The notes beneath the pieces were generated by a model, which searched no databases, had not been told where the DNA came from, and saw nothing but the letters and a program-made list of their open reading frames with translations. From Deltaproteobacteria bacterium (GTDB lineage: Bacteria; Myxococcota_A; Polyangia; Fen-1088): a stretch of DNA of 64,000 nt. This document shows, one piece after another, positions 1 through 64,000 of the stretch (position 1 is the first letter of the stretch; the number at the start of each line of letters is the position of its first letter). Both the position numbers and the translations under genes were made by a program. The stretch is taken from NCBI GenBank assembly GCA_033763315.1, contig JANRKS010000019.1, positions 224,001-288,000 on the forward strand, written 5' to 3'.

Positions 1-576
1 CGTGGCGCGCTCGTGGCACACGAAATGGTTGCCCGCGGGATCAAAGACACCCAAATCCGTGATGATGCGCTTCACGCACGCCAGCGCCGTGGTGGGCAGC
101 GTGAGGGATTGCACCAGTTTCGGTGTGCCGTCTTTGGCGGCGTGGGTTTGCAACACCACCACGCGTTTGGCCCCCGCGGCCAGATCCATCGCGCCCCCCA
201 TACCCGTCACCATCTTGCCTGGCACCGCCCAGTTGGCCAAATCACCGCTGACACTCACTTCCAGACCACCAAGGATGGCCAGGTCCACGTGGCCACCGCG
301 AATCATCGCGAACGATTGCGCCGAATCAAAAACGCTGGCGCCCGGCAACGCCGTGACCAGTTGTTTGCCCGCGTTGATGAGCTGCGGATCGATTTCGTCC
401 TCGTAAGGGAAAGGGCCCATACCTAGGAGGCCGTTCTCGGAATGCAACACCACGTGCACGCCGGGCGGCACAACGTTGGCCACCAACGTGGGCATGCCGA
501 TGCCCAAGTTCACAACTTGGCCCGAACGCAACTCGAGGCCCGCACGCACAACCATATCGTCCCGCGACCAACTCAT
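1..576 (-). CDS. 3-oxoacid CoA-transferase subunit B (runs off the left edge)
   Basis: Manual reverse translation from ATG at 576 gives [34 protein letters not shown]...[16 protein letters not shown] and SENG are class I CoA-transferase beta motifs. ATGA overlap with subunit A. Confidence 0.9.
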
Positions 577-1286
577 GGTGCGCCTCGCGTGCGGGTGGTG
601 CGGTGTTCGATGGTGTTTTTGTGATCGCGGGCCTCGAACAGGCGGGTCACGTAAATTCCGGGCAGGTGCACGTCGTCGGGATCCAGGTCTCCGCGTCCCA
701 CCAGCTTATCAACCTCGGCCACCGTGATCTTGGCGGCCGTGGCCACAAGCGGGTTGAAGTTGCGCGCCGTGCGGGCAAAGCGCAGGTTGCCATCGGGATC
801 GCCCACGGCGGCGCGCACGATGGCAAAGTCTGCCACCAACGGTGATTCCAGCACGTAAAGCTGGCCGTCGATCTCGCGCACCTCTTTGCCCTCCGCCACC
901 ACGGTGCCAACGCCCGTGCGTGTGAAGAAGCCGCCGATGCCAGCACCGCCGGCACGAATGCGTTCGGCCAAGGTGCCCTGCGGGTTCAACTCCACTTCGA
1001 TTTGTTTGGCGAGGTATTGCGCTTCGAGATCGGGGTTGCCCCCGATGAAGCTGCAGATCACTTTCTGCACTTGGCGCTGTTGCAGCAGCACCGCGAGCCC
1101 TTGGCCTTGGTTGCCACAGTTGTTGCTGATGATCGTTAGATCGCGCACGCCGAGACGCGCGATTTCGGCGATGCAATGCTCGGCGTTGCCACACAGCCCA
1201 AAGCCGCCCGCCATAACGCGCATTCCGTCTGACAGGCCCAGCAACGCCTCCTGCGCGTTGGCCACCACCTTCGAGCCCGGCATCAT
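573..1286 (-). CDS. 3-oxoacid CoA-transferase subunit A
   Basis: [30 protein letters not shown] and ARNFNP motifs. Start chosen at the ATGA overlap with the upstream stop. Confidence 0.93.
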
Positions 1287-2563
1287 GTGGACCACACCTC
1301 ATCGATCGCGGCACCCAACCGTTCGATGCCATCTTCGAGCTCTTCCTCGGAGATCACCAGGGGCGGCGCCAAGAACACCAAGTTGTCACGCTTGTGCAAG
1401 TGAATGCGCAGCTCGGTTAGTTTGGCCGCGAGTCGTTTCATGCGCTCGGCACTGGCGACGGACGGCGCGTGGGGCTCGTTAAGTTCAATCGCCCACAGCA
1501 GGCCCACGCCGCGCACGTCGCGGACGAACGGGCGGTTCCGCGTCCACAACGGCAACCGCCGCTTAAGCCACTCACCCAAACGCGCGGCCTTTGGGATCAG
1601 CGATTCTTTTTTGTAAATGTCCACCGCCGCAGCGATTGCCGCGCACGATAACGGATGGGCGTAATTGGTGAGGCCACAACGCAGTGGCAAATCATCAAAG
1701 TGTCGCGCCACGCGGCCGCTAGCGATCACGGCACCACCCGGCGCGTAGCCACCCGTGAGGCCCTTGGCACACGTGAGTAGATCGGGCGAAGCGCCGTCAT
1801 GATCCACCGCGAACCAGCGGCCCGTGCGGCCGAAGCCGGAAAGCACTTCGTCGGCGATGAACAGCACGCCGTAGCGATCGCAGATCTGGCGAATGTTTCG
1901 GTAATACGATCGCGGCGGTGGGAACACACCGTTGGCGCCCACGACGCCTTCAAGGATGACGGCCGCCACGGTGTCGGGCCCTTCGGCTTTAAGCAACGCC
2001 TCCAGATCGCCTTCACAGGGGTTGGCCGAATAGGGATCGCTCCAGGGCACGCCCACCGAAACGCCCACATCAAATCCCAGCTTGCGTGAATCGCCCGACA
2101 TCGCCAGCATCGCCAGCGTGGCGCCGTGATAGCTGCGATCGCGGTAAACGATTTTGCGGCGCCCCGTGAACTGCAGCGCAATCTTGATGGCGTTCTCGTT
2201 GGCTTCGGCGCCCGACAAACACAAAAACACTTTGCCCGACGCCAACCCGGGAGGGGCAACGTCGAGCAGGCGTTCCGCGGCCAGCGTTTTTTCCGGGAAC
2301 ACAGCCGAAGGCGTCACCAACAACGATCGTTCCGCCGCGGCCATCAGGGCCTGCCGCATGCCGGGGTGGCCGTGCCCAAGGTTGGCGTTCCACACCATGC
2401 TGCCGAGGTCCAACCAATGGGCCCCTTGCGCGGTGTGGAATGTGGCGCCTTGGCCGCCCACGATCTCAAGTGGCACCGCATCTTTCTGGGCGGTCCACGT
2501 GAAGAAGGTTTTATGAGCCTGAGCAGGCGTGGGGGTGGGTCGAGGCGGTCTTGGGGATCTCAT
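1283..2563 (-). CDS. class III PLP-dependent (omega) aminotransferase
   Basis: SGAEANE, SYHG, FIADEVLSGFGRTG and the PLP lysine in TCAKGLTGG. Confidence 0.92.
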   Translation of the reverse strand: MRSPRPPRPTPTPAQAHKTFFTWTAQKDAVPLEIVGGQGATFHTAQGAHWLDLGSMVWNANLGHGHPGMRQALMAAAERSLLVTPSAVFPEKTLAAERLLDVAPPGLASGKVFLCLSGAEANENAIKIALQFTGRRKIVYRDRSYHGATLAMLAMSGDSRKLGFDVGVSVGVPWSDPYSANPCEGDLEALLKAEGPDTVAAVILEGVVGANGVFPPPRSYYRNIRQICDRYGVLFIADEVLSGFGRTGRWFAVDHDGASPDLLTCAKGLTGGYAPGGAVIASGRVARHFDDLPLRCGLTNYAHPLSCAAIAAAVDIYKKESLIPKAARLGEWLKRRLPLWTRNRPFVRDVRGVGLLWAIELNEPHAPSVASAERMKRLAAKLTELRIHLHKRDNLVFLAPPLVISEEELEDGIERLGAAIDEVWST

Positions 2564-3861
2564 GCAGAATTCGCTGTCACGGACACGAAGATTTCCGCCG
2601 CCGCCGCCGCCTGAGACTCAGTGATGATGAGGGGAGGGGAAAGCCTTATGGCCTTATCTCCACATTCTAGAACCAGAAGCCCGCGGGCAAAACATTCTTG
2701 CGAGATCCGATCGGCTTCTTGGTCGGTGCTGAACTCGACGCCAATCATCAACCCCAGGCCGCGGACTTCAACCACATTTGGCAACGCAGTCAAACGTTCC
2801 TCAAGTGTCGCACGAAACACGCCGCCTACACGATCAGACGCGGCCACGAGACCGCTTTCAAGCAGATCAAGTGTGGCCAAGGCCGAGGCGATGCAAACAG
2901 GGTTGCCGCCACAGGTTGAACCGTGGCTGCCAGGGGGCCAAGTCATGACGTTCTTACGTGCGACCAGCGCACCCAGTGGCATGCCCGAAGCCAAACCCTT
3001 GGCCAAGGTGAACATGTCGGGTACCACACCAAAATGTTCGGCGGAGAACATTCGTCCCGTGCGGCCCATGCCTGATTGCACTTCATCAAACACCAACATG
3101 ATGCCGTGCTTGTCGCAAATGGCGCGCAGCTGCTGCAAGAACGCGACGTCGGGCACGATGTAGCCGCCTTCCCCCAGCACCGGTTCAACAATGATGGCCG
3201 CCACATCGTCTGGATTCACGGTGCGCGGGAACAATTCCTTCTCGATGAAGTCAGCGTTGCCATAGGGCGCATGGTGCACCCCCGAGAGCAACGTGCCAAA
3301 GTGTTTGCGGTATTTCGCCTTCGACGCTGTGAGCGACAACGAGCCATACGTGCGGCCATGAAAGCCGCCGCGAAACGCGATGAAATCCGTGCGACGCGTG
3401 TGAAAGCGTGACAGCTTCAGCGACGCCTCGACGGCTTCGGTGCCCGAGTTTGTGAGGAAGGTCTGCCATCCCACAGGCGCGCCCAACGCCGCCTGCGCAA
3501 ACGCGTCCGCGTGAGCTCCTAAGCGGCCGCACAGATCGCCGTACCCGGGGTAGAAAAAATCGGTGCCACAAATGTGCACCAGTGTTTCGGCCTGTTTGTT
3601 CATCGCCTCAACAATGCGCGGGTGGCAGTGGCCGGTGGAGGCTGCGGCCACGCCGGCTTGCGCGTCCAAGAAAACGTTGCCGTCAACGTCGCGCACCATA
3701 CAGCCCGCCGCCCGGTCCACCATCAGCGGGTACACATGGATGAGCGACGGTGACATGTGTTGTTTTGCCTCGGCAATGCGCTTGGCAGCCACGGGCCCCG
3801 GCAGCGCCGTGGTGATTGTGATCGGTGACAGCGCCAGCGCTTCAAAGTCTTCAAGTGACAT
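2560..3861 (-). CDS. class III aminotransferase, 4-aminobutyrate/ornithine omega-aminotransferase-like
   Basis: NSGTEA, FHGRT, EPVLGEGGY, DEVQSGMGRTG and TLAKGLASG. Substrate is inferred. Confidence 0.9.
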   Translation of the reverse strand: MSLEDFEALALSPITITTALPGPVAAKRIAEAKQHMSPSLIHVYPLMVDRAAGCMVRDVDGNVFLDAQAGVAAASTGHCHPRIVEAMNKQAETLVHICGTDFFYPGYGDLCGRLGAHADAFAQAALGAPVGWQTFLTNSGTEAVEASLKLSRFHTRRTDFIAFRGGFHGRTYGSLSLTASKAKYRKHFGTLLSGVHHAPYGNADFIEKELFPRTVNPDDVAAIIVEPVLGEGGYIVPDVAFLQQLRAICDKHGIMLVFDEVQSGMGRTGRMFSAEHFGVVPDMFTLAKGLASGMPLGALVARKNVMTWPPGSHGSTCGGNPVCIASALATLDLLESGLVAASDRVGGVFRATLEERLTALPNVVEVRGLGLMIGVEFSTDQEADRISQECFARGLLVLECGDKAIRLSPPLIITESQAAAAAEIFVSVTANSA

Positions 3862-3876
3862 GATGCCTCCCTCGCA

Positions 3877-5445
3877 TTAACCAACCACGGTTCGGCTTTG
3901 CTCGCGTCCGTAGCAACCCAAGGTGTAGATACCGCCGATGTTCTTGCCGCTGGAGCCGCTGCCCTTCCAGCCACCAAACGGCTGGACGCCCGGCCATGCG
4001 CCCGTGGTGGCGCCGGCGGCGCGGTTGACGTAAACCACGCCTGCCTCGATGCGCTCCAAGAAGGCGTCGATTTCGTTTTGTTTGCTGCTGAAAAAACCGG
4101 CCGTCAATCCCAACGCTGTGTCGTTGGCCAGCGCCAAGCCTTCTTCCAAAGTGCGAATCTTATGGACCGACAAGATCGGCACAAACAGTTCTTCTTTGAC
4201 GAGCTGGTGATCATGCGGAAGGCCCATCAACAAAGCGGGCTGGGCAAAATATCCCGCGGCGAAAGCCCCATCCTGCAAAACGTTGCCGCCCTCGAGCAAC
4301 GCGCCAGCTTCGCGGGCGAGGGCGTTGTATCGAACGTAGTCATCTAGGCTGCTTTTTGTAGCGAGCGGGCCCACAAACACTTCGCGCTCCAACGGGTTCC
4401 CGATGTCGGTCGCACGCATTTTCTCGCGCAGCTTGGCAAGGAAGGCATTTGCCACCTTCTCGTGCACATACACGCGTGAGCACGCCGAGCACTTGTGGCC
4501 GTTCATACCAAACGCAGAACGGTAGACCCCCGCGACGGCTTGATCGACGTCGGCGCTGTCCATGATGAGGGCGGGGTTCTTGCCACCCATCTCCACGATG
4601 CAGGGCCGCGGGTACGTGACAGAGAAGCGTCGATAGAGCTGGTGAAAGCCGACCTCGTAAGAGCCGGTGAAGGTGGCGCCAGCCACGCGTTCATCGCTTA
4701 CCAAAGCCTCACCCAACACACGACCACCGCCCGTTATCAGGTTTACGACGCCCGCCGGGAAACCCGCTTCGATGAACAAGTCAATCAAAGTGGCACCTGT
4801 GATTGGCGTTTCAGACGAAGGCTTGGCAATGACGGTGTTGCCCATCAAAAGAGCCGCCGCCACTGGCGCTCCAAGCAGTGCGTACGGAAAATTCCACGGA
4901 GCGATCACAGCCCATGCGCCGTAGGGTCGCAGGACGCTCGTGTTTTTGTCTGCAGGGTGCAGCGATGCCATCGGCTTTACGAAGCCGTGGGCTTCGGCCA
5001 TGCGATCGTTGTAATAGTTGATGAGATCGGCTGTCTCTTCCACTTCACCCAACGCTTCAGCGCGGTTCTTGCCCATCTCCGCCATCAGCAACGCGGCCAG
5101 TGAATGACGCCGGTGGCGAATGAGCCTTGCCACTTTTCCCAGCAGTTCAGCGCGGGTTTCCCAGGGCGTTGCACGCCATGCGGGGAAGGCTGTGTGTGCG
5201 GCGGCGATGGCGTCTTGCACGTCTTGCGCGCGTGCACTGGCAGCGTGGCCGACCACGATGTTGCGGTCGATGGGGCTTGTGCTGGCAGTGGTGTCGCTTG
5301 TGGAGCGGTGTGTGCCACCGATGAACAGCTGTGTGGTTCGGCCGAACGTGGCTTTAACGGCGTCGATGGCGCTAGCAAAAGCGGCGCGCGACGGCTCGTC
5401 ATCGGCCGACAGCGTGACATAGGTTACTTTCGACTCGCTGCCCAT
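3877..5445 (-). CDS. aldehyde dehydrogenase, 1-pyrroline-5-carboxylate dehydrogenase (RocA/PruA)-like
   Basis: APWNFP, FTGSYEVG, EMGGKN, GHKCSACSR, EELF and QPFGGWKGSG. Start placed at MGSESKV; the ORF-track extension to 5913 overlaps the divergent HU promoter and gene. Confidence 0.88.
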   Translation of the reverse strand: MGSESKVTYVTLSADDEPSRAAFASAIDAVKATFGRTTQLFIGGTHRSTSDTTASTSPIDRNIVVGHAASARAQDVQDAIAAAHTAFPAWRATPWETRAELLGKVARLIRHRRHSLAALLMAEMGKNRAEALGEVEETADLINYYNDRMAEAHGFVKPMASLHPADKNTSVLRPYGAWAVIAPWNFPYALLGAPVAAALLMGNTVIAKPSSETPITGATLIDLFIEAGFPAGVVNLITGGGRVLGEALVSDERVAGATFTGSYEVGFHQLYRRFSVTYPRPCIVEMGGKNPALIMDSADVDQAVAGVYRSAFGMNGHKCSACSRVYVHEKVANAFLAKLREKMRATDIGNPLEREVFVGPLATKSSLDDYVRYNALAREAGALLEGGNVLQDGAFAAGYFAQPALLMGLPHDHQLVKEELFVPILSVHKIRTLEEGLALANDTALGLTAGFFSSKQNEIDAFLERIEAGVVYVNRAAGATTGAWPGVQPFGGWKGSGSSGKNIGGIYTLGCYGREQSRTVVG

Positions 5446-5452
5446 AACATTG

Positions 5453-5481
5453 AGCGTAAGCCCCCGCGCGTCGCGCGGCAA
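5453..5481 (-). promoter_or_regulatory. putative sigma70 promoter of the catabolic operon (leaderless type)
   Basis: TTGCCG-N17-TACGCT, with the -10 lying 7 nt before ATG 5445. Confidence 0.45.
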
Positions 5482-5763
5482 GTTGAGCGGCAGTTGCGCG
5501 GCCCGATGTTGCTCTTGATGTAGGCACTGTGCCACACGACGATTCATGGAGCGCAAGTCATGGGCGATGTTGCGAGTGCGCACGCGGCTTAGCGTGCGCC
5601 TGCCACTCGCGTGAACCACACATGCAGTTTGCGCAAGCCAAACTTCAAAGCGAATCGAGCGGACTTTTCCGAAACAATGCGTATTTTTGTGGGGACCGTG
5701 CCGCCTCAAGCCCCGCCAGAATCCACCACTTAGACGTGCGAAAAAAGAAGCCGGTTTTCGGCG

Positions 5764-5792
5764 TTGACACTCGCAAGGTCGGTCCCTATTCT
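5764..5792 (+). promoter_or_regulatory. putative sigma70 promoter of the HU gene
   Basis: TTGACA-N17-TATTCT. Confidence 0.6.
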
Positions 5793-5832
5793 CAGCCGCC
5801 TTGCGGATTCGTCCAGGGGTGCAAAAAGCGAA

Positions 5833-6165
5833 ATGACGAAGGCAGAGCTCATTGAGAGGGTGGCAGCGCGGAAGGATCTTCCGCGGGGATTGACCAAGAA
5901 GGCTGTGGCTCAAATGGTCGATGCGGTGTTCTTAGAAATCGGCGATTATTTCATTCGCGCCCGCATCGGCAAAACGCCCGCACGGCTTTCATATCCGGGC
6001 TTCGGAACGTTCACGAAGCGCAAGAAGAACGCGCGGACGGTGCGCAACCCGCAGACGGGCGAACCCATCTTGATTCCCAGCCAAGCCACGGTGTCGTTCA
6101 CGCCCAGCCAAGATCTGAAGTCGTTGATGAACGAGCTGGCGCAGCCGAAACGCGCGCAGCGCTAG
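5833..6165 (+). CDS. HU/IHF family DNA-binding protein
   Basis: MTKAELIERVA, GFGTF and RNPQTGEPILIP signature. Confidence 0.92.
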   Translation: MTKAELIERVAARKDLPRGLTKKAVAQMVDAVFLEIGDYFIRARIGKTPARLSYPGFGTFTKRKKNARTVRNPQTGEPILIPSQATVSFTPSQDLKSLMNELAQPKRAQR

Positions 6166-6243
6166 TCACGCGCACGGCGCTAGTCTATAGACCGCGTCCG
6201 GTCTTGTGGCATGACTGCCACCGGCGACTACACTTGCAAAGTG

Positions 6244-7092
6244 ATGACACGGATTCTGTTTGTGTTCGCGATGGCACTCGCTGCGCCAGCCTTGGCAGCG
6301 CCTAAAAAGGCAACGCCGCGCAAGCTTGTGATCATTGATCCGGAACTTGCGGTCACGGGCGAAAAAACGCAGGGCTTCATCGACGCCTTCGTTGCGCGAC
6401 TGGAAACGGTGGCGGGGTGGAAGCCTGGATCGCTTTCGGGGAAAGGCTTCTTGTCCGTCGAAGCGGCCGCGGAATATCTCAAGACGCAACGGCCGGCGTT
6501 TGCGCTTTTGGCCTCGCACGCGTTCGTGGTGTTGCGGCAGAAGCAAAAGCTGCTCGTGCTGGGGCATGCGGGCGTGTGGGATCCGAAGAAGCTGGCGTAT
6601 CGCGGGCTCGCGCTGGTGAACAGCAACGTGGGGGCGTTGCCTCATCAACAGCCGGGGATGCGGCTGGCCACCGACATCAAAGACATGCAGTGGTTGAACG
6701 TACTTTTCGATGGTTTGCTCAAGCCTGAAACCCACTTTCAGTTTGTGCCGGCGAAGAACGAGAACGAAGCCGTGGCAGCCGTGCGTGAGAAGCGCGCTGA
6801 CATGGCGTTGGTGTGGGGCGAACACCTCGACCGTTACAAAGACGATCTGAGATCTGAGGGTGGCAAGCTGCGCGTGGCTTTCAACTCGGCACCATTGCCG
6901 CCGCTGGCGCTGGTGGCAATGACGAAGAACACCACCGTTGCTGACACGAAAACGTTGGCCAAGGCCGTGGCCGAAGTGTGCAAAGGCAAACCGAACATCG
7001 ACACGTGTGCGAATTTGGGTTTCTTGTCTTTGGTGCCGGGCCCTGAAGAACTGCACCCCCACCTGGCTTATAAATACGACAACTACAAATAG
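6244..7092 (+). CDS. secreted periplasmic-binding-fold protein (PhnD/phosphonate-binding-like)
   Basis: Signal peptide (ALA-A), AVAAVREKRADMAL and SAPLPPLAL segments typical of type 2 PBPs. No ABC permease adjacent. Confidence 0.55.
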   Translation: MTRILFVFAMALAAPALAAPKKATPRKLVIIDPELAVTGEKTQGFIDAFVARLETVAGWKPGSLSGKGFLSVEAAAEYLKTQRPAFALLASHAFVVLRQKQKLLVLGHAGVWDPKKLAYRGLALVNSNVGALPHQQPGMRLATDIKDMQWLNVLFDGLLKPETHFQFVPAKNENEAVAAVREKRADMALVWGEHLDRYKDDLRSEGGKLRVAFNSAPLPPLALVAMTKNTTVADTKTLAKAVAEVCKGKPNIDTCANLGFLSLVPGPEELHPHLAYKYDNYK

Positions 7093-7099
7093 GCTTAGG

Positions 7100-8224
7100 A
7101 TGCGCCGCCTTCGCCTTCCTGTGTGGTTGGCTTGTTGTTTTGCTTGGGCCCTGGTTGGTTGTGCAACGGGGCCGCCTTGGTTTCTGGGCGCGCCTGTGCC
7201 TCCAAGCCCTGTTTCGGCGAAAGCCAACCGTGCGCCTTCGCACATTGAGGCAGACCTTCGCTCGTGCTTGCTGCAACAAGACCAGGTGTGTGCGGTGGCA
7301 CTGTTAACAGAGCTGCAACAACGGCGTCCTTTGCACGCTGACGAAGCGCAGTGGCTGGGAAGCTTGTTGTGGGCTCGTGCCAACCGGTACGCGGCGGCGA
7401 ACCAACATCGCGCGGCCGTTCGTGCCTATCGTGGCGCACAGGCGTTCGTTGATCTGCCTCCCGTGGTGCCGTGGCACTTGCAAGCGGGCGATGAAGCACT
7501 AGGCACGGGAGAGATCGACGAAGCGCAACAGCATTACAAACGCGCGATGCAGTTGCAGCCGGCGCACCCCGGTTTGCTTTTGCGCGCGTGGCTTTTGTCG
7601 GTGACGTCGGCGCAAAGCGTCCCGCACTTTGCGCAACAGGCGCCGTCGCTCGTTGACATCGGCCACGTTTTGCTCGCGCATCCCGCGCACGGCTTTGCTG
7701 AAGTGGCACACGCGTACCTAAGCCTAGGCGGCGCCGATCCCCTAGTTTTGCAGGCCGCGCTGAGGATCGCTGCCGCTGCCGATGACGAGGCACTTGAACA
7801 CTCTGTAAGGGCAGTCGGTGGCGCGGCTGATTTAGGGACGTTTTCGCGTTTTGCAAACAGAGTCGTCGCTTGCCCTGACGAGGCGTTGGTGCGGGCCGAC
7901 GTGCAGGCCAATCCTGAAACGTTGGCCGCCGCCGCCTGTGCCATGCAAAGCGGTGGGATGGCGTGGGCCGAACGACTGGTGAGCCGCGCCTTGTCGAACG
8001 CCGGCGACCCCGCGGCCACGCTCTTCGGTGCAGCCTTGTTGTGGGAGGCACATGGCGACCAAACGAGGGCTTGCAACGCTTGGTCGCGGCTGGCCATTCA
8101 GAGCCGCCGCCGCGTTCTCGCCCAACTTAAAGGGCGCTTCGACGCTTGCTCCGCCTTGTTTCCACAACTGCGGCCGGGCACATCGACCGCTGCAGACCTG
8201 CAAAGCGACGGCCTTCCGCTATAA
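7100..8224 (+). CDS. putative lipoprotein with TPR-like repeats
   Basis: Lipobox-like LVGC, Ala/Leu-rich helices, TPR-like GEIDEAQQHYKRAMQLQP. Confidence 0.55.
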   Translation: MRRLRLPVWLACCFAWALVGCATGPPWFLGAPVPPSPVSAKANRAPSHIEADLRSCLLQQDQVCAVALLTELQQRRPLHADEAQWLGSLLWARANRYAAANQHRAAVRAYRGAQAFVDLPPVVPWHLQAGDEALGTGEIDEAQQHYKRAMQLQPAHPGLLLRAWLLSVTSAQSVPHFAQQAPSLVDIGHVLLAHPAHGFAEVAHAYLSLGGADPLVLQAALRIAAAADDEALEHSVRAVGGAADLGTFSRFANRVVACPDEALVRADVQANPETLAAAACAMQSGGMAWAERLVSRALSNAGDPAATLFGAALLWEAHGDQTRACNAWSRLAIQSRRRVLAQLKGRFDACSALFPQLRPGTSTAADLQSDGLPL

Positions 8225-8232
8225 ATGCAGGC

Positions 8233-8556
8233 ATGTCAGCTGAACCGTCATTGTTGGTGGTGCATGTTTTCGTAAACGTTTTGCCTCAACACGTGCAGGC
8301 CTTCAAAGCCGCCACGGTTGCCAACGCCAGCGCCAGCGTAAAGGAGCCGGGGATCGCACGTTTTGATGTCGTTCAAGATCGAGACGACGAAACACGGTTC
8401 GTGTTGGTGGAGGCATACAAAGACGCAGCCGCGGCCGCCGCTCACAAGGAAACCCCGCACTATAAGGTGTGGCGCGATGCTGTGGCGCCGATGATGGCCA
8501 GCCCACGCGAAAGCCGAAAGTTTGCCAACGTTTTTCCGGACAACAGCGGTTGGTGA
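8233..8556 (+). CDS. ABM-family (LsrG/putative quinol monooxygenase) protein
   Basis: EPGIARFDV, FVLVEAY and AHKETPHYKVWR. Confidence 0.85.
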   Translation: MSAEPSLLVVHVFVNVLPQHVQAFKAATVANASASVKEPGIARFDVVQDRDDETRFVLVEAYKDAAAAAAHKETPHYKVWRDAVAPMMASPRESRKFANVFPDNSGW

Positions 8557-9707
8557 TGGGCGCGGTCTTCGAGTTCGCCACGGCGACGCGCATTGTGTTC
8601 GGTGCAGGGAAGGCTGCACTGGTGCCTGCCTTGGTCAAGGAATGTGGCGCAAGCAAAGTTCTGATCGTCACCGGGAAGCGGACAGAGCGCGCGCAACCCT
8701 TGGCTTTGGCACTCGCCGGTTTAGGGGTCGAACACGCGGTGTTCCCGATCGACGGTGAGCCCACGGTCGATCACGTGCGCCGTGGCGTGCTGGTGGGGCG
8801 TGGATGCGATGCGGTTGTGGGGTGGGGCGGGGGCAGCGCGCTTGATGGCGGCAAAGCCATCGCGGCTTTGTTGGGCAACGGCGGGGATCCGTTGGACTAC
8901 TTAGAAGTTGTGGGCCGTGGCCAAACCTTGTCTCGGCCTTCCCTGCCATTCGTGGCTGTGCCCACCACCGCAGGCACTGGTTCTGAGGTCACGCGCAACG
9001 CCGTGCTCGGTGTGCCGCAAAGCCAAGTGAAGGCAAGTTTGCGCAGCCCCTTCATGTTGCCTTCCGTGGCGGTTGTGGATCCTGATTTGCTGATCGGGCT
9101 GCCTACGGAGGTGCTGCGATCAAGCGCGCTTGATGCGTTGGCGCAAAACATCGAGCCGTTCTTGTCGTCCGCCGCAAACCCATTAACGGACGCGCTTTGC
9201 CAGCAGGGCATCGAACGCAGCGCGCGCAGTGTACGCCGCGCCGTTTTGGACGGCCCCGATGGCGCGGCCCGCGACGATCTGGCGCTTGCGAGCTTGTATG
9301 GTGGCTTGGCGTTGGCCAACGCCGGCTTGGGTGCCGTGCATGGGTTTGCCGCGCCCTTGGGAGGCATGTTCAATGCGCCTCACGGCGCTGTGTGTGCGGC
9401 ACTCTTGGCGGCCACCTTGGACGTGAACCACCGGGCCCTGCAATCGCGTGCGCCCACGCATGCGGCTTTACCGCGGTTTGAGAAGCTGGGCTTGTGGCTG
9501 GCGGGCGCTCCCGATGCGGGCGCCGCGGTGGCTTGGGTCATCAGCCTGTGTCGCGACCTGGGTGTACCCGGTCTGGCCACCTATGGGGTTCGCCCCGCCG
9601 ATGTGCCGCAGGTGGTCGCCAAAGCGAAAAGCGCGAGCAGCATGAAGAAGAACCCTCTGGTGCTGACGGACGAAGAATTGACCGAGATTTTGACCCGCTC
9701 GCTCTGA
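8556..9707 (+). CDS. iron-containing alcohol dehydrogenase
   Basis: GGGSALDGGK, VPTTAGTGSEVT, DAL and GAVHGFA...HGAVCA. Confidence 0.92.
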   Translation: MGAVFEFATATRIVFGAGKAALVPALVKECGASKVLIVTGKRTERAQPLALALAGLGVEHAVFPIDGEPTVDHVRRGVLVGRGCDAVVGWGGGSALDGGKAIAALLGNGGDPLDYLEVVGRGQTLSRPSLPFVAVPTTAGTGSEVTRNAVLGVPQSQVKASLRSPFMLPSVAVVDPDLLIGLPTEVLRSSALDALAQNIEPFLSSAANPLTDALCQQGIERSARSVRRAVLDGPDGAARDDLALASLYGGLALANAGLGAVHGFAAPLGGMFNAPHGAVCAALLAATLDVNHRALQSRAPTHAALPRFEKLGLWLAGAPDAGAAVAWVISLCRDLGVPGLATYGVRPADVPQVVAKAKSASSMKKNPLVLTDEELTEILTRSL

Positions 9708-9787
9708 CCGCGCCGACCGCAAACGGCGCGCGGCCGGCTCGCTTTCTTGTTTCGCAACCATTGCACGCCTGTGGTAAAGAGCCGCGC

Positions 9788-10900
9788 ATGTCCAAGCACG
9801 TAGGCATCATTGGCTGGCGCGGCATGGTGGGATCCGTGCTCCTCGACCGCATGGTTGAAGAGCGCGATTTTGATCACATCCAGGCGCACTTTTTCTCGAC
9901 CTCCCAAACGGGCCAAGCGGGCCCCACGGTGGGCGGGAAAGCCACGGGCGCTTTGCAAGATGCCAATTCCATCGCGGCGTTGGCCAAGATGGACATCCTG
10001 ATTAGCTGCCAAGGCGGCGATTACACAAAGCAGGTGCACCCCGCGCTGCGCGCCGCCGGTTGGCGCGGCTATTGGATCGACGCCGCAAGCACGCTGCGCA
10101 TGGAAAACGACGCGGTGATCATCTTGGATCCTGTGAACAAGGACGTGATGGCCAAGGCCATCTCAAGTGGTTGCAAGGACCTGATCGGCGGCAACTGCAC
10201 GGTAAGCTTGATGCTGATGGCCACGGCGGAACTGTTTCGCCAAGGCTGGGTGCAATGGGTGAATTCATCCACGTACCAAGCGGCATCGGGCGCGGGCGCC
10301 AAGAACATGCGTGAACTTGTGGCGCAGATGCGCATGATTGGCCAAGAGGCATCGGCCTTGGTGGATGATCCAGCCGCGTCGGCCTTGGTGCTCGACAAGC
10401 GCGTGACCGACACAATTCGCAGCGCGCCGTTTCCCACAAGCGAATTCGGCGCGCCCCTGGCCGCAAGCTTGATCCCCTTCATCGACAAACCCGTGGAAGA
10501 CGGTCAATCGAAAGAAGAGTGGAAGGGCATGGTGGAAACCAACAAAATCTTGGGCTGCAACCCAGCCATTCCTGTGGATGGCGTGTGCGTGCGCGTGGGC
10601 GCGATGCGCAGCCACAGCCAAGCGTTGACGATCAAGCTCACACGTGATGTGCCGCTTGATGAAATCAACGATGCTATTCGCCGCAGCAACGATTGGGTGC
10701 GTTTGGTACCCAACACCAAGGAAGACACGCTGCGCGGCCTCAGCCCGGCGGCGGTTAGCGGCACATTGAACGTTGCCATCGGCCGTGTGCGCAAGATGAA
10801 GATGGGGCCCGATTTCTTGTCGGCATTTACGGTGGGCGATCAACTATTGTGGGGCGCGGCTGAACCGTTGCGTCGCACATTGCGCATGTTGATCGATTAA
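9788..10900 (+). CDS. asd: aspartate-semialdehyde dehydrogenase
   Basis: GWRGMVGSVL, CQGGDYT, GGNCTVSLM and GDQLLWGAAEP. Confidence 0.97.
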   Translation: MSKHVGIIGWRGMVGSVLLDRMVEERDFDHIQAHFFSTSQTGQAGPTVGGKATGALQDANSIAALAKMDILISCQGGDYTKQVHPALRAAGWRGYWIDAASTLRMENDAVIILDPVNKDVMAKAISSGCKDLIGGNCTVSLMLMATAELFRQGWVQWVNSSTYQAASGAGAKNMRELVAQMRMIGQEASALVDDPAASALVLDKRVTDTIRSAPFPTSEFGAPLAASLIPFIDKPVEDGQSKEEWKGMVETNKILGCNPAIPVDGVCVRVGAMRSHSQALTIKLTRDVPLDEINDAIRRSNDWVRLVPNTKEDTLRGLSPAAVSGTLNVAIGRVRKMKMGPDFLSAFTVGDQLLWGAAEPLRRTLRMLID

Positions 10901-12450
10901 TCGTAATACCCATCCACAAACCAATCACCGTTCTCACGATCTTGGTGCAAACGGTATAAAGCGCCGTCCGAGGCGTGCACATCCCAATAGTCCCGGCTCC
11001 AGCCTTCGTCTTTCCACCATTCGCTGCTGGTGCGGTAGGGGCCCGCGGCCACCAGGATGCGCGCGCTAAATCCGGTGCCGTGCATAGCGCTTGGCCCATC
11101 TCGGCCCATCAGAATCTCCACAGGCTGTGGTGGGCGATAACGGCGAATGCCAAGTTGTGGCGTTAACGTGTTTTGCTCCGCGGGCGCGGATGACCAACGC
11201 CACGGCACCATGTGACACTCTTCTTCTTTGAAGCTATCGGCCACTTGGGGTGCGCCCACATTTTCAGGGCCCACCAACGCCGTTAAGCGCGCGAGTGTGG
11301 CGGCCATGCGTTCAGGCGGCGGCCCCGCCGGGCGTAGAAAGTCCAACTGCACAGCACGCACGCGCGCGGGCCGCGCCAAGATCTCCGCGCCTATCACGGG
11401 CGAGGTGGGGGGGCGCCGCGCGATGTCCAAACGCAGCAGCTGCAACAATGTTTGTGCTTCACGCGTGGGCGCACCCATTTCAAGATCGCGCACGTCATAA
11501 CCGCGCGGTTCGAGCTTGAGTCGCAACGTCAAACCGTTGCACGCCAAATTGCGACAAGATAGCCGCGTCAACACGCGATCCACCAAGCCACGCAACACGA
11601 ACGCCAACGGTTCAATCGATTCAAGCGCGTAATCAAGCTCGGTGCCTTCAAGCACCGCATCGGGGGGCAACACGGGCGCAAAAGGTTCATCGTCACGCCC
11701 GGCAACCAAGCGGCGCAAGTGTGCGCCTTGCTCGCCCAAACGCAACGCCACGTCTTGCAGTGGCAGCGCCGCCAGATCGCCCAACCGCCGCACGCCCCAA
11801 CGTTGCAACTGTTCGCCCAGCTCGGCGATGGCGCGCACATCGGCCGGCAGGGCGGTGTCTTCATCACCGCTTTTGGTGAGCGCCTGCAAGCCCGCTTGCA
11901 AGGGCAGGGCGGCCAAAAACGCCGCGGCACCCGTGGGTGTGCTTGGCACCAACACGTGCTCGCCGGTGGCCCGTGTGGCGATGCGCGCGATGCCTTTGCT
12001 GCCAGCCACGGCCACGCGCACAGAAAGACCCAAGCGCGCCGCCCGCGATGTGATCGCCCGCGCAATGGCGGCTTCACCTTCGGGGTAAAGCTGCATCAGA
12101 TCTCCCACCTCGAAGAACACGCGGCCCGGTTCGGCGTCCACCCGGGGCGCAAAACTAAACCCCACATCGTTGAGCGCCGCTTGGGCCGCTTGCGTATCGG
12201 CTTCACTGCGCACCAACACCTCTAAACGATCGTCGAGCCGCGCGCTGCCCAACGCCCGCGCTTGATGCACTGTGAGTCCCTTGTGCAACCCCGCTTGCGC
12301 CGCCGCGCCTGTGAGCCCCACGATGCGTGCGCGTTCACCCGGGCCTGCCGCCAGCACGATGGCTTGTTGTTTGTGTTGCAGCCATTCCGGCGATCGCCGT
12401 AGCACCGCTTGCAATGCCAATTGAGGCGCATAGGCACAAGCCAAACGCAT
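10897..12450 (-). CDS. imuB: ImuB, catalytically inactive Y-family DNA polymerase
   Basis: Y-family-like N-terminus (AAQAGLHKGLTVHQARAL) lacking catalytic acidic residues, QLDF clamp-binding-like motif, and ImuB C-terminus GPYRTSSEWW...RDYW...WFVDGYYD. Lies downstream of imuA. Confidence 0.85.
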   Translation of the reverse strand: MRLACAYAPQLALQAVLRRSPEWLQHKQQAIVLAAGPGERARIVGLTGAAAQAGLHKGLTVHQARALGSARLDDRLEVLVRSEADTQAAQAALNDVGFSFAPRVDAEPGRVFFEVGDLMQLYPEGEAAIARAITSRAARLGLSVRVAVAGSKGIARIATRATGEHVLVPSTPTGAAAFLAALPLQAGLQALTKSGDEDTALPADVRAIAELGEQLQRWGVRRLGDLAALPLQDVALRLGEQGAHLRRLVAGRDDEPFAPVLPPDAVLEGTELDYALESIEPLAFVLRGLVDRVLTRLSCRNLACNGLTLRLKLEPRGYDVRDLEMGAPTREAQTLLQLLRLDIARRPPTSPVIGAEILARPARVRAVQLDFLRPAGPPPERMAATLARLTALVGPENVGAPQVADSFKEEECHMVPWRWSSAPAEQNTLTPQLGIRRYRPPQPVEILMGRDGPSAMHGTGFSARILVAAGPYRTSSEWWKDEGWSRDYWDVHASDGALYRLHQDRENGDWFVDGYYD

Positions 12451-12466
12451 AAACCACCTCCCGCGT

Positions 12467-13138
12467 TCAAACGGCGCGCGGCCAATGCAAAGCCACATCG
12501 CGCTTGGCATTGGTTGTTTCACCGCTGTTCCGCTCCACAACCGCCTGCGTGTGCAAATCCACGAGCAATGCCGGCGTGGCGCCGCCGCCTGCAAACCCGG
12601 GCCGCCCCGGCTGCAGCCGCAACGCCACACGCCCCAAAGCGCCCTGCGGGCGGTAAGGCGCGCCCACCACCAAAGCCGTGCGCTGTTCCGCTGCCGTGCG
12701 CTTTAAGCGCTGCCAGGCGCCCATAGGGGCTTTGGCTTGCTGATCCCCAAAATCAATCGCCAGCAAACCAAAGCCCCCTGCGCCCAACACCATATCTGCC
12801 GCTGGTAACGCCTGGACCGCGTCACACCGTACCCACAGCAAACGCACAAGGGGTACCCCCAGCGTTTGCGCCCAGCGCGGATCCAACCCGCCGCCCACAT
12901 CCACCAAAGCCGCAGCCTCCCCGGCGGCCAAGGCATTTCCCAACGACATCAACAGCAACGTCATCCTTCCACTCGACCGCGGGCCCGCCACCTCACTCAA
13001 CCCCCCCCGCGGCCATCCACCCCCAATCACCTCATCCACCACGGCCATACCCGTGCCCAGCCTCCCGCCCGTTTCCCGTTGCTCCAAAACCCGGGCTGGA
13101 ACCAGATGTGCCGCCAGAGCTGAAGACCACGTTGCCAT
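12467..13138 (-). CDS. imuA: ImuA, RecA-like mutagenesis accessory protein
   Basis: GGGWPRGGLSEVAGPRSSGRMTL (degenerate Walker A), AALVD and RLLWVR. Short RecA core. Confidence 0.85.
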   Translation of the reverse strand: MATWSSALAAHLVPARVLEQRETGGRLGTGMAVVDEVIGGGWPRGGLSEVAGPRSSGRMTLLLMSLGNALAAGEAAALVDVGGGLDPRWAQTLGVPLVRLLWVRCDAVQALPAADMVLGAGGFGLLAIDFGDQQAKAPMGAWQRLKRTAAEQRTALVVGAPYRPQGALGRVALRLQPGRPGFAGGGATPALLVDLHTQAVVERNSGETTNAKRDVALHWPRAV

Positions 13139-13152
13139 GCAAGCGATGGTAA

Positions 13153-13168
13153 CTGATCGGATGTTCAG
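13153..13168. promoter_or_regulatory. LexA (SOS) box, Myxococcus type, inside the imuA promoter
   Basis: The minus strand reads CTGAACATCCGATCAG, a near-palindrome matching CTRHAMRYBYGTTCAG with one mismatch. It sits between TTGACC (13168-13173) and TACCAT (13146-13151). Confidence 0.75.
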
Positions 13169-13256
13169 GTCAAGCGGTGGCGACGGCCTATTTCGTAGGT
13201 TGGCGAGATCACTCAGAGATCTGTTGCGTGTCCCTTTGGCGCGCTAACAGCTGCCT

Positions 13257-14066
13257 ATGAACCTACTTTATGCCGTGTTTGTGGGGGCGATGGCCGCCAG
13301 CGCTTGTCATCCCCGTGGATCACAAGTGTCGATCAACAAACCCGGTTGGCAACTTGTGTGGCACGACGAGTTTGATCAAAGCGGCCCACCGGATCCCACA
13401 CGTTGGAGCTACGAAGAAGGCTACGTGCGCAACAACGAGAAGCAGCTCTACACGCGTCGCTTGGAAAACGCGCGCGTTGAGAACGGCCAGCTCGTGCTGC
13501 AAGCGCGTAAGGGTGATCTCGAAGGGCACGCGTTTACGTCGGCCAGTTTGCACACCAAAGGCAAAGCGGAATTCACCTACGGTCGCATCGAAGTGCGCGC
13601 GCAGCTGCCGTTTGGCCGCGGTGTGTGGCCCGCGATATGGACCTTGGGCGCGCCTCCTCACCAACGGCAACAGTGGCCAGAATGTGGCGAGATCGATTTG
13701 ATGGAATACGTGGGCTTCGAACCCAACGTCATTCACACCACGATCCACACGGGCGCGTACAACCACGTTAAAGGCACGCACAAATCAGCCCACACAAAGG
13801 TGGACGTGGATCCCACCACAACGTTCAACGTCTATGCGATCGAGTGGACGCCTGAACGCATCGATTTTTTCTTCAACGAACAGCACGTGTTCACCTACGC
13901 GAACGAACACAAGACGCACGCCGAGTGGCCCTACGATGATCCTGAATACATCCTGTTGAGCCTGGCCATCGGCGGCAATTGGGGCGGCCAACACGGCATC
14001 GATGAATCCGTGTTTCCACAAGCCATGCGCGTGGACTACGTACGCGTGTGGCAACGGTCGCGGTAG
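13257..14066 (+). CDS. glycoside hydrolase family 16 (laminarinase-like), probable lipoprotein
   Basis: WQLVWHDEFD, WPAIW, catalytic GEIDLME and VDYVRVW. ASAC lipobox-like signal. Confidence 0.93.
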   Translation: MNLLYAVFVGAMAASACHPRGSQVSINKPGWQLVWHDEFDQSGPPDPTRWSYEEGYVRNNEKQLYTRRLENARVENGQLVLQARKGDLEGHAFTSASLHTKGKAEFTYGRIEVRAQLPFGRGVWPAIWTLGAPPHQRQQWPECGEIDLMEYVGFEPNVIHTTIHTGAYNHVKGTHKSAHTKVDVDPTTTFNVYAIEWTPERIDFFFNEQHVFTYANEHKTHAEWPYDDPEYILLSLAIGGNWGGQHGIDESVFPQAMRVDYVRVWQRSR

Positions 14067-14302
14067 ACGACGCTTTTGGCTAGTTCTATATCTTTAGTCG
14101 CTTGCACTTTTGTCATAGGCGACAAGAAGTGGTTATCAATCCAATAGCTTAGGGTTGCTGTCCTATAGGGCATATCCCGTCATACACATGACTTATGAGA
14201 AGCGGATTCACTCGCCAGGCCTCCGCGTTTAGAGCATGCTAACCGCCTCACTGAAGCGACTCTTTACTGAGAGCCGCTGGTCCTCTTGAGGAAGGCTGTT
14301 CG

Positions 14303-16006
14303 ATGAAGTTCCGTATCGGCTTGGCTCTAAGTGCGTGTGCAAGCGTCTTGCTATTGGGAGGCTGCTCAAGTGGTGGCGGAACCTCTGACGAAAACCAAGG
14401 CGGCGAGGGCGGTGGAGGCGGCGGTGGTGACTCGGGCGGCAACGCCGGCGGCGACGCTGGTTCTTCTTCCTCATCTGGCGGAGGCAAAGGCGGCACAGCG
14501 ACGTCGCAAGGTGGCGGTGGTGGTGCGGATGATGGCGGAAGTTCCCCGGGCTCGTTGCCGCTGTTGACCAAAGCCGTCAACGACAGCAACTGGGGCGAAG
14601 GCTTCAAAGTCGCTGTGCCCCCGGGCGTCGTGATTCTGCCTGGCGGCACTCAGTACATAGCGGGGCCCAAATTCGCTAAACCGCTCCCTGTGTGGAGCGG
14701 CATGTCCCGCACAATGAACTTGCTCAAGAGCAGCACGGCCGATAAGCGCAACACAGTTAAGATCTTGTTCTACGGACAGTCGATCACGCGACAAGAGTGG
14801 TTTGTCACTGTCACAGATGAGCTCAAGAAGCAGTTTCCGAATGCTGATATACAAACCTGGATGTTGGCGGCCGGCGGCATGGCCGCGGATCGAATGCGGC
14901 GCGCTTCTGAACATGATGTGATTCCTCTATATCCAGATTTGATCATCTACCAGAACTACGGCGGATACACGGACATCGACGGGATTTTGCAGGATTGGCG
15001 TTCACGGACCACCGCTGAAATCATCATTCAAAATTGGCATTTGGGCAGTGACGCTGGGAACGCCGGTGTGGACCGCATGTCGTATCTCTTCATCCCAGAT
15101 GTCGCTCGCCGCTTGGGTGCCGAGTTCCTCGATTCGCGCACGGCGTTCAAGGAATATATTGCCGCCAAGAACCTTTCGAATACAGGCCTTACCGGGGATG
15201 GCATCCATCTCAATGCCGAGGGCATGACGGTGATGGCCAAGCTTCATGTTGATCTGTTCAAGAACTATCCAGCCGCCACCGTGACCGATCCACTGGCGAT
15301 GGTGAATACGTTCGAGGTTGGTAAAGATGTGAAGTGGAACGGCGGCACTTTGGCGTTCGAGTTCGAAGGCAATCGAGTTGATCTTATTGTGAGCAACGGC
15401 TCTATGGTTGCGGCTGAGGCCGCCACAATTCTTGTCGATGGAAAGAAGCCCTCAGAATTTCCAGGAAACTACGCGTTCACGCGGCCCAATGGGGATGGCA
15501 AGAACATCAACAAGCCCGAGCCAGGTTGGCCTTGGACACCAGGGGCGGTGATGCGCGTGGATTCCATGGCTGCACGCGTGGTTGAGGATTGGACACTGAA
15601 AATCACCAATCGCAATGGCTCTAATTTCTCGTTCACAGTTGAAGGTTCTGTTACGGGGCCTGATGGCGGCGGGATGGTTATGGGCGCCAACGGCACAGGT
15701 ACAGGAACGACGTCGTTCGTATCGAATTCCAAGCGGGTCGTGATCAAGCCGAGCGACTGGCAGTTCGAAGGCGCGATGAAGGAATGGAACCTTGCCACCA
15801 ACCAGGTCGTTTGGAAGTCAATCGCTTTGTCCACGGATGTGTTCCCACCGAAAGCTGTGAATGCCTCAGACAGCAAGATCGAGTATGCCGTGACGTTGTT
15901 TCAGGGCCTGCCAAACGGGAAGCATAAAGTCGAGATCAAGACCAAGGACGGCAAGTCATTGCCGCTCGCCTCGGTTAGAACTTTCAGACCGCCGCTGAAG
16001 TTGTAG
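14303..16006 (+). CDS. lipoprotein with SGNH/GDSL hydrolase domain and C-terminal beta-rich domain
   Basis: LGGC lipobox, Gly/Ser linker, block I FYGQSIT and block V DGIHLN. Confidence 0.75.
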   Translation: MKFRIGLALSACASVLLLGGCSSGGGTSDENQGGEGGGGGGGDSGGNAGGDAGSSSSSGGGKGGTATSQGGGGGADDGGSSPGSLPLLTKAVNDSNWGEGFKVAVPPGVVILPGGTQYIAGPKFAKPLPVWSGMSRTMNLLKSSTADKRNTVKILFYGQSITRQEWFVTVTDELKKQFPNADIQTWMLAAGGMAADRMRRASEHDVIPLYPDLIIYQNYGGYTDIDGILQDWRSRTTAEIIIQNWHLGSDAGNAGVDRMSYLFIPDVARRLGAEFLDSRTAFKEYIAAKNLSNTGLTGDGIHLNAEGMTVMAKLHVDLFKNYPAATVTDPLAMVNTFEVGKDVKWNGGTLAFEFEGNRVDLIVSNGSMVAAEAATILVDGKKPSEFPGNYAFTRPNGDGKNINKPEPGWPWTPGAVMRVDSMAARVVEDWTLKITNRNGSNFSFTVEGSVTGPDGGGMVMGANGTGTGTTSFVSNSKRVVIKPSDWQFEGAMKEWNLATNQVVWKSIALSTDVFPPKAVNASDSKIEYAVTLFQGLPNGKHKVEIKTKDGKSLPLASVRTFRPPLKL

Positions 16007-16045
16007 GTGAAGGCAACGGCATGGGTATTGCCTCACTCATTTGCG

Positions 16046-16498
16046 ATGAGCCTCAATCTCAAGACTGAGCCGGTATCCCCGCCGCCCCCCAAACACATCC
16101 AGCGCGCTGAGCTTGTCGCGCGGCTTCTTGATCGACACTACCTCGATCCCATCCTCGGCTTCGTGGCCCCCGGCATGGGTGATGGGGTGGGGCTGTTGTT
16201 GGGGCTCTATATCGTGTTTGCGGCGCGGCAAGCAAAGGCGTCGCGGATGTTACAGGCGCGCATGTTGCTAAATCTGGCTGCAGATGGGCTGCTGGGTGCC
16301 GTGCCGCTGATCGGCGATTTGTTCGACATCGCGTTCAAAGCAAATACTCGTAACCTTGAGCTCCTCAAGCGAGACGATGTCACGAAACCAAAGCCCACCG
16401 ATGGTTTGGTATTGGCGCTCGCTTTCGTGCTGTTCTTAGCCGCCCTGGCCGTGCCCGTGGTGGTGTTCGTGGCCTTTGTGAAGTGGATGTTCTCCTGA
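16046..16498 (+). CDS. DUF4112-family membrane protein
   Basis: ARLLD, LDPILGFVAPGMGD and GAVPLIGDLFDIAFKANTRN. Confidence 0.85.
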   Translation: MSLNLKTEPVSPPPPKHIQRAELVARLLDRHYLDPILGFVAPGMGDGVGLLLGLYIVFAARQAKASRMLQARMLLNLAADGLLGAVPLIGDLFDIAFKANTRNLELLKRDDVTKPKPTDGLVLALAFVLFLAALAVPVVVFVAFVKWMFS

Positions 16499-16549
16499 CG
16501 CACGTTACATCATCAGGACGGTGCGTGGTGTTCTCTCCACGTGCTGCCG

Positions 16550-17041
16550 CTACTCCCGCGCGCGCCGCGATGGTCGTGCCGACGCGCGCAGCGCCCGCAT
16601 GCGATCGAGCTCCTCATCGGCGCGGCCAGCCAGCTCTCGCCACACCTGCAGCAAGGTTGCCAGATCGGCCAAGCGAGAACCCGTCAGCGAATCCACCGGC
16701 AGATCGCGCTCAAGGCATGCCATGTCGCTTTCAGGCACCACCGCCACATTGTTCAGGGCCGCCAGGCCGTCCTCAAACGAACGTGTTTGGTTGCTGCCAA
16801 ACACCGTTTGCGAAAGGTGCTCAGACAGGGTGACCGCCATCAGGTGATGGGCGCGCATGAATGCCGAGGGCGTGGGCTTGGCGATGAAGGCCTCAAGCAA
16901 GGCCACGCAAGGCTGCGCACGCTCGGCGGGCATCCGAGGCAGCGCCCACGCCGCGCGCGCATAGAGTGTGGCGGCCAAGCGTTGCGTGGGGGAGGGCACG
17001 TGTTTGGTGCGCGGCATAGACGTTTCAGAGTTGAGCATCAT
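16550..17041 (-). CDS. hypothetical helical protein (gene 4 of the MotAB-like operon)
   Basis: 163-aa ORF with ATGA overlap to the MotB-like gene. No recognised motif. Confidence 0.65.
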   Translation of the reverse strand: MMLNSETSMPRTKHVPSPTQRLAATLYARAAWALPRMPAERAQPCVALLEAFIAKPTPSAFMRAHHLMAVTLSEHLSQTVFGSNQTRSFEDGLAALNNVAVVPESDMACLERDLPVDSLTGSRLADLATLLQVWRELAGRADEELDRMRALRASARPSRRARE

Positions 17042-17670
17042 CGAGAAGCCACCGTGGTGATGGGAACAAGCAAAACTTCAATGCGGCGGTTGCGGCGCCG
17101 CGCTTCTTCTGTGTCGTTGCTCGCCCGTGGGTGGTGTTCGCCGAACCCTGCGGCCACCACCTTATCGGCGGGCACACCCGCGGTCATCAACACGCGCGAC
17201 ACAGCGACGGCACGCGCTGCCGAGAGTTCCCAATTGTTTGCGAAGCGACCGGGACGCAGCGACTTGTTATCGGTGTGGCCCCCCACCAACGCCATTTGGT
17301 TCGGTTCCGCTTTGAGCAGTTTCGCGAGTGCCTCACCCATCGTGCCGATCAGCCTTTCGCCCTCGGCCGTCAACGCGTCCGAACCCGATGCAAACAGCAC
17401 TTCGCCTTGCAAAATGACTTTGCCGCCCTCGATGTCCACCACACTGCTTGGAGCCAATGCCCGCAGGCGCCGCTCGATGCGCGCTTTCTCGTCGCGCAAG
17501 CGTGTCAGTTCATCGTCAGCCGTGCGCAGCCGCGCCAACAAACGGTGTTGTGCGAGCACGGCCACCAACATCAGCAGCACCACCGCCGCCAACACCAACG
17601 TCACGGCATCGACAAACGGCGGCCACACATTGACGGGGAACAGGCGTCGCCGCCCCACGCCGGCTCTCAT
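17038..17670 (-). CDS. MotB/ZorB-like protein (TM with conserved Asp plus OmpA-like peptidoglycan-binding domain)
   Basis: NVWPPFVDAVTLV TM (Asp21), short coiled coil, VLFASGSD, GHTDN, NWELSAARA and NRRIE. Confidence 0.88.
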   Translation of the reverse strand: MRAGVGRRRLFPVNVWPPFVDAVTLVLAAVVLLMLVAVLAQHRLLARLRTADDELTRLRDEKARIERRLRALAPSSVVDIEGGKVILQGEVLFASGSDALTAEGERLIGTMGEALAKLLKAEPNQMALVGGHTDNKSLRPGRFANNWELSAARAVAVSRVLMTAGVPADKVVAAGFGEHHPRASNDTEEARRRNRRIEVLLVPITTVASR

Positions 17671-20159
17671 GAATGCGCCTCTTCCATTTCGGGCGCGTGC
17701 GGCTCGCGGGCCAAACGCACCAAGCTGGCCAAACGTTCGAGGCCATCGCCCATGCGTTCAAGTTCGGCCATCACAACGGCGCTGCCATGCGCGGAATCGG
17801 CGTGCGCCGACATCACAGCCACTTCGTGCGTCAACCGCTCAAGTTCACCGGCCAGCGCGTCCAGACGCGGTTGCAGCGGTTCCAATGTGGCGTGCATTGT
17901 GCGCGTGGCGTCCACCAATTTGCCCGCGGCTTTTTCCAGCCGATCGCCGCTCACCAACATCGCGTCGCCCAACCCCGAAACCAACGACGACGCCGTGGCG
18001 TGCAATGTCTCGGCGTGGCCACGAACGGCGCTGTCCACCGCAGAGGCAGTTTGTTGGCCCAAGCCCGAGAGCAACGATTCGGTGCGCGCCGCCATGCTGC
18101 CCAAGCTTTCGATCACGCTGTGGCTTGCTTCCACCAACGAGCCCGACGCTTGTGTGATCATCGTGGCCGCGCTCTCCGAAAGCACGCGGTTCGTTTCGGC
18201 CAACGCCGTTTCTGTGCGCGAGGCGAGGGTGGCAAAGCCTTCGCTGATGTTACGACCCGTTTGTTCCAGGTGGGCGTGGGTGGCAATCGTGTTGCTGGCC
18301 ACAGCCGCCAGCACGCTGCGGCTTGTTTCTTCTAGCAGCGTTTTGGTGCTTTGTGTGTTGGCGTTCAATGCACCCATCACGCCTTGGCTGGTTTGCTCCA
18401 GGTTTGAAGAAAGCGTCGACGCCAAGGTCGAAAGCGTGCCATTGAAACGCTCCTCGGCTTGCGACAAACGAGCTGTCGCCTCGTTTGATGTTTGCCCCAA
18501 GGCCAACGCCACACGCTCAGCCACCGTGGCCAGCGCCGCACTGGCTTCCTCCGTGGCCCGCGCCATGCGCTCAGCCGAACGTTCGCTTGAAAGCGTCAGT
18601 CCCTCTGCCTGCGCCACCGTGGCTGCCGACAAAGCGTCAACCACTTTTTGTCCCGTGGCCGCCAACGCCGCACTGGTGTTCTGCGCTTGCGCGCCTAAGG
18701 CGCCCGACACGTCATCCGCGCGGCGTACCAAGGCGTGCAGCTCTTCCAGGTTTTGCGCCAACGAAGATGCCAGAACTTTGCGTTCCGATGACTCCGCCAA
18801 AAATAGCGGTGCCAATGTGTCGGACAACGCCTTCGCCGCTTCGGCCACCGCGGCGCCCGTTCGCTCCACCGATGTTTGTGCCGACGTGGTCACAGATTCC
18901 ACAAGCGACGCCACAGACGTGGATACATCTCGCGACAGCGCTTGTCGCTCTTTCTCAGCGTCGGCCAACAAGCGCGAGGCCAAGTCGGCATTGGCCTGCG
19001 CGGCCTGCGCGAGGTGCGCCTGCGCTGTGGCCACAACCTTTTGCAGGTGCTCGGTCATCTGTTCTGCAACCATCGCCGATTGCAGCGCCGAATCTTCCGC
19101 GTGCTTTGTGGCCGCGGCCGCGCTCGCTTCAAGCCGCTGGGCCAACGACGCCACAACCTCATCTGCATTCTTCACAAGCCCGGCCGCCACCTTCGTGACA
19201 GTGCCATCAAGGTGCTGTGCCTGTTGCCGCGTGGCCTCCGCCAAAGTTTTTGCAACGGTGTCGGTTAAGCCTTGCAGCTGGGCTTCCACTTTCACCGCCG
19301 TCTTGGAAAGCTCAGCGGATGTTTGCTTGGTGTGCGTGCCAACGACGTCGGCCATCTGCAGGGCGCCAACCGAAAGCTCTTTCGCCAACGCTGTCATGCG
19401 CTCGTCTTGCGACTTGTTCAAGGCTTCTGTCGCTTGTTTAAGCGCACCCGCCACCGCTTGCGCGATCTCCGTATGCAACCCTTCAAGCACGCGCACGGTG
19501 CGTTCGTTGGCATCGCGCTCAAGGGGCCACAACGCGGGGACCAACTGGTGGTGGGTCAGATCTTCAAGCGTCGCCAGCGCCTGCTCTTCGTGAAGCACCA
19601 GATCGCCTTGTGCCAACGAAAGTGCGAGCGTCACGACGATCGCCACAAGGCTGGCCCCGAAGGTCACATGCAAACCTGAAAGCGGCGCGGCCAATAAGCT
19701 CAGCGCTTTGCCTGCTCCATCATCGGCCAAAAGCGGCGCCACTTTGCCCAATGTCTCCATCAGGCCTGCGAACGTGCCCACCAACCCCACAAGCACAGTG
19801 GTGGCCACGAGATAACGCCCGAAGTACGCGCGGCTCGCTTCTTTCGCCGCCGAGGCTTCGGCTAAAGCGCGCAGATCCGGGCGCGCGCCCGACGCCTTGA
19901 TCGCTTCCAAGCGTTGGCGCCGCTCTTCGTAAAGGGTGCCCGCGGGCGCCTTCGCCGCCATCCCCGCGAGCTCCACGTGGATGCGCCGACGGGCCAGGCC
20001 CAGACTCGCCATGCCCGCAACTGTTATCACTGCCAGCACAACGACGGCCGCGATGCCCAAGGCCAACCCGTGCTCGGCATACGTTCGCAACGCCGAAACG
20101 GCGGCGAATAAACCAACCACGGCCAAAACGGCGGCCAATGCCCATCGCACGCGACTCAT
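17667..20159 (-). CDS. MotA/TolQ/ExbB-like channel subunit with very long helical C-terminal tail (ZorA-like architecture)
   Basis: Four hydrophobic segments including VLVGLVGTFAGL and PLSGLHVTFGASL, then ~640 Ala/Leu/Ser/Thr/Glu-rich residues almost free of Pro and aromatics. GGAGG SD and ATGA overlap at 20156-20159. Confidence 0.8.
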   Translation of the reverse strand: MSRVRWALAAVLAVVGLFAAVSALRTYAEHGLALGIAAVVVLAVITVAGMASLGLARRRIHVELAGMAAKAPAGTLYEERRQRLEAIKASGARPDLRALAEASAAKEASRAYFGRYLVATTVLVGLVGTFAGLMETLGKVAPLLADDGAGKALSLLAAPLSGLHVTFGASLVAIVVTLALSLAQGDLVLHEEQALATLEDLTHHQLVPALWPLERDANERTVRVLEGLHTEIAQAVAGALKQATEALNKSQDERMTALAKELSVGALQMADVVGTHTKQTSAELSKTAVKVEAQLQGLTDTVAKTLAEATRQQAQHLDGTVTKVAAGLVKNADEVVASLAQRLEASAAAATKHAEDSALQSAMVAEQMTEHLQKVVATAQAHLAQAAQANADLASRLLADAEKERQALSRDVSTSVASLVESVTTSAQTSVERTGAAVAEAAKALSDTLAPLFLAESSERKVLASSLAQNLEELHALVRRADDVSGALGAQAQNTSAALAATGQKVVDALSAATVAQAEGLTLSSERSAERMARATEEASAALATVAERVALALGQTSNEATARLSQAEERFNGTLSTLASTLSSNLEQTSQGVMGALNANTQSTKTLLEETSRSVLAAVASNTIATHAHLEQTGRNISEGFATLASRTETALAETNRVLSESAATMITQASGSLVEASHSVIESLGSMAARTESLLSGLGQQTASAVDSAVRGHAETLHATASSLVSGLGDAMLVSGDRLEKAAGKLVDATRTMHATLEPLQPRLDALAGELERLTHEVAVMSAHADSAHGSAVVMAELERMGDGLERLASLVRLAREPHAPEMEEAHS

Positions 20160-20686
20160 ACCCACCTCCGGGCCAACTCGTGGAGGGCGGGGGCCAGGTC
20201 TAAGAAGGGACGTCCGTGTGGCATGAGATCTCTATCGTCCATTGCTTCCATTCGTGTGCGTAATCGAATCAGGGAGGGCAGCCGCGTTTCCAACAACGAG
20301 ACAACGGCAAAAGCGGTTCGCAACGCCCACAAGCCTTCGGTGGCCAGCGCCACCACGGCCGGCTCCCCCATCAAGACCGCATAGCGCAAGTCTTGGCGGG
20401 CCAAGAGCAGCATCTCGAGGGCGTCCTCGTCGAGCAGTGCCATGGAGCCAGTTTGCTCCCAGGCCCACGTCGCCGAACGCAGCGCCGCGGGCAGGCGCTC
20501 ATCCACCAAAGTCGCCATGCGGGCCAACGTGTTTCGGACATGCCGACGAACCCCCTCGGCCGTCGGCAAAGCTTCAGGCGCAGGTTCGCCGGCACCCGAG
20601 GGACGCCACGGGTTTTTTCGTCGCGGCAGGGGTGCAAGCGCGGGCGTAACAGCCGGAGCCCCGGGCAAAGCGGTCACCATGCGCAA
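20156..20686 (-). CDS. hypothetical protein (gene 1 of the MotAB-like operon)
   Basis: 176-aa ORF with a Pro-rich N-terminus then helical core. Stop overlaps the MotA-like ATG. Start is TTG 20686 or ATG 20680. Confidence 0.65.
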   Translation of the reverse strand: MRMVTALPGAPAVTPALAPLPRRKNPWRPSGAGEPAPEALPTAEGVRRHVRNTLARMATLVDERLPAALRSATWAWEQTGSMALLDEDALEMLLLARQDLRYAVLMGEPAVVALATEGLWALRTAFAVVSLLETRLPSLIRLRTRMEAMDDRDLMPHGRPFLDLAPALHELARRWV

Positions 20687-20722
20687 CAGATCGAGGAGGG
20701 GTCGCGTGCGAATAAGGGTCGC

Positions 20723-20752
20723 ACGTTAGGGGTTCACATTCCACCCTGTCAA
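20723..20752 (-). promoter_or_regulatory. putative sigma70 promoter of the four-gene operon
   Basis: TTGACA-N18-TAACGT on the minus strand. Confidence 0.5.
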
Positions 20753-20822
20753 CCCGCCGCTCGACCCGCGGAAAAACCCATACAGTTCCCGCAACTTGCC
20801 CTGTTTTAGCCTGTGGTTAGGC

Positions 20823-20831
20823 TGTGGATAA
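20823..20831 (-). promoter_or_regulatory. perfect DnaA box (TTATCCACA)
   Basis: The + strand reads TGTGGATAA in an intergenic region, with a degenerate copy TGTGGTTAG at 20812-20820. Confidence 0.45.
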
Positions 20832-20844
20832 TTTGCCGGGCGCC

Positions 20845-21918
20845 TTAGATGGCGGGCAGGCACGCCCCATAGGTGTTGTAGACGGGGTTCGTCAGCTTTT
20901 CGCAGGTTCGGCCGGGGCCGCACGTGGCGGGCTCGGTCAGCTTGCAGATAGGCCGGCAGGCGAGGGCGCCTCCCGTCATCACGCAGAAGGTGCCTGGTTG
21001 GCAATCGCCCGTGGTTTGGCAGGTTGCGCCTTCGCCACCGAATTGGGTGGATACGACGCACGCACAGTCCGCCACTTCTTGTGAAAACACGATGCAGCGC
21101 AAGCCTTCCGCACAGCCGGCTTTTGCTTCGCCGCGCGGGTCGCACGGTTGCGAACAGGTGCGGACGCCCGAAGGAACGTTGTTGCCGCAGACTTGTTCGC
21201 GGAAGCACGTGGCGCCGTTGGCGCAATCCGCGTTGGTGCGGCACAACTTCTGGCACACCTTCGGACCGCAGTTCTCCTGGGCGCATTGCGATCCGGGCGC
21301 ACACTCGCCCGGGCCCGTGCAAAGTTCGCCCGGCTGTTTCGTGCCCGCAGCCACGCACTTCGACGTGGGCTTGTCACCCAAGCACGAAAGGCCACACGTG
21401 CCGTTGGCGCCGCAGGCGTTCACATCACCCACGGTGCACATCATCAAGCTTGCATCTGCGCCGGCATCTGATGACCCGCCGTCGCTCACACCGCCGTCAT
21501 TCTGCACGGGCGGCTTGGCGCCTTTGGTCACCAGCACCGTGGCGTACGCGATGCGACCCGCCGCGATCTGCACGTTGGGGTTTTCGCCATATCCAAGCAC
21601 ATTGCCGCTCACATCGAGTGCGGTGGCGCTCAGCATGGCTTTGCCCACGAAAGCGTCTGAAAAGCTGACCGACAAGGTCGTGTCCGTCAGTTGCGTGAGC
21701 TCCAGCATGGGTCCCGGCTTTGAGCCGTATGTCAGATCGTCGGTCATGCCCGACGCTGTCAACTGCAAACGAACCTGCGCCACTCCCGGGATCGGATCGC
21801 TAAACGCGCGCAAGGCCACCACGATGTAGGATCGCCCCTGCGTACATGCACCGAGCAGCGCCAACAAGGGCAGGATGGCTAGACGGCTCCAGGCCGTTTT
21901 CAGGTTAGCGGAACGCAC
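20845..21918 (-). CDS. myxobacterial Cys-rich-repeat lipoprotein
   Basis: GTG start overlapping the upstream stop. MRSANLK...LLGAC lipobox, beta-rich domain, DGG linker, then repeated C-x(4-5)-C-x(2)-G-x(2)-C modules. Confidence 0.8.
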   Translation of the reverse strand: MRSANLKTAWSRLAILPLLALLGACTQGRSYIVVALRAFSDPIPGVAQVRLQLTASGMTDDLTYGSKPGPMLELTQLTDTTLSVSFSDAFVGKAMLSATALDVSGNVLGYGENPNVQIAAGRIAYATVLVTKGAKPPVQNDGGVSDGGSSDAGADASLMMCTVGDVNACGANGTCGLSCLGDKPTSKCVAAGTKQPGELCTGPGECAPGSQCAQENCGPKVCQKLCRTNADCANGATCFREQVCGNNVPSGVRTCSQPCDPRGEAKAGCAEGLRCIVFSQEVADCACVVSTQFGGEGATCQTTGDCQPGTFCVMTGGALACRPICKLTEPATCGPGRTCEKLTNPVYNTYGACLPAI

Positions 21919-22288
21919 GCATATCCCCCAAGATCGTCTTCGGTTCTTCTTGCGAGCGGCCCGCCACAAGGACGATGGCCACAGTCGTTGCCACAACACC
22001 GGCAGCGGCGGCCCAAAACCACCACGTCTCCGTGATGGGGCGCTGTTGCTCCGTGGGGTGGGGCCGCAAGTCCATTCCGGTCTCGCTGTCTTGACCGTCT
22101 TGCGGAGGGGTGACCGTGGGAAGTGGCACGGCAGCGCTTGCGTTGGCCGTTCCGGTGGCGGTGACGGCCGCGGGGGGCGGCGTGGTGCTGGCGGGGGCTT
22201 GCGCCCAAGCCGCCGAGGAAACGCCCCAGATGCCCACAAGGAGCGTCGAGGCAACCACTGCCATTCGCAAGCTATGCATGTATTTCAC
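21905..22288 (-). CDS. small secreted/membrane protein with C-terminal WWFW hydrophobic segment
   Basis: Signal peptide (AWA-Q), Pro/Thr/Ala linker, RPITETWWFWAAAAGVV. Confidence 0.7.
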   Translation of the reverse strand: MKYMHSLRMAVVASTLLVGIWGVSSAAWAQAPASTTPPPAAVTATGTANASAAVPLPTVTPPQDGQDSETGMDLRPHPTEQQRPITETWWFWAAAAGVVATTVAIVLVAGRSQEEPKTILGDMRAFR

Positions 22289-22321
22289 CCCTACACCTTT
22301 ACGACGCCCACCACGAATTCT

Positions 22322-22750
22322 TTATTCGGTGACCCGTTCCCAGGTGGCGGATTCCAGGTTCCACGTGAAGTTATCTTTGTAGAACGTTAGCTTAACTTCG
22401 CTTTCGGTGCGCGAGCCGTCGCCTTGGAACGTGATGAAAACACCTTCGTACGAATTCTCTGAGCCCTCAATGGGGCCGATGCGGAACATTTCCATGTCGT
22501 CGGCCACGCCCACCAGCTCCTGCAGGAACTTCCCCTTGTGCACCAACACGCCCACGTAGCCGCCGCCACGCTTGCGGAACTGCACCACCCGTTGGTCAAG
22601 ACGGCCTGAGATCACCACCAGCTTGTACTTGGCGCCGTCCAGTTCGTCCTTCTTTAAGGGGACGGCCGGGGTTGAGGCGCAGCCCACGAAGGTGGCGCAC
22701 AGGGTGAAAGCAGCAAGAACTTGGAACGCGCGGCGTGCGATTTTGTGCAT
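22322..22750 (-). CDS. hypothetical lipoprotein (small beta-rich)
   Basis: FVGC lipobox after a hydrophobic stretch; GC-biased third positions. Confidence 0.7.
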   Translation of the reverse strand: MHKIARRAFQVLAAFTLCATFVGCASTPAVPLKKDELDGAKYKLVVISGRLDQRVVQFRKRGGGYVGVLVHKGKFLQELVGVADDMEMFRIGPIEGSENSYEGVFITFQGDGSRTESEVKLTFYKDNFTWNLESATWERVTE

Positions 22751-22824
22751 GCTTGCAACTACAACGCCCGCGGCCATTGGGTCAAGAGGGACGCGCTGCG
22801 CCCCCCTCAACCCTGATTCGGATC

Positions 22825-24147
22825 CTAGTCGTAGTACTCAGCGCCCAAGTGGGTGATGAGCTCTTCACCCCTCATGTGGCGAAGCGTGTTCTTTAGCTTC
22901 ATCAACTGAATGAAGATATCGTGCTCGGGATAAAGGCCTTCGGGCGTCTGTGGCGACTTCCAGTAGAACGACAGCCATTCTTGAATGCCCTTCATGCCTG
23001 AACGCTGGGCCAAATCCAGGAACAAGGCCAAATCGAGAACGATCGGCGCCGCCAAGATCGAATCGCGGCACAAGAAGTTCACCTTGATCTGCATCTGGTA
23101 CCCCATCCATCCGAAGATGTCGATGTTGTCCCAGCCTTCCTTGTTGTCGCCGCGCGGGGGGTAATAGTTGATACGCACCACGTGGTCGAGCTTGCCGTAC
23201 AGATCCGGGTAAAGGTGCGGCTGCAGGATGTAATCCAACACGCCCATCTTGGAGACTTCCTTGCTCTTGAAAGCTTCGGGATCGTCCAAAACTTCGCCGT
23301 CGCGGTTGCCCAAGATGTTCGTTGAGTACCAACCCTCAACACCCAACAAGCGGGCCTTAAAGCCCGGTGCCAGCAACGTCTTCATGAACGTTTGGCCTGT
23401 CTTGAAGTCTTTGCCCGTCACAGCCACGTTGTTCTTGCGTGCCAGCTCCATCAAAGCAGGCGTGTCGAGCGTGAGGCTGGGCGACCCGTTGGCGTAGGGC
23501 ACGCCCAATTTCAAAGCGGCGTACGCATAGATTTGCGAAGGCGCGATGTCGGGATCGTTTTCCTCCAGGCCCTTTTCGAAGGCTGCCAGCGTGGCGTGGC
23601 AGGCGACGGGTTCGCGATAAACCTCGGTGGAACCGCACCACACCATCACAAGGCGGTCACAGCCGTTTTCCTTGCGGAAGTTTTCGATGTCTTGCATGAC
23701 CTGGGCGGCCAACTCAGCCTTGTTTTTGCCCGTTTTGAAGTGCGTTGCCGTCAACTTCTTCACGTATTCCTGCATGAACACGGCAGGCATGGGCTTGATC
23801 GTGCTCAAGAACTCGCGCAGTTGCTGCAAATGCTCTTTGTTCAAAACGCCGCAGTGAGCGGCAGCTTCGTAAGCGTTGTCGGGAAACAGGTCCCAGCCAC
23901 CGAAGACGATGTCGTTCAGGTCGGCCAGCGGAACGAAATCCTTGATGAGCGGGCTGCGGTTGTCCGTGCGCTTGCCAAGGCGAACGGTGCCCATTTGGGT
24001 GAGCGAACCAATCGGTTTCGATATGCCACGGCGAACAGCTTCAACACCGGCCATAAATGTGGTGGCAACAGCGCCCATGCCGGGCATCAGGATGCCCAAC
24101 TTGCCCTTGGCGGGCTTGATTTCAACTCCGGACTTCGTAAGCGGCAT
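22825..24147 (-). CDS. ino1: myo-inositol-1-phosphate synthase
   Basis: GMGAVATT, FGGWD, WCGSTE, ANGSP, GKDFKTGQT, NILGNRDG and CRDSILAAPIVLDL. Confidence 0.95.
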   Translation of the reverse strand: MPLTKSGVEIKPAKGKLGILMPGMGAVATTFMAGVEAVRRGISKPIGSLTQMGTVRLGKRTDNRSPLIKDFVPLADLNDIVFGGWDLFPDNAYEAAAHCGVLNKEHLQQLREFLSTIKPMPAVFMQEYVKKLTATHFKTGKNKAELAAQVMQDIENFRKENGCDRLVMVWCGSTEVYREPVACHATLAAFEKGLEENDPDIAPSQIYAYAALKLGVPYANGSPSLTLDTPALMELARKNNVAVTGKDFKTGQTFMKTLLAPGFKARLLGVEGWYSTNILGNRDGEVLDDPEAFKSKEVSKMGVLDYILQPHLYPDLYGKLDHVVRINYYPPRGDNKEGWDNIDIFGWMGYQMQIKVNFLCRDSILAAPIVLDLALFLDLAQRSGMKGIQEWLSFYWKSPQTPEGLYPEHDIFIQLMKLKNTLRHMRGEELITHLGAEYYD

Positions 24148-24171
24148 TTTTCTTCCTTTTCGATCGAGTCC

Positions 24172-24212
24172 TCAACACGGGACAGGTGTTGAAGGTGTTG
24201 AATTTTCAACAC
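24172..24212. repeat. four copies of TCAACAC/GTGTTGA in the ino1 leader
   Basis: TCAACAC at 24172-24178, GTGTTGA at 24186-24192 and 24195-24201, TCAACAC at 24206-24212. Includes the perfect palindrome GTGTTGAA-TT-TTCAACAC. Confidence 0.8.
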
Positions 24213-24236
24213 ATCTTTTGCGTATGCACGGCATCA

Positions 24237-24252
24237 AGCAACTACCAGGCCA
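24237..24252 (-). promoter_or_regulatory. putative sigma54 (-24/-12) promoter of ino1
   Basis: The minus strand reads TGGCCTGGTAGTTGCT, which is GG-N10-GC with TTGC. Confidence 0.5.
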
Positions 24253-24422
24253 TGTGCAACAACAACGGTGCTTTCGGAACGCTGCGCAGATGCCGACAAT
24301 GGCAGGTGGTTTCACTTCACGCACACAATTGGTTTTAAATCGTGAGAAATCCTGAGCTAGCTCACGCGGCTGGGTCGAGGGCGCCCTCGTTGGCAGTGCC
24401 CAATCATTCCCTCATGTTGCGC

Positions 24423-24450
24423 TTGGCATCAGGGGCAAATGTGGTAAAAA
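24423..24450 (+). promoter_or_regulatory. rpsB promoter (extended -10)
   Basis: TTGGCA...TGTGGTAAAAA resembles the conserved TGTG-extended rpsB promoter. It is followed by a CACACGC-containing structured leader. Confidence 0.5.
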
Positions 24451-24562
24451 GCTGACCCTTCAAACACCACACGCCGGCTGAGGCCACCGGGCGTGCCGGG
24501 ATTTATCCCGGTTCCGCGTGGCCAGTGACGTCGGCGGAGGAAACAACGCGAAAGGAATGACA

Positions 24563-25459
24563 ATGGAAACGACTGAAACAGTTGCGCCGAACCCTATGGC
24601 TTCGGTGGACAACCCCATCACGCTGCGCGAGCTAATGGAAGCCGGCGTTCACTTCGGCCACCAAACGCGCCGTTGGAACCCAAAGATGAAGCCTTACATC
24701 TTTGGCGCCCGCAACGGCATCCACATCGTTGACTTGCAGTATTCGGTGAAAGCCTTCCGCCGCGCCTTCACGTTTATCGTGAACACGGTGGCCGCTGGCA
24801 AACCCGTGCTGTTCGTTGGCACGAAGAAGCAAGCACAAGACATCATCCGCGAACAAGCCACCCGTTGTGGCCAGTTCTACGTCACCAACCGTTGGTTGGG
24901 TGGCACCTTGACCAACTTCCAAACGGTCAAAGGTTCGATTGAGCGGCTTCGCTCCATCGATAAGATGTCAACCGATGGCACCTTCGAACGCATCACGAAG
25001 AAGGAAGTCATCGGTCTGACCCGCGAGAAGGAAAAGCTTGAGCGCGCCTTGGGCGGCATCAAGGACATGGGCGAATTGCCAGGCGCTGTGTTCATCGTCG
25101 ACGTTGTGCGCGAGCACATCGCGGTGGATGAATCCCGCAAGCTGGAGATCCCGTTGGTGGGCGTGGTTGATACCAACTGCGATCCCGACATGATCGATTA
25201 CGCCATTCCTGGCAACGACGACGCCATCCGCTCAATCAAGCTGTTTGCCACGAAGGTGGCCGACGCGTGCATGCTGGGGCAAAAGTTGGCTCGTGAACGC
25301 GCCGTGCGCGCGCAATCCGCTGCGCCTTCCGATGACGGCCAGACGATTCGCGTGTCATCGGGTGGCGAAGGCCCCAAGGTTGAGGTGGTGTCCCGTCGCC
25401 GCACCGACCTGCCGGCTCCCGAAGCCGCAGCGTCTCCTGAAGACGCTGCCAAAGAATAA
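24563..25459 (+). CDS. rpsB: 30S ribosomal protein S2
   Basis: [28 protein letters not shown] and [17 protein letters not shown]. Confidence 0.98.
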
Positions 25460-25477
25460 CCGGCCCGAATGAGGATG

Positions 25478-25512
25478 AAGGGGCTAGCTGCAATCGCCGC
25501 TGGCCCCTTTTT
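25478..25512 (+). terminator. hairpin plus U-tract between rpsB and tsf (terminator/attenuator)
   Basis: AAGGGGCTAGC...GCTGGCCCCTT followed by TTT. Confidence 0.6.
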
Positions 25513-25572
25513 CTCAGGTGCCGCATGTCCTCCCTCGTTTTTTGTGTTCTTGTTTTTGAAAGGTGAAGTCCG

Positions 25573-26232
25573 ATGGCTGAAATCACAGCAAGCATGATTA
25601 AGGAACTGCGTGACCGTACGGGCGCAGGTATGTCCGATTGTAAAAAGGCCTTGGTCGAGTGTGAAGCCGACATGGATAAGGCGATCGAGTTTTTGCGCCG
25701 CAAGGGCATTGCTTCCGCCGCCAAAAAGTCAGGCCGTTTGGCTTCTGAAGGCGCCGTGTTCAACTATCTGCACGGCAGCCGCATCGGCGTTTTGCTGGAA
25801 GTGAACTGTGAGACCGACTTCGTCGCACGCAACGAGGATTTCCTGGCGTTCGGCCGCGAGGTCTGCATGCAGATCGCCGCCATGAAGCCTGAATACGTCG
25901 CGCCCGAAGAGATCCCCGCGGAAGCCATTGAACGCGAGCGTTCCATTCGCACTGAAGCGGCGAAGACCAGCGGCAAGCCTGAAGCGGTGTGGCCAAAGAT
26001 CGTGGAAGGCCAAATTCAAAAGTGGTTCAAGGACGTTTGTCTGCTGGACCAAGTTTGGGTGAAGGATCCTGAAGGTAAGAAGACCATGCGCGAACTGCAG
26101 ACGGATCTCACGGCCAAAACCGGCGAGAACTGTCGCGTGCGCCGCTTCACCCGTTTCGAGGTGGGCGAGGGGCTTGAAAAGCGCGCTGACGACTTCGTTG
26201 AAGAAGTAAAGCGCCAAGCGGGCCAAGCCTAA
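25573..26232 (+). CDS. tsf: elongation factor Ts (short form)
   Basis: [19 protein letters not shown] and [10 protein letters not shown]. Confidence 0.98.
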
Positions 26233-26257
26233 GTCGTTTCAAACCAAAGGACACGCG

Positions 26258-27184
26258 GTGAGCAAGGGATCTGGCGACAACCACAACGAACCGACGGCAT
26301 CTGCTTCCTCGGAAGCGCCGTCGCCGAAAGTTCACAAGCCCATCGATCCCGACCACCGCGGTCCGCCGCTCGTCAAAGGCGTGAAATACCGCCGTGTGCT
26401 GCTGAAGCTTTCAGGCGAAGCGCTGATGGGCACCACCGGCTACGGCATCGATCCCCAGATTCTGGGCCAAATGGCCGAAGAGGTGATCGACGTTCACAGC
26501 CTGGGCGTCGAAGTGGCGCTGGTGATTGGTGGCGGCAACATCTTCCGTGGCGTGGCTGCAAGCTCCGTGGGCATGGACCGCGCCCACGCCGATTACATGG
26601 GCATGCTGGCCACGGTGATTAATTCGTTGGCACTGCAAGACGCCCTTGAACAGCGCGGCCTCAAAACGCGTGTGATGAGCGCGCTTGAGATGGAACGCGT
26701 GGCCGAGCCTTACATCCGCCGCCGCGCCATTCGTCACCTGGAAAAGGGGCGTTTGGTGATCTTTGCTGCAGGCACGGGCAACCCGTATTTTTCAACCGAC
26801 ACAGCCGCGGCACTGCGCGCGATGGAAATCGGCGCACAGATCGTCATGAAGGCCACGCGCGTGGACGGCGTCTACGATAAAGACCCCAAGAAGTTCCCCG
26901 ACGCCCGCATGTTCCAACGGCTTACGTACTTGGATGTTTTGAACCGGAACCTCGCGGTGATGGACTCCACGGCGATTTCGTTGTGCCGCGACAACAATTT
27001 GCCCATCTTGGTGTTCAACATGACCAAACCCGGAAACATCCGGCGCGCGGTTTTGGGGGAGCCTTTGGGCACGAAGGTTGTGGAGGAGCGGGCCGGCACC
27101 CGCGTTGAAGAACCAACCACGCACGATCAAGACAAAACCAACCAAGACAAGAGCAACGAGGAGACATCCGGCAATGATCAATGA
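26258..27184 (+). CDS. pyrH: UMP kinase
   Basis: [19 protein letters not shown] and [17 protein letters not shown]. Low-complexity extensions at both ends; start uncertain. Confidence 0.96.
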
Positions 27185-27731
27185 TGTGGTCAAAGAGCTA
27201 GACGGTGCGCTTGCCAAGGGGATCGACGGTTTCAAGAAGGAGCTGACGAAGGTGCGCACGGGTCGTGCGAACACGGCGATCCTCGACGCAGTGAAGGTGG
27301 ATTACTACGGCACGATGACGCCGCTGAACCAGGTGGCATCAATGACCGTGCCTGACGCGCGCATGATCATGATCAAGCCGTGGGAGAAGTCGCTAATCCC
27401 CGAGATCGAGAAATCGATTCGCGCCGCTCAATTGGGCCTGAATCCCAACTCGGATGGCGAAGTGGTGCGTGTGCCTATGCCGCCGTTGACCGAAGAGCGT
27501 CGCCGCGACCTGGTCAAAGTGGTCAAGAAGATGGCCGAAGATGCCAAGGTGGCATTGCGTGGCGCGCGTCGAGACTCGAACGAAATGCTCAAGGAAGCCT
27601 TGAAAGAAAAGGCCATCAGTGAGGACGAAGAGAAGCAGGGCCTCAAACGCGTGCAGGAGGCAACCGACAAAGCGGTCAGCGCTGTGGACGACATCCTGGC
27701 GAAAAAAGAAGCCGAGATCATGGAGATCTGA
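27174..27731 (+). CDS. frr: ribosome recycling factor
   Basis: VRTGRAN, VDYYG and [13 protein letters not shown]. Confidence 0.97.
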
Positions 27732-27748
27732 GCGTTCTGTCCGACCTT

Positions 27749-27779
27749 GAGATCTGGTTCCGTCGTGGTTCCAGATCTC
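27749..27779. terminator. inverted repeat between convergent frr and LTD genes
   Basis: GAGATCTGG...CCAGATCTC, 9-bp stem. Confidence 0.5.
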
Positions 27780-27799
27780 GATCGGGCCGCCCGCTTCAA

Positions 27800-28195
27800 T
27801 CACTCTGTCGCGATGCCGTTTGGCGCGCTGGCCGAATACACCACACGGGCCACGTCAAGTTGGTTGAGCGTCCAGCGAATGGTTGTGCCGTCGCCGCTCA
27901 GCAGCGGCTCGTGTGAAAATAGGTAGTATGTTTTCAAGCCTGGCTTGTCGGGCAGCGTGCCTTGCGATTTTTTGCCGGGGCTGCCGCTCAAGACCAAGAT
28001 CTTTTCTCCCGGTGCCAGCACAAACCCCGGATCTAGTTGACCGAGAACGGAGCCGCGCTTGCCTTTGCGGGCGACCACAACGTTGAGGCCGGCGGAGCTG
28101 ATGGGGCTGCTGCCGTTGTTGGCCAGCACGAACCACTCTTCGTTGACCTTCTTGCGGTCGCTGGTGGCGTGAACTTCTTCAAAGACGAGAGGCAT
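27800..28195 (-). CDS. stand-alone lamin-tail-domain (LTD)-like protein
   Basis: LVFEEV...NEEWFVLANNGSSPISSAG...FVLAPGEKILVLSG pattern. Confidence 0.6.
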   Translation of the reverse strand: MPLVFEEVHATSDRKKVNEEWFVLANNGSSPISSAGLNVVVARKGKRGSVLGQLDPGFVLAPGEKILVLSGSPGKKSQGTLPDKPGLKTYYLFSHEPLLSGDGTTIRWTLNQLDVARVVYSASAPNGIATE

Positions 28196-28208
28196 GGACC
28201 ACGTCTAT

Positions 28209-28229
28209 AGTCTGAAGCAACTTCAGACT
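28209..28229. promoter_or_regulatory. perfect palindrome (putative operator) in the LTD promoter spacer
   Basis: AGTCTGAAG-CAA-CTTCAGACT, lying between TTGAGT and TATAGA (N17) on the minus strand. Confidence 0.55.
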
Positions 28230-28375
28230 CAACAGTCTTGCAGCAATGACGTTAAACGAACCGCTAAGGTCTGATTCGGGCCTGCGCGGACGCCGCACTC
28301 AGGGTACAAAAGCTGTCGTAGACTTCGGGAGGGCGCTTGTCCCTCGAAAAGACGAAACCTAACCGCGAGCATCGC

Positions 28376-28660
28376 ATGCCAAAATTTAACGTAGAAATCC
28401 CGCACACCCTGGACGCCGCTGCCGCTAAAGCAAGGCTGCAAAAGGCCCAGACCAAGCTTGAGGCTGACTATGGCGCCAAGTGCAGTTGGGCCAGCGAGAA
28501 CGTGATGCAAGTGAGCCGCAAGGGATTAGACGCTCAAGTGAAAATCACAGACTCTGCGTTGCTGGTGGATGTGTCGCTCGGTTTGTTGTTAACGCCGATG
28601 ATGGGCCCCATTCGCGAGGGGATCACGAGCCGCTTGACCAAGCTGGTTACGGAAGGCTGA
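28376..28660 (+). CDS. polyhydroxyalkanoic acid system family protein (PHA_gran_rgn-like)
   Basis: 94 aa with IPHTL...AKARL, YGAKCSW and VDVSLGLLL pattern. Confidence 0.75.
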   Translation: MPKFNVEIPHTLDAAAAKARLQKAQTKLEADYGAKCSWASENVMQVSRKGLDAQVKITDSALLVDVSLGLLLTPMMGPIREGITSRLTKLVTEG

Positions 28661-29588
28661 GAGCGGCCAGTCTCTTCATCCGGGTCACGGCCGCCGCGAG
28701 CTCTTGCGGCTGGGTGTCGGCGCGGCCTGAAACCACAACGACGTCAGGCGGCTTGCCAGCAGCCTGCAGCAGTTTCGTCGTGAGCGGCGTGGGGCCAAGG
28801 CCCGGTGCCAAGTCGTCTCGCAGGCCCACCGCATCAGACGCCAGCACAAAGGGGGCGAGCGCCAGCGCGGTTCTCCGGTCAGCTGTCAGCAGCCCTATCG
28901 TTTCAAGCACGTCCAACCGGGCCGGCACATGCGCTTTGACCAGCGGCCCGCCGCGGAACTCTTCGAGCAGCAGGTCCACTTCGCGTGGGCTCGGAAACTG
29001 CCACGGGCCGATTCCGTGCCCGACGGCGACGCGCACCCCGCGCGCCTCAGCGACGTTGGCCAAGCGTTCGAGCGAATGCCGGGCGGCATCGCAAAGCCGT
29101 TGATCGTGTTCCTTGCGCTCAACTAAAGCCGCCTCCAACAGGGGCCGCGCGGCGACTTTGGATGACCGGTCGCGATCCCACCGCCGCTCGCCGTAGGACT
29201 GTGCAAACAGTTTTGACGGCGCTTTCAGCTTGATGGAGAAGGCATCCAGGAACGCCCAGGTGCAGCCAAACGTTTGTGCACGCGCGAGTGTTTCGTTGGC
29301 CATGTTGATCGCGGCCAAGCGCTCTTCGGCGTCGTCCAAAGAGGCCCAGTGAGGCACACGCCTACCGGACGGCAATGGTTCCGGTGGCAGCGGCAGTTGC
29401 ACCCCCACCAGCGGCAATCCTTGCGCCGCCAACGCCACCGCCGCTTGTTCCAATCCCGTTTGCGGCCAGGGCAGGGCCACGAAGCCTCCGTAGGCCTGTG
29501 CCTTGGCCGCCCAATCGGCAACGTCGGCGGCACCACGCTCTCCATAAGGGCGAACGCGGCTGCTGGCGAGGATCTGCGTGGTGGACAT
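28647..29588 (-). CDS. degenerate TIM-barrel (xylose isomerase/AP-endonuclease 2-like) protein
   Basis: SLDDAEERLAAINMANETL, SLERLANVAEARGVRVAV and DDLAPGLG. Typical metal ligands appear substituted. Confidence 0.5.
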   Translation of the reverse strand: MSTTQILASSRVRPYGERGAADVADWAAKAQAYGGFVALPWPQTGLEQAAVALAAQGLPLVGVQLPLPPEPLPSGRRVPHWASLDDAEERLAAINMANETLARAQTFGCTWAFLDAFSIKLKAPSKLFAQSYGERRWDRDRSSKVAARPLLEAALVERKEHDQRLCDAARHSLERLANVAEARGVRVAVGHGIGPWQFPSPREVDLLLEEFRGGPLVKAHVPARLDVLETIGLLTADRRTALALAPFVLASDAVGLRDDLAPGLGPTPLTTKLLQAAGKPPDVVVVSGRADTQPQELAAAVTRMKRLAALSLP

Positions 29589-29726
29589 GACCTGCCATTG
29601 TGTAACCCCACGAAATTGAACCCACCAGCCAAATCACCGCTTTCATAGCGATTCTTGCCATGCGATAAAGGCGGCCGAACGGCATGGGCCCAACACGTCC
29701 ACGCTGGCGACAATCCGGAGACATAC

Positions 29727-31694
29727 ATGCCAGGTTCTTTTGTGCGTCCGTTAGCTCGCTTGTCCCTGACCCTGGCCACGGTGGCCGCCTCCCTAAGCGC
29801 CCTCGTGGGCCTTGCCCCACAAGCTCAAGCGCAGGAGCTGGCGAAGGCGCCGGTGGATTTGCAGGTGTTTCGGCCTGCCATGGACAGCAAGGGATTCACC
29901 ACCCTGAACGCGTCGCAGATCCTTGCCCCCGGTGACTTTTCCTTCGGCTTGGTGCTTACGTGGGCCCGGCAGCCGCTGTCATTCGAGGCATCCAGCGACC
30001 GCAGTTTCCGCGTTCAGAACCTCGTCACCCCGACGTTGTTTGGTGCCGTAGGCGTGGTCAGCAGCAAGCAGGTGGGCCTCGAATTGGGGCTCTCGGTTCC
30101 GCTTGGCATCATGTCCGGCAAAGCGGCGCCCGAAGATCCGAAAGAGGCTGGCTCAAACGACGACGAGCTGTTCAAGTTCGAGGGCCAAGGCTTGGGCGAC
30201 ATTGGCGTGCATCCGAAGCTGCGCTTGTCGAACGCTAGCCGCAACAAGATCGGCTTCGCGCTGATTCCTTCGATTTATTTGCCCACCGGCAACAAAGAAC
30301 GGTTCCTGGGCGAAGGCAAAGTGATCATCCAGCCTACGGCGGTGATCGATAGCGAGTTCGGCAAAAGCGGCCGCTTCCGCATCGGCCTTAACGCCGGCGC
30401 GCGCATCCGAACCTCGAACTCTGAATTCATCGACAACCCCGCCACCTTCACCCACAGCATCGGCGGCATGAATCAAAACACCGGCAAGGGCATTCGTCTC
30501 GGCAACGAGCTTTTGGGCGGCGTCGGCGTGTCTTTCGCGGTGGTGCCCGAGAAGTTCGATTTGGTGGGCGAGGTTTACGGGCAATACGGCCTGGCCTCCA
30601 AGCTCATTGATGGCCCCAACACGTCGAATCTGAAACCTTTGGCTGAAGCGATCGCGGGCATCAAGCTCTACATGGCGCGCAACTCGTTCTTCCAAGCGGG
30701 TGGCGGCTGGGGGATCTTGCAGTCCTACGGCGCCGCCGAGCGCGGACGCATCTATGTGGGCTTCATCTTCGAGCCTTCCATCGGCGATCGCGACCGCGAT
30801 GGCTACAAGGACGACGTGGACCAATGTCCCGACGATCCCGAAGATTTCGATGATTTCGAGGATGAAGATGGCTGCCCCGATCCCGATAACGATCAGGACG
30901 GCATCCTCGACGAAGACGATCAGTGCCCCAACGATCCTGAAACCAAGAACGGTTACAAGGACGAAGATGGCTGCCCCGATGACCAGAACAGCGATCGGGA
31001 TGGCGATGGCATTCCAGACGACGAAGACCAATGCCCAGACGATCCTGAAGACAAAGACGGCTTCGAAGACAAAGACGGCTGCCCCGATCCCGACAACGAC
31101 AAGGATGGCATCCTCGACGTAGATGATTTGTGCCCGAACGATCCCGAAGACAAAGACGGCTTCGAAGACACGGACGGTTGCCCCGATCTCGACAACGACA
31201 AAGATCGCATCCTCGACAAGGACGACAAGTGCCCGAACGAGCCCGAGACCTACAACGGCACGGAGGACGAAGATGGTTGCCCCGATAAGGGCCGCGTCAT
31301 CGTCCGCAAGGGCAAGCTGGAAATCTTGGACAAGATCTACTTCGAGACCGACAGCGACGTGATCAAGGACATCTCGTTCCCGTTGATCGACGCCATCGCC
31401 GCCACGCTCAACGGCAACCCACAGATCGAGATGATCGAGATCCAAGGGCACGCCGATGAACGTGGTGACGACGCGCATAACTTGGATCTCACGGAGCGCC
31501 GCACGGCTTCGGTCAAGCGCGCGCTTGAACAACGCAAGGTGGATGGCCTACGTTTGACGTCACATGGCTATGGCGAAACCAAGCCGATCTGCCGCGAACA
31601 CAACGAAGCCTGCTGGAGCCAAAACCGGCGTGTGGAATTCGTGATTCTCAAGCGCGCGGACGACTACAAGCTGCAGGGCACCGAAGGCCAATAA
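29727..31694 (+). CDS. outer-membrane beta-barrel + TSP3 repeats + OmpA C-terminal domain (TraB-like architecture)
   Basis: Signal peptide (AQA-Q), amphipathic beta strands, DxDxDG...DQCP...ED.DG..D.DGCP repeats, then IYFETDS, QGHADERG and NRRVEF. Confidence 0.9.
   Translation: MPGSFVRPLARLSLTLATVAASLSALVGLAPQAQAQELAKAPVDLQVFRPAMDSKGFTTLNASQILAPGDFSFGLVLTWARQPLSFEASSDRSFRVQNLVTPTLFGAVGVVSSKQVGLELGLSVPLGIMSGKAAPEDPKEAGSNDDELFKFEGQGLGDIGVHPKLRLSNASRNKIGFALIPSIYLPTGNKERFLGEGKVIIQPTAVIDSEFGKSGRFRIGLNAGARIRTSNSEFIDNPATFTHSIGGMNQNTGKGIRLGNELLGGVGVSFAVVPEKFDLVGEVYGQYGLASKLIDGPNTSNLKPLAEAIAGIKLYMARNSFFQAGGGWGILQSYGAAERGRIYVGFIFEPSIGDRDRDGYKDDVDQCPDDPEDFDDFEDEDGCPDPDNDQDGILDEDDQCPNDPETKNGYKDEDGCPDDQNSDRDGDGIPDDEDQCPDDPEDKDGFEDKDGCPDPDNDKDGILDVDDLCPNDPEDKDGFEDTDGCPDLDNDKDRILDKDDKCPNEPETYNGTEDEDGCPDKGRVIVRKGKLEILDKIYFETDSDVIKDISFPLIDAIAATLNGNPQIEMIEIQGHADERGDDAHNLDLTERRTASVKRALEQRKVDGLRLTSHGYGETKPICREHNEACWSQNRRVEFVILKRADDYKLQGTEGQ
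30786..31290 (+). repeat. tandem thrombospondin type 3 (Ca-binding) repeats
   Basis: About five ~33-aa units, e.g. DNDKDGILDVDDLCPNDPEDKDGFEDTDGCPD, also visible as DNA repeats. Confidence 0.9.
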
Positions 31695-31883
31695 GGCGGC
31701 CTTCCGGGCACATCAGCAGGTGCATGCGGGACACGCGAGAAGGGCAGTAGGCGAAGGTATGGACGCCTCCTCCCTTTCTCGCGGAACCCCCGGCAAATGC
31801 AGGCGAAAGGCTTGACTCGTGCCTTCGGTGAGCTAGATACCGACGGCGCTCGACGGGCGCAGGGTTCGGCATTGCCCAAGGTC

Positions 31884-33746
31884 TTGACTCAACTCCCACG
31901 GGGAAAAATCGACGAGGTCAGGGACCGGACCAACATCTCGGAGGTCATCGGAAGGCATGTGGAGCTCAAGCGTGCGGGTACCGGAAGCTGGATGGGGCTA
32001 TGTCCCTTCCACGCCGAGAAGTCTCCCTCTTTTCACGTCAACGAGCAGCGGCAGTACTTTTACTGCTTCGGATGCGGAGCCAAAGGCGACGTGTTTACCT
32101 TTCTCCAGCAAATAGAACAGCAGTCGTTCGTCGAAGTTCTACGCGAGCTGGCCCAACAGGCTGGTGTGGAGTTGCCCGAAGATCGTCTGTCGCCCGCCGA
32201 GCGCCAGGCCCAGGCCGAAGCGGAATCCGAGCGCAGCCGCATGCTGCGGGCGATGGATTTGGCGGTCGGTTTTTTCGAGAAGCAGCTTACAGGTTCTGAA
32301 GGCGCCGCTGCTCGGGCGTATTTGCAAAGCCGTGGCTTGTCGCAGGAAACGGCCACGCGTTTTCGCGTGGGTTACGCGCCGTCGCGGTTCAACGCACTCA
32401 TCGAATTTTTCAACGAGCAGCACATCCCGTTGGCCGTGGCCGAACGCATCGGCCTCGTGGGGCGCAATGAACGGGGCAACTATGACTTCTTCCGTGATCG
32501 CGTGATGCTGCCCGTGCTGGATCGACAGCGCCGGCCCGTGGGGTTTTCGTCGCGTTTGATGGATCCCGACGCGAAAGAACGCAAGTACGTTAACTCGCCA
32601 GATACACCGCTTTTTCACAAGAAAGAGCAGCTTTACGGTTTGCACGCCGCTTTGGATGGCATTCGCCGCAGTGAAACCGCTGTGTTGGTTGAAGGCAATT
32701 TCGATGTGATGTCGCTGCACGATGTGGGCATCACAAATGCCGTGGCGCCCATGGGCACCGCTTTGACGGCGGAACAGGTGCAGATCTTGGGCCGCGTGGC
32801 GCGCAAGGTTGTGGTGATCTTCGATGGGGACGCCGCCGGAGAGCGCGCGTCGCGACGGGCTTTGCCGCTGTTTCTGCAAGCGGATGTGGATGGTCGCGTG
32901 GCGCGTCTGCCGGGTGGCGTGGATCCCGACGATTTCGTGCGCAATCTGGCCAAGGAATTAGGCGCTGAAAAGGCGAAGGAAGCGTTTCAGCGCGTGATCG
33001 ATGCGGCCCGTCCGATGGTCGAGCAGTACATTGACATCGTGGCCATGGAGGCTGACGCCTCTGTTCCCGGGCGAGTGGCGGCGCTTGAACAAGCGGCCGA
33101 CGTTCTGGCGCAGGTTCGTAACCCCACGGCGCGTGAGCTCTACGCAGGCCGCCTGGGCGCAGCTTTGGGCGTCGATGGTGGCCAGGTCGCGCGCGCCCTG
33201 AGGGCGGCCGTAAATCAACAGCGCCGCCGCCAAGACATGCGCGACGACAACGTGGGCACGCCGATGGTGGCACCAAAGCCCGATGTCACGGTCGCGCCAA
33301 GGCATGTCCCAGCGCTTGAGCTTGAAGTTCTCGCGTTGCTCATCAACCGCCCCGATCTCGCCGCCACGCCCACCGCGCGACGTGCTCCTGCTTTGTTCGT
33401 GGACGCCGACTTACGGCAGTACGTAACGTCACTGCTTGAATCCGTGACGCCCGACGCGCAGCTGCGGGTCGATGTTCCCGCGTGGCTTGATGCCGGGCCG
33501 GAAGGCGTGCGGCCGCAGGTGGCTCGCGCGGTCACGGACGGGGCGCGTTATCGCACCTTGGAGCGGGCCGATCATGCGCTTTCTGAAATGATCGGCAAGC
33601 TTGAGCTCGTGCACGTTGAGTCTGAAGTCGCTATGGTTGCAAGCCAGCTTAAAGAAGCCCTTGCGCAAGGTGACGAGGCCAAGGTGCACGCTTTGACGCT
33701 TCGCCAATTCGAGTTAGTTCGACAAAAAAAACAACCGCTGCATTAA
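31884..33746 (+). CDS. dnaG: DNA primase
   Basis: [11 protein letters not shown]...CFGC zinc finger, [21 protein letters not shown] and FDGDAAG. TTG start approximate. Confidence 0.97.
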
Positions 33747-33765
33747 GCCACCCCACGCCACTGAG

Positions 33766-35649
33766 ATGACCATGATCGACATGCTCGACGATGACGCCGA
33801 CGATTTGAATGACGAACCTGGCGAACCTGAAGTGGTTGCCGCCGCGCCCAAACCGGGACGCAAGAAGCGCGCTGGCACAGGCGGCGACGATGGCGATGTG
33901 GAGCGCAAGAAGCGCGAACTCATCACCATGGGCAAGGCGAAGGGTTACCTCACATACGAGGAAGTCAACGACCACATGCCTGAAAGCATCGTGTCGTCCG
34001 ACCAAATCGATGATTGGCTTTCTGCCCTGGGCGGTGAAGGCATCGAGATCGTCGAGAACAGTGCCAGTTCCACCAAGGGTGGCGATCGCGGGCTTCCCGA
34101 GGAAGAGCCTGAAGCCGAAGCAGAAGCGCGCGAAGAAGCTGAAGAGGACGAAGAGTTCTCGAAGAGCAACGACCCCGTGCGCATGTACCTGCGCAAGATG
34201 GGCTCAGTGTCGCTTTTGACCCGCGAAGGCGAAGTTGAGATCGCCAAGCGCATCGAAGACGGCGAACGGCGCGTGCTGCAGGTTGTGTTGAGTTCGCCGG
34301 TGGCGATCAACGAGATCATCGACTTGGCCGAGAAGCTGCGCAAGCAGAAGATCCGGGTCAAAGAGGTCGTCAAAGACGCGGACGAAGAGGCCGAAGACTA
34401 CGACGAGCAGTTCCACATCGAACGCGTCTGCAAGGTCATCGACAAGGTTAAGAAGCACCAGCGCGAGATCGAGAAGCTGTTTGAAAAGGATGGCGACGGC
34501 AAGCTGCCATCCGAAGCCACGAAGAAGAAGCTCAAAAGCCAGGTCGACAAGCACAAGAACGAGATGTTCGAAGCGCTGCACGACCTGCGCATGAACAAAA
34601 AGCAGATCGACCGCATCGTCAATGTGCTCAAGAGCTTCGTGAGCCGCATCGAAACGGCGAACCGCGAAGTGGCCGAATGCGAGCGTCGTTCGGGCATGCC
34701 GATCAAGGAGCTGCGCAAAACGCTCAAAGAGCAGCGCTCGTCAGACGTGCGCAAGAAGGCGGTGGCCAAGAAGCTGGGCCTGCGTGCCGAAGAGCTGGAA
34801 GAGATGTCGCGCGTGATCTTGAACGCGCAGAAGAAGGTCAAGACCGTTGAAGAAGAAACGGGCCTTGAAGAAAACGTTCTTCGTCACACCGTGCGCGAAA
34901 TCGAAGACGGTGAACGCAACGCCGAGTTGGCGAAAGCCGAATTGGTTGAAGCGAATCTTCGTTTGGTGGTTTCAATCGCCAAGAAGTACACGAACCGCGG
35001 CTTGCAGTTCTTGGATCTGATTCAAGAGGGCAACATCGGCTTGATGAAGGCCGTTGATAAGTTCGAGTATAAGCGCGGCTATAAATTCTCCACCTACGCC
35101 ACGTGGTGGATTCGCCAGGCGATCACACGCGCGATCGCCGATCAGGCCCGCACGATCCGCATCCCCGTACATATGATCGAAACGATCAACAAGCTGATTC
35201 GCACCAGCCGCTACTTGGTGCAAGAGCTTGGCCGCGAGCCCACGCCGGAAGAGATCGCGGACAAGATGGAATTGCCGATCGATAAGGTCCGCAAGGTGCT
35301 CAAGATCGCGAAAGAACCGATCTCGTTGGAAACGCCGATCGGCGAAGAAGAAGATTCACACTTGGGCGATTTCATCGAAGACAAGAGCGTGATCTCGCCG
35401 TCAGACGCCGTGATCTCGATGAACCTGGCGGAACAAACGCGTCGCGTTTTGGCCACGCTCACGCCGCGCGAAGAGAAGGTGTTGCGCATGCGCTTTGGCA
35501 TTGGCGAAAAGAGCGACCACACTTTGGAAGAGGTGGGCCAAGACTTTGAGGTTACGCGTGAGCGTATCCGCCAAATTGAAGCCAAGGCTTTGCGCAAGTT
35601 GCGGCATCCGTCGCGCAGCAAGCGTCTCAAGAGCTTCATGGAAGGCTAG
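33766..35649 (+). CDS. rpoD: RNA polymerase primary sigma factor
   Basis: Region 1.1, [37 protein letters not shown] and [14 protein letters not shown]. Confidence 0.98.
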
Positions 35650-35659
35650 CGGAGCCTCT

Positions 35660-36196
35660 GTGGACCGCCGTTATGCGGTGACCGTGGCGGGGCAACAGCT
35701 CCTGGTGAGCGTGCGCTCCGCCGGGAGCGACGCATACGATGTCACGGTGGCAGATGCGCCTGCCGTTCGGGTGCAACGCCGCGACCTTGGCCAGACCAGC
35801 AGCACCCGCTGGTCATGGCAAGGGGAGGGCGGCCTTGTGCGCGCCACGGTCGATAAGTTGGGCGCCGATCTTTCCGTGGCACTCAAAGGCCTCGACGTTG
35901 TGGCCAAGGTGGAGGACGGTCGCAAAGCGCTGCTGCAGTCTTTGGGCTTGGCGCAGCCGCGAGGTCCCTCGGGGCCGCTGTCGCTGCGCACGCAGATTCC
36001 CGGGCGCGTCGTGAAGGTGCTCGTGGCGTTGGGTGCCACCGTGCAAGAGGGGCAGCCCCTGGTCGTGGTGGAGGCGATGAAGATGGAAAACGAAACGCGC
36101 GCGCCCCGGTCGGGTGTTGTGGCCGAATTGCCCTTGGCCGAAGGCACCACCGTTGAAGCGGGCGCCTGCTTGATCGTGCTTGCGCCTATGCCGTGA
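35660..36196 (+). CDS. biotin carboxyl carrier protein
   Basis: IPGRVVKV...EAMKMENE biotinylation motif. Confidence 0.88.
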   Translation: MDRRYAVTVAGQQLLVSVRSAGSDAYDVTVADAPAVRVQRRDLGQTSSTRWSWQGEGGLVRATVDKLGADLSVALKGLDVVAKVEDGRKALLQSLGLAQPRGPSGPLSLRTQIPGRVVKVLVALGATVQEGQPLVVVEAMKMENETRAPRSGVVAELPLAEGTTVEAGACLIVLAPMP

Positions 36197-36890
36197 CGGA
36201 TTCGGGACGCGTGAGCGCCGAAATCACAGCGCCACGCAGATCGGAAAAAGTCGGCGGGTTGTCGAGGGCCGCGACGGCACCCAATTCATCGCCACGGCGG
36301 CGGCTGGCGTGGCTGTGGCCAAGCGCAATCAAGGGAACGGGCTGCTCGCCTTCAAGCACGCGGCTCACAACCTCTTCGCTGTCCAACCAATCCAGGTTCA
36401 CCACGGCGAGATCGAAGGTCTTGTTTTCCTGCGGGTAGAAGGCGTCGTCCACGTCAACCACGTGGCACGAAACGATTGCCGCCAGGTGGCGCTTGACCAC
36501 CGCACGCGTGCGGTCTTGACCAGGGCCCAGCGCCAACAGCACCGTGATGCCCGCAAACTTGGACGCCATTTCATCCACAAGCAAGCCGTAGCTTTCTTCG
36601 GGCGTATCCACTTCGATGCCCATGCCCGGGGGCTCGCTTCCGGCGGCCTCGTGGCGCACCCAAGCGACGACGCCTGACAGCTCGATGGTTTGCTGCTCGG
36701 GCGTTAACAGTTTCAAGTTGATGCGATCGCCTGGAGGCAGTGGCGTCGAAGTTTCAATGAACAACCCGCCCTTAGACAGGTTCACTGAATATGAAACTAA
36801 AAACGCTCCGGCAGACCGATAACGAATCTCCAGAGCAACCCGGATGCGTTCGTTCTTACGTGCGTGTTGTTTTTCGGTTGGTTGGGTCAT
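36186..36890 (-). CDS. TIGR02266-type PilZ domain protein with degenerate receiver-like C-terminus
   Basis: RKNERI (RxxxR), NLSKGGLFI, GVVAWVR and PPGMGIE. Confidence 0.82.
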   Translation of the reverse strand: MTQPTEKQHARKNERIRVALEIRYRSAGAFLVSYSVNLSKGGLFIETSTPLPPGDRINLKLLTPEQQTIELSGVVAWVRHEAAGSEPPGMGIEVDTPEESYGLLVDEMASKFAGITVLLALGPGQDRTRAVVKRHLAAIVSCHVVDVDDAFYPQENKTFDLAVVNLDWLDSEEVVSRVLEGEQPVPLIALGHSHASRRRGDELGAVAALDNPPTFSDLRGAVISALTRPESVTA

Positions 36891-37813
36891 CAGGAGGGCA
36901 AGATGCGCCCGAGTATTCGATCCAACTCATCGAGAGAATGGAAGAAAATCTCAAGGTGTCCCGTGCCGGGACTTGTCTCAATGATCTTAACCCGCGTGGC
37001 CAAAGACCTTTGCAGACGTTCTGTGAGATCGCGGGCCGCCGCCGATTGGCGCGCGGGCGCCGCGGGCGGGGCAGGAACAGCATGGCTGTCGGTGGGGGTG
37101 CGCGCCTTCTTCACCAACGCCTCAACAGCGCGCACCGAAAGGTTTCGAGCCACCGTTTGTCGCGCCAGTTGTTCGATGGCCATGGCGTTCTCCAGCCCCA
37201 ACAAGGCGCGTGCATGGCCCATCGATAGCTTCTCGTCGACCACCATCGTTTGGACCTTTTCAGGTAGCTTCAGCAACCGCAGTGCGTTTGCCACTGTGCT
37301 GCGATCTTTGCCCACGCGGGCCCCCAACGCGTCCTGGGTGTAACCGAAGTCGCTGATCAAGCGGCTAAGGCCTCGCGCCTCCTCAATGGGGTTCAGATCC
37401 TGTCGCTGCAGGTTCTCAACCAGGGCGGCTTCGGCCGCTTCGCGGTCGGTAAGCTCACGAACCACCACCGGCACTTCGTGCAAGCCCGCGCGCTGAGCCG
37501 CCCGCCATCGCCGCTCGCCAGCCACGATCTCAAAGCCGCCGGTGGCGCTTGGCCGCGCCAAGATCGGCTGGATCACGCCTTGGGCGCGAATCGACTCAGC
37601 AAGTTCGTCAAGGCGTTCGTCATTGAAGGTTTTGCGAGGTTGGGTGCTGCCGGGCCGCAGCTCTTCGATCGGAATCACACGCAGTCCTTCACCCGATGGC
37701 ACGGCAGGCGGCTCAGGCGCCGCGGCTGGTTGGCTTTCAGGGTGAGGGTGGGGTGCCCCCGGGATCAAGGCAGCCAAACCCCGGCCGAGCGCCTTACGCT
37801 TGCCTGCGTTCAC
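36890..37813 (-). CDS. parB: chromosome partitioning protein ParB
   Basis: LGRGLAALI, QPRK, IVAGERRWRAA, ENLQRQDL and HTH VGKDRSTVANALRLL. Confidence 0.96.
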   Translation of the reverse strand: MNAGKRKALGRGLAALIPGAPHPHPESQPAAAPEPPAVPSGEGLRVIPIEELRPGSTQPRKTFNDERLDELAESIRAQGVIQPILARPSATGGFEIVAGERRWRAAQRAGLHEVPVVVRELTDREAAEAALVENLQRQDLNPIEEARGLSRLISDFGYTQDALGARVGKDRSTVANALRLLKLPEKVQTMVVDEKLSMGHARALLGLENAMAIEQLARQTVARNLSVRAVEALVKKARTPTDSHAVPAPPAAPARQSAAARDLTERLQRSLATRVKIIETSPGTGHLEIFFHSLDELDRILGRILPS

Positions 37814-38622
37814 GGCTTGGCCTCATCCTTGGGAGCGGCCGCCATTTTGGTGGTGTGGTCGTCATACCGGCGCAAAAATTCCTTGGCGGCTTCCAGGTAG
37901 CTTTTGGCACCCTTCGAGGCCACGTCATAAAGCAAGATGGGCTTGCCGAACGAGGGAGCCTCCGAAAGCCGTACGTTGCGTGGAATGCTGGCTTCATAGA
38001 CCACAGGCCCGAAGTGGCGTTTCACTTCTTCGGTCACCTGTTCGGTCAGGTTCTGCCGTGTGTCCACCATGCACAACAGGATGCCTTCTATTGCGAGACC
38101 TGGGTTCATTGATCGCCCCACGAGATCGATCGTGTTCTTGAGGTCCGAGAGGCCTTCCAAGGCGTAATATTCGCACTGCAACGGCACCAGCACCGCGTCG
38201 GCCGCGCACAGAGCGTTCAAGGTCAGCAAGCCCAAGGACGGGGGCGTGTCGATCAACACGAAGTCATACTTCGCCGCCAACTGACGCAAGGGTTTGCGCA
38301 GCCGGTTCTCGCGGCCCTCAACGGACACGAGCTCGATCTCGGCACCCGACAGGTTTTGGTTGGCTGGCAGCAGATCTAAAAAGGCCAGCTCCGTCTTGAG
38401 CACCACGTCCGCGATGGCGGCGTCGCCCAAGAGCACATCATAGACGCTGTTCTGCACCGCTTGTTTTGGGTGTCCGAGGCCCGACGTTGCATTGCCTTGT
38501 GGATCCATATCCACGAGCAGCACGCGCTTCTCGGCCGCCGCTAAAGACGCAGCCAGATTAACAGCGGTAGTCGTCTTTCCGACGCCTCCCTTTTGATTCG
38601 CAACCGCGATGACCCGTCCCAT
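37810..38622 (-). CDS. parA: chromosome partitioning ATPase ParA/Soj
   Basis: NQKGGVGKTTT, DMDPQGNAT, IDTPPSLG, QCEYYALEG and IPRNVRLSEAPSFG. Confidence 0.97.
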   Translation of the reverse strand: MGRVIAVANQKGGVGKTTTAVNLAASLAAAEKRVLLVDMDPQGNATSGLGHPKQAVQNSVYDVLLGDAAIADVVLKTELAFLDLLPANQNLSGAEIELVSVEGRENRLRKPLRQLAAKYDFVLIDTPPSLGLLTLNALCAADAVLVPLQCEYYALEGLSDLKNTIDLVGRSMNPGLAIEGILLCMVDTRQNLTEQVTEEVKRHFGPVVYEASIPRNVRLSEAPSFGKPILLYDVASKGAKSYLEAAKEFLRRYDDHTTKMAAAPKDEAKP

Positions 38623-38796
38623 GCTGGGGCGAACGGTCCTAACACTTTCCACACCGGTTCATCAACAAATCCCACGGATATTGCGCAGGTGGCAGAAACT
38701 TTTTGACGAAATCCTACAAAAGGATACTTTATCCTACATGTAGTCGACATGGTGATTCACGCGATGGCGACCGGTGTCCTGATGGGAGAAACAACA

Positions 38797-38976
38797 ATGC
38801 GCGCGTACGAACTGGGCCTGTTCAATAGTTTCGAGGACGTGGAGCGCTGCGAGCTTCGGCAGCTTGATGGGGCCTTCGTGGACGAGATGAATGGCCGTTC
38901 CAACGACGTCTTCTTCGAAGACGGACCGTTCGACGCTCTCGCCGCCGCGCCCTGGGACGACGATTCGCTGTTCTAG
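38797..38976 (+). CDS. small acidic hypothetical protein (59 aa)
   Basis: GGGAGA SD before ATG, GC-rich third positions, stop overlapping the convergent gene. Confidence 0.55.
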   Translation: MRAYELGLFNSFEDVERCELRQLDGAFVDEMNGRSNDVFFEDGPFDALAAAPWDDDSLF

Positions 38977-40022
38977 AAGCTCTGCGTGGGCACGTTGGGG
39001 CGCGCGCGCCGCAACACCTGCTGTCCCACCCCGAAGCTCAATACGATTTCCGCATCCCTCACTTCGCCTTCGTAGCTGTCCAGCTGACGACGTCCGTCGT
39101 CGCACGGGCCCCCCTCAAGGATCTCGAAGCCATGCTCGGCGAACGCGAAGTGGCCCGTTCCTACGGTGCCGCGCACCTCGTAGCGAGTCACGGTGCGGAA
39201 ATCCAAAGAGCCGTTGCATCGGTAAAGACGCCCGTCCGTTGAGCGCTGCTCGACGGTCCGATCGTAAAAGCCCAAAACTTCGTTGCCCTCCTGCACGAGG
39301 TGCCATTCTTCTCGTTCACGTTTGACGTCACCGTTGGGTAAATGCGCCTGCTGCTCCCAAACCCAGTGGCCTTGCACCTTCGGCGGCTTGCCATCGTTGT
39401 GGCCAAGGTTTGGGGGAGGACCGATGAGAGCGAGTGTGTTGCTCCGTGCGCCCAGCGCAAGCTCCGCCGTCGTGGGTGACGTGCGGGGTTTGGCGTTGTG
39501 ACGCCTCACCATACGCTGCTCATGGTTGCCGTCGCTGACGAGCAAGGCGTCGCCAACCAACCGTGCGCGGTAACGCGCAGGATCGCGCGCCGGAGGTTGG
39601 CACGGCCCTTCGGCGTGAGGGGCGCGGCGCTCGGAAATGATCATGAGATCGCCTTGCCTGTGGCCGCTCACCTCGCTTGTGAGCCACGCGGTCAACTGCG
39701 AGCGCCCACTGCAAACAAAGGGTCGACCGTCGCGCGAGATCCGCGTGAGCTCCACGAACAGCACCCCTCGCACGCGCGCGCCCACTTGTTGCAGCCGCCA
39801 CGTGTGGCGTTCAATCTCGCGATCCGGTGGGCCGTGGTCGTTGCTCATGTCGCGATCGAAAGCGCCTTCCCACGTTCCCGTGACGTCGCCTTCCGCGGCC
39901 GCCTCTGGGCGCTCCGATGAGCGGGAATTTGCGCAGCCGCTGACCGCGCACAGGCAGATCACCCCCAGCCAGCTCGTTGTGCGGCTTAAGCGCAAATGGG
40001 TAATTTTACGCGTGTCCAACAT
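38973..40022 (-). CDS. hypothetical lipoprotein with two tandem beta-barrel-like domains
   Basis: VSGC lipobox and internal duplication (VTGTW..WRLQQ..DGRPFVCSG vs VQGHW..WHLVQ..DGRLYRCNG). Start uncertain. Confidence 0.7.
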   Translation of the reverse strand: MLDTRKITHLRLSRTTSWLGVICLCAVSGCANSRSSERPEAAAEGDVTGTWEGAFDRDMSNDHGPPDREIERHTWRLQQVGARVRGVLFVELTRISRDGRPFVCSGRSQLTAWLTSEVSGHRQGDLMIISERRAPHAEGPCQPPARDPARYRARLVGDALLVSDGNHEQRMVRRHNAKPRTSPTTAELALGARSNTLALIGPPPNLGHNDGKPPKVQGHWVWEQQAHLPNGDVKREREEWHLVQEGNEVLGFYDRTVEQRSTDGRLYRCNGSLDFRTVTRYEVRGTVGTGHFAFAEHGFEILEGGPCDDGRRQLDSYEGEVRDAEIVLSFGVGQQVLRRARPNVPTQSF

Positions 40023-40133
40023 TACATAACATCGGGAGCGTTCGCTGGAACATGGAGACAAGAAAAGCAGGCGCCACCATTTTGGTAGGACCTGCATCGC
40101 TAGGGTGGGTGCCGCACGCGGCCGCGCCGCGGG

Positions 40134-40754
40134 TTAGGGGGGGGCGTTCGTTTGGCCCGCTGCTGCTTGGCGTGCCTTGTATTCCGCCTCTTCTTGGGGC
40201 CGGAACTTCTGCACCAGGCGATCCAACTCTGCCTTCACTTCGGGATCCTGCTCATACATGTAGACCGCATGCACCTTCGGCATCAGCACACGGTTCTCGG
40301 GGTCCATGGCCTCAACGGCACGAATTGCCTCAAGGCGCACCCGCTTGTCGGGGTCGGGGAACAGCACAGCGACGGCGTACCGGCCGCTTGGCGGGTTGTG
40401 CTTTTGAAGCCGGCGGATCATCGCGAGTTTTCGTTCGGGATTGGTCTCGTCCATCAAGGCCCCGCCGAGGTGGTCAATCGGAATCGAATCGATGGAAGGT
40501 TGGGCTGGCGCAGGTGCCGTCACCGCTGGCTTCTCCACGGCCACCGGCGCTGTTGGTGGAGGAACCGGCGGTTCTTCAACAGCAGGTGGGGGTTCGGGCG
40601 GCCGTTCGACCACCAAGGGCGGCGGCTCTGAGACGACGCGGGGCTTTGGCGACAGCTGCTTGAAGATTAAGAACGCGCCGCCAGCGGCCGTCAGCGCCAA
40701 AAGCGCAATGGCGGCCTTGACCAAAGGAGAGGCTTGGGTGTCCGTGCGTGCCAT
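40134..40754 (-). CDS. membrane-anchored HEAT-repeat protein
   Basis: N-terminal TM, Pro-rich linker, DPDKRVRLEAIRAV and EQDPEVK. Confidence 0.7.
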   Translation of the reverse strand: MARTDTQASPLVKAAIALLALTAAGGAFLIFKQLSPKPRVVSEPPPLVVERPPEPPPAVEEPPVPPPTAPVAVEKPAVTAPAPAQPSIDSIPIDHLGGALMDETNPERKLAMIRRLQKHNPPSGRYAVAVLFPDPDKRVRLEAIRAVEAMDPENRVLMPKVHAVYMYEQDPEVKAELDRLVQKFRPQEEAEYKARQAAAGQTNAPP

Positions 40755-40844
40755 TGGATGTGAAACCCTCCCGGTCACCATCGACGGGTTGAGGCTGCTT
40801 CCTTAGGACCTCGCACGGGCCTGCGAACCTCGTAGACTGGCCGC

Positions 40845-41594
40845 GTGCCCCTCACACCCGAGACGTGGACCCCCGATAGCCGACCCACCCTGTTCGTGAT
40901 TGGCGCCCGTAGTTTGGGCCGCGCGATCGCTTTACACTTTGGTGCGCAGGGGTGGCGTGTGGTCACCGGCGCCCGCACGGAGGCCGATGTGCAATCCGTG
41001 GCGGCCGCTGTGACGGCTGCGGGCGGGCAGGGCCACGGTGTGGTGTGCGACTTGGGTAAGCCCGAAACGCTGCGGGCGGTGGTGGCGGCAGAACCCAGAA
41101 TTGACCTCTGTGTCGCGGCGCAGACGGCAGGTGGGCGCTTTGGCTCCGTCCCGTTGGTTGAGATGGCCGACGAGGATCTGCAGCGTGGTTTCGAGGGCTA
41201 TGTTAAGGGCACCTGGAACCTCTTGCGGGCCGTAGGGCCGCAGATGTTGGCCGCCGGCTCGGGCACGTTTCTTCAGATCGGGACCTCTTCAGGGGTGCGA
41301 ACGAAGGCCGGTTACGGGGCGCTGGCGGCGGTTCAACACGGATTGCGCGCGCTTGTCCAGGTGGCCGCCAAGGAATGGCGCGACAAGGGCGTACACGTTG
41401 CCTATCTGCCCATCGATGGGCAAATCGAGAATGAACGCAGCGGCGCCTGGATTGAAAAGAACGGCCTTCACCGCGCGATCCCGCAATCGGCCATCGTGCA
41501 GGCCTGCGCCTATTTGCACAGCCAACCGCCGCGGGGCTGGACCCATGAGCTGGTGTTGCGTCCCCCGGGCACCGAGTGGACGGCGCCCACCTAA
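40845..41594 (+). CDS. short-chain dehydrogenase/reductase
   Basis: VIGARSLGRAIA, GTFLQIGTSSG and GVHVAYLPIDG. The YxxxK motif is atypical. Confidence 0.85.
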   Translation: MPLTPETWTPDSRPTLFVIGARSLGRAIALHFGAQGWRVVTGARTEADVQSVAAAVTAAGGQGHGVVCDLGKPETLRAVVAAEPRIDLCVAAQTAGGRFGSVPLVEMADEDLQRGFEGYVKGTWNLLRAVGPQMLAAGSGTFLQIGTSSGVRTKAGYGALAAVQHGLRALVQVAAKEWRDKGVHVAYLPIDGQIENERSGAWIEKNGLHRAIPQSAIVQACAYLHSQPPRGWTHELVLRPPGTEWTAPT

Positions 41595-41699
41595 GGCGCC
41601 CCCTAAGTTCGCGAAAAAAGTCATCCCCCGCCCACTCCCACATCGGGTCGGCTTGGTTTATGTTACCGCCTCCCTTCCTAAGGAAAGAGACACACCCTG

Positions 41700-42779
41700 A
41701 TGAGCACGCGCCTGTTTAACTTCTCCGCCGGTCCCGGTACGCTTCCGTTGGAGGTGCTTGAGGCATCCGCGCAAGCCTTGGTGGATTTTCAAGGCAAAGG
41801 CGTCGGCATCGCGGAGGTCAGCCACCGCGGAAAAGAATTCGACGGGGTTTTGGATGAGGCCATCGCCAAGTGCAAATCGCTGCTCAACGTGCCCGACACG
41901 CATGACATTTTGTTCATGCAGGGCGGCGCCACACAGATGTTCAACGTGATTCCGATGAACATCTTGTCGGGTCCGGCAGAATACGTTTCAAGTGGTCAAT
42001 GGTCGCAAAAAGCGGCAAAAACGGCCAAAGCGGCTTACGGCGACAAGATCAAGATCATCGGATCAAGCGAAGAGACCAACTTCGACCGTCCCGCCACGGG
42101 CTGGACAGCTTCACCTGAGGCTGCCTATTTGCACGTCTGCTCGAACGAAACCGTACACGGCCACCGCTTGGTGGTGTGGCCCGAGCACCCAACGTTGGTG
42201 GTTGACGCCAGCTCCGAGATGATGGCCCGGCCGCACCCAATCGATCGGACGGCCTTGGTGTACGCGGGCGCTCAGAAAAATTTGGGCCCGTCGGGCGTGG
42301 TGCTGGTGATCGTGCGCAAAGATCTTTACGCCCGCATCCCCAAGAGCACGCCTGAGATTTTTAACTTTAAGGTGTTCGCCGACAATAAGAGCTGCCTCAA
42401 CACGCCGCCCACGTTTGGCATTTACGTGCTGATGGAAATGTTCCGCTGGATGGAACGTCAAGGTGGCCTGGCGGCCATTGAAAAACGCAACGCCGAGAAG
42501 GCAAAGACGATTTATGAGGCCATTGACGCTTCGGGTGGCTTTTACAAAGGCACGGTTTCCGACGTGGCGGCACGGAGCCACATGAACGTGACCTTCAAGC
42601 TGCCTTCCGAAGAACTGGACGACGCCTTCATTAAGGAATGCGCCAAGGACAATATGGTCGCCCTAAAGGGATACCGTTCCGTCGGTGGCATTCGAGCTTC
42701 CATTTATAACGCGATGCCTTTAGAAGGCTGTCAGGCGCTGGCCGCAAAGATGCGGCAGTTTGCTGCGAGCCGGGGCTAG
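41700..42779 (+). CDS. serC: phosphoserine aminotransferase
   Basis: FNFSAGP, SHR, QGGA, AGAQKNLGPSG, NTPP and GYRSVGGIRASIYNA. Confidence 0.97.
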   Translation: MSTRLFNFSAGPGTLPLEVLEASAQALVDFQGKGVGIAEVSHRGKEFDGVLDEAIAKCKSLLNVPDTHDILFMQGGATQMFNVIPMNILSGPAEYVSSGQWSQKAAKTAKAAYGDKIKIIGSSEETNFDRPATGWTASPEAAYLHVCSNETVHGHRLVVWPEHPTLVVDASSEMMARPHPIDRTALVYAGAQKNLGPSGVVLVIVRKDLYARIPKSTPEIFNFKVFADNKSCLNTPPTFGIYVLMEMFRWMERQGGLAAIEKRNAEKAKTIYEAIDASGGFYKGTVSDVAARSHMNVTFKLPSEELDDAFIKECAKDNMVALKGYRSVGGIRASIYNAMPLEGCQALAAKMRQFAASRG

Positions 42780-42903
42780 CGCGCGAAGGCGCACTTTAGA
42801 CTCGCCCACGTTTGGGGTTTGCCTTGTCGGCCAGGTGTACTAGAACACCGCCCCGAAAAGGCGAGTCATTTCCCGCCAGAACGAACAAAGGACCGAACGG
42901 TAA

Positions 42904-43860
42904 ATGTCGCACGATCAATTGCGGGTGCTTGTTGCTGATGAGATGGCCGCGGATGCGGTTTCAATCATGAGCAACGCAGGCTTGAAGGTGGACGTCAACA
43001 CGGGCCGCACGCCCGAGCAGCTCAAGGAAATCATCGGCCAATATCACGGCCTCGCGGTGCGTTCGGCGTCAAAGGTGACCGCCGCCATTTTGGAAAGCGC
43101 CACACATTTGAAGATCGTGGGCCGCGCCGGCGTGGGCGTCGACAACATCGATGTGGACGCCGCTACGAAGAAGGGCGTGCTTGTGATCAACACGCCCGCG
43201 GGCAACGGCATCGCTGCGGGCGAATTGGCCCTCGGCTACATCTTCGCGTTGGCGCGCAAGCTGCCACAATCCACCGCCAGCATGAAGGCCGGCCAGTGGG
43301 ACAAAAAATCCTTCATGGGCGTTGAGATCACGGGCAAAACACTGGGTGTTGTGGGTTTCGGCAACATTGGACGCATGGTGGGCGACCGCGCCGTGGGGCT
43401 GAAGATGAAGGTGCTGGCCTACGATCCGCACATCGCCCCCGGTTCTGGGCCACCGGCAGGCACTGAGTTTGTGTCGCTGGAAGATCTGATCTCGCGGTCA
43501 GATTTCATCACCCTGCACATGCCGCTGACGCCGCAGACCAAAGGCCTGTTTGGCCGCGAAAACCTGCTGAAAATGAAGAAGAGCGCCTATCTCATCAACT
43601 GTGCCCGCGGCGGCATCGTTGATGAACAAGCGCTTTACGAGGTTATGAAAGACGGCCACCTGGCGGGCGCCGCTTTGGACGTGTTCGAGCAGGAGCCTTG
43701 CGGCCCGCTGCCCGTGTTGCAATTGCCGAACGTGTTGTCGTCGCCTCACACGGGGGCTTCCACAAAAGAGGCACAGGTCAAAGTCGCCATCGAGCTGGCC
43801 GAAGTTTTCGTGGATTATCTGCTAAAGGGCAGCGTCCGCAACGCGGTGAACAAGCTTTAA
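42904..43860 (+). CDS. serA: D-3-phosphoglycerate dehydrogenase (short form, no ACT domain)
   Basis: [27 protein letters not shown] and SPHTGAST. Adjacent to serC. Confidence 0.88.
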
Positions 43861-43881
43861 CCGCGTCACCGAAGAAGCCTT

Positions 43882-45093
43882 ATGGTTGAACCACTCTCAC
43901 TTCGTCTGCCCGCCGGCATTCGCGATTTTGCACCGGGCGCCGCAGCCGCACGTCGACAGATCGCTGAGACGCTCATCGGCGTCTTTGAACGCTGGGGCTA
44001 CGCGCAGGTCATCACACCGGCCTTCGAATACGAAGCCGTCTTGGCGCTGGGGTTAGGCAGCGATGGGCGCGCGTCTGCGCTGCGTTTCGTTGAGCCAAGC
44101 TCGGGGCAGGTGCTGGCTCTGCGGCCCGACATCACGCCGCAGATCGCTCGTTTGATGGCCACGCGTTTTCGCGACGAAGTGGGGCCCATTCGCATGTGTT
44201 ACGAAGGCCCTGTGTTTCGCTACGATGCGGCGGCGCGCGCGCAACGAGAGCTGATTCAAGCGGGCGTTGAACTGGCTGGCGTGCAGGGCGCCGATGGTGA
44301 CGTCGAAGTGATTGGCACGGCTTTGGACGCGCTCACCGCCGCTGGTTTGCCTGAGGTCACCATCGACCTCGCCCATCCAGGGCTTGCGCGTTCTGTGATT
44401 GAAGCCGCGCGTCTGCCTGAGCCGCTTGTGCCTGTGTTCCGTCAGCGCTTGGCTAAACGCGATCGCGCGGGCGTGGCCGAACTGCTCACGCAGGCCTCGG
44501 GACCGAAGGCGATGCTTGCCTTTGCCGCGTTGTTGCCTGCGTTTTCGGGTGGCCCCGCCATTCTCGAGAACGCGGCCGCCAGCGCGCCCAGCCCTGATGT
44601 GCGCAACGCTTTGGCAGACCTGCGTGAAGTGGTTGATCGCCTGTTGAAGCGTGGCGTAGCTAAATCCCGCCTTCACGTTGATTTGGGTGAGGTGCGCGGC
44701 TTCGATTATTACACCGGCGTGCGCTTTCAGGGCTTTGTCCACGGCGCCGCGGACGCGATCGTTGCCGGTGGCCGTTACGACGCTCTCATGGGGCGCTATG
44801 GCAGGCCGCGGCCTGCCGTGGGTTTCGCCATCGACGTGGAATTAACGGCAGGCGCCCTGGAAGAGCAACACGGCGGTTTGCCCGTGGGCCCGCGCAATGG
44901 CCAAGGCGGCGTGCTGGTTGTTGGCGAGCCTGCCGCGGCGGAAGCGCAGGCCCACAAGCTGCGCGATGCCGGTACCCGGGCCGCGGTGGCGGGGCCCATG
45001 GATTCCGAGGACGCGCGGGCTTACGCGCGCCGCTGGGGGTACAGTGAAGTTCTTTTGGCAGGGAAGAAAACCAAAACCCTGTCCGTCGAGTGA
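43882..45093 (+). CDS. hisZ: ATP phosphoribosyltransferase regulatory subunit
   Basis: LRPDITPQIAR, RELIQAGVEL, YYTG and GGRYD. Upstream of purA. Confidence 0.92.
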   Translation: MVEPLSLRLPAGIRDFAPGAAAARRQIAETLIGVFERWGYAQVITPAFEYEAVLALGLGSDGRASALRFVEPSSGQVLALRPDITPQIARLMATRFRDEVGPIRMCYEGPVFRYDAAARAQRELIQAGVELAGVQGADGDVEVIGTALDALTAAGLPEVTIDLAHPGLARSVIEAARLPEPLVPVFRQRLAKRDRAGVAELLTQASGPKAMLAFAALLPAFSGGPAILENAAASAPSPDVRNALADLREVVDRLLKRGVAKSRLHVDLGEVRGFDYYTGVRFQGFVHGAADAIVAGGRYDALMGRYGRPRPAVGFAIDVELTAGALEEQHGGLPVGPRNGQGGVLVVGEPAAAEAQAHKLRDAGTRAAVAGPMDSEDARAYARRWGYSEVLLAGKKTKTLSVE

Positions 45094-45109
45094 AAGTGGA
45101 AAAGAGAAA

Positions 45110-46390
45110 ATGCCTGTAGCTGTCGTTGTTGGAGCCCAATGGGGGGACGAGGGGAAGGGGAAGGTCGTTGACCTTTTGACTGAGAACGCTGACGTCGTTG
45201 CCCGTTGGGGTGGTGGCGCCAACGCCGGTCATACGTTGGTTGTGGATGGGCAAAAATACGTCACCCACTTGATGCCTTCGGGCGTGCTGCGCCGCCAAGT
45301 TACGTGCGTGGTGGGCGAGGGCATGGTGATCGACCCCAAGATCCTGCTGGAGGAGATCCGCGCCTTCAAAAAGCACGGTCTGCTCGCTGATTCATCAAAA
45401 CTTCTGATTTCCAGGCGCGCGCACATGACTTTGCCGCACCACCGGATCTTGGATGGCGTACGTGAGCAAGGTCCGGCGGCCGTGGGCTCGACCAAACGGG
45501 GCATTGGCCCCACCTATGAAAGCAAAGCGGCCCGCACAGGCCTGCGCATCGACGACCTTTACCGGCCTGATCGGTTTCGCAAACGCTTGGAAGCCAACCT
45601 GCAGCTGTTGGGTCCTGTGTTTGCCGATGCGAAGGATCAACTGCCGAGCGTGGAGTCGGTGATCAAAGAGTATCTGGCTTACGGCGAAGAGTTGGCGCCC
45701 TACGTGGGCGACGCTTCGTACTTTCTAAACAAGCAGATCGACGCCGGGAAGAATGTGCTGCTTGAAGGCGCGCAAGGCGTGCTCTTGGACATCGACCACG
45801 GCACGTACCCGTTTGTGACGTCGTCGTCAACGACGGCCGGCGGCGCTTGCGCGGCGTTGGGCATTGGGCCCACGAAGATCAAGACCGTGATCGGGATCGT
45901 GAAGGCCTACGCCACCCGCGTGGGGATGGGGCCGTTCCCCACAGAGCTGGATGACGCCGTGGGTGCCAAGATTCGCGAAGCGGGGGCCGAGTTCGGCTCC
46001 ACCACGGGGCGCCCTCGTCGCTGCGGCTGGCTGGATATGCCGGCGTTGCGTTTGGCCATCCGCCTGTCCGGCATCGAGAGCCTGGCGTTGACCAAGCTCG
46101 ACGTCCTTTCCGGGATGGAGACGGTGAAGGTTTGCGTGGCCTACAAGCTGCGTGGCAAGCTTTTGGAAGAGATGCCGTGTGACCCCGAGGACGTCGACGA
46201 GGTCGAACCGGTGTACGAAGAGCACCCAGGATGGAAGCAGACCAAGGCTGATGGTGGCCTCGACGGCTTGCCTGAAACCGCCGCGAAGTACCTCGATCGC
46301 GTGAGCGAATTGGCAGGAATCCCGCTAAGTTTGATCTCTGTGGGGCCCGGTCGCGACGAGACCATCGTCAAGGGCCACCCCTTCGAGTGA
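45110..46390 (+). CDS. purA: adenylosuccinate synthetase
   Basis: GAQWGDEGKGK, GGANAGHT, EGAQG and TTGRPRRCGW. Confidence 0.98.
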   Translation: MPVAVVVGAQWGDEGKGKVVDLLTENADVVARWGGGANAGHTLVVDGQKYVTHLMPSGVLRRQVTCVVGEGMVIDPKILLEEIRAFKKHGLLADSSKLLISRRAHMTLPHHRILDGVREQGPAAVGSTKRGIGPTYESKAARTGLRIDDLYRPDRFRKRLEANLQLLGPVFADAKDQLPSVESVIKEYLAYGEELAPYVGDASYFLNKQIDAGKNVLLEGAQGVLLDIDHGTYPFVTSSSTTAGGACAALGIGPTKIKTVIGIVKAYATRVGMGPFPTELDDAVGAKIREAGAEFGSTTGRPRRCGWLDMPALRLAIRLSGIESLALTKLDVLSGMETVKVCVAYKLRGKLLEEMPCDPEDVDEVEPVYEEHPGWKQTKADGGLDGLPETAAKYLDRVSELAGIPLSLISVGPGRDETIVKGHPFE

Positions 46391-46452
46391 CTCAAAAACG
46401 AACTTATTGATATTTTTTCGGTTCGCCGGCCCTGCCAACATGCGTTGGTCTC

Positions 46453-46481
46453 TTGCCACAGGGTCGGCCTGTCGTTATTGT
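46453..46481 (+). promoter_or_regulatory. putative sigma70 promoter of the gltJ-like gene
   Basis: TTGCCA-N17-TATTGT. Confidence 0.5.
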
Positions 46482-46525
46482 GGCCGAGGCAGCCCGGTGG
46501 AGGCTGCTAACTCTATGAGGGCTCA

Positions 46526-48349
46526 ATGAAAATCGTCTGCGAAGCCTGTGGCGCGAAGTACTCGATTTCGGACGATAAGGTCCGCGGAAAAGTCTTCAAG
46601 ATTCGATGTAAGAAATGCAGCCACATCATTGTCGTGCGCGGCAACGAAGATGGCGTGCCCATGGAGGCAGAGCCGTCCGCGTCTGCTGACCTGCGCGCTC
46701 AACATTCGGCTGAGGCGCCCGCCGCCGAGGCGGAGGCGGTTTGGTACGTCGTCGTTGAGGGCGAACAGGTGGGCCCCCTGACCGAGGCCGACGTAGCCGC
46801 CCGTGTGAGCCGGGGCGAAATCACGGGCGAGACCTTCGCTTGGCGAGAGGGCATGGCCGACTGGATTCAGGTTTCGGCGATAGCAGAATTCGCGAACTCC
46901 TTGGCGGCGGCCCCCCCTTCAGGTGGCGGCGACGACGCGGACAGTCCGTTTGCACCTCAGCCCACGGCCGTTTACCCGCCAGGCACCGCCGAGAGCATCT
47001 TCGGCGATCCCGCCGACGTGACGCCGGCGCCCCAGGCACAGCGCCCCTCGGGTGGTCGTTCAGAAGCAACAGAAGTGTTTGGCGCACCCACCGCGATCGG
47101 GAAACCTCCCGCGGGCCAAGATTTGTTCGCACCGCAAGCCATGGACGCCTTCTCGGCGCCCGCGCCCACGGCGGTCAGTCCGGTCAGCCACCACATGGCT
47201 CCTGTGGCCGCGCCTGTCTCGTCGGGGGGAGGCTTCTTCCCGGTGTCCGCGCCTTCGCCCGCCTCTGCAGGTGCCGGTGCGGGCCTGACGGGTCAGCGCT
47301 CCGAAAACTCGGTGCTGTTCTCCCTCTCCAACCTCGAATCGTTGGCTGGGTCAGGTTCGCCTTCGATCAGCAGCGCTCCGTTGTCCTCGGGCCGGGGGCT
47401 TTCCGCAGCGCCTGCACCAGTCACCGAAGGCTCGGGCCTCATCGACATCCGCTCGATGGCGGCGATGACGCTCGGCAAGCAAACCGAACAGCCTTCCATG
47501 TTTGGTGGGATGCCTATGTCGGCGCCCGAGCTGCCAACGTTCTCCGCGGCTCCGATCGCCCCCTTGGCGCCCATGATGCTGCCCACCCGGCAAAGCAGCG
47601 GCGTGCCGCCGTATGTGTGGGCGCTCGTGGTGCTCGTGGTGGTCGCGCTGGCTGGCCTGTCTTACATGATCTTGCGGCCAACCCCGCTGCCACCCGCACC
47701 GGTGGTGGTGGCAGCGCCGCCGGCACCTGTGCCCGCGGCCCCCGCGGAGCCGCCACCCACGCCTCAGGCCGCCCCCGCAGCCGCTGCGCCCGTCAAAGAG
47801 GAAGCTTTGCCTCCTCGCGAAGAGGCCGTGGTGCATGAAAAGGCCACCTCCAAAAAGCCTTCCAGCGGCTCGACGGGCTCGAAGAAGCCCGCCACGACGG
47901 CCAAGGCCGATCCAGAGCCCACAAAGGCTGAACCGGCTCCCAAAGCCGAACCAAAAGTGGAGGCCCCTGCACCGGCGAAGAAAGGCTCGCTGGACGATCT
48001 GTTGGCGGGCGCCATTGGCGGTGCGCCGAAAAAGGCGCCAGCACCGGCCGCCAGTCCAACACCCGCCGCGGAGCCTGCCAAGAAGGCCGGCCCCTTGGGC
48101 AAGTCAGACATCGTGAAGGGCATGATGGGCGTCATGCCGAAGACGAAGGCCTGCTACGACCAATACAAAGTGCCAGGCACGGCCAACGTGAACATCAAAG
48201 TGGACCCCAGCGGTCGTGTCGACAGCGCCGACGTCACGGGCAAGTTTGCCGGCACGCCCACGGGCGAGTGCGTGGAGAAGGCAGTGAAGACGGCGCGGTT
48301 CCCAGCGTCTGATGGCCTGACCTTCCCGTACCCGATTCCGCTCCGCTAA
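46526..48349 (+). CDS. gltJ: GltJ/AgmX-family adventurous gliding motility protein (zinc ribbon, GYF_2, TM, TonB-C-like domain)
   Basis: MKIVCEACGAKY..IRCKKC zinc ribbon, WYVVVEGEQVGP..WREGMADW GYF_2, ENSVLFSL, one TM, Pro-rich linker, ACYDQY..GECV C-terminal domain. Ortholog versus paralog not resolved. Confidence 0.75.
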   Translation: MKIVCEACGAKYSISDDKVRGKVFKIRCKKCSHIIVVRGNEDGVPMEAEPSASADLRAQHSAEAPAAEAEAVWYVVVEGEQVGPLTEADVAARVSRGEITGETFAWREGMADWIQVSAIAEFANSLAAAPPSGGGDDADSPFAPQPTAVYPPGTAESIFGDPADVTPAPQAQRPSGGRSEATEVFGAPTAIGKPPAGQDLFAPQAMDAFSAPAPTAVSPVSHHMAPVAAPVSSGGGFFPVSAPSPASAGAGAGLTGQRSENSVLFSLSNLESLAGSGSPSISSAPLSSGRGLSAAPAPVTEGSGLIDIRSMAAMTLGKQTEQPSMFGGMPMSAPELPTFSAAPIAPLAPMMLPTRQSSGVPPYVWALVVLVVVALAGLSYMILRPTPLPPAPVVVAAPPAPVPAAPAEPPPTPQAAPAAAAPVKEEALPPREEAVVHEKATSKKPSSGSTGSKKPATTAKADPEPTKAEPAPKAEPKVEAPAPAKKGSLDDLLAGAIGGAPKKAPAPAASPTPAAEPAKKAGPLGKSDIVKGMMGVMPKTKACYDQYKVPGTANVNIKVDPSGRVDSADVTGKFAGTPTGECVEKAVKTARFPASDGLTFPYPIPLR

Positions 48350-48366
48350 CGAAGCCGAGTTCACAC

Positions 48367-48394
48367 AAACAGCGCCTCGCAAGGGGCGCTGTTT
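48367..48394. terminator. bidirectional intrinsic terminator
   Basis: AAACAGCGCC-TCGCAAGG-GGCGCTGTTT between convergent genes. Confidence 0.75.
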
Positions 48395-48412
48395 GCGTTT
48401 TGCAACCCTGTC

Positions 48413-49069
48413 TCAAATCTTGCGGCGCCGCAGCACCATCGCGGCCGCCGTTGCCAAGGCCGTGGCCGCGAGAGCCAGCCAAGGCCAGCGGGACGGGCGG
48501 CTTTGGCTGGCTTCCAGCTCGAATGAAACCACAAAATCGGGCGGCGCCGGGCCTGTGAGTTTTACGCTGCGTTGCTGGCTGTTGCCGCTTGCGAGGCGCC
48601 AGCCGGGGCCCAGGATCACGGTCACTTCAGTTTCACCCTGGGGCGGTGGGTGGGCCCGTGGAAAGAGTCTGAAGTGGTGACGCGCGCCCTGAGTGAGCGG
48701 CAGCTTCATGGTGGCCTCCGCCACCACGGCACCGCCAGCGACGCTGGTGCTTGGCCCCACATCTAGTGAAGCGATCGGCGCGAACGGCACGTCCTTGCCA
48801 TCGACTTGCAGTTTCAGCCAGCGAGTGGCCTCCGCCTGATAGCGGGCACGCGCACGCTCTTGCTCGGCGGCATCGATGACGCCGTCGTGATTCAAATCGG
48901 CCTGCGCCCGAACCGCTGACCCCGGCTGGGCGCCAAAAAGCAGTGCGACGGACACAAAGGCGGTCGCATCTTGCGTTGCCAAAGTGACGTACCGGTTCAC
49001 AAGCGCCGGGGCCGTCTCGGGATGCGCGTGCACGATAGACGGCAATGCGGCCGACACCACGAATGTCAC
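48413..49069 (-). CDS. secreted protein with EF-hand-like loop and C-terminal membrane anchor (DUF1007-like)
   Basis: VHA-HP signal cleavage, ADLNHDGVIDAAE, C-terminal TM followed by RRRK. Start uncertain. Confidence 0.55.
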   Translation of the reverse strand: MTFVVSAALPSIVHAHPETAPALVNRYVTLATQDATAFVSVALLFGAQPGSAVRAQADLNHDGVIDAAEQERARARYQAEATRWLKLQVDGKDVPFAPIASLDVGPSTSVAGGAVVAEATMKLPLTQGARHHFRLFPRAHPPPQGETEVTVILGPGWRLASGNSQQRSVKLTGPAPPDFVVSFELEASQSRPSRWPWLALAATALATAAAMVLRRRKI

Positions 49070-49120
49070 GAGTGGGATGAACTTGACCCTGTGCGCCGGT
49101 GACTCTACGCTGGCAACACA

Positions 49121-49336
49121 ATGGCCACCCGCATCGACGCGCACATCGCTGGAACGGTCTGGAAGATCGAAGTGAAAGTGGGGGACTCCGTGACGGCGGG
49201 GCAAGTGGTGGTCATCCTTGAATCGATGAAGATGGAGATGCCGGTGGAGGCCGCCGGCCCAGGAACCGTCTCGGCCATCTTGGTCCAAGAAGGCCAAGCG
49301 GTTGAGGAAGGCCAAGCTGTGGTCGAGCTCAGCTGA
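49121..49336 (+). CDS. stand-alone biotin carrier protein
   Basis: AHIAGTVWKI...LESMKMEMPV. Promoter TTGACC-N17-TACGCT at 49083-49111. Confidence 0.92.
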   Translation: MATRIDAHIAGTVWKIEVKVGDSVTAGQVVVILESMKMEMPVEAAGPGTVSAILVQEGQAVEEGQAVVELS

Positions 49337-49344
49337 GGCTGGGG

Positions 49345-49926
49345 TCATTCGGAAGGGCGTGGAAAGTCCTTCCGCACCGGTAGGCGGGGCAGGCCATCAT
49401 CGCCCCGCACTGGCTGGTTCGGGTCGTCCTCGGGTTCACGCTTGCTGGGAGCCTTGTCGGCCTCGTCCTTGTCCTTCGGGCGCTTGGCCTCGGCCGGCGG
49501 CTCCTTTTTTGTCCTCGAAGGTGGTGGGGCGGGGGCACCCAGGTCGTCCTTCGCTTTGCTCCCTAGCTTCTCGAGCAACAGGCTTTCCACATGCCGGGGC
49601 TTGTCGGGGATGTTCAGAACCACCCGTGTGGCTGCACGGCCGCTGCTTTCGTTGACAGCCACGAGTTCCAAGGAGGCTTTGTGCACCTTGGCTGCCTCTT
49701 CGACGTAGTCAAACAAGATGTAGCCCGCGTCCTTGTCCTTCTCGAGGATGGGAAAGCGCTTGTCGACGCGCAGGAACCGAACCGCCGAAGACCAGATCTG
49801 GTCGACCGGGTAGGGCAGATCCAGCGTGGAACGCGCGTGCGCCACGGTGGGCGAGAGTGCGCCCATTGCCGTCGCAAAAAAACACACGAAAACAGACGCT
49901 TGGAATATTTTGTTAAAGCTCTTCAT
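49345..49926 (-). CDS. hypothetical secreted protein
   Basis: Signal peptide (AHA-R), YPVDQIWSSAVRFLRVD..EKDKDAGYILFDY, acidic/Pro tail. ATGA overlap with the upstream gene. Confidence 0.75.
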   Translation of the reverse strand: MKSFNKIFQASVFVCFFATAMGALSPTVAHARSTLDLPYPVDQIWSSAVRFLRVDKRFPILEKDKDAGYILFDYVEEAAKVHKASLELVAVNESSGRAATRVVLNIPDKPRHVESLLLEKLGSKAKDDLGAPAPPPSRTKKEPPAEAKRPKDKDEADKAPSKREPEDDPNQPVRGDDGLPRLPVRKDFPRPSE

Positions 49927-51032
49927 GATGTTTGGGCCTCGGCCTCAGAGGCCTCAGCTGCGTGCTTGGACTCCTCCACCATCTGGCGCAGCGTCGTCCG
50001 TCCAGCGCCAGCGAACCGCAGGCTGAAGACCCCCGTGCTGAGGTACCAAACCACCTGCAGCCCATGCACCACAATGGCATAGGCACCGCCGGCCGCGCTC
50101 ACCAGGTCTGGGTTCAAGAAGGCCGCCAGCACCGCGATGATGCCCACCTGAAATTGACCGACCAGGCCAGGGGCGTTGGGCAACGAAATGACCACGCCCG
50201 TGAAAGCCATCATTGCGTACGCTGCGGCGAACGATACTGGCAAGCCCATGCCGCGCGCCAGGAGCCACATGCCCAGCCCGTTGAGCCCCCAGTAGGCGAA
50301 CGATTGCAGCAGGAACGGCACCAAATGTTTTGGTTGTGACAGAGCCTTGAAGCCTTGGATCAACGCCCCCAATTTGTCGCTGATCTTGTGGGCCAGCCTG
50401 GGCGCGAGCTTTGGCAGCAGAGACAGACGCAGGGACCACCCGATCGTGAGCGCGGGCCATCGCAAGGCAAAGCCCAAGAACAAGGTGGCCGCGAGGAAGA
50501 TCGCCAGCGACAACCAGGCGAAGTAGCTGAGCGGCGCGCCGCCCAACACGGCCAGCGGCCGCGCAAACTGGTCGCGTGACATGACGTAGGTGCCGAACAG
50601 GATGAGCGATACGATGAGACCATCGACCACCCGTTCGACCGCCACCGTGCCCAAGGCCGCGCTCATGCGACAACGCCCCTCGCGGACCAGGTAGTAGGGA
50701 CGCACGAATTCGCCGAGACGAAACGGCAGGGCCATAATCGCCATGAATCCGACGGACGAGATCGGCAGCAACCGACGCAGGGGCAGTGACACGCCGAGCG
50801 GTCGCAAGAGGTATTCCCAGCGCGCCGCCCGGAAGAAGTGGGTGGGCGCCAAGGTCACGATGTAAAGCAGCAGCGGCAGAGCCGGCAGGTCGGCCAAATG
50901 GGCCCAAACGGACCGCCACTCCATGTTCTTGACGACGAGCCAGGTGCACAGACCTCCGACGAACAAGGAGGTGAAGATCTTCAGAAAGGCTTTCAATCTA
51001 GGTCCCAGGTAAGCGGAAGGGGCGAGTCTCAA
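49923..51032 (-). CDS. lysylphosphatidylglycerol synthase TM-region / flippase-like membrane protein
   Basis: RAARWEYLL, LPFRLGEFVR, VERVVDG and PNAPGLVG; multiple TMs. Confidence 0.88.
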   Translation of the reverse strand: MRLAPSAYLGPRLKAFLKIFTSLFVGGLCTWLVVKNMEWRSVWAHLADLPALPLLLYIVTLAPTHFFRAARWEYLLRPLGVSLPLRRLLPISSVGFMAIMALPFRLGEFVRPYYLVREGRCRMSAALGTVAVERVVDGLIVSLILFGTYVMSRDQFARPLAVLGGAPLSYFAWLSLAIFLAATLFLGFALRWPALTIGWSLRLSLLPKLAPRLAHKISDKLGALIQGFKALSQPKHLVPFLLQSFAYWGLNGLGMWLLARGMGLPVSFAAAYAMMAFTGVVISLPNAPGLVGQFQVGIIAVLAAFLNPDLVSAAGGAYAIVVHGLQVVWYLSTGVFSLRFAGAGRTTLRQMVEESKHAAEASEAEAQTS

Positions 51033-51038
51033 CCCATA

Positions 51039-51785
51039 TTAAGGCAGGTCGCCCGCGAGAATACGGCGTGGGCTTTCGCCCAGCAATCGTTCGCAGGCCG
51101 CGTCTCCCATTCGTTTACGAATCCATTCAAGGCCAGCGGCCGCCTGCTTGGCGCCTTTGAGGGTGTGCATGTCCGTGGCCGCCGCGTGGGCCAAACCTTC
51201 CTCGACCAAACGACGCGCCACCCGCTTTTCCGTCCAGCCATGGCTGCCGTCCAGCGCGGCCAAATCAACCAGAAGCGCGGCACTGCGACCGAGTTTTTCG
51301 GCGAGTGTGAGATCGGCGCGGATCGCACGGTACCGCTCGGGATGGGCCATCACGGGCAAATAGCCGGCCACCCGGATCTGAAACAGGACGTCTTCAATGC
51401 GCGGGGGCATCAAGCTGGGCTCCACCTCGAACAAGAAGGCCTTGTTGCCGGGGTAGCTGGGCACCGTGCGATCGGCCAGGCGATCGTGAAAAACTCCATC
51501 CCAGAAATTCTCGGCGGCCACATCCAGCCGAAGTCCACCCCCGGTTTGCGCCAGCGCCTCCTTCAGGGCCGTGGCCGCGGCCGCAATCTGTTCAGCGCTG
51601 GGCATGTACATACCGGCGCGTTGGTGCGGGGTGGCCACCAAATGCGAGAAGCCCATATCAACCGCCGCGGCGGTCATCTTCAAGGAAGTCTCGATGTCCG
51701 GAGACCCATCGTCGATGGCGGGTAGGTAATGGGCGTGTAGATCCACAAAATTGGGCAAGGGCGTTTGGCTCTCCGACAGCGTCAC
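51039..51785 (-). CDS. CpsB/CapC-type PHP tyrosine-protein phosphatase
   Basis: DLHAHYLPAIDDGS, ATPH, AHPERY and ATDMH. Start is GTG 51785 or TTG 51758. Confidence 0.9.
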   Translation of the reverse strand: MTLSESQTPLPNFVDLHAHYLPAIDDGSPDIETSLKMTAAAVDMGFSHLVATPHQRAGMYMPSAEQIAAAATALKEALAQTGGGLRLDVAAENFWDGVFHDRLADRTVPSYPGNKAFLFEVEPSLMPPRIEDVLFQIRVAGYLPVMAHPERYRAIRADLTLAEKLGRSAALLVDLAALDGSHGWTEKRVARRLVEEGLAHAAATDMHTLKGAKQAAAGLEWIRKRMGDAACERLLGESPRRILAGDLP

Positions 51786-51961
51786 ACCATACCGCGCCCC
51801 GTTGGCAAACGGCACATTTGCGTGAGGGCCGGGAACGTTGCAGGACCGGCGTGGGGTGCCCGCCCCCCAGTCGCCTCGATGGAGGGGTCGAAGTGGCAAG
51901 TAAAATTGGGGGTGCGCGGTCTGCGCGAGCTGGCCCGCGATGTGCATAAGGAGGCTGTGCC

Positions 51962-52450
51962 ATGAGCCACACCGCAGACGCACATTCCAAGTACGCACTT
52001 CCAAAATTCAAATCAGCCGCCTCCAGCCAAAAGCGTAACCAGAAGCTTGCGCTCGCTGGTGCTGGATTGGTGGTTGTCTGGATGATGGCGTTGGGTGCGG
52101 TTGCCTACAAGCGGCACGCGGACGCCGAGGCGGCGACCCAAGCGGCTCTGCAGGTGCGCGCTGCCCAGGAAGCCATCGCATTGGCCGCGCAACACAGTGT
52201 GGCAGCGCCTGCTTCCGCTCCTGTGGCCGCACCCGCGGTGGCACCCAGCGCCCCGGTGGCGGTCGCAGCGGCCGCCCCAACAAAGCCGGCTAGCACCAGC
52301 CACCACAGGTCACACTCCTCTCCGCGCAGCAAGACGCGCACACTGGCGGCGCGTTCCACCAGTTCGAGCAAAGCCGTTGCCACCGCGTCGCCTTCGGCAA
52401 AGCGCATGAAGGACGACCAGCTGGACGCGCTATTGAAGCAGTTTAAGTAG
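51962..52450 (+). CDS. hypothetical single-TM protein with low-complexity linker
   Basis: Strong SD AAGGAGG, TM LALAGAGLVVVWMMALGAVAY, Ala/Pro/Ser linker, C-terminal DDQLDALLKQFK. Confidence 0.75.
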   Translation: MSHTADAHSKYALPKFKSAASSQKRNQKLALAGAGLVVVWMMALGAVAYKRHADAEAATQAALQVRAAQEAIALAAQHSVAAPASAPVAAPAVAPSAPVAVAAAAPTKPASTSHHRSHSSPRSKTRTLAARSTSSSKAVATASPSAKRMKDDQLDALLKQFK

Positions 52451-52758
52451 TTGCCGTGGGGTGCCGGCCCCCCAGGGTGGGGAGTCTGGGCAGCAGTCAC
52501 TCCACAGCAACTTTGTTGCGCGGCTCGGGGTGATAGGCTCCCGTGGGCGGAGGCAGGACGCCCGCGTTTCCCAGTCGTTGCGCTGGGTTGGAACGCATGC
52601 AGCGATCAAAATTGTAGAGAAGTTCTTGTTCGAAGTGCCGCAACGCTGCTATTCTTGACCTGGCAACTTGGCGCGCCGGAAGCAACGCGCCTTAGGTGAG
52701 GTGAGCGCAGCTCGCGCCCAGCCGGCCAGTCTTACGTCCGTTAGAGGAGACATTTTCG

Positions 52759-53499
52759 ATGCCCCAGCAGGAAAAGCACGCCGAAAACTCAGTTCTCTTT
52801 TCGCTGCAGGAACTGCAGAAGATGGAGGAGCAGCGCGTGGCCCAAGAGAAGGCCAGCGCACGCGCCAAAGAAGAGGCTGAACGGCGAGCGAAGGAGGACG
52901 CGGAACGCCGTGCCCGCGAGGCTGAAGAAGCGAAGATCCGGGCAGCCGAAGAAGGTCGACGCCGCGAAGAGGAAATGCGTCTGGCGGCGGAACGCGAAGA
53001 GCGCATTCGAATTGAAGAAGCCGAGCGCCGCGCCCGCATCGAAGCTGAAACGCGTTTGCGCGAGGAGCAGATGCGGCTTGAAGCTCAAGCCAAACAACAC
53101 CGCAAATCAAATACGGGCGCGATCATCGGTGTGGCCGCGGCGTTGGTAATCGCGGGCGGTGCGGGCTTTTATTTCTATAACGCTCACGTCGAAGAGCAGC
53201 AGATGGCCATGCGCCGTCAGCAGCAAAAAGAAAAAGAAGAGGTTGAGGCGAAGCTGCGTGAGCAGGAAGCCAAGTACGCGGCGATGATCGCGGAAAAGCA
53301 AAAAGAGATCGACACCACCAAGGACGAAGTGCAACGCGAGCGGTTGCGCCAAGAGCAACGGCGTTTGCAAGAGCAGCAAAGCCAAGTGGTGTCTTCGCGT
53401 CGCAAGAATGATGCGAAGGACGAGAAACCTGCCGCAAAGTCGAACGTGTATACCGGCAAGAAGAAGGACGTTAGCGACAATCCTCTAGAAGGCTTATAA
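52759..53499 (+). CDS. bitopic coiled-coil protein with N-terminal ENSVLFSL motif
   Basis: GAGGAG SD, E/R-rich helix, TM GAIIGVAAALVIAGGAGFYFY, Q/E/K coiled coil, ends SDNPLEGL. Confidence 0.85.
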   Translation: MPQQEKHAENSVLFSLQELQKMEEQRVAQEKASARAKEEAERRAKEDAERRAREAEEAKIRAAEEGRRREEEMRLAAEREERIRIEEAERRARIEAETRLREEQMRLEAQAKQHRKSNTGAIIGVAAALVIAGGAGFYFYNAHVEEQQMAMRRQQQKEKEEVEAKLREQEAKYAAMIAEKQKEIDTTKDEVQRERLRQEQRRLQEQQSQVVSSRRKNDAKDEKPAAKSNVYTGKKKDVSDNPLEGL

Positions 53500-53563
53500 A
53501 CATCCTGCGCGGATGTTGAGCGGGGTCGTTTCTTTTGCCCCTGACATGCTGTAAAACCCCGGC

Positions 53564-54130
53564 ATGTCGACCGACGAGTTTTATCAACGCCACTGGTCCC
53601 GCTTGCTTGAGCTGATGAAACAGCTCTCGTACGAAGAGCGTGAAGTGACCTTGGCGTCGGGGCTGAAGAGCAACTTCTATATCGACTGCAAGCAAACCGT
53701 GCTCGGAGCCGAGGGCCACTTTTTGGTGGGCACTTTGATCAACCGGTTGCTGGTCGATAAATTTCCTTCCGTGGAGGCGGTGGGGGGGCTCACGATGGGT
53801 GCCGATCCGATCGCGTCGGCCGTGTCGACGATGAGTTTCATCATGGGCAACCCGCTGCGGGCGTTCTACGTGCGCAAGGAAGCCAAGGGCCACGGCACGG
53901 GCCAGTGGATTGAGGGGACCAAGGGGCTTCGCCAGGGGATGCCCGTTGCCATCGTTGAAGACGTCGTGACCACGGGCGGCTCAGCTTTGAAAGCGTTGGC
54001 GCGCGCGAAGGAATACGGCCTGGATGTGAAAGCCATCATCGGGCTTGTGGATCGCGAAGAGGGCGGCCGCGAAGTCTTGGAGAAAGAAGCACCGCTTTTC
54101 ACCTTGTTTGCCAAACGGGACTTTCGATGA
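53564..54130 (+). CDS. pyrE: orotate phosphoribosyltransferase
   Basis: LASGLKSNFYIDCK, VRKEAKGHG and VEDVVTTGGS. Confidence 0.96.
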   Translation: MSTDEFYQRHWSRLLELMKQLSYEEREVTLASGLKSNFYIDCKQTVLGAEGHFLVGTLINRLLVDKFPSVEAVGGLTMGADPIASAVSTMSFIMGNPLRAFYVRKEAKGHGTGQWIEGTKGLRQGMPVAIVEDVVTTGGSALKALARAKEYGLDVKAIIGLVDREEGGREVLEKEAPLFTLFAKRDFR

Positions 54131-54816
54131 GCAAGAACACCACTGGCGATGACGTTGCCACCACCAACCGCCGCACGTTTGTGCGCGCGGCCGCGTGGAG
54201 CGCTCTCGGGGTGGTGACGCTTGCAGGTTGCCGCACGGGGCAGCCGGTGCTTGTGGACTTCGGCGATCGCTCCCGCCACTTCCTGCCGTCTGATTACCCC
54301 GCGATTTTTAACCGTTGGACCCGCCACGCACGCTTTGTGTCGGCGAACGAGGGCACGGTGATCGAGATGTGGGGCACTCTCAAGAGCTGGGAATTCCGCG
54401 AGGCGTATGTTGAAAGATACGCCGAGACGTACGCGCTGTCGGGCGACGAGAAGTCGGCATTGATGGCCAGTGAACTTAAGAAGTCCCGCGCGGTGTACGA
54501 GTTTCACCTCACGGTGCAAACGTCTGATTATCGATCGAACGATCTTGAAAAGCGCGATTCGGCGTGGCGCCTGTCGCTCGTCGATGGCACGGGCGATGAG
54601 TTGTTTCCCTCTGAGGTCGAGTTTTTGCGGTTGCCCATTCCTTACGAAGAAACGTTTTTTCCGGAAAAGACGTCATTTTCGCGCGCTTACACCGCCACTT
54701 TTGAACACGAGAAGCCAGATCAAGGTTCCGCGTTCGGTGGCGCGGCCACGGGTGAGCTCACGCTGCGCGTGCGCGGCCCCTTGGGTGGCGTCGAGCTGAC
54801 GTGGCAATCGAAGTAG
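54127..54816 (+). CDS. hypothetical Tat-exported lipoprotein
   Basis: TNRRTFV twin-arginine motif and LAGC lipobox. ATGA overlap with pyrE. Confidence 0.7.
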   Translation: MSKNTTGDDVATTNRRTFVRAAAWSALGVVTLAGCRTGQPVLVDFGDRSRHFLPSDYPAIFNRWTRHARFVSANEGTVIEMWGTLKSWEFREAYVERYAETYALSGDEKSALMASELKKSRAVYEFHLTVQTSDYRSNDLEKRDSAWRLSLVDGTGDELFPSEVEFLRLPIPYEETFFPEKTSFSRAYTATFEHEKPDQGSAFGGAATGELTLRVRGPLGGVELTWQSK

Positions 54817-54830
54817 CGGCGCCCGACTGA

Positions 54831-56642
54831 CTAGAGATCGTCGAAGCTGTCAGGCTTGTCGGGCTTATAGAGATCTTTCTCGCGATCGAAAAAGTCCTTC
54901 TCCAAAGCATCGAATTCGCCCGTTCTGGTTTTTGCGGCAAACGGATTGCTTTGCGGGCCCGTCTTGCTGCGAGCCGCGACTGGGGCGTTGGCCGAAGCCG
55001 CCAAGGGAATCGGGGTGCCGCGCGGGTTTGCCATGACCGGCGGCGCGGCAACGGGCGCCGGAGCGGGCGGTTCAAGCTCGGCCATCAGAGACGGATCAAG
55101 TTCAATGGAACCCGTGGGTCGTGAGGCCGCGGTCTTTGCCGCGCGGGGGGCCGTGGGGATTTCCAGCAAACCCGTGGTGCGGGGTGCGGGCGCTGCAATG
55201 ACATTGATTGGCGCTGCTGCCGGGTCGGGTCGGGCAGCGGCGACGGGCCCGGGCGTTGTGGTGGCGGCCATCTGGGGCCGTGCAGGGGCTGCCGCTTCTA
55301 GGGCCGCCATCTCTTCCAGGTACTCGGGCGGCAAGTCGATCACCATCGAGGGGCGCGGCTTTACCGCTTTGTCTTCCGTGGACGACTTGGCCAACATTTC
55401 ACCGCGCGTGACCCGACCGGCTTCAGCGACTTCCGGGCGCTTGCCGACCGCCGTGGCTGCTGCAGCCATTGTGACCGTGCCGTTGGCGACGGGCGCGATA
55501 GGAGAGGCGGGTGAGGGCAGCGGGCCGGTGCTGCCGCTTTGGTACGAGACGGCCGGCGGGGCGTTTTGCACAGTGGGCACGGTGGCTTGCACCGGGGCCG
55601 CTGCGACCGGCGCTTGCGACAACGCTTCTAGATGAGCGGCCGCCAATACAGCCGCGTCGATGCGTTCGCGGTCCGATTCGCCTTTGAGCCAAGATTCCAT
55701 CAGCGGGCTGGCCGCGGACGTGGAGACGGCGGGGCGGGATTCCACGCCCTCTTTGCGCCGAATGGTTTGGGTGTCGACGAAGCGAGCGATGATCTTCAAT
55801 GTGTCGAACACGCGGAATGGACTTTCATCCAAGACGTCGCTGATGGATCGTTGACCGTCAAACAGACGCAGAACGGGGGCTACCTCGGAGGCAACTTCAA
55901 CCGCGGGTGACGGCACCGGTTCGTAGACCGTTTGTGCGGATCCCAGCGCGCGGGCCGTGTGCGCGAAGTCGCGTAGGAAGCGTTCAACATCTTCCATCAG
56001 GGCTGGGCCTTTGCTGTTGAACTGGCCTCGGGCCGTGACGGCTTTGAATCGCACGTCGAGAGCGGCTTCCTCCCACAGCAAGAGCTGGTTCAAGGCTGGC
56101 GCGCCCGTGATGGTTCCGACCTGGGCTGTGCGCAGTTCGCCTTTGCAGATCTTCATCTCGCCTTTGCGGTTGGCCCGTTCCATCTGAACCACGGCCGACT
56201 GCTTGAGCGTTAAAAGCGTACGCAGCAAAAAGAACAAGCCGTATTCGGAGAGGGCACCTTGCACTGTGGGTTCTTTGCCGTCGCGGCGGGTGGCCGCGCG
56301 CAATCGGGTTGCGGTGATGACATCCCGCAGGTAGGCCGGCACGGGTAAAAAGTCCACATTGGGTTGGTTGACGCTGGCGCGGCGGTGCTCCTCGCTTCCA
56401 AGCGCAACCACGGGCAGCCGGCTGCCGGTTGATAGCCCCTCGAGAACGAAGCGACTGGCCTCAGGGCTTTGGCGAAGCGTTACCACCACGACCTCAGGAC
56501 GTTCGGCTTGCAGCTGCGCGAGGGCCTCGTCGTTCGAGGCGGCCGTCGAAACGCGCACCCCCTCTCGCTCAAAGCCAAAGGCCATCGCCGCAAGACCTTG
56601 AGGGTCGCTATCAATCAAAAGGACGTGAGATAGACGGGCCAT
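54831..56642 (-). CDS. pseudo-receiver + DUF4388 (PatA_N-like) domain protein with long Pro/Ala linker
   Basis: VLLIDSD receiver start with RPEVVVVTL (no phospho-Asp), QGALSEYGLFFLL..ALNQLLLWEEA and LRLFDGQRSISDV. Confidence 0.75.
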   Translation of the reverse strand: MARLSHVLLIDSDPQGLAAMAFGFEREGVRVSTAASNDEALAQLQAERPEVVVVTLRQSPEASRFVLEGLSTGSRLPVVALGSEEHRRASVNQPNVDFLPVPAYLRDVITATRLRAATRRDGKEPTVQGALSEYGLFFLLRTLLTLKQSAVVQMERANRKGEMKICKGELRTAQVGTITGAPALNQLLLWEEAALDVRFKAVTARGQFNSKGPALMEDVERFLRDFAHTARALGSAQTVYEPVPSPAVEVASEVAPVLRLFDGQRSISDVLDESPFRVFDTLKIIARFVDTQTIRRKEGVESRPAVSTSAASPLMESWLKGESDRERIDAAVLAAAHLEALSQAPVAAAPVQATVPTVQNAPPAVSYQSGSTGPLPSPASPIAPVANGTVTMAAAATAVGKRPEVAEAGRVTRGEMLAKSSTEDKAVKPRPSMVIDLPPEYLEEMAALEAAAPARPQMAATTTPGPVAAARPDPAAAPINVIAAPAPRTTGLLEIPTAPRAAKTAASRPTGSIELDPSLMAELEPPAPAPVAAPPVMANPRGTPIPLAASANAPVAARSKTGPQSNPFAAKTRTGEFDALEKDFFDREKDLYKPDKPDSFDDL

Positions 56643-56888
56643 TTTTTCTTAAAGGAAGTCGAAGAGTATAGGGCAGATGCCCCAAATCGCACAGCAAAGT
56701 TGGGGTAAGTACGTGTGGTATCGCATGCGTAAAATGTTGAGGGAGGCGAAACGGGTCCGTGGCCCGACCTTGGGGGGGCCAAGGGCGGCGATAACGGGGG
56801 GGCAAGGGTAACCTCACTGTGACGCCGACTTGGTTGGTGACCATTGCGGGTTGCTTGTCATCAAACTTTCCTAAACCGAACAAGTGCA

Positions 56889-58271
56889 ATGCTGGTACAA
56901 CCCTCGTCCTTCACCGTGTCTGACTTTCTGGCTGAGCCCGTCACATCATTCGTTCAACTGGTCCGCTACTTTGAGCGGCAGACGAAGCCGTCGTCGCACT
57001 GGCGGATTGGTTTAGAGCACGAAAAGATCGCCGTTCGACACGACGGCTCCCCCGTGCCGTTCGACGGGCCGCAAGGGCTTTGGGCTCTGTTGATGAAATT
57101 GGAACGCTTGGGCTTTTCGGCCCGCCTTGAGAACGGGCACCCCGTTGCGCTGTGGCGGGACACGGACAACGTGACTTTGGAGCCAGGGGGCCAGGTTGAG
57201 ATGTCCGCGGGCCCCGCCGCCAGCATGACCCAGGCCGCCCAAGCGATGCGCAGCCATTTGGTGGAACTGCGGAGCCTGGCCACAGATTTGGATATCCGTT
57301 TCATCGCCGCGGGCTTTCGACCCTTCGGAACGCTTGACGATGTGCCGTGGCAGCCGAAGCGCCGTTACGAAATTATGCGGACCTTCTTACCGGAGCAGGG
57401 GCGCGATGGCAGCCTGGCCCCGGAAATGATGAAGCGGACGGCCACGGTGCAGTTCAACTTCGACTTTTCGGATGAAACCGACGCTGCCCAACGCATGCGT
57501 ATGGGTTTTGGGGTCACGCCGTTGGTCACGGCGCTTTCGGCCGCGTCGCCCCTGGTGCAGGGCAAGCCAAGCGGCTACATGACATACCGAGCGGCGATCT
57601 GGCTGCAGACCGATGAAAACCGCTGTGGTTTGCTGCCCGCGGCGTTCCGCGACGATTTTTCCTTCGCCGCTTATGCGGAGTGGGCGCTGGATATTCCGAT
57701 GTTCTTCGTGGTGCGCGGTGACGTCTACCTGACGTTCGATAAGCCCACCACGTTCCGCGAGTTTTGGCGTCAGGGGATCGATGACGGCAAAGTGGTTCAT
57801 CGCGCCACTTTGGCCGACTGGGAAATGCACCTGTCCACTGTGTTTCCGGAAGTGCGGCTAAAGCGAACGGTTGAGATGCGTGGCGCGGACGCGGCACCTT
57901 TGCCGGTGGCGTTTGGCCTGGGGGCGCTGTGGCGCGGGCTGGTGGATGATCCCGAGGCACGTGAGGCCGCTTGGCAGCTGGTGTCGTATGCAACGCCCGA
58001 AGAGCGCGAAGCCACCCGCCGCCAAGTGCCGAAGATGGCCCTCGAGGCCAATCTTGGTCGACACAAGCTGGGTGACTTGGCGCCCGAACTTGTGGCGATT
58101 GCTAAACAAGGTCTGCTGAGGCTGAACGGAGGTGACGCGGATGCGCGCCTTTTGGAGCCGCTCGAACAGCTGGCTGCGGAGCGCCGTTGTCCAGCGATGG
58201 CCATGTTGGAAGACTACGAACGCTTCAACGGCGACCCGGCGAAATTAATCGCGGCGTGGGAACACCAATAA
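56889..58271 (+). CDS. gshA: glutamate--cysteine ligase (GCS2/plant-like)
   Basis: RIGLEHEK, TLEPGGQVE, PKRRYEIM, MMKRTATVQFNFD and HLSTVFPEVRLK..EMRGAD. Confidence 0.93.
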   Translation: MLVQPSSFTVSDFLAEPVTSFVQLVRYFERQTKPSSHWRIGLEHEKIAVRHDGSPVPFDGPQGLWALLMKLERLGFSARLENGHPVALWRDTDNVTLEPGGQVEMSAGPAASMTQAAQAMRSHLVELRSLATDLDIRFIAAGFRPFGTLDDVPWQPKRRYEIMRTFLPEQGRDGSLAPEMMKRTATVQFNFDFSDETDAAQRMRMGFGVTPLVTALSAASPLVQGKPSGYMTYRAAIWLQTDENRCGLLPAAFRDDFSFAAYAEWALDIPMFFVVRGDVYLTFDKPTTFREFWRQGIDDGKVVHRATLADWEMHLSTVFPEVRLKRTVEMRGADAAPLPVAFGLGALWRGLVDDPEAREAAWQLVSYATPEEREATRRQVPKMALEANLGRHKLGDLAPELVAIAKQGLLRLNGGDADARLLEPLEQLAAERRCPAMAMLEDYERFNGDPAKLIAAWEHQ

Positions 58272-58316
58272 GGCGAATCACAGACGCCCAAGGTGGCCCG
58301 GATAGAAGCGAAGTTG

Positions 58317-58388
58317 AGGTGCCGCCCGGATTTGAACCGGGGAATGAGGGTTTTGCAGACCCTTGCCTTACCACTTGGCCACGGCACC
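58317..58388 (-). tRNA. tRNA-Cys(GCA), CCA not encoded
   Basis: GGTGCCG acceptor stem pairing with CGGCACC, D-loop AAGTGGTAA, anticodon arm AGGGT-CTGCAAA-ACCCT, TTCAAAT T-loop, discriminator U. Confidence 0.96.
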
Positions 58389-58446
58389 GCCCGAAAAGGG
58401 AATACGGGTGTACCACAAAGACAGTGCGTCGTCACCAGTTCACGGA

Positions 58447-60822
58447 CTAGATCGATTGGCCAGTTGATCGTTCGCTTTCTTTGGGGGTGGTCAACGCCCC
58501 TTGGCGCAAGTATTGGGACGCCATTTCGTATTCAAAGAACGACACCATATTGGTTTGAAGAACCTGTAACCACAGGGCATGGGCCTCGTCTTCCTTGCCG
58601 TCGCCCAAGAGGCGCATGGCTTGATAGAAATAAAGCTCCGCCTTGCGACCGGGGGTCGAGGCTTCCGCGGCCAACGCTTCGTAGGAAAGCTCGCCGAGCG
58701 CGAAGCGAGCCAAGCGTGCGTACCACATAGCGGTGCGCGACGGACGTAGCAACAGCGTTCGGTGCGCGATGAAGCCCAAATAAGCCTGCGCCGACGGATC
58801 GGGCGCGCGTCCGCTGCGACGGCTGAGATCGGCCAGCCACAGCGACGCGTAGACCTTAACGTATTCCGACACTGAATCGCCTCCCTTCGAAAGCGCGCGG
58901 CGGAAGACGTCGATGGCAGCGTCGAGCTCACCTCGCTGCACGAGGAAGGCGAGGGCATCGCTGTAAGTTTGATCGCGCGATTCATCTACCTCCACCGCCT
59001 CCGAAAACTTTTGCAAGGCCTCTTCGCGGCGACCCATGAGGTAGTAAAGGCGAGCGACCTCCACAGTGGCTTCAGCCGCGGGACCACGGCGACGGTTGCG
59101 CATGTGATCGATCATCAAGCGGTCCCAACCCAGCAGGGCCGTGCGGTAGGCTTTTTGTGCGTCGCCATCGCGGCCCGCCACGTCCAGCGCTTGCCCCAAA
59201 GCGCGCGCCAGCTTCGAATGGCTTTCAACGTACCCAATGGTCTCTTGTGGGGGATCCTCGGGTTGGTGGCGTTCGAGGCCTTCGTGCAACACACGAACGG
59301 CGTCAGCAGCGTTGCCCTTTTTGAGCAAGAGGTTGCCGAACGCCAGCGTGGTGTCGACTTCGGCGTTTGGCTCTTGGGTGGCCTTCGCCAATATCGGCTC
59401 GGCTTTGGCGGTGAGGCCGGCGTCCACAAAGTTGCGCGCGAGCTCAAGCTCCACAGGTTTATCCGACAACCATTCGGCGGATTGCCCAAACTGTTGCCGG
59501 GCCTGCGCCATGCGGCCTCGCAAAGCTTCGGCATTCTTCAACGCAGGCCGTACGTCTTCTGGATCCATGCGCGCGCGGAAGAGCGCAAATTGCAGCTCGA
59601 CCGTTTCTTTGGCGAGGCCTTCCAAATCTTCCTTGGCTGCGTTCTGCGTGCGCATCAGAGGTTCGGCCTCTTCAAGCAGCTCAAGCGCCAGCAAAGGCGA
59701 TCCCACCAGGCGGCTCACGCGCGATTGCAGCACCAACAGTTCGACGCTTTGGGGATGAAAGCGCAGGCCAAGTTCGAGCACCCGAAAGGCCGCCCAGGCA
59801 TCCACACGGTCTGAAGAGGTGCCGCCCAACAAGGGTAGCTTGGGAAGGAACCGGCGCGCGAGGGCTGCGAAGTTGATCGGCGCGGGCTTGCTGGTTTTTG
59901 CGACTGCCTTGAGTAAGGTGCGCAAATCGGCGTCATCGCCTGGGCGGCCCGCGAGGGGGTCAATCGCCGTGAGGGCGCCGGATACGTCGGACGAGCGCAG
60001 ATAAACCGCCGCAACGCTGGGGGCGAGCGTGGTGACGCTGTCGGCGTCTTCAATCATCTCTTCGCCGAACATTCCGGCGTGAGCGCCTCCACCCAAGGGT
60101 CGGCGTAGGCGGCCGGTCAACTGGTCGTGCCGATCGACCAACGTCTTTGCCAGGCGTTGTGTGAGCGCGGGGCTTGGCCAACGCCAGGCGACGTCTTCAA
60201 GCAAGCGGCGTGGCGATGGCGGCGCTTCAAGTTGCGAGTTGCCTGCGGCGATCTCTTTGCCATTTTCTGCCCACGCCAACACGTCCTGTAACTCTTGGGT
60301 CCATCGTTTGGAATCAGGTTCAAGGACGGCGAGCACAGCCACAGCCAAGGCTGACTCTGCCTCGGCGCCTTGCGCACCAAACAACGTGCGAACCAGGTTT
60401 GCCGCGTGCAGGAGCCGCTTGTGATCGAGGGCGGCCAGGTTCAAAGGCTGCGACAGCTCTACAGGGTGAAACAACGTGGCTGCGTCTTGAAAGCTGCTGC
60501 GCACGAGTTTGTCGTACTCAGCATTGACCAAACCCACGCCGCCGTCGCGCAGGCTCTCGGGGGTGATCTTTTCGAGGGGGGCCAGCAAATAGGCGAGCAA
60601 GCGCGATCGCAAGGCTTGCCGCTCTGGTGCATAGACGGGCAGGGCCTGAAACGTTAGCCGCGCTTCCAAAAACTCCTCTTCGACGCGCGGCTGTGGCGTT
60701 TCGTTGGCCAGCTTCGCGTAGTTTTGCGCAACGTTCGAGAGCGGCGGTTTGGGAGCGACTTGGTGATGAGCACAGGCTGTGAAGATGACGGCCAAGGCCA
60801 ACACCGGAGCCAGCCGCCCCAT
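58447..60822 (-). CDS. large TPR-repeat lipoprotein
   Basis: FTAC lipobox, multiple TPR-like units (GRREEALQKFSEAV, GELDAAIDVFRRAL), NlpI-like C-terminus (AELYFY..FFEYEMA). Confidence 0.8.
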   Translation of the reverse strand: MGRLAPVLALAVIFTACAHHQVAPKPPLSNVAQNYAKLANETPQPRVEEEFLEARLTFQALPVYAPERQALRSRLLAYLLAPLEKITPESLRDGGVGLVNAEYDKLVRSSFQDAATLFHPVELSQPLNLAALDHKRLLHAANLVRTLFGAQGAEAESALAVAVLAVLEPDSKRWTQELQDVLAWAENGKEIAAGNSQLEAPPSPRRLLEDVAWRWPSPALTQRLAKTLVDRHDQLTGRLRRPLGGGAHAGMFGEEMIEDADSVTTLAPSVAAVYLRSSDVSGALTAIDPLAGRPGDDADLRTLLKAVAKTSKPAPINFAALARRFLPKLPLLGGTSSDRVDAWAAFRVLELGLRFHPQSVELLVLQSRVSRLVGSPLLALELLEEAEPLMRTQNAAKEDLEGLAKETVELQFALFRARMDPEDVRPALKNAEALRGRMAQARQQFGQSAEWLSDKPVELELARNFVDAGLTAKAEPILAKATQEPNAEVDTTLAFGNLLLKKGNAADAVRVLHEGLERHQPEDPPQETIGYVESHSKLARALGQALDVAGRDGDAQKAYRTALLGWDRLMIDHMRNRRRGPAAEATVEVARLYYLMGRREEALQKFSEAVEVDESRDQTYSDALAFLVQRGELDAAIDVFRRALSKGGDSVSEYVKVYASLWLADLSRRSGRAPDPSAQAYLGFIAHRTLLLRPSRTAMWYARLARFALGELSYEALAAEASTPGRKAELYFYQAMRLLGDGKEDEAHALWLQVLQTNMVSFFEYEMASQYLRQGALTTPKESERSTGQSI

Positions 60823-60948
60823 TCCGGTGCACAACCGGCTGATTTGCATCTCGGGAGTTTACCAGCGATTCGCGCAGGCGCGCTGGCGGCCGGGCCTCCC
60901 GCGGGCGAAGATGGACGAAAAGGCGAAAAAATCGTCGTAGGAGCCTGC

Positions 60949-61731
60949 ATGAACACGACTTCGGGTCAGCCATCCGCTTTTGCGTCTCGTACCTCTGGCG
61001 ATATAGATGCCAAGACGCGCATTTACGGCCACCGGGGTGCAAGCGCTTGTGAGCCCGAGAATAGCTTGCCGGCGTTCGCACGTGCGCGGTCAGACGGCGC
61101 TGACGGCGTTGAGCTTGACGTGCGGTTGTGTGCGAGCGGCGAGTTGTTTGTGTTCCACGATAAGGATCTGCGCCGCTTGGCTGGCCGCCCGGAACGTTTC
61201 GATGCCTTGGACTATGGGCAGGTGCGATCGCTTACGTTGAGCTCGGGCGTGGGTGTGCCTTCACTGCCCGAAGTGTTCGAGGCTGTGGGGCCCGACATGT
61301 TTGTGAACGTTGAACTCAAGACGGACGCGTTGGCGTCGCGCGCGTTGCCGCGCCTTGTGGCGGCCGTGGCCAAGACGCTGGGTGGCGTGCCTCGTCCCGA
61401 ACGGGTGATTTTGTCATCGTTCAACCCCTTGGCTGTGCTTGCGTCGGCGGTGGCGATGCCACGGATCGCGCGCGGCTTGCTGTTTGAATCTGATGGTCCC
61501 TTGTGGGCGCGGGGGCAAGCGTTGATTCCGGTGATGCCGTTGCAGGCCGTTCACCCGCAGAACCATCTGTGCACGGCGGCCGCGGTGGCAATGTGGAAGG
61601 CACGGGGCCTGGCCATAAACGTGTGGACGGTGGACGATCCCCAGCGCCAGCGTGAACTGGTGGCGTTGGGCGTGGATGGGATCATCACCAACAACCCAGC
61701 GGCCGCACGGGCCAACCTCAGTGGGTTGTAA
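60949..61731 (+). CDS. glycerophosphodiester phosphodiesterase
   Basis: YGHRGAS..PENS, ELDV, VFHD, NVELK, WTVD and GVDGIITN. Confidence 0.94.
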   Translation: MNTTSGQPSAFASRTSGDIDAKTRIYGHRGASACEPENSLPAFARARSDGADGVELDVRLCASGELFVFHDKDLRRLAGRPERFDALDYGQVRSLTLSSGVGVPSLPEVFEAVGPDMFVNVELKTDALASRALPRLVAAVAKTLGGVPRPERVILSSFNPLAVLASAVAMPRIARGLLFESDGPLWARGQALIPVMPLQAVHPQNHLCTAAAVAMWKARGLAINVWTVDDPQRQRELVALGVDGIITNNPAAARANLSGL

Positions 61732-63139
61732 ACGGCGTCACGTCGATCGCGGTGGATTTAATGCCCGCGGCTTGCAGCTTTGGCAGCAACACAGACGCCG
61801 TGGCCACCATCGTGATGGCTAGATCTTTGGGATGAAGGTGTTTCGCGAGGGCGGCGCGCACCTCATCGGGCGTCGTGGCTTTGACCTTGTCCGGGAACGT
61901 GTCGATGAAGTCGCGCGGCAGGCCTGCGATCTCGCCCGCGATCCGTCGGCCCAAGCGCGCGCCGGGCGTATCCAAATCGGCCGCATAGGATCCCGCCAAA
62001 AACTTTTGAAAGAAGCTGACGTCTGCGTCGGCCAGGGGCTTTTTGAGCAACTGCCCATAAAGGCGCAGCACAAGCTTGAGTGTATCAACCGCGTTTTCCA
62101 CACCGGTGAACACCCAGCCGCGCAACACGGTCAGCGAGGGGTGGGGCACGGCGTTCATATAAGCACCATAGGCCCAGCCTCGTTTGGTCCGCACTTCGTT
62201 CATCAACGTGGCGTTCATCGCATGGCCGCCAAAGCGTGACAGGCCGATGAGCAGCGGGATGTAATCTGGATCCGAAGGCGGCATGGCCAAGTGGCCGAAC
62301 ATGATCTGCACCTGCTGCCGCTCAGGCTTATCCACCAACAAAATCCGCCAGCCTTCGGGGGGCAGCGCGCGCGGCTCTCGCAGCGTTTGATCGCGCCCCG
62401 GCACAAGCGTGGAAAATCGTTTGTGAATGGCGGCCGCAAAAGCGGTGGCGCTGATATCGCCTGAGGCGCCGAATATCAGGTTCTTGCCAACGAATTGCTC
62501 GCGAAAATGCCGATTCAGCTGCGAAGGCTGAATGCGCGACACGCTGGCCTCGCTGCCATCGGGCGCTTGCCCATAGGGGTGCCGCCCAAACAACCGCAGC
62601 GAGAAGTTGCGATCGCACAACGTGCGATCGTCGTTGCGCGATTCTGAAATGATGGCCTTGATCTCGCGACGCGAGCGCTCCATCTCGGCGGATGCGAACG
62701 TGGGGCGCAAGATCACGTCGGCCAATAGATCCATGAATGCATCGAAATTCTTGGCCAACACGCGGCCGACGAAGCGGGTGCTGTCCGCGTCCACGATGGC
62801 GTCCAAACTGGCGCCCAAATCGTCGAGGCGGTTATCGATTTCTGTGCGATCTTTGCCGGCCGCGCCTCGGCGTGCCACTTCCGCTGCCAAATTGGAGAGG
62901 CCTTCCAGCTTTTCAGGGTCAGAAGCGCTGCCACTGCGTGCGGCCACCACAACCGATATCACCGGTAAAGTGTGGTTTTCTTCCACCAGCAACAAAGATC
63001 CCGCGGGACCTTCAGCGAAGTTGGTTTGATTTGAAGGGGCGGCTGAGGTTTGTGCGAACGAATCAGACATACGAGTTCCCATCAAGACGAGGGCGATGGC
63101 ACATGACCAAGCAAGACGTTTGTGAACGACCCCCATCAT
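61718..63139 (-). CDS. M16 (pitrilysin) family peptidase, non-catalytic subunit
   Basis: M16 fold motifs (GSASDP..GLSNL, HPYG, EVRTKRGWAY); HXXEH absent. Confidence 0.88.
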   Translation of the reverse strand: MMGVVHKRLAWSCAIALVLMGTRMSDSFAQTSAAPSNQTNFAEGPAGSLLLVEENHTLPVISVVVAARSGSASDPEKLEGLSNLAAEVARRGAAGKDRTEIDNRLDDLGASLDAIVDADSTRFVGRVLAKNFDAFMDLLADVILRPTFASAEMERSRREIKAIISESRNDDRTLCDRNFSLRLFGRHPYGQAPDGSEASVSRIQPSQLNRHFREQFVGKNLIFGASGDISATAFAAAIHKRFSTLVPGRDQTLREPRALPPEGWRILLVDKPERQQVQIMFGHLAMPPSDPDYIPLLIGLSRFGGHAMNATLMNEVRTKRGWAYGAYMNAVPHPSLTVLRGWVFTGVENAVDTLKLVLRLYGQLLKKPLADADVSFFQKFLAGSYAADLDTPGARLGRRIAGEIAGLPRDFIDTFPDKVKATTPDEVRAALAKHLHPKDLAITMVATASVLLPKLQAAGIKSTAIDVTPFTTH

Positions 63140-64000
63140 TGCGTTTTTGTGGGCGTGGCAACGGCCACGACTGCGGGGCGCGACAGGAGGTATGTGTTGG
63201 CCACGCGCATGACATCATCTGCGGTGACGCGCTCGTATTGTTCGGCGCGTGAGAAAAGGGTTTTGAAGCTGCCGCTGCCGATTTCATACATGCCAAGCTG
63301 TTCCGCCCGGCCTTCGCTGCCGGCCAATCCCGTCCAAAAGTCCATCTGAAGCTTGTTTTTGGCGCGGGCCAGTTCATCGGCAGGCACGGGCTTTGTGGCG
63401 AGCTCTTTGATGAGTTTGGCGATAACGGCTTCGCCAGCGGCTGCGTTGTGGCCCTTGCGCATCTGCACCCAGAACACATAGAGGCCGTTTTCGCGCGTGG
63501 GGCCCACTTGGCAATCAGCGGAAGAAGCCATCTCGCCATCCACCACCATCGCCCGGTTCAACCGCGACGAAGGACCGGTGCTCAAGATGGCGTCAAGCAC
63601 GTCGAACGCGGGCCGATCGGCGTGACCCAAGGCGGGCGCACCTAAGGCCAAGGCAAATTTGTCGGCGGGCACCGGCCATTCGATCACATCGCGATGCGCG
63701 GCCACGGGCGCCTGTTCAGTCACGGCCGCCGGCGGCTGGATCGGGGACGGGGAAAGCGCGCCGTAACGCTGCACCACGGTGTCCAATGCGGCCTGTGGAT
63801 CGAACTTACCCGCCACGATGATCACCGCGTTGTTAGGTGCATAGTGCGTTTTGTAAAAACGTTGCACGGCTTTTTGCGAAACCTTCTTGATGTGATCCAT
63901 GTAGCCGATCACGGGCCAACGGTAAGGATGGGTTCGGTAAGCTGCGGCGGTGATCAGTTCATCCAAACGGCCATCCACACTGTCTTCCACCGTGGCGAGA
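63136..64000 (-). CDS. M16 family peptidase (5' part beyond the window)
   Basis: HPYRWPVIG, FYKTHYAPNNA and GPSSRL. ATGA-coupled to the partner subunit. Confidence 0.9.
   Translation of the reverse strand, partial: LATVEDSVDGRLDELITAAAYRTHPYRWPVIGYMDHIKKVSQKAVQRFYKTHYAPNNAVIIVAGKFDPQAALDTVVQRYGALSPSPIQPPAAVTEQAPVAAHRDVIEWPVPADKFALALGAPALGHADRPAFDVLDAILSTGPSSRLNRAMVVDGEMASSADCQVGPTRENGLYVFWVQMRKGHNAAAGEAVIAKLIKELATKPVPADELARAKNKLQMDFWTGLAGSEGRAEQLGMYEIGSGSFKTLFSRAEQYERVTADDVMRVANTYLLSRPAVVAVATPTKTQ

Follow-up and report, generated by a model that had tools for sequence, protein, structure and literature searches.

Type III Zorya, in the account of Payne (2021; PMC8565338), is formed by genes for a DUF3348 protein, the DUF802-containing ZorA3, ZorB3 and a DUF2894 protein; it includes no nuclease, and was shown in a heterologous test to protect against phages. 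For type I Zorya, the ZorA5B2 complex of E. coli has been solved (Hu et al., 2024; PMC11946911). Here, we describe a myxobacterial operon with the same four-part layout as type III, found in a 64,000-nucleotide stretch of DNA (hereafter, the window). Since the two proteins that flank its stator pair belong to undescribed families, the operon is probably an unrecognised, lineage-specific type III-like Zorya variant with two new accessory families. A survey of the literature on type IV or Zorya-like systems and on Zorya in myxobacteria, with the supplementary tables of the Zorya papers outside its scope, returned no description of the cassette.

Layout of the operon

Four overlapping ORFs are found on the minus strand at positions 16550-20686 of the window (Table 1). 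An earlier note on this DNA had proposed that they form a single operon with an ATGA overlap at each of the three gene junctions, and both the ORF calls and the sequence agree with this; the motifs it had listed, GLVGTFAGL in gene 2 and WPPFVD and NWELSAARA in gene 3, are present in the translations. The promoter that it had placed in front of the operon, TTGACA-N18-TAACGT, fared less clearly. Both hexamers are present, and they are unchanged across two to three congeneric genomes in which the spacer and the upstream DNA vary, but a sigma-70 consensus scan of positions 16000-21500 called no site, because TAACGT agrees with the consensus at three of six positions only. The TAA at 20728-20726 is in the frame of gene 1 and closes that frame upstream. 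In two congeners the interval between TAACGT and the ATG shows six synonymous versus two non-synonymous changes in the gene-1 frame, and this mostly synonymous change suggests that the putative -10 element may be coding in these genomes. Contigs of one DNA sequencing run (X2), about 93% identical, span the whole stretch and carry no indel near position 20722; three DNA runs contain small shares, and no RNA run was listed.

Table 1. Features of the operon, in window coordinates
Feature	Position	Strand	Description	Basis or remark
Putative promoter	20723..20752	-	TTGACA at 20752-20747, 18-nt spacer, TAACGT at 20728-20723	Sequence
Gene 1	20156..20686	-	Small soluble protein upstream of the zorA-like gene; 176 aa from TTG, or 174 aa from ATG at 20680	
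Gene 2	17667..20159	-	ZorA-like A subunit, 830 aa from ATG at 20159	ORF extends over 17667-20165
Gene 3	17038..17670	-	ZorB3-type B subunit, 210 aa	PADLOC, Pfam, alignment
Gene 4	16550..17041	-	Small soluble, all-helical protein downstream of the zorB-like gene, 163 aa	Arg-rich C-terminal tail conserved

A diverged ZorA-like subunit and a ZorB3-type subunit

As in the B subunit of a ZorAB core, a transmembrane Asp and a peptidoglycan-binding domain are found in the product of gene 3: a transmembrane helix with invariant W16 and D21 is linked by a short coiled coil to an OmpA-type domain (Pfam OmpA, E 3.6e-19). D21 and the residues of the OmpA motif (D134, N146, L149, S150, R153 and R195-R196) are invariant in an alignment of 12 sequences. 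The PADLOC model of ZorB3 (PDLC00651) matches residues 14-205 over model positions 14-206 of 215, with 144 bits (E 1e-42); the next-best model, ZorB1, reaches 67 bits, and a canonical ZorB3 scores 370 bits on the ZorB3 model. Gene 3 also aligns end to end, with 37% identity (E 2e-35), to a Variovorax ZorB3 that is flanked by annotated DUF3348, DUF802 and DUF2894 genes. One full-length copy of gene 3 is present in the genome. The proposal of a Zorya-like stator pair holds, with ZorB3 well ahead of all other models for gene 3.

In phylogenetic analysis a single clade (SH-aLRT 97-99), apart from the canonical and the alphaproteobacterial groups, unites the ZorB proteins of loci with genes 1 and 4. 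The placement of this clade as sister to ZorB3 is weakly supported (SH-aLRT 80) in an unrooted tree with long branches; a trimmed tree, from which eight long-branch rows and 22 further rows classed as 'other' were dropped, is mute on which two groups are sisters because it holds three groups only. A housekeeping reading, with an alphaproteobacterial MotB family as the example, had been named earlier as the outcome to check against; membership of gene 3 in the alphaproteobacterial PRK09039-type family ('peptidoglycan-binding proteins', partners of MotA/TolQ/ExbB proteins) was rejected. The OmpA-type C-terminal half of these proteins does resemble gene 3 (NCBIfam NF006544, E 2.4e-41), but the match covers residues 72-201 only and gives 142 bits against a cut-off of 362; the PRK09039-type B subunits group in a clade of their own (SH-aLRT 99), which excludes gene 3, and have no gene-1, gene-4, DUF3348 or DUF2894 neighbours.

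Gene 2 encodes the other half of a ZorAB core, a MotA-like channel subunit with a long tail. Four hydrophobic segments (at about residues 5-28, 30-58, 116-135 and 160-188) and the MotA/ExbB core motif are followed by a 640-residue tail rich in Ala, Leu, Ser, Glu and Thr and with only seven prolines, a composition from which the tail is predicted to be helical. Similarity to known A subunits is faint: the PADLOC ZorA3 model (PDLC00648) gives 33 bits (E 5.7e-9), as compared with 1326 bits for a canonical ZorA3, ZorA1 gives 17.7 bits, and PF01618 gives 20.6 bits, below its cut-off of 22.9. Profile alignment of the gene-2 head with the canonical ZorA3 head (hhalign) had a probability of 92% and an E value of 5e-7, over TM3-TM4 only, and a Pfam scan of gene 2 found no DUF802. 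Three of four other cassette ZorAs have no PADLOC match at 1e-5. The length of ZorA in the cassette ranges from about 490 to 990 residues, with conservation at the head and over the final ~150 residues. The gene-2 product is a channel subunit of MotA/ExbB type, highly diverged and with a long tail in the cytoplasm; it lacks the DUF802 repeats of a type III A subunit and is hard to recognise as ZorA3.

The flanking proteins and their distribution

Gene 1 lies where type III Zorya has its DUF3348 gene, and gene 4 lies where it has its DUF2894 gene. The product of gene 1 has a Pro-rich, disordered N-terminus followed by a helical bundle; W76 is its sole invariant residue, and a C-terminal motif, LLPxGRPFLDL, is conserved. 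Scans of both proteins and their relatives with Pfam, PADLOC and NCBIfam models, up to E 10, returned nothing relevant. AlphaFold2 models of the two proteins are generic helical bundles, for which Foldseek found no match in the PDB at E<=0.001; the ESM Atlas gave no usable feature match, and the proteins that it listed as structural neighbours (TM up to 0.55) are helical but unrelated. A sequence search of the PDB for DUF3348 or DUF2894 proteins found none.

The shared slots raise the question of whether genes 1 and 4 are simply DUF3348 and DUF2894 orthologues that have diverged past detection by sequence, in an ordinary type III Zorya in which nothing was replaced. The positions, the strand and the style of gene overlap are the same, the B subunits are homologous, and each of the four accessory families consists of small proteins to which no enzymatic domain has been assigned. 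Moreover, among the sub-threshold profile matches of the gene-1 family, the best (E 0.054) is with a diverged DUF3348 protein from the same class, over 42 columns around the invariant Trp. We nevertheless consider this explanation quite unlikely. No Pfam match to DUF3348 or DUF2894 was found at E<=10 among 8 + 13 + 22 members of the gene-1 and gene-4 families, nor for genes 1 and 4 in six-frame genome searches; PF11828 (DUF3348) has no match at E<=10 in the whole genome and PF11445 (DUF2894) none at E<=1 in the cassette. The same class does contain a canonical DUF3348/DUF2894 pair, and the Pfam models are therefore able to detect these proteins in the lineage. Profile alignments gave an E value of 0.27 for 90 gene-1 sequences against 29 DUF3348 proteins and of 0.36 for 32 gene-4 sequences against 33 DUF2894 proteins (0.12 in a further gene-4 comparison), and each of the two proteins falls 60-80 residues short of its counterpart. 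At the level of sequence, both are unrelated to DUF3348 and DUF2894 proteins and represent undescribed families for which Pfam and PADLOC have no model; this work defines these two unannotated families, of about 120 and 30 sequence clusters.

The stator pair and its two flanking genes are strictly co-inherited; the lack of co-occurrence that the earlier note had named as refuting its proposal was not seen. Gene 1 directly precedes the ZorA head in all 32 loci found in Myxococcota/Polyangia, and ZorB is followed by gene 4 in all 25 loci that are long enough (the remaining seven stop at a contig edge), so that the four-gene order, small-A-B-small on one strand as in type III, is kept in every complete locus. 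Among 79 ZorB-related loci in species genomes, DUF3348 and/or DUF2894 occur in 27, genes 1 and 4 in two, and a mixture in none: ZorB3-type loci carry DUF3348/DUF2894, in Pseudomonadota, or gene 1/gene 4, in Myxococcota. In one related locus, a gene-1-like gene and a gene for a MotA-like protein are accompanied by a cell-wall hydrolase of SLT/LysM type, in place of ZorB and gene 4.

The distribution is patchy, that of an accessory cassette. The cassette was found in 25 of the 89 species genomes, many of them incomplete, and in 10 of the 19 genera of its own family (within genera, in 11/26, 3/8, 1/13, 1/11, 0/5 and 0/5 genomes), and in two of 401 genomes of a sample of the phylum. Its context is syntenic in all three genomes of the genus, where it adjoins housekeeping genes, and different in every other genus. 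The neighbours of the operon code for DUF4112, GH16, RecA-like and IMS-family proteins, an inositol-1-phosphate synthase and proteins of no assigned function; no domain of flagellar, Tol, TonB or Agl type turned up in a scan of the flanking genes, in line with what the earlier note had stated. The enrichment near defence genes that it had looked to was not visible: no defence island or mobile element was seen around the 32 loci, in which 54 + 89 neighbour proteins gave generic domain matches only. PADLOC matches to a kinase and to a sigma-54-type AAA protein among the neighbours are of this generic kind.

Such surroundings could also belong to an envelope machine of Polyangia with no part in defence: an ion motor, anchored to peptidoglycan, whose tail and two adaptors would serve envelope-stress signalling, surface remodelling, secretion or another cellular process. 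The operon offers no fold of a nuclease or of another effector, synteny within the genus, beside housekeeping genes, also fits the vertical inheritance of a cellular function, and the related locus with a cell-wall hydrolase points the same way. We regard this explanation as somewhat unlikely: the cassette was not found in 64 of the 89 family genomes, incomplete as many are, and varies between species of one genus, a patchiness unusual for a core cellular function, and the closest characterised relative, type III Zorya, has been shown to protect against phages (Payne, 2021; PMC8565338). On balance, we favour the view that the operon is a Myxococcota (Polyangia) relative of type III Zorya whose most likely role is anti-phage defence; the test of a distant type III system, as described by Payne (2021), together with the patchy distribution, makes such a role plausible.

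Comparison with known motors and with Zorya types I and III

Two familiar families of ion-driven motors were rejected as an identity for the operon. For flagellar MotAB, the NCBIfam MotB, MotD and MotS models give 45-103 bits against cut-offs of 250-301, and no flagellar genes are adjacent. For TolQR/ExbBD, gene 2 is under the PF01618 cut-off and its partner has an OmpA domain; the genome holds 14 ordinary MotA/ExbB paralogues elsewhere, over that cut-off, and the operon is therefore not its Tol or Exb system.

With type I Zorya (ZorABCD), in the description by Hu et al. (2024; PMC11946911), the operon shares its general design: the B subunit combines a channel Asp with a domain that binds peptidoglycan, and the A subunit extends into a very long helical tail, the conserved last ~150 residues of which parallel the tail tip that is functional in E. 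coli ZorA. It lacks both ZorC and the helicase-nuclease ZorD, similarity to the type I subunits is much weaker (67 and 17.7 bits for ZorB1 and ZorA1), and gene 2 has four hydrophobic segments, as compared with the three transmembrane helices described for E. coli ZorA. By analogy with the ZorA5B2 complex reported there, the A and B subunits would form a 5:2 ion-driven rotary unit anchored to the cell wall, ion flow would turn the pentameric tail, and its conserved tip would relay the signal to the two flanking proteins. As no enzymatic fold is present in the products of genes 1 and 4, they are more likely to be adaptors, regulators or sensors than nucleases.

Type III Zorya, as laid out by Payne (2021; PMC8565338), is closest. 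The order of a small protein, a long-tailed A subunit, a MotB/OmpA-like B subunit of ZorB3 type and a second small protein on one strand is common to both, as is the lack of a nuclease or helicase partner. The earlier note had listed only ZorC/ZorD and ZorE as effectors of Zorya and had taken their absence as a sign of novelty; as type III, in the account of Payne (2021), is nuclease-free and has the same four-gene layout, their absence is not novel. What stands of the proposed new variant, and what is new as far as sequence can tell, is a very diverged ZorA and two flanking proteins unlike DUF3348 and DUF2894. No DUF3348 protein is encoded upstream of zorA and no DUF2894 protein downstream of zorB; the proteins in these places have 176 and 163 residues, against about 246 and 220-236 in type III. 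Hosts differ as well, Myxococcota for the cassette and Burkholderiales and Lysobacteraceae for type III. PADLOC models would call no complete system at the operon, and the Zorya-like systems of poorly sampled phyla include entire branches that current defence-finder models miss. Tentatively, the operon may be a fourth, Polyangia-specific type of Zorya, in which a ZorAB3-like tailed motor has swapped both accessory subunits for unrelated helical proteins. If this is true, the ZorA tail would be a general signalling platform for different output modules, including nuclease-free ones. As a putative sister lineage with different helpers, the myxobacterial operon offers a natural comparison with nuclease-free type III Zorya, one that could address the roles of the helpers and what the tail recognises.

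Operon layout and stator subunits

The four minus-strand open reading frames reported in the earlier note, and the three ATGA overlaps that join them, are all present in the window, and GC3 is 0.71-0.76 across genes 1-4, similar to that of the adjoining genes. The same note placed the operon behind a single TTGACA-N18-TAACGT promoter. Both hexamers are present and invariant in two congeneric genomes, where conservation extends neither to the spacer sequence nor to the DNA further upstream; however, a promoter consensus scan of 16000-21500 called no site, and the stretch from TAACGT to the ATG is probably translated in the two congeners, because the changes there are six synonymous and two non-synonymous in the gene-1 frame. 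The putative promoter thus stays plausible, but unproven. The window is one base shorter than the congeners in this stretch, so that the TAA of TAACGT falls in the gene-1 frame; the difference is probably real, since an independent run from a relative with ~93% identity yielded contigs without an indel at that site. This 1-nt deletion relative to the congeneric loci L016 and L017, with its in-frame TAA, has probably left the window species with an N-terminally shortened gene-1 protein. An N-terminal peptide, IRxRxLxxL....ALPG, is conserved across genera in the gene-1 family; in the window, gene 1 has its first canonical start codon only downstream of this peptide.

Coordinates of the operon, of neighbouring features and of related loci
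Feature	Sequence	Position	Strand	Description
Gene 1	window	20156-20686	minus	176 aa from TTG; ATG at 20680
Gene 2	window	17667-20165	minus	830 aa counted from ATG at 20159
Gene 3	window	17038-17670	minus	210 aa
Gene 4	window	16550-17041	minus	163 aa
Putative promoter TTGACA-N18-TAACGT	window	20752-20723	minus	from sequence
IRxRxLxxL....ALPG peptide	window	20680-20728
ImuA-like/ImuB-like pair	window	10897-13138	minus	223 and 577 aa, overlapping
Cys-rich protein	window	20845-22254	minus	469 aa, directly upstream of the operon
Exonuclease gene	L134	8015-8617	same as gene 4	200 aa, 12 nt downstream of gene 4
DUF3348/DUF2894 locus	L035 (G030)	7839-10888	minus	306-, 476- and 233-aa proteins
Gene-1-like/MotA-like locus	L021 (G033)	9470-13988		includes 581- and 720-aa proteins

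Gene 3 matched the PADLOC ZorB3 model (PDLC00651) over its whole length (E 1e-42), the runner-up, ZorB1, reaching only 67 bits. It carries the Pfam OmpA domain and aligns end to end, at 37% identity, with ZorB from Variovorax, whose locus is annotated DUF3348 / DUF802 / OmpA / DUF2894; an alignment of 12 sequences shows no variation at W16, D21 or the peptidoglycan-binding residues. Two other identities for gene 3 were rejected: the flagellar MotB models score far below their cut-offs, as does alphaproteobacterial PRK09039, which covers the C-terminal half only.

Gene 2, by its sequence, is very diverged. Its sequence contains four hydrophobic segments and, as MotA/ExbB motif, GLVGTFAGL; its tail runs to 640 residues, is rich in Ala, Leu, Ser, Glu and Thr, and has 7 prolines. 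PF01618 scored 20.6 bits on it, below the cut-off, and 14 ordinary PF01618 paralogues elsewhere in the genome lie above that cut-off; the best ZorA3 model gave 33 bits, against 1326 bits for the ZorA of Variovorax. BLASTP between these two proteins recovered the GTFxG motif only, and a profile comparison of the heads gave E 5e-7, confined to TM3-TM4. Among loci with the cassette (gene 1, ZorA-like gene, ZorB, gene 4), ZorA is ~490-990 aa long; its N-terminal ~320 and C-terminal ~150 residues are conserved, and the middle varies.

The small proteins and the type III helper proteins

Zorya type III, in the main text of the papers describing it, comprises zorAB with a DUF3348 and a DUF2894 protein, in the canonical order small-A-B-small (PMC8565338, PMC11946911, PMC11890865). 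The earlier note had seen novelty in the lack of ZorC/ZorD or ZorE; a nuclease partner is indeed missing, but the type III layout is identical and also nuclease-free, so that this absence is not unusual. The text of PMC8565338 calls the DUF3348 protein ZorF, PADLOC-DB 2.0 (PDLC00652-658) calls it ZorG, and that of the 2024 Nature paper uses both zorFABG and zorGABF (PMC11946911); since the names are assigned oppositely, we name these proteins by domain.

Genes 1 and 4 had no match in Pfam, PADLOC or NCBIfam. By Pfam at E<=10, neither DUF3348 nor DUF2894 was detected in 8 gene-1 relatives, 13 gene-4 relatives and 22 further family members, and six-frame genome searches with PF11445 (E<=1) and PF11828 (E<=10) left the cassette unmatched. 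With hhalign, comparing 90 sequences of the gene-1 family with 29 DUF3348 proteins gave E 0.27, and comparing 32 of the gene-4 family with 33 DUF2894 proteins gave E 0.36, values similar to those of the cross-comparisons with the opposite DUF. One same-class genome has diverged DUF3348 and DUF2894 proteins; compared with these, gene 1 gave E 0.054, the one faint sign of kinship, and gene 4 gave E 0.12. As positive controls, the Variovorax DUF3348 and DUF2894 proteins scored 301 and 258 bits on the PADLOC models. In these sequence comparisons we found no evidence that genes 1 and 4 encode DUF3348 and DUF2894 proteins. The gene-1 family numbers 121 cluster representatives (E<=0.001) among 1.84 billion, and the gene-4 family 32 proteins among 5.8 billion. 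In one database protein, P0012 (273 aa), the end of an OmpA domain is continuous with a gene-4 homologue, through either a fusion of ZorB with gene 4 or a frameshift in the gene call.

Two further loci are of note. In L035, from a same-class genome, DUF3348 and DUF2894 proteins of 306 and 233 aa are accompanied by a 476-aa protein with no Pfam family, and no OmpA/ZorB gene lies between them; the locus may represent a motor-less variant or what remains of a Zorya III system. In L021, a gene-1-like protein and a MotA-like protein of 581 aa are followed, in place of ZorB and gene 4, by a 720-aa SLT/LysM lytic transglycosylase.

Linkage, distribution and genomic context

The tie of genes 1 and 4 to the stator pair, on which the earlier note's proposal depended, holds in other genomes. 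In a first survey both genes occurred together, ~3 kb apart, in 6/24 other genomes of the family. Scanning species genomes with the gene-1 alignment gave 32 loci (seven being duplicates of loci found earlier), titled mostly Myxococcota, Myxococcales or Polyangia, the remainder being four "uncultured proteobacterium", three "delta proteobacterium/Deltaproteobacteria" and one "Pseudomonadota bacterium". A ZorA-like head directly follows gene 1 in 32/32, and ZorB and then gene 4 lie downstream in each of the 25 loci that are long enough, the remaining seven ending with the contig. A scan with the ZorB alignment gave 79 loci: 27, all from Pseudomonadota, have DUF3348 and/or DUF2894 (three are truncated upstream, with DUF2894 alone visible), two, from Myxococcota, have genes 1 and 4, and 50, mostly alphaproteobacterial PRK09039-type loci or OmpA lipoproteins, have neither set; no locus of the 79 combines both sets. 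A quick ML analysis of 91 B subunits placed the nine that come with genes 1 and 4 in a clade of their own (SH-aLRT 99) and canonical ZorB3 in another (SH-aLRT 100); these clades are joined, with weak support (SH-aLRT 80) and by long branches, to the exclusion of the alphaproteobacterial group. The same three groups are separate in a trimmed tree, and three groups cannot resolve sisterhood.

A gene-1 homologue occurs in 25/89 species genomes, many of them incomplete MAGs, and in 10/19 genera of the window's family, with mixed presence within genera (11/26, 3/8, 1/13, 1/11, 1/2, 0/5 and 0/5). In an even sample of the phylum, 2/401 genomes matched, the window's own included, with sensitivity limited by the scoring of only eight candidates per genome. 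In all three genomes of the genus the cassette lies between an imuB-like gene and ino1-rpsB-tsf, and in other genera in unrelated contexts. Among its neighbours in 7 and 25 contexts (54 and 89 proteins), which serve ordinary metabolic, regulatory and envelope functions, there is no integrase, transposase or recognisable defence system. The operon may still have a non-defence role, since it lacks defence-island surroundings and is syntenic across the genus. A defence role is inferred from the accessory-gene distribution and from the phage-defence evidence for type III, which in the text of PMC8565338 comes from one tested system.

Several neighbours deserve mention. In L134, a cassette locus, a 3'-5' exonuclease (DNA_pol_A_exo1) gene follows gene 4 and could be an added effector in that lineage; convergent helicase genes occur beside the cassette in loci L130 and L136. 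These are isolated cases among the otherwise ordinary contexts. In the window, a RecA-fold, ImuA-like protein overlaps an IMS/Y-family polymerase-like, ImuB-like one, a pair that looks like a mutagenesis cassette and is conserved beside the operon within the genus. The Cys-rich protein has no Pfam family and is 54% identical to a neighbour in one congener.

Proposed mechanism and relation to known Zorya types

In the solved E. coli ZorA5B2 complex, as the text of PMC11946911 describes it, there is an Asp in the channel, the peptidoglycan-binding domain is dimeric, and effector recruitment depends on the tip of a 70-nm tail. By homology, the A and B subunits of the cassette would form a peptidoglycan-anchored, ion-driven 5:2 unit with a rotating pentameric tail, and the two small proteins would probably make contact at the conserved tail tip. 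Since they have no enzymatic fold, a role as adaptors or regulators suits them better than one as effectors. The Zorya literature, in the main texts searched, describes three types, and we found in it no description of the cassette or of a further type. The cassette is classed here as a Zorya-III-like motor with two undescribed accessory families, so far confined to Polyangia, and the small-A-B-small order is common to it and Zorya type III.
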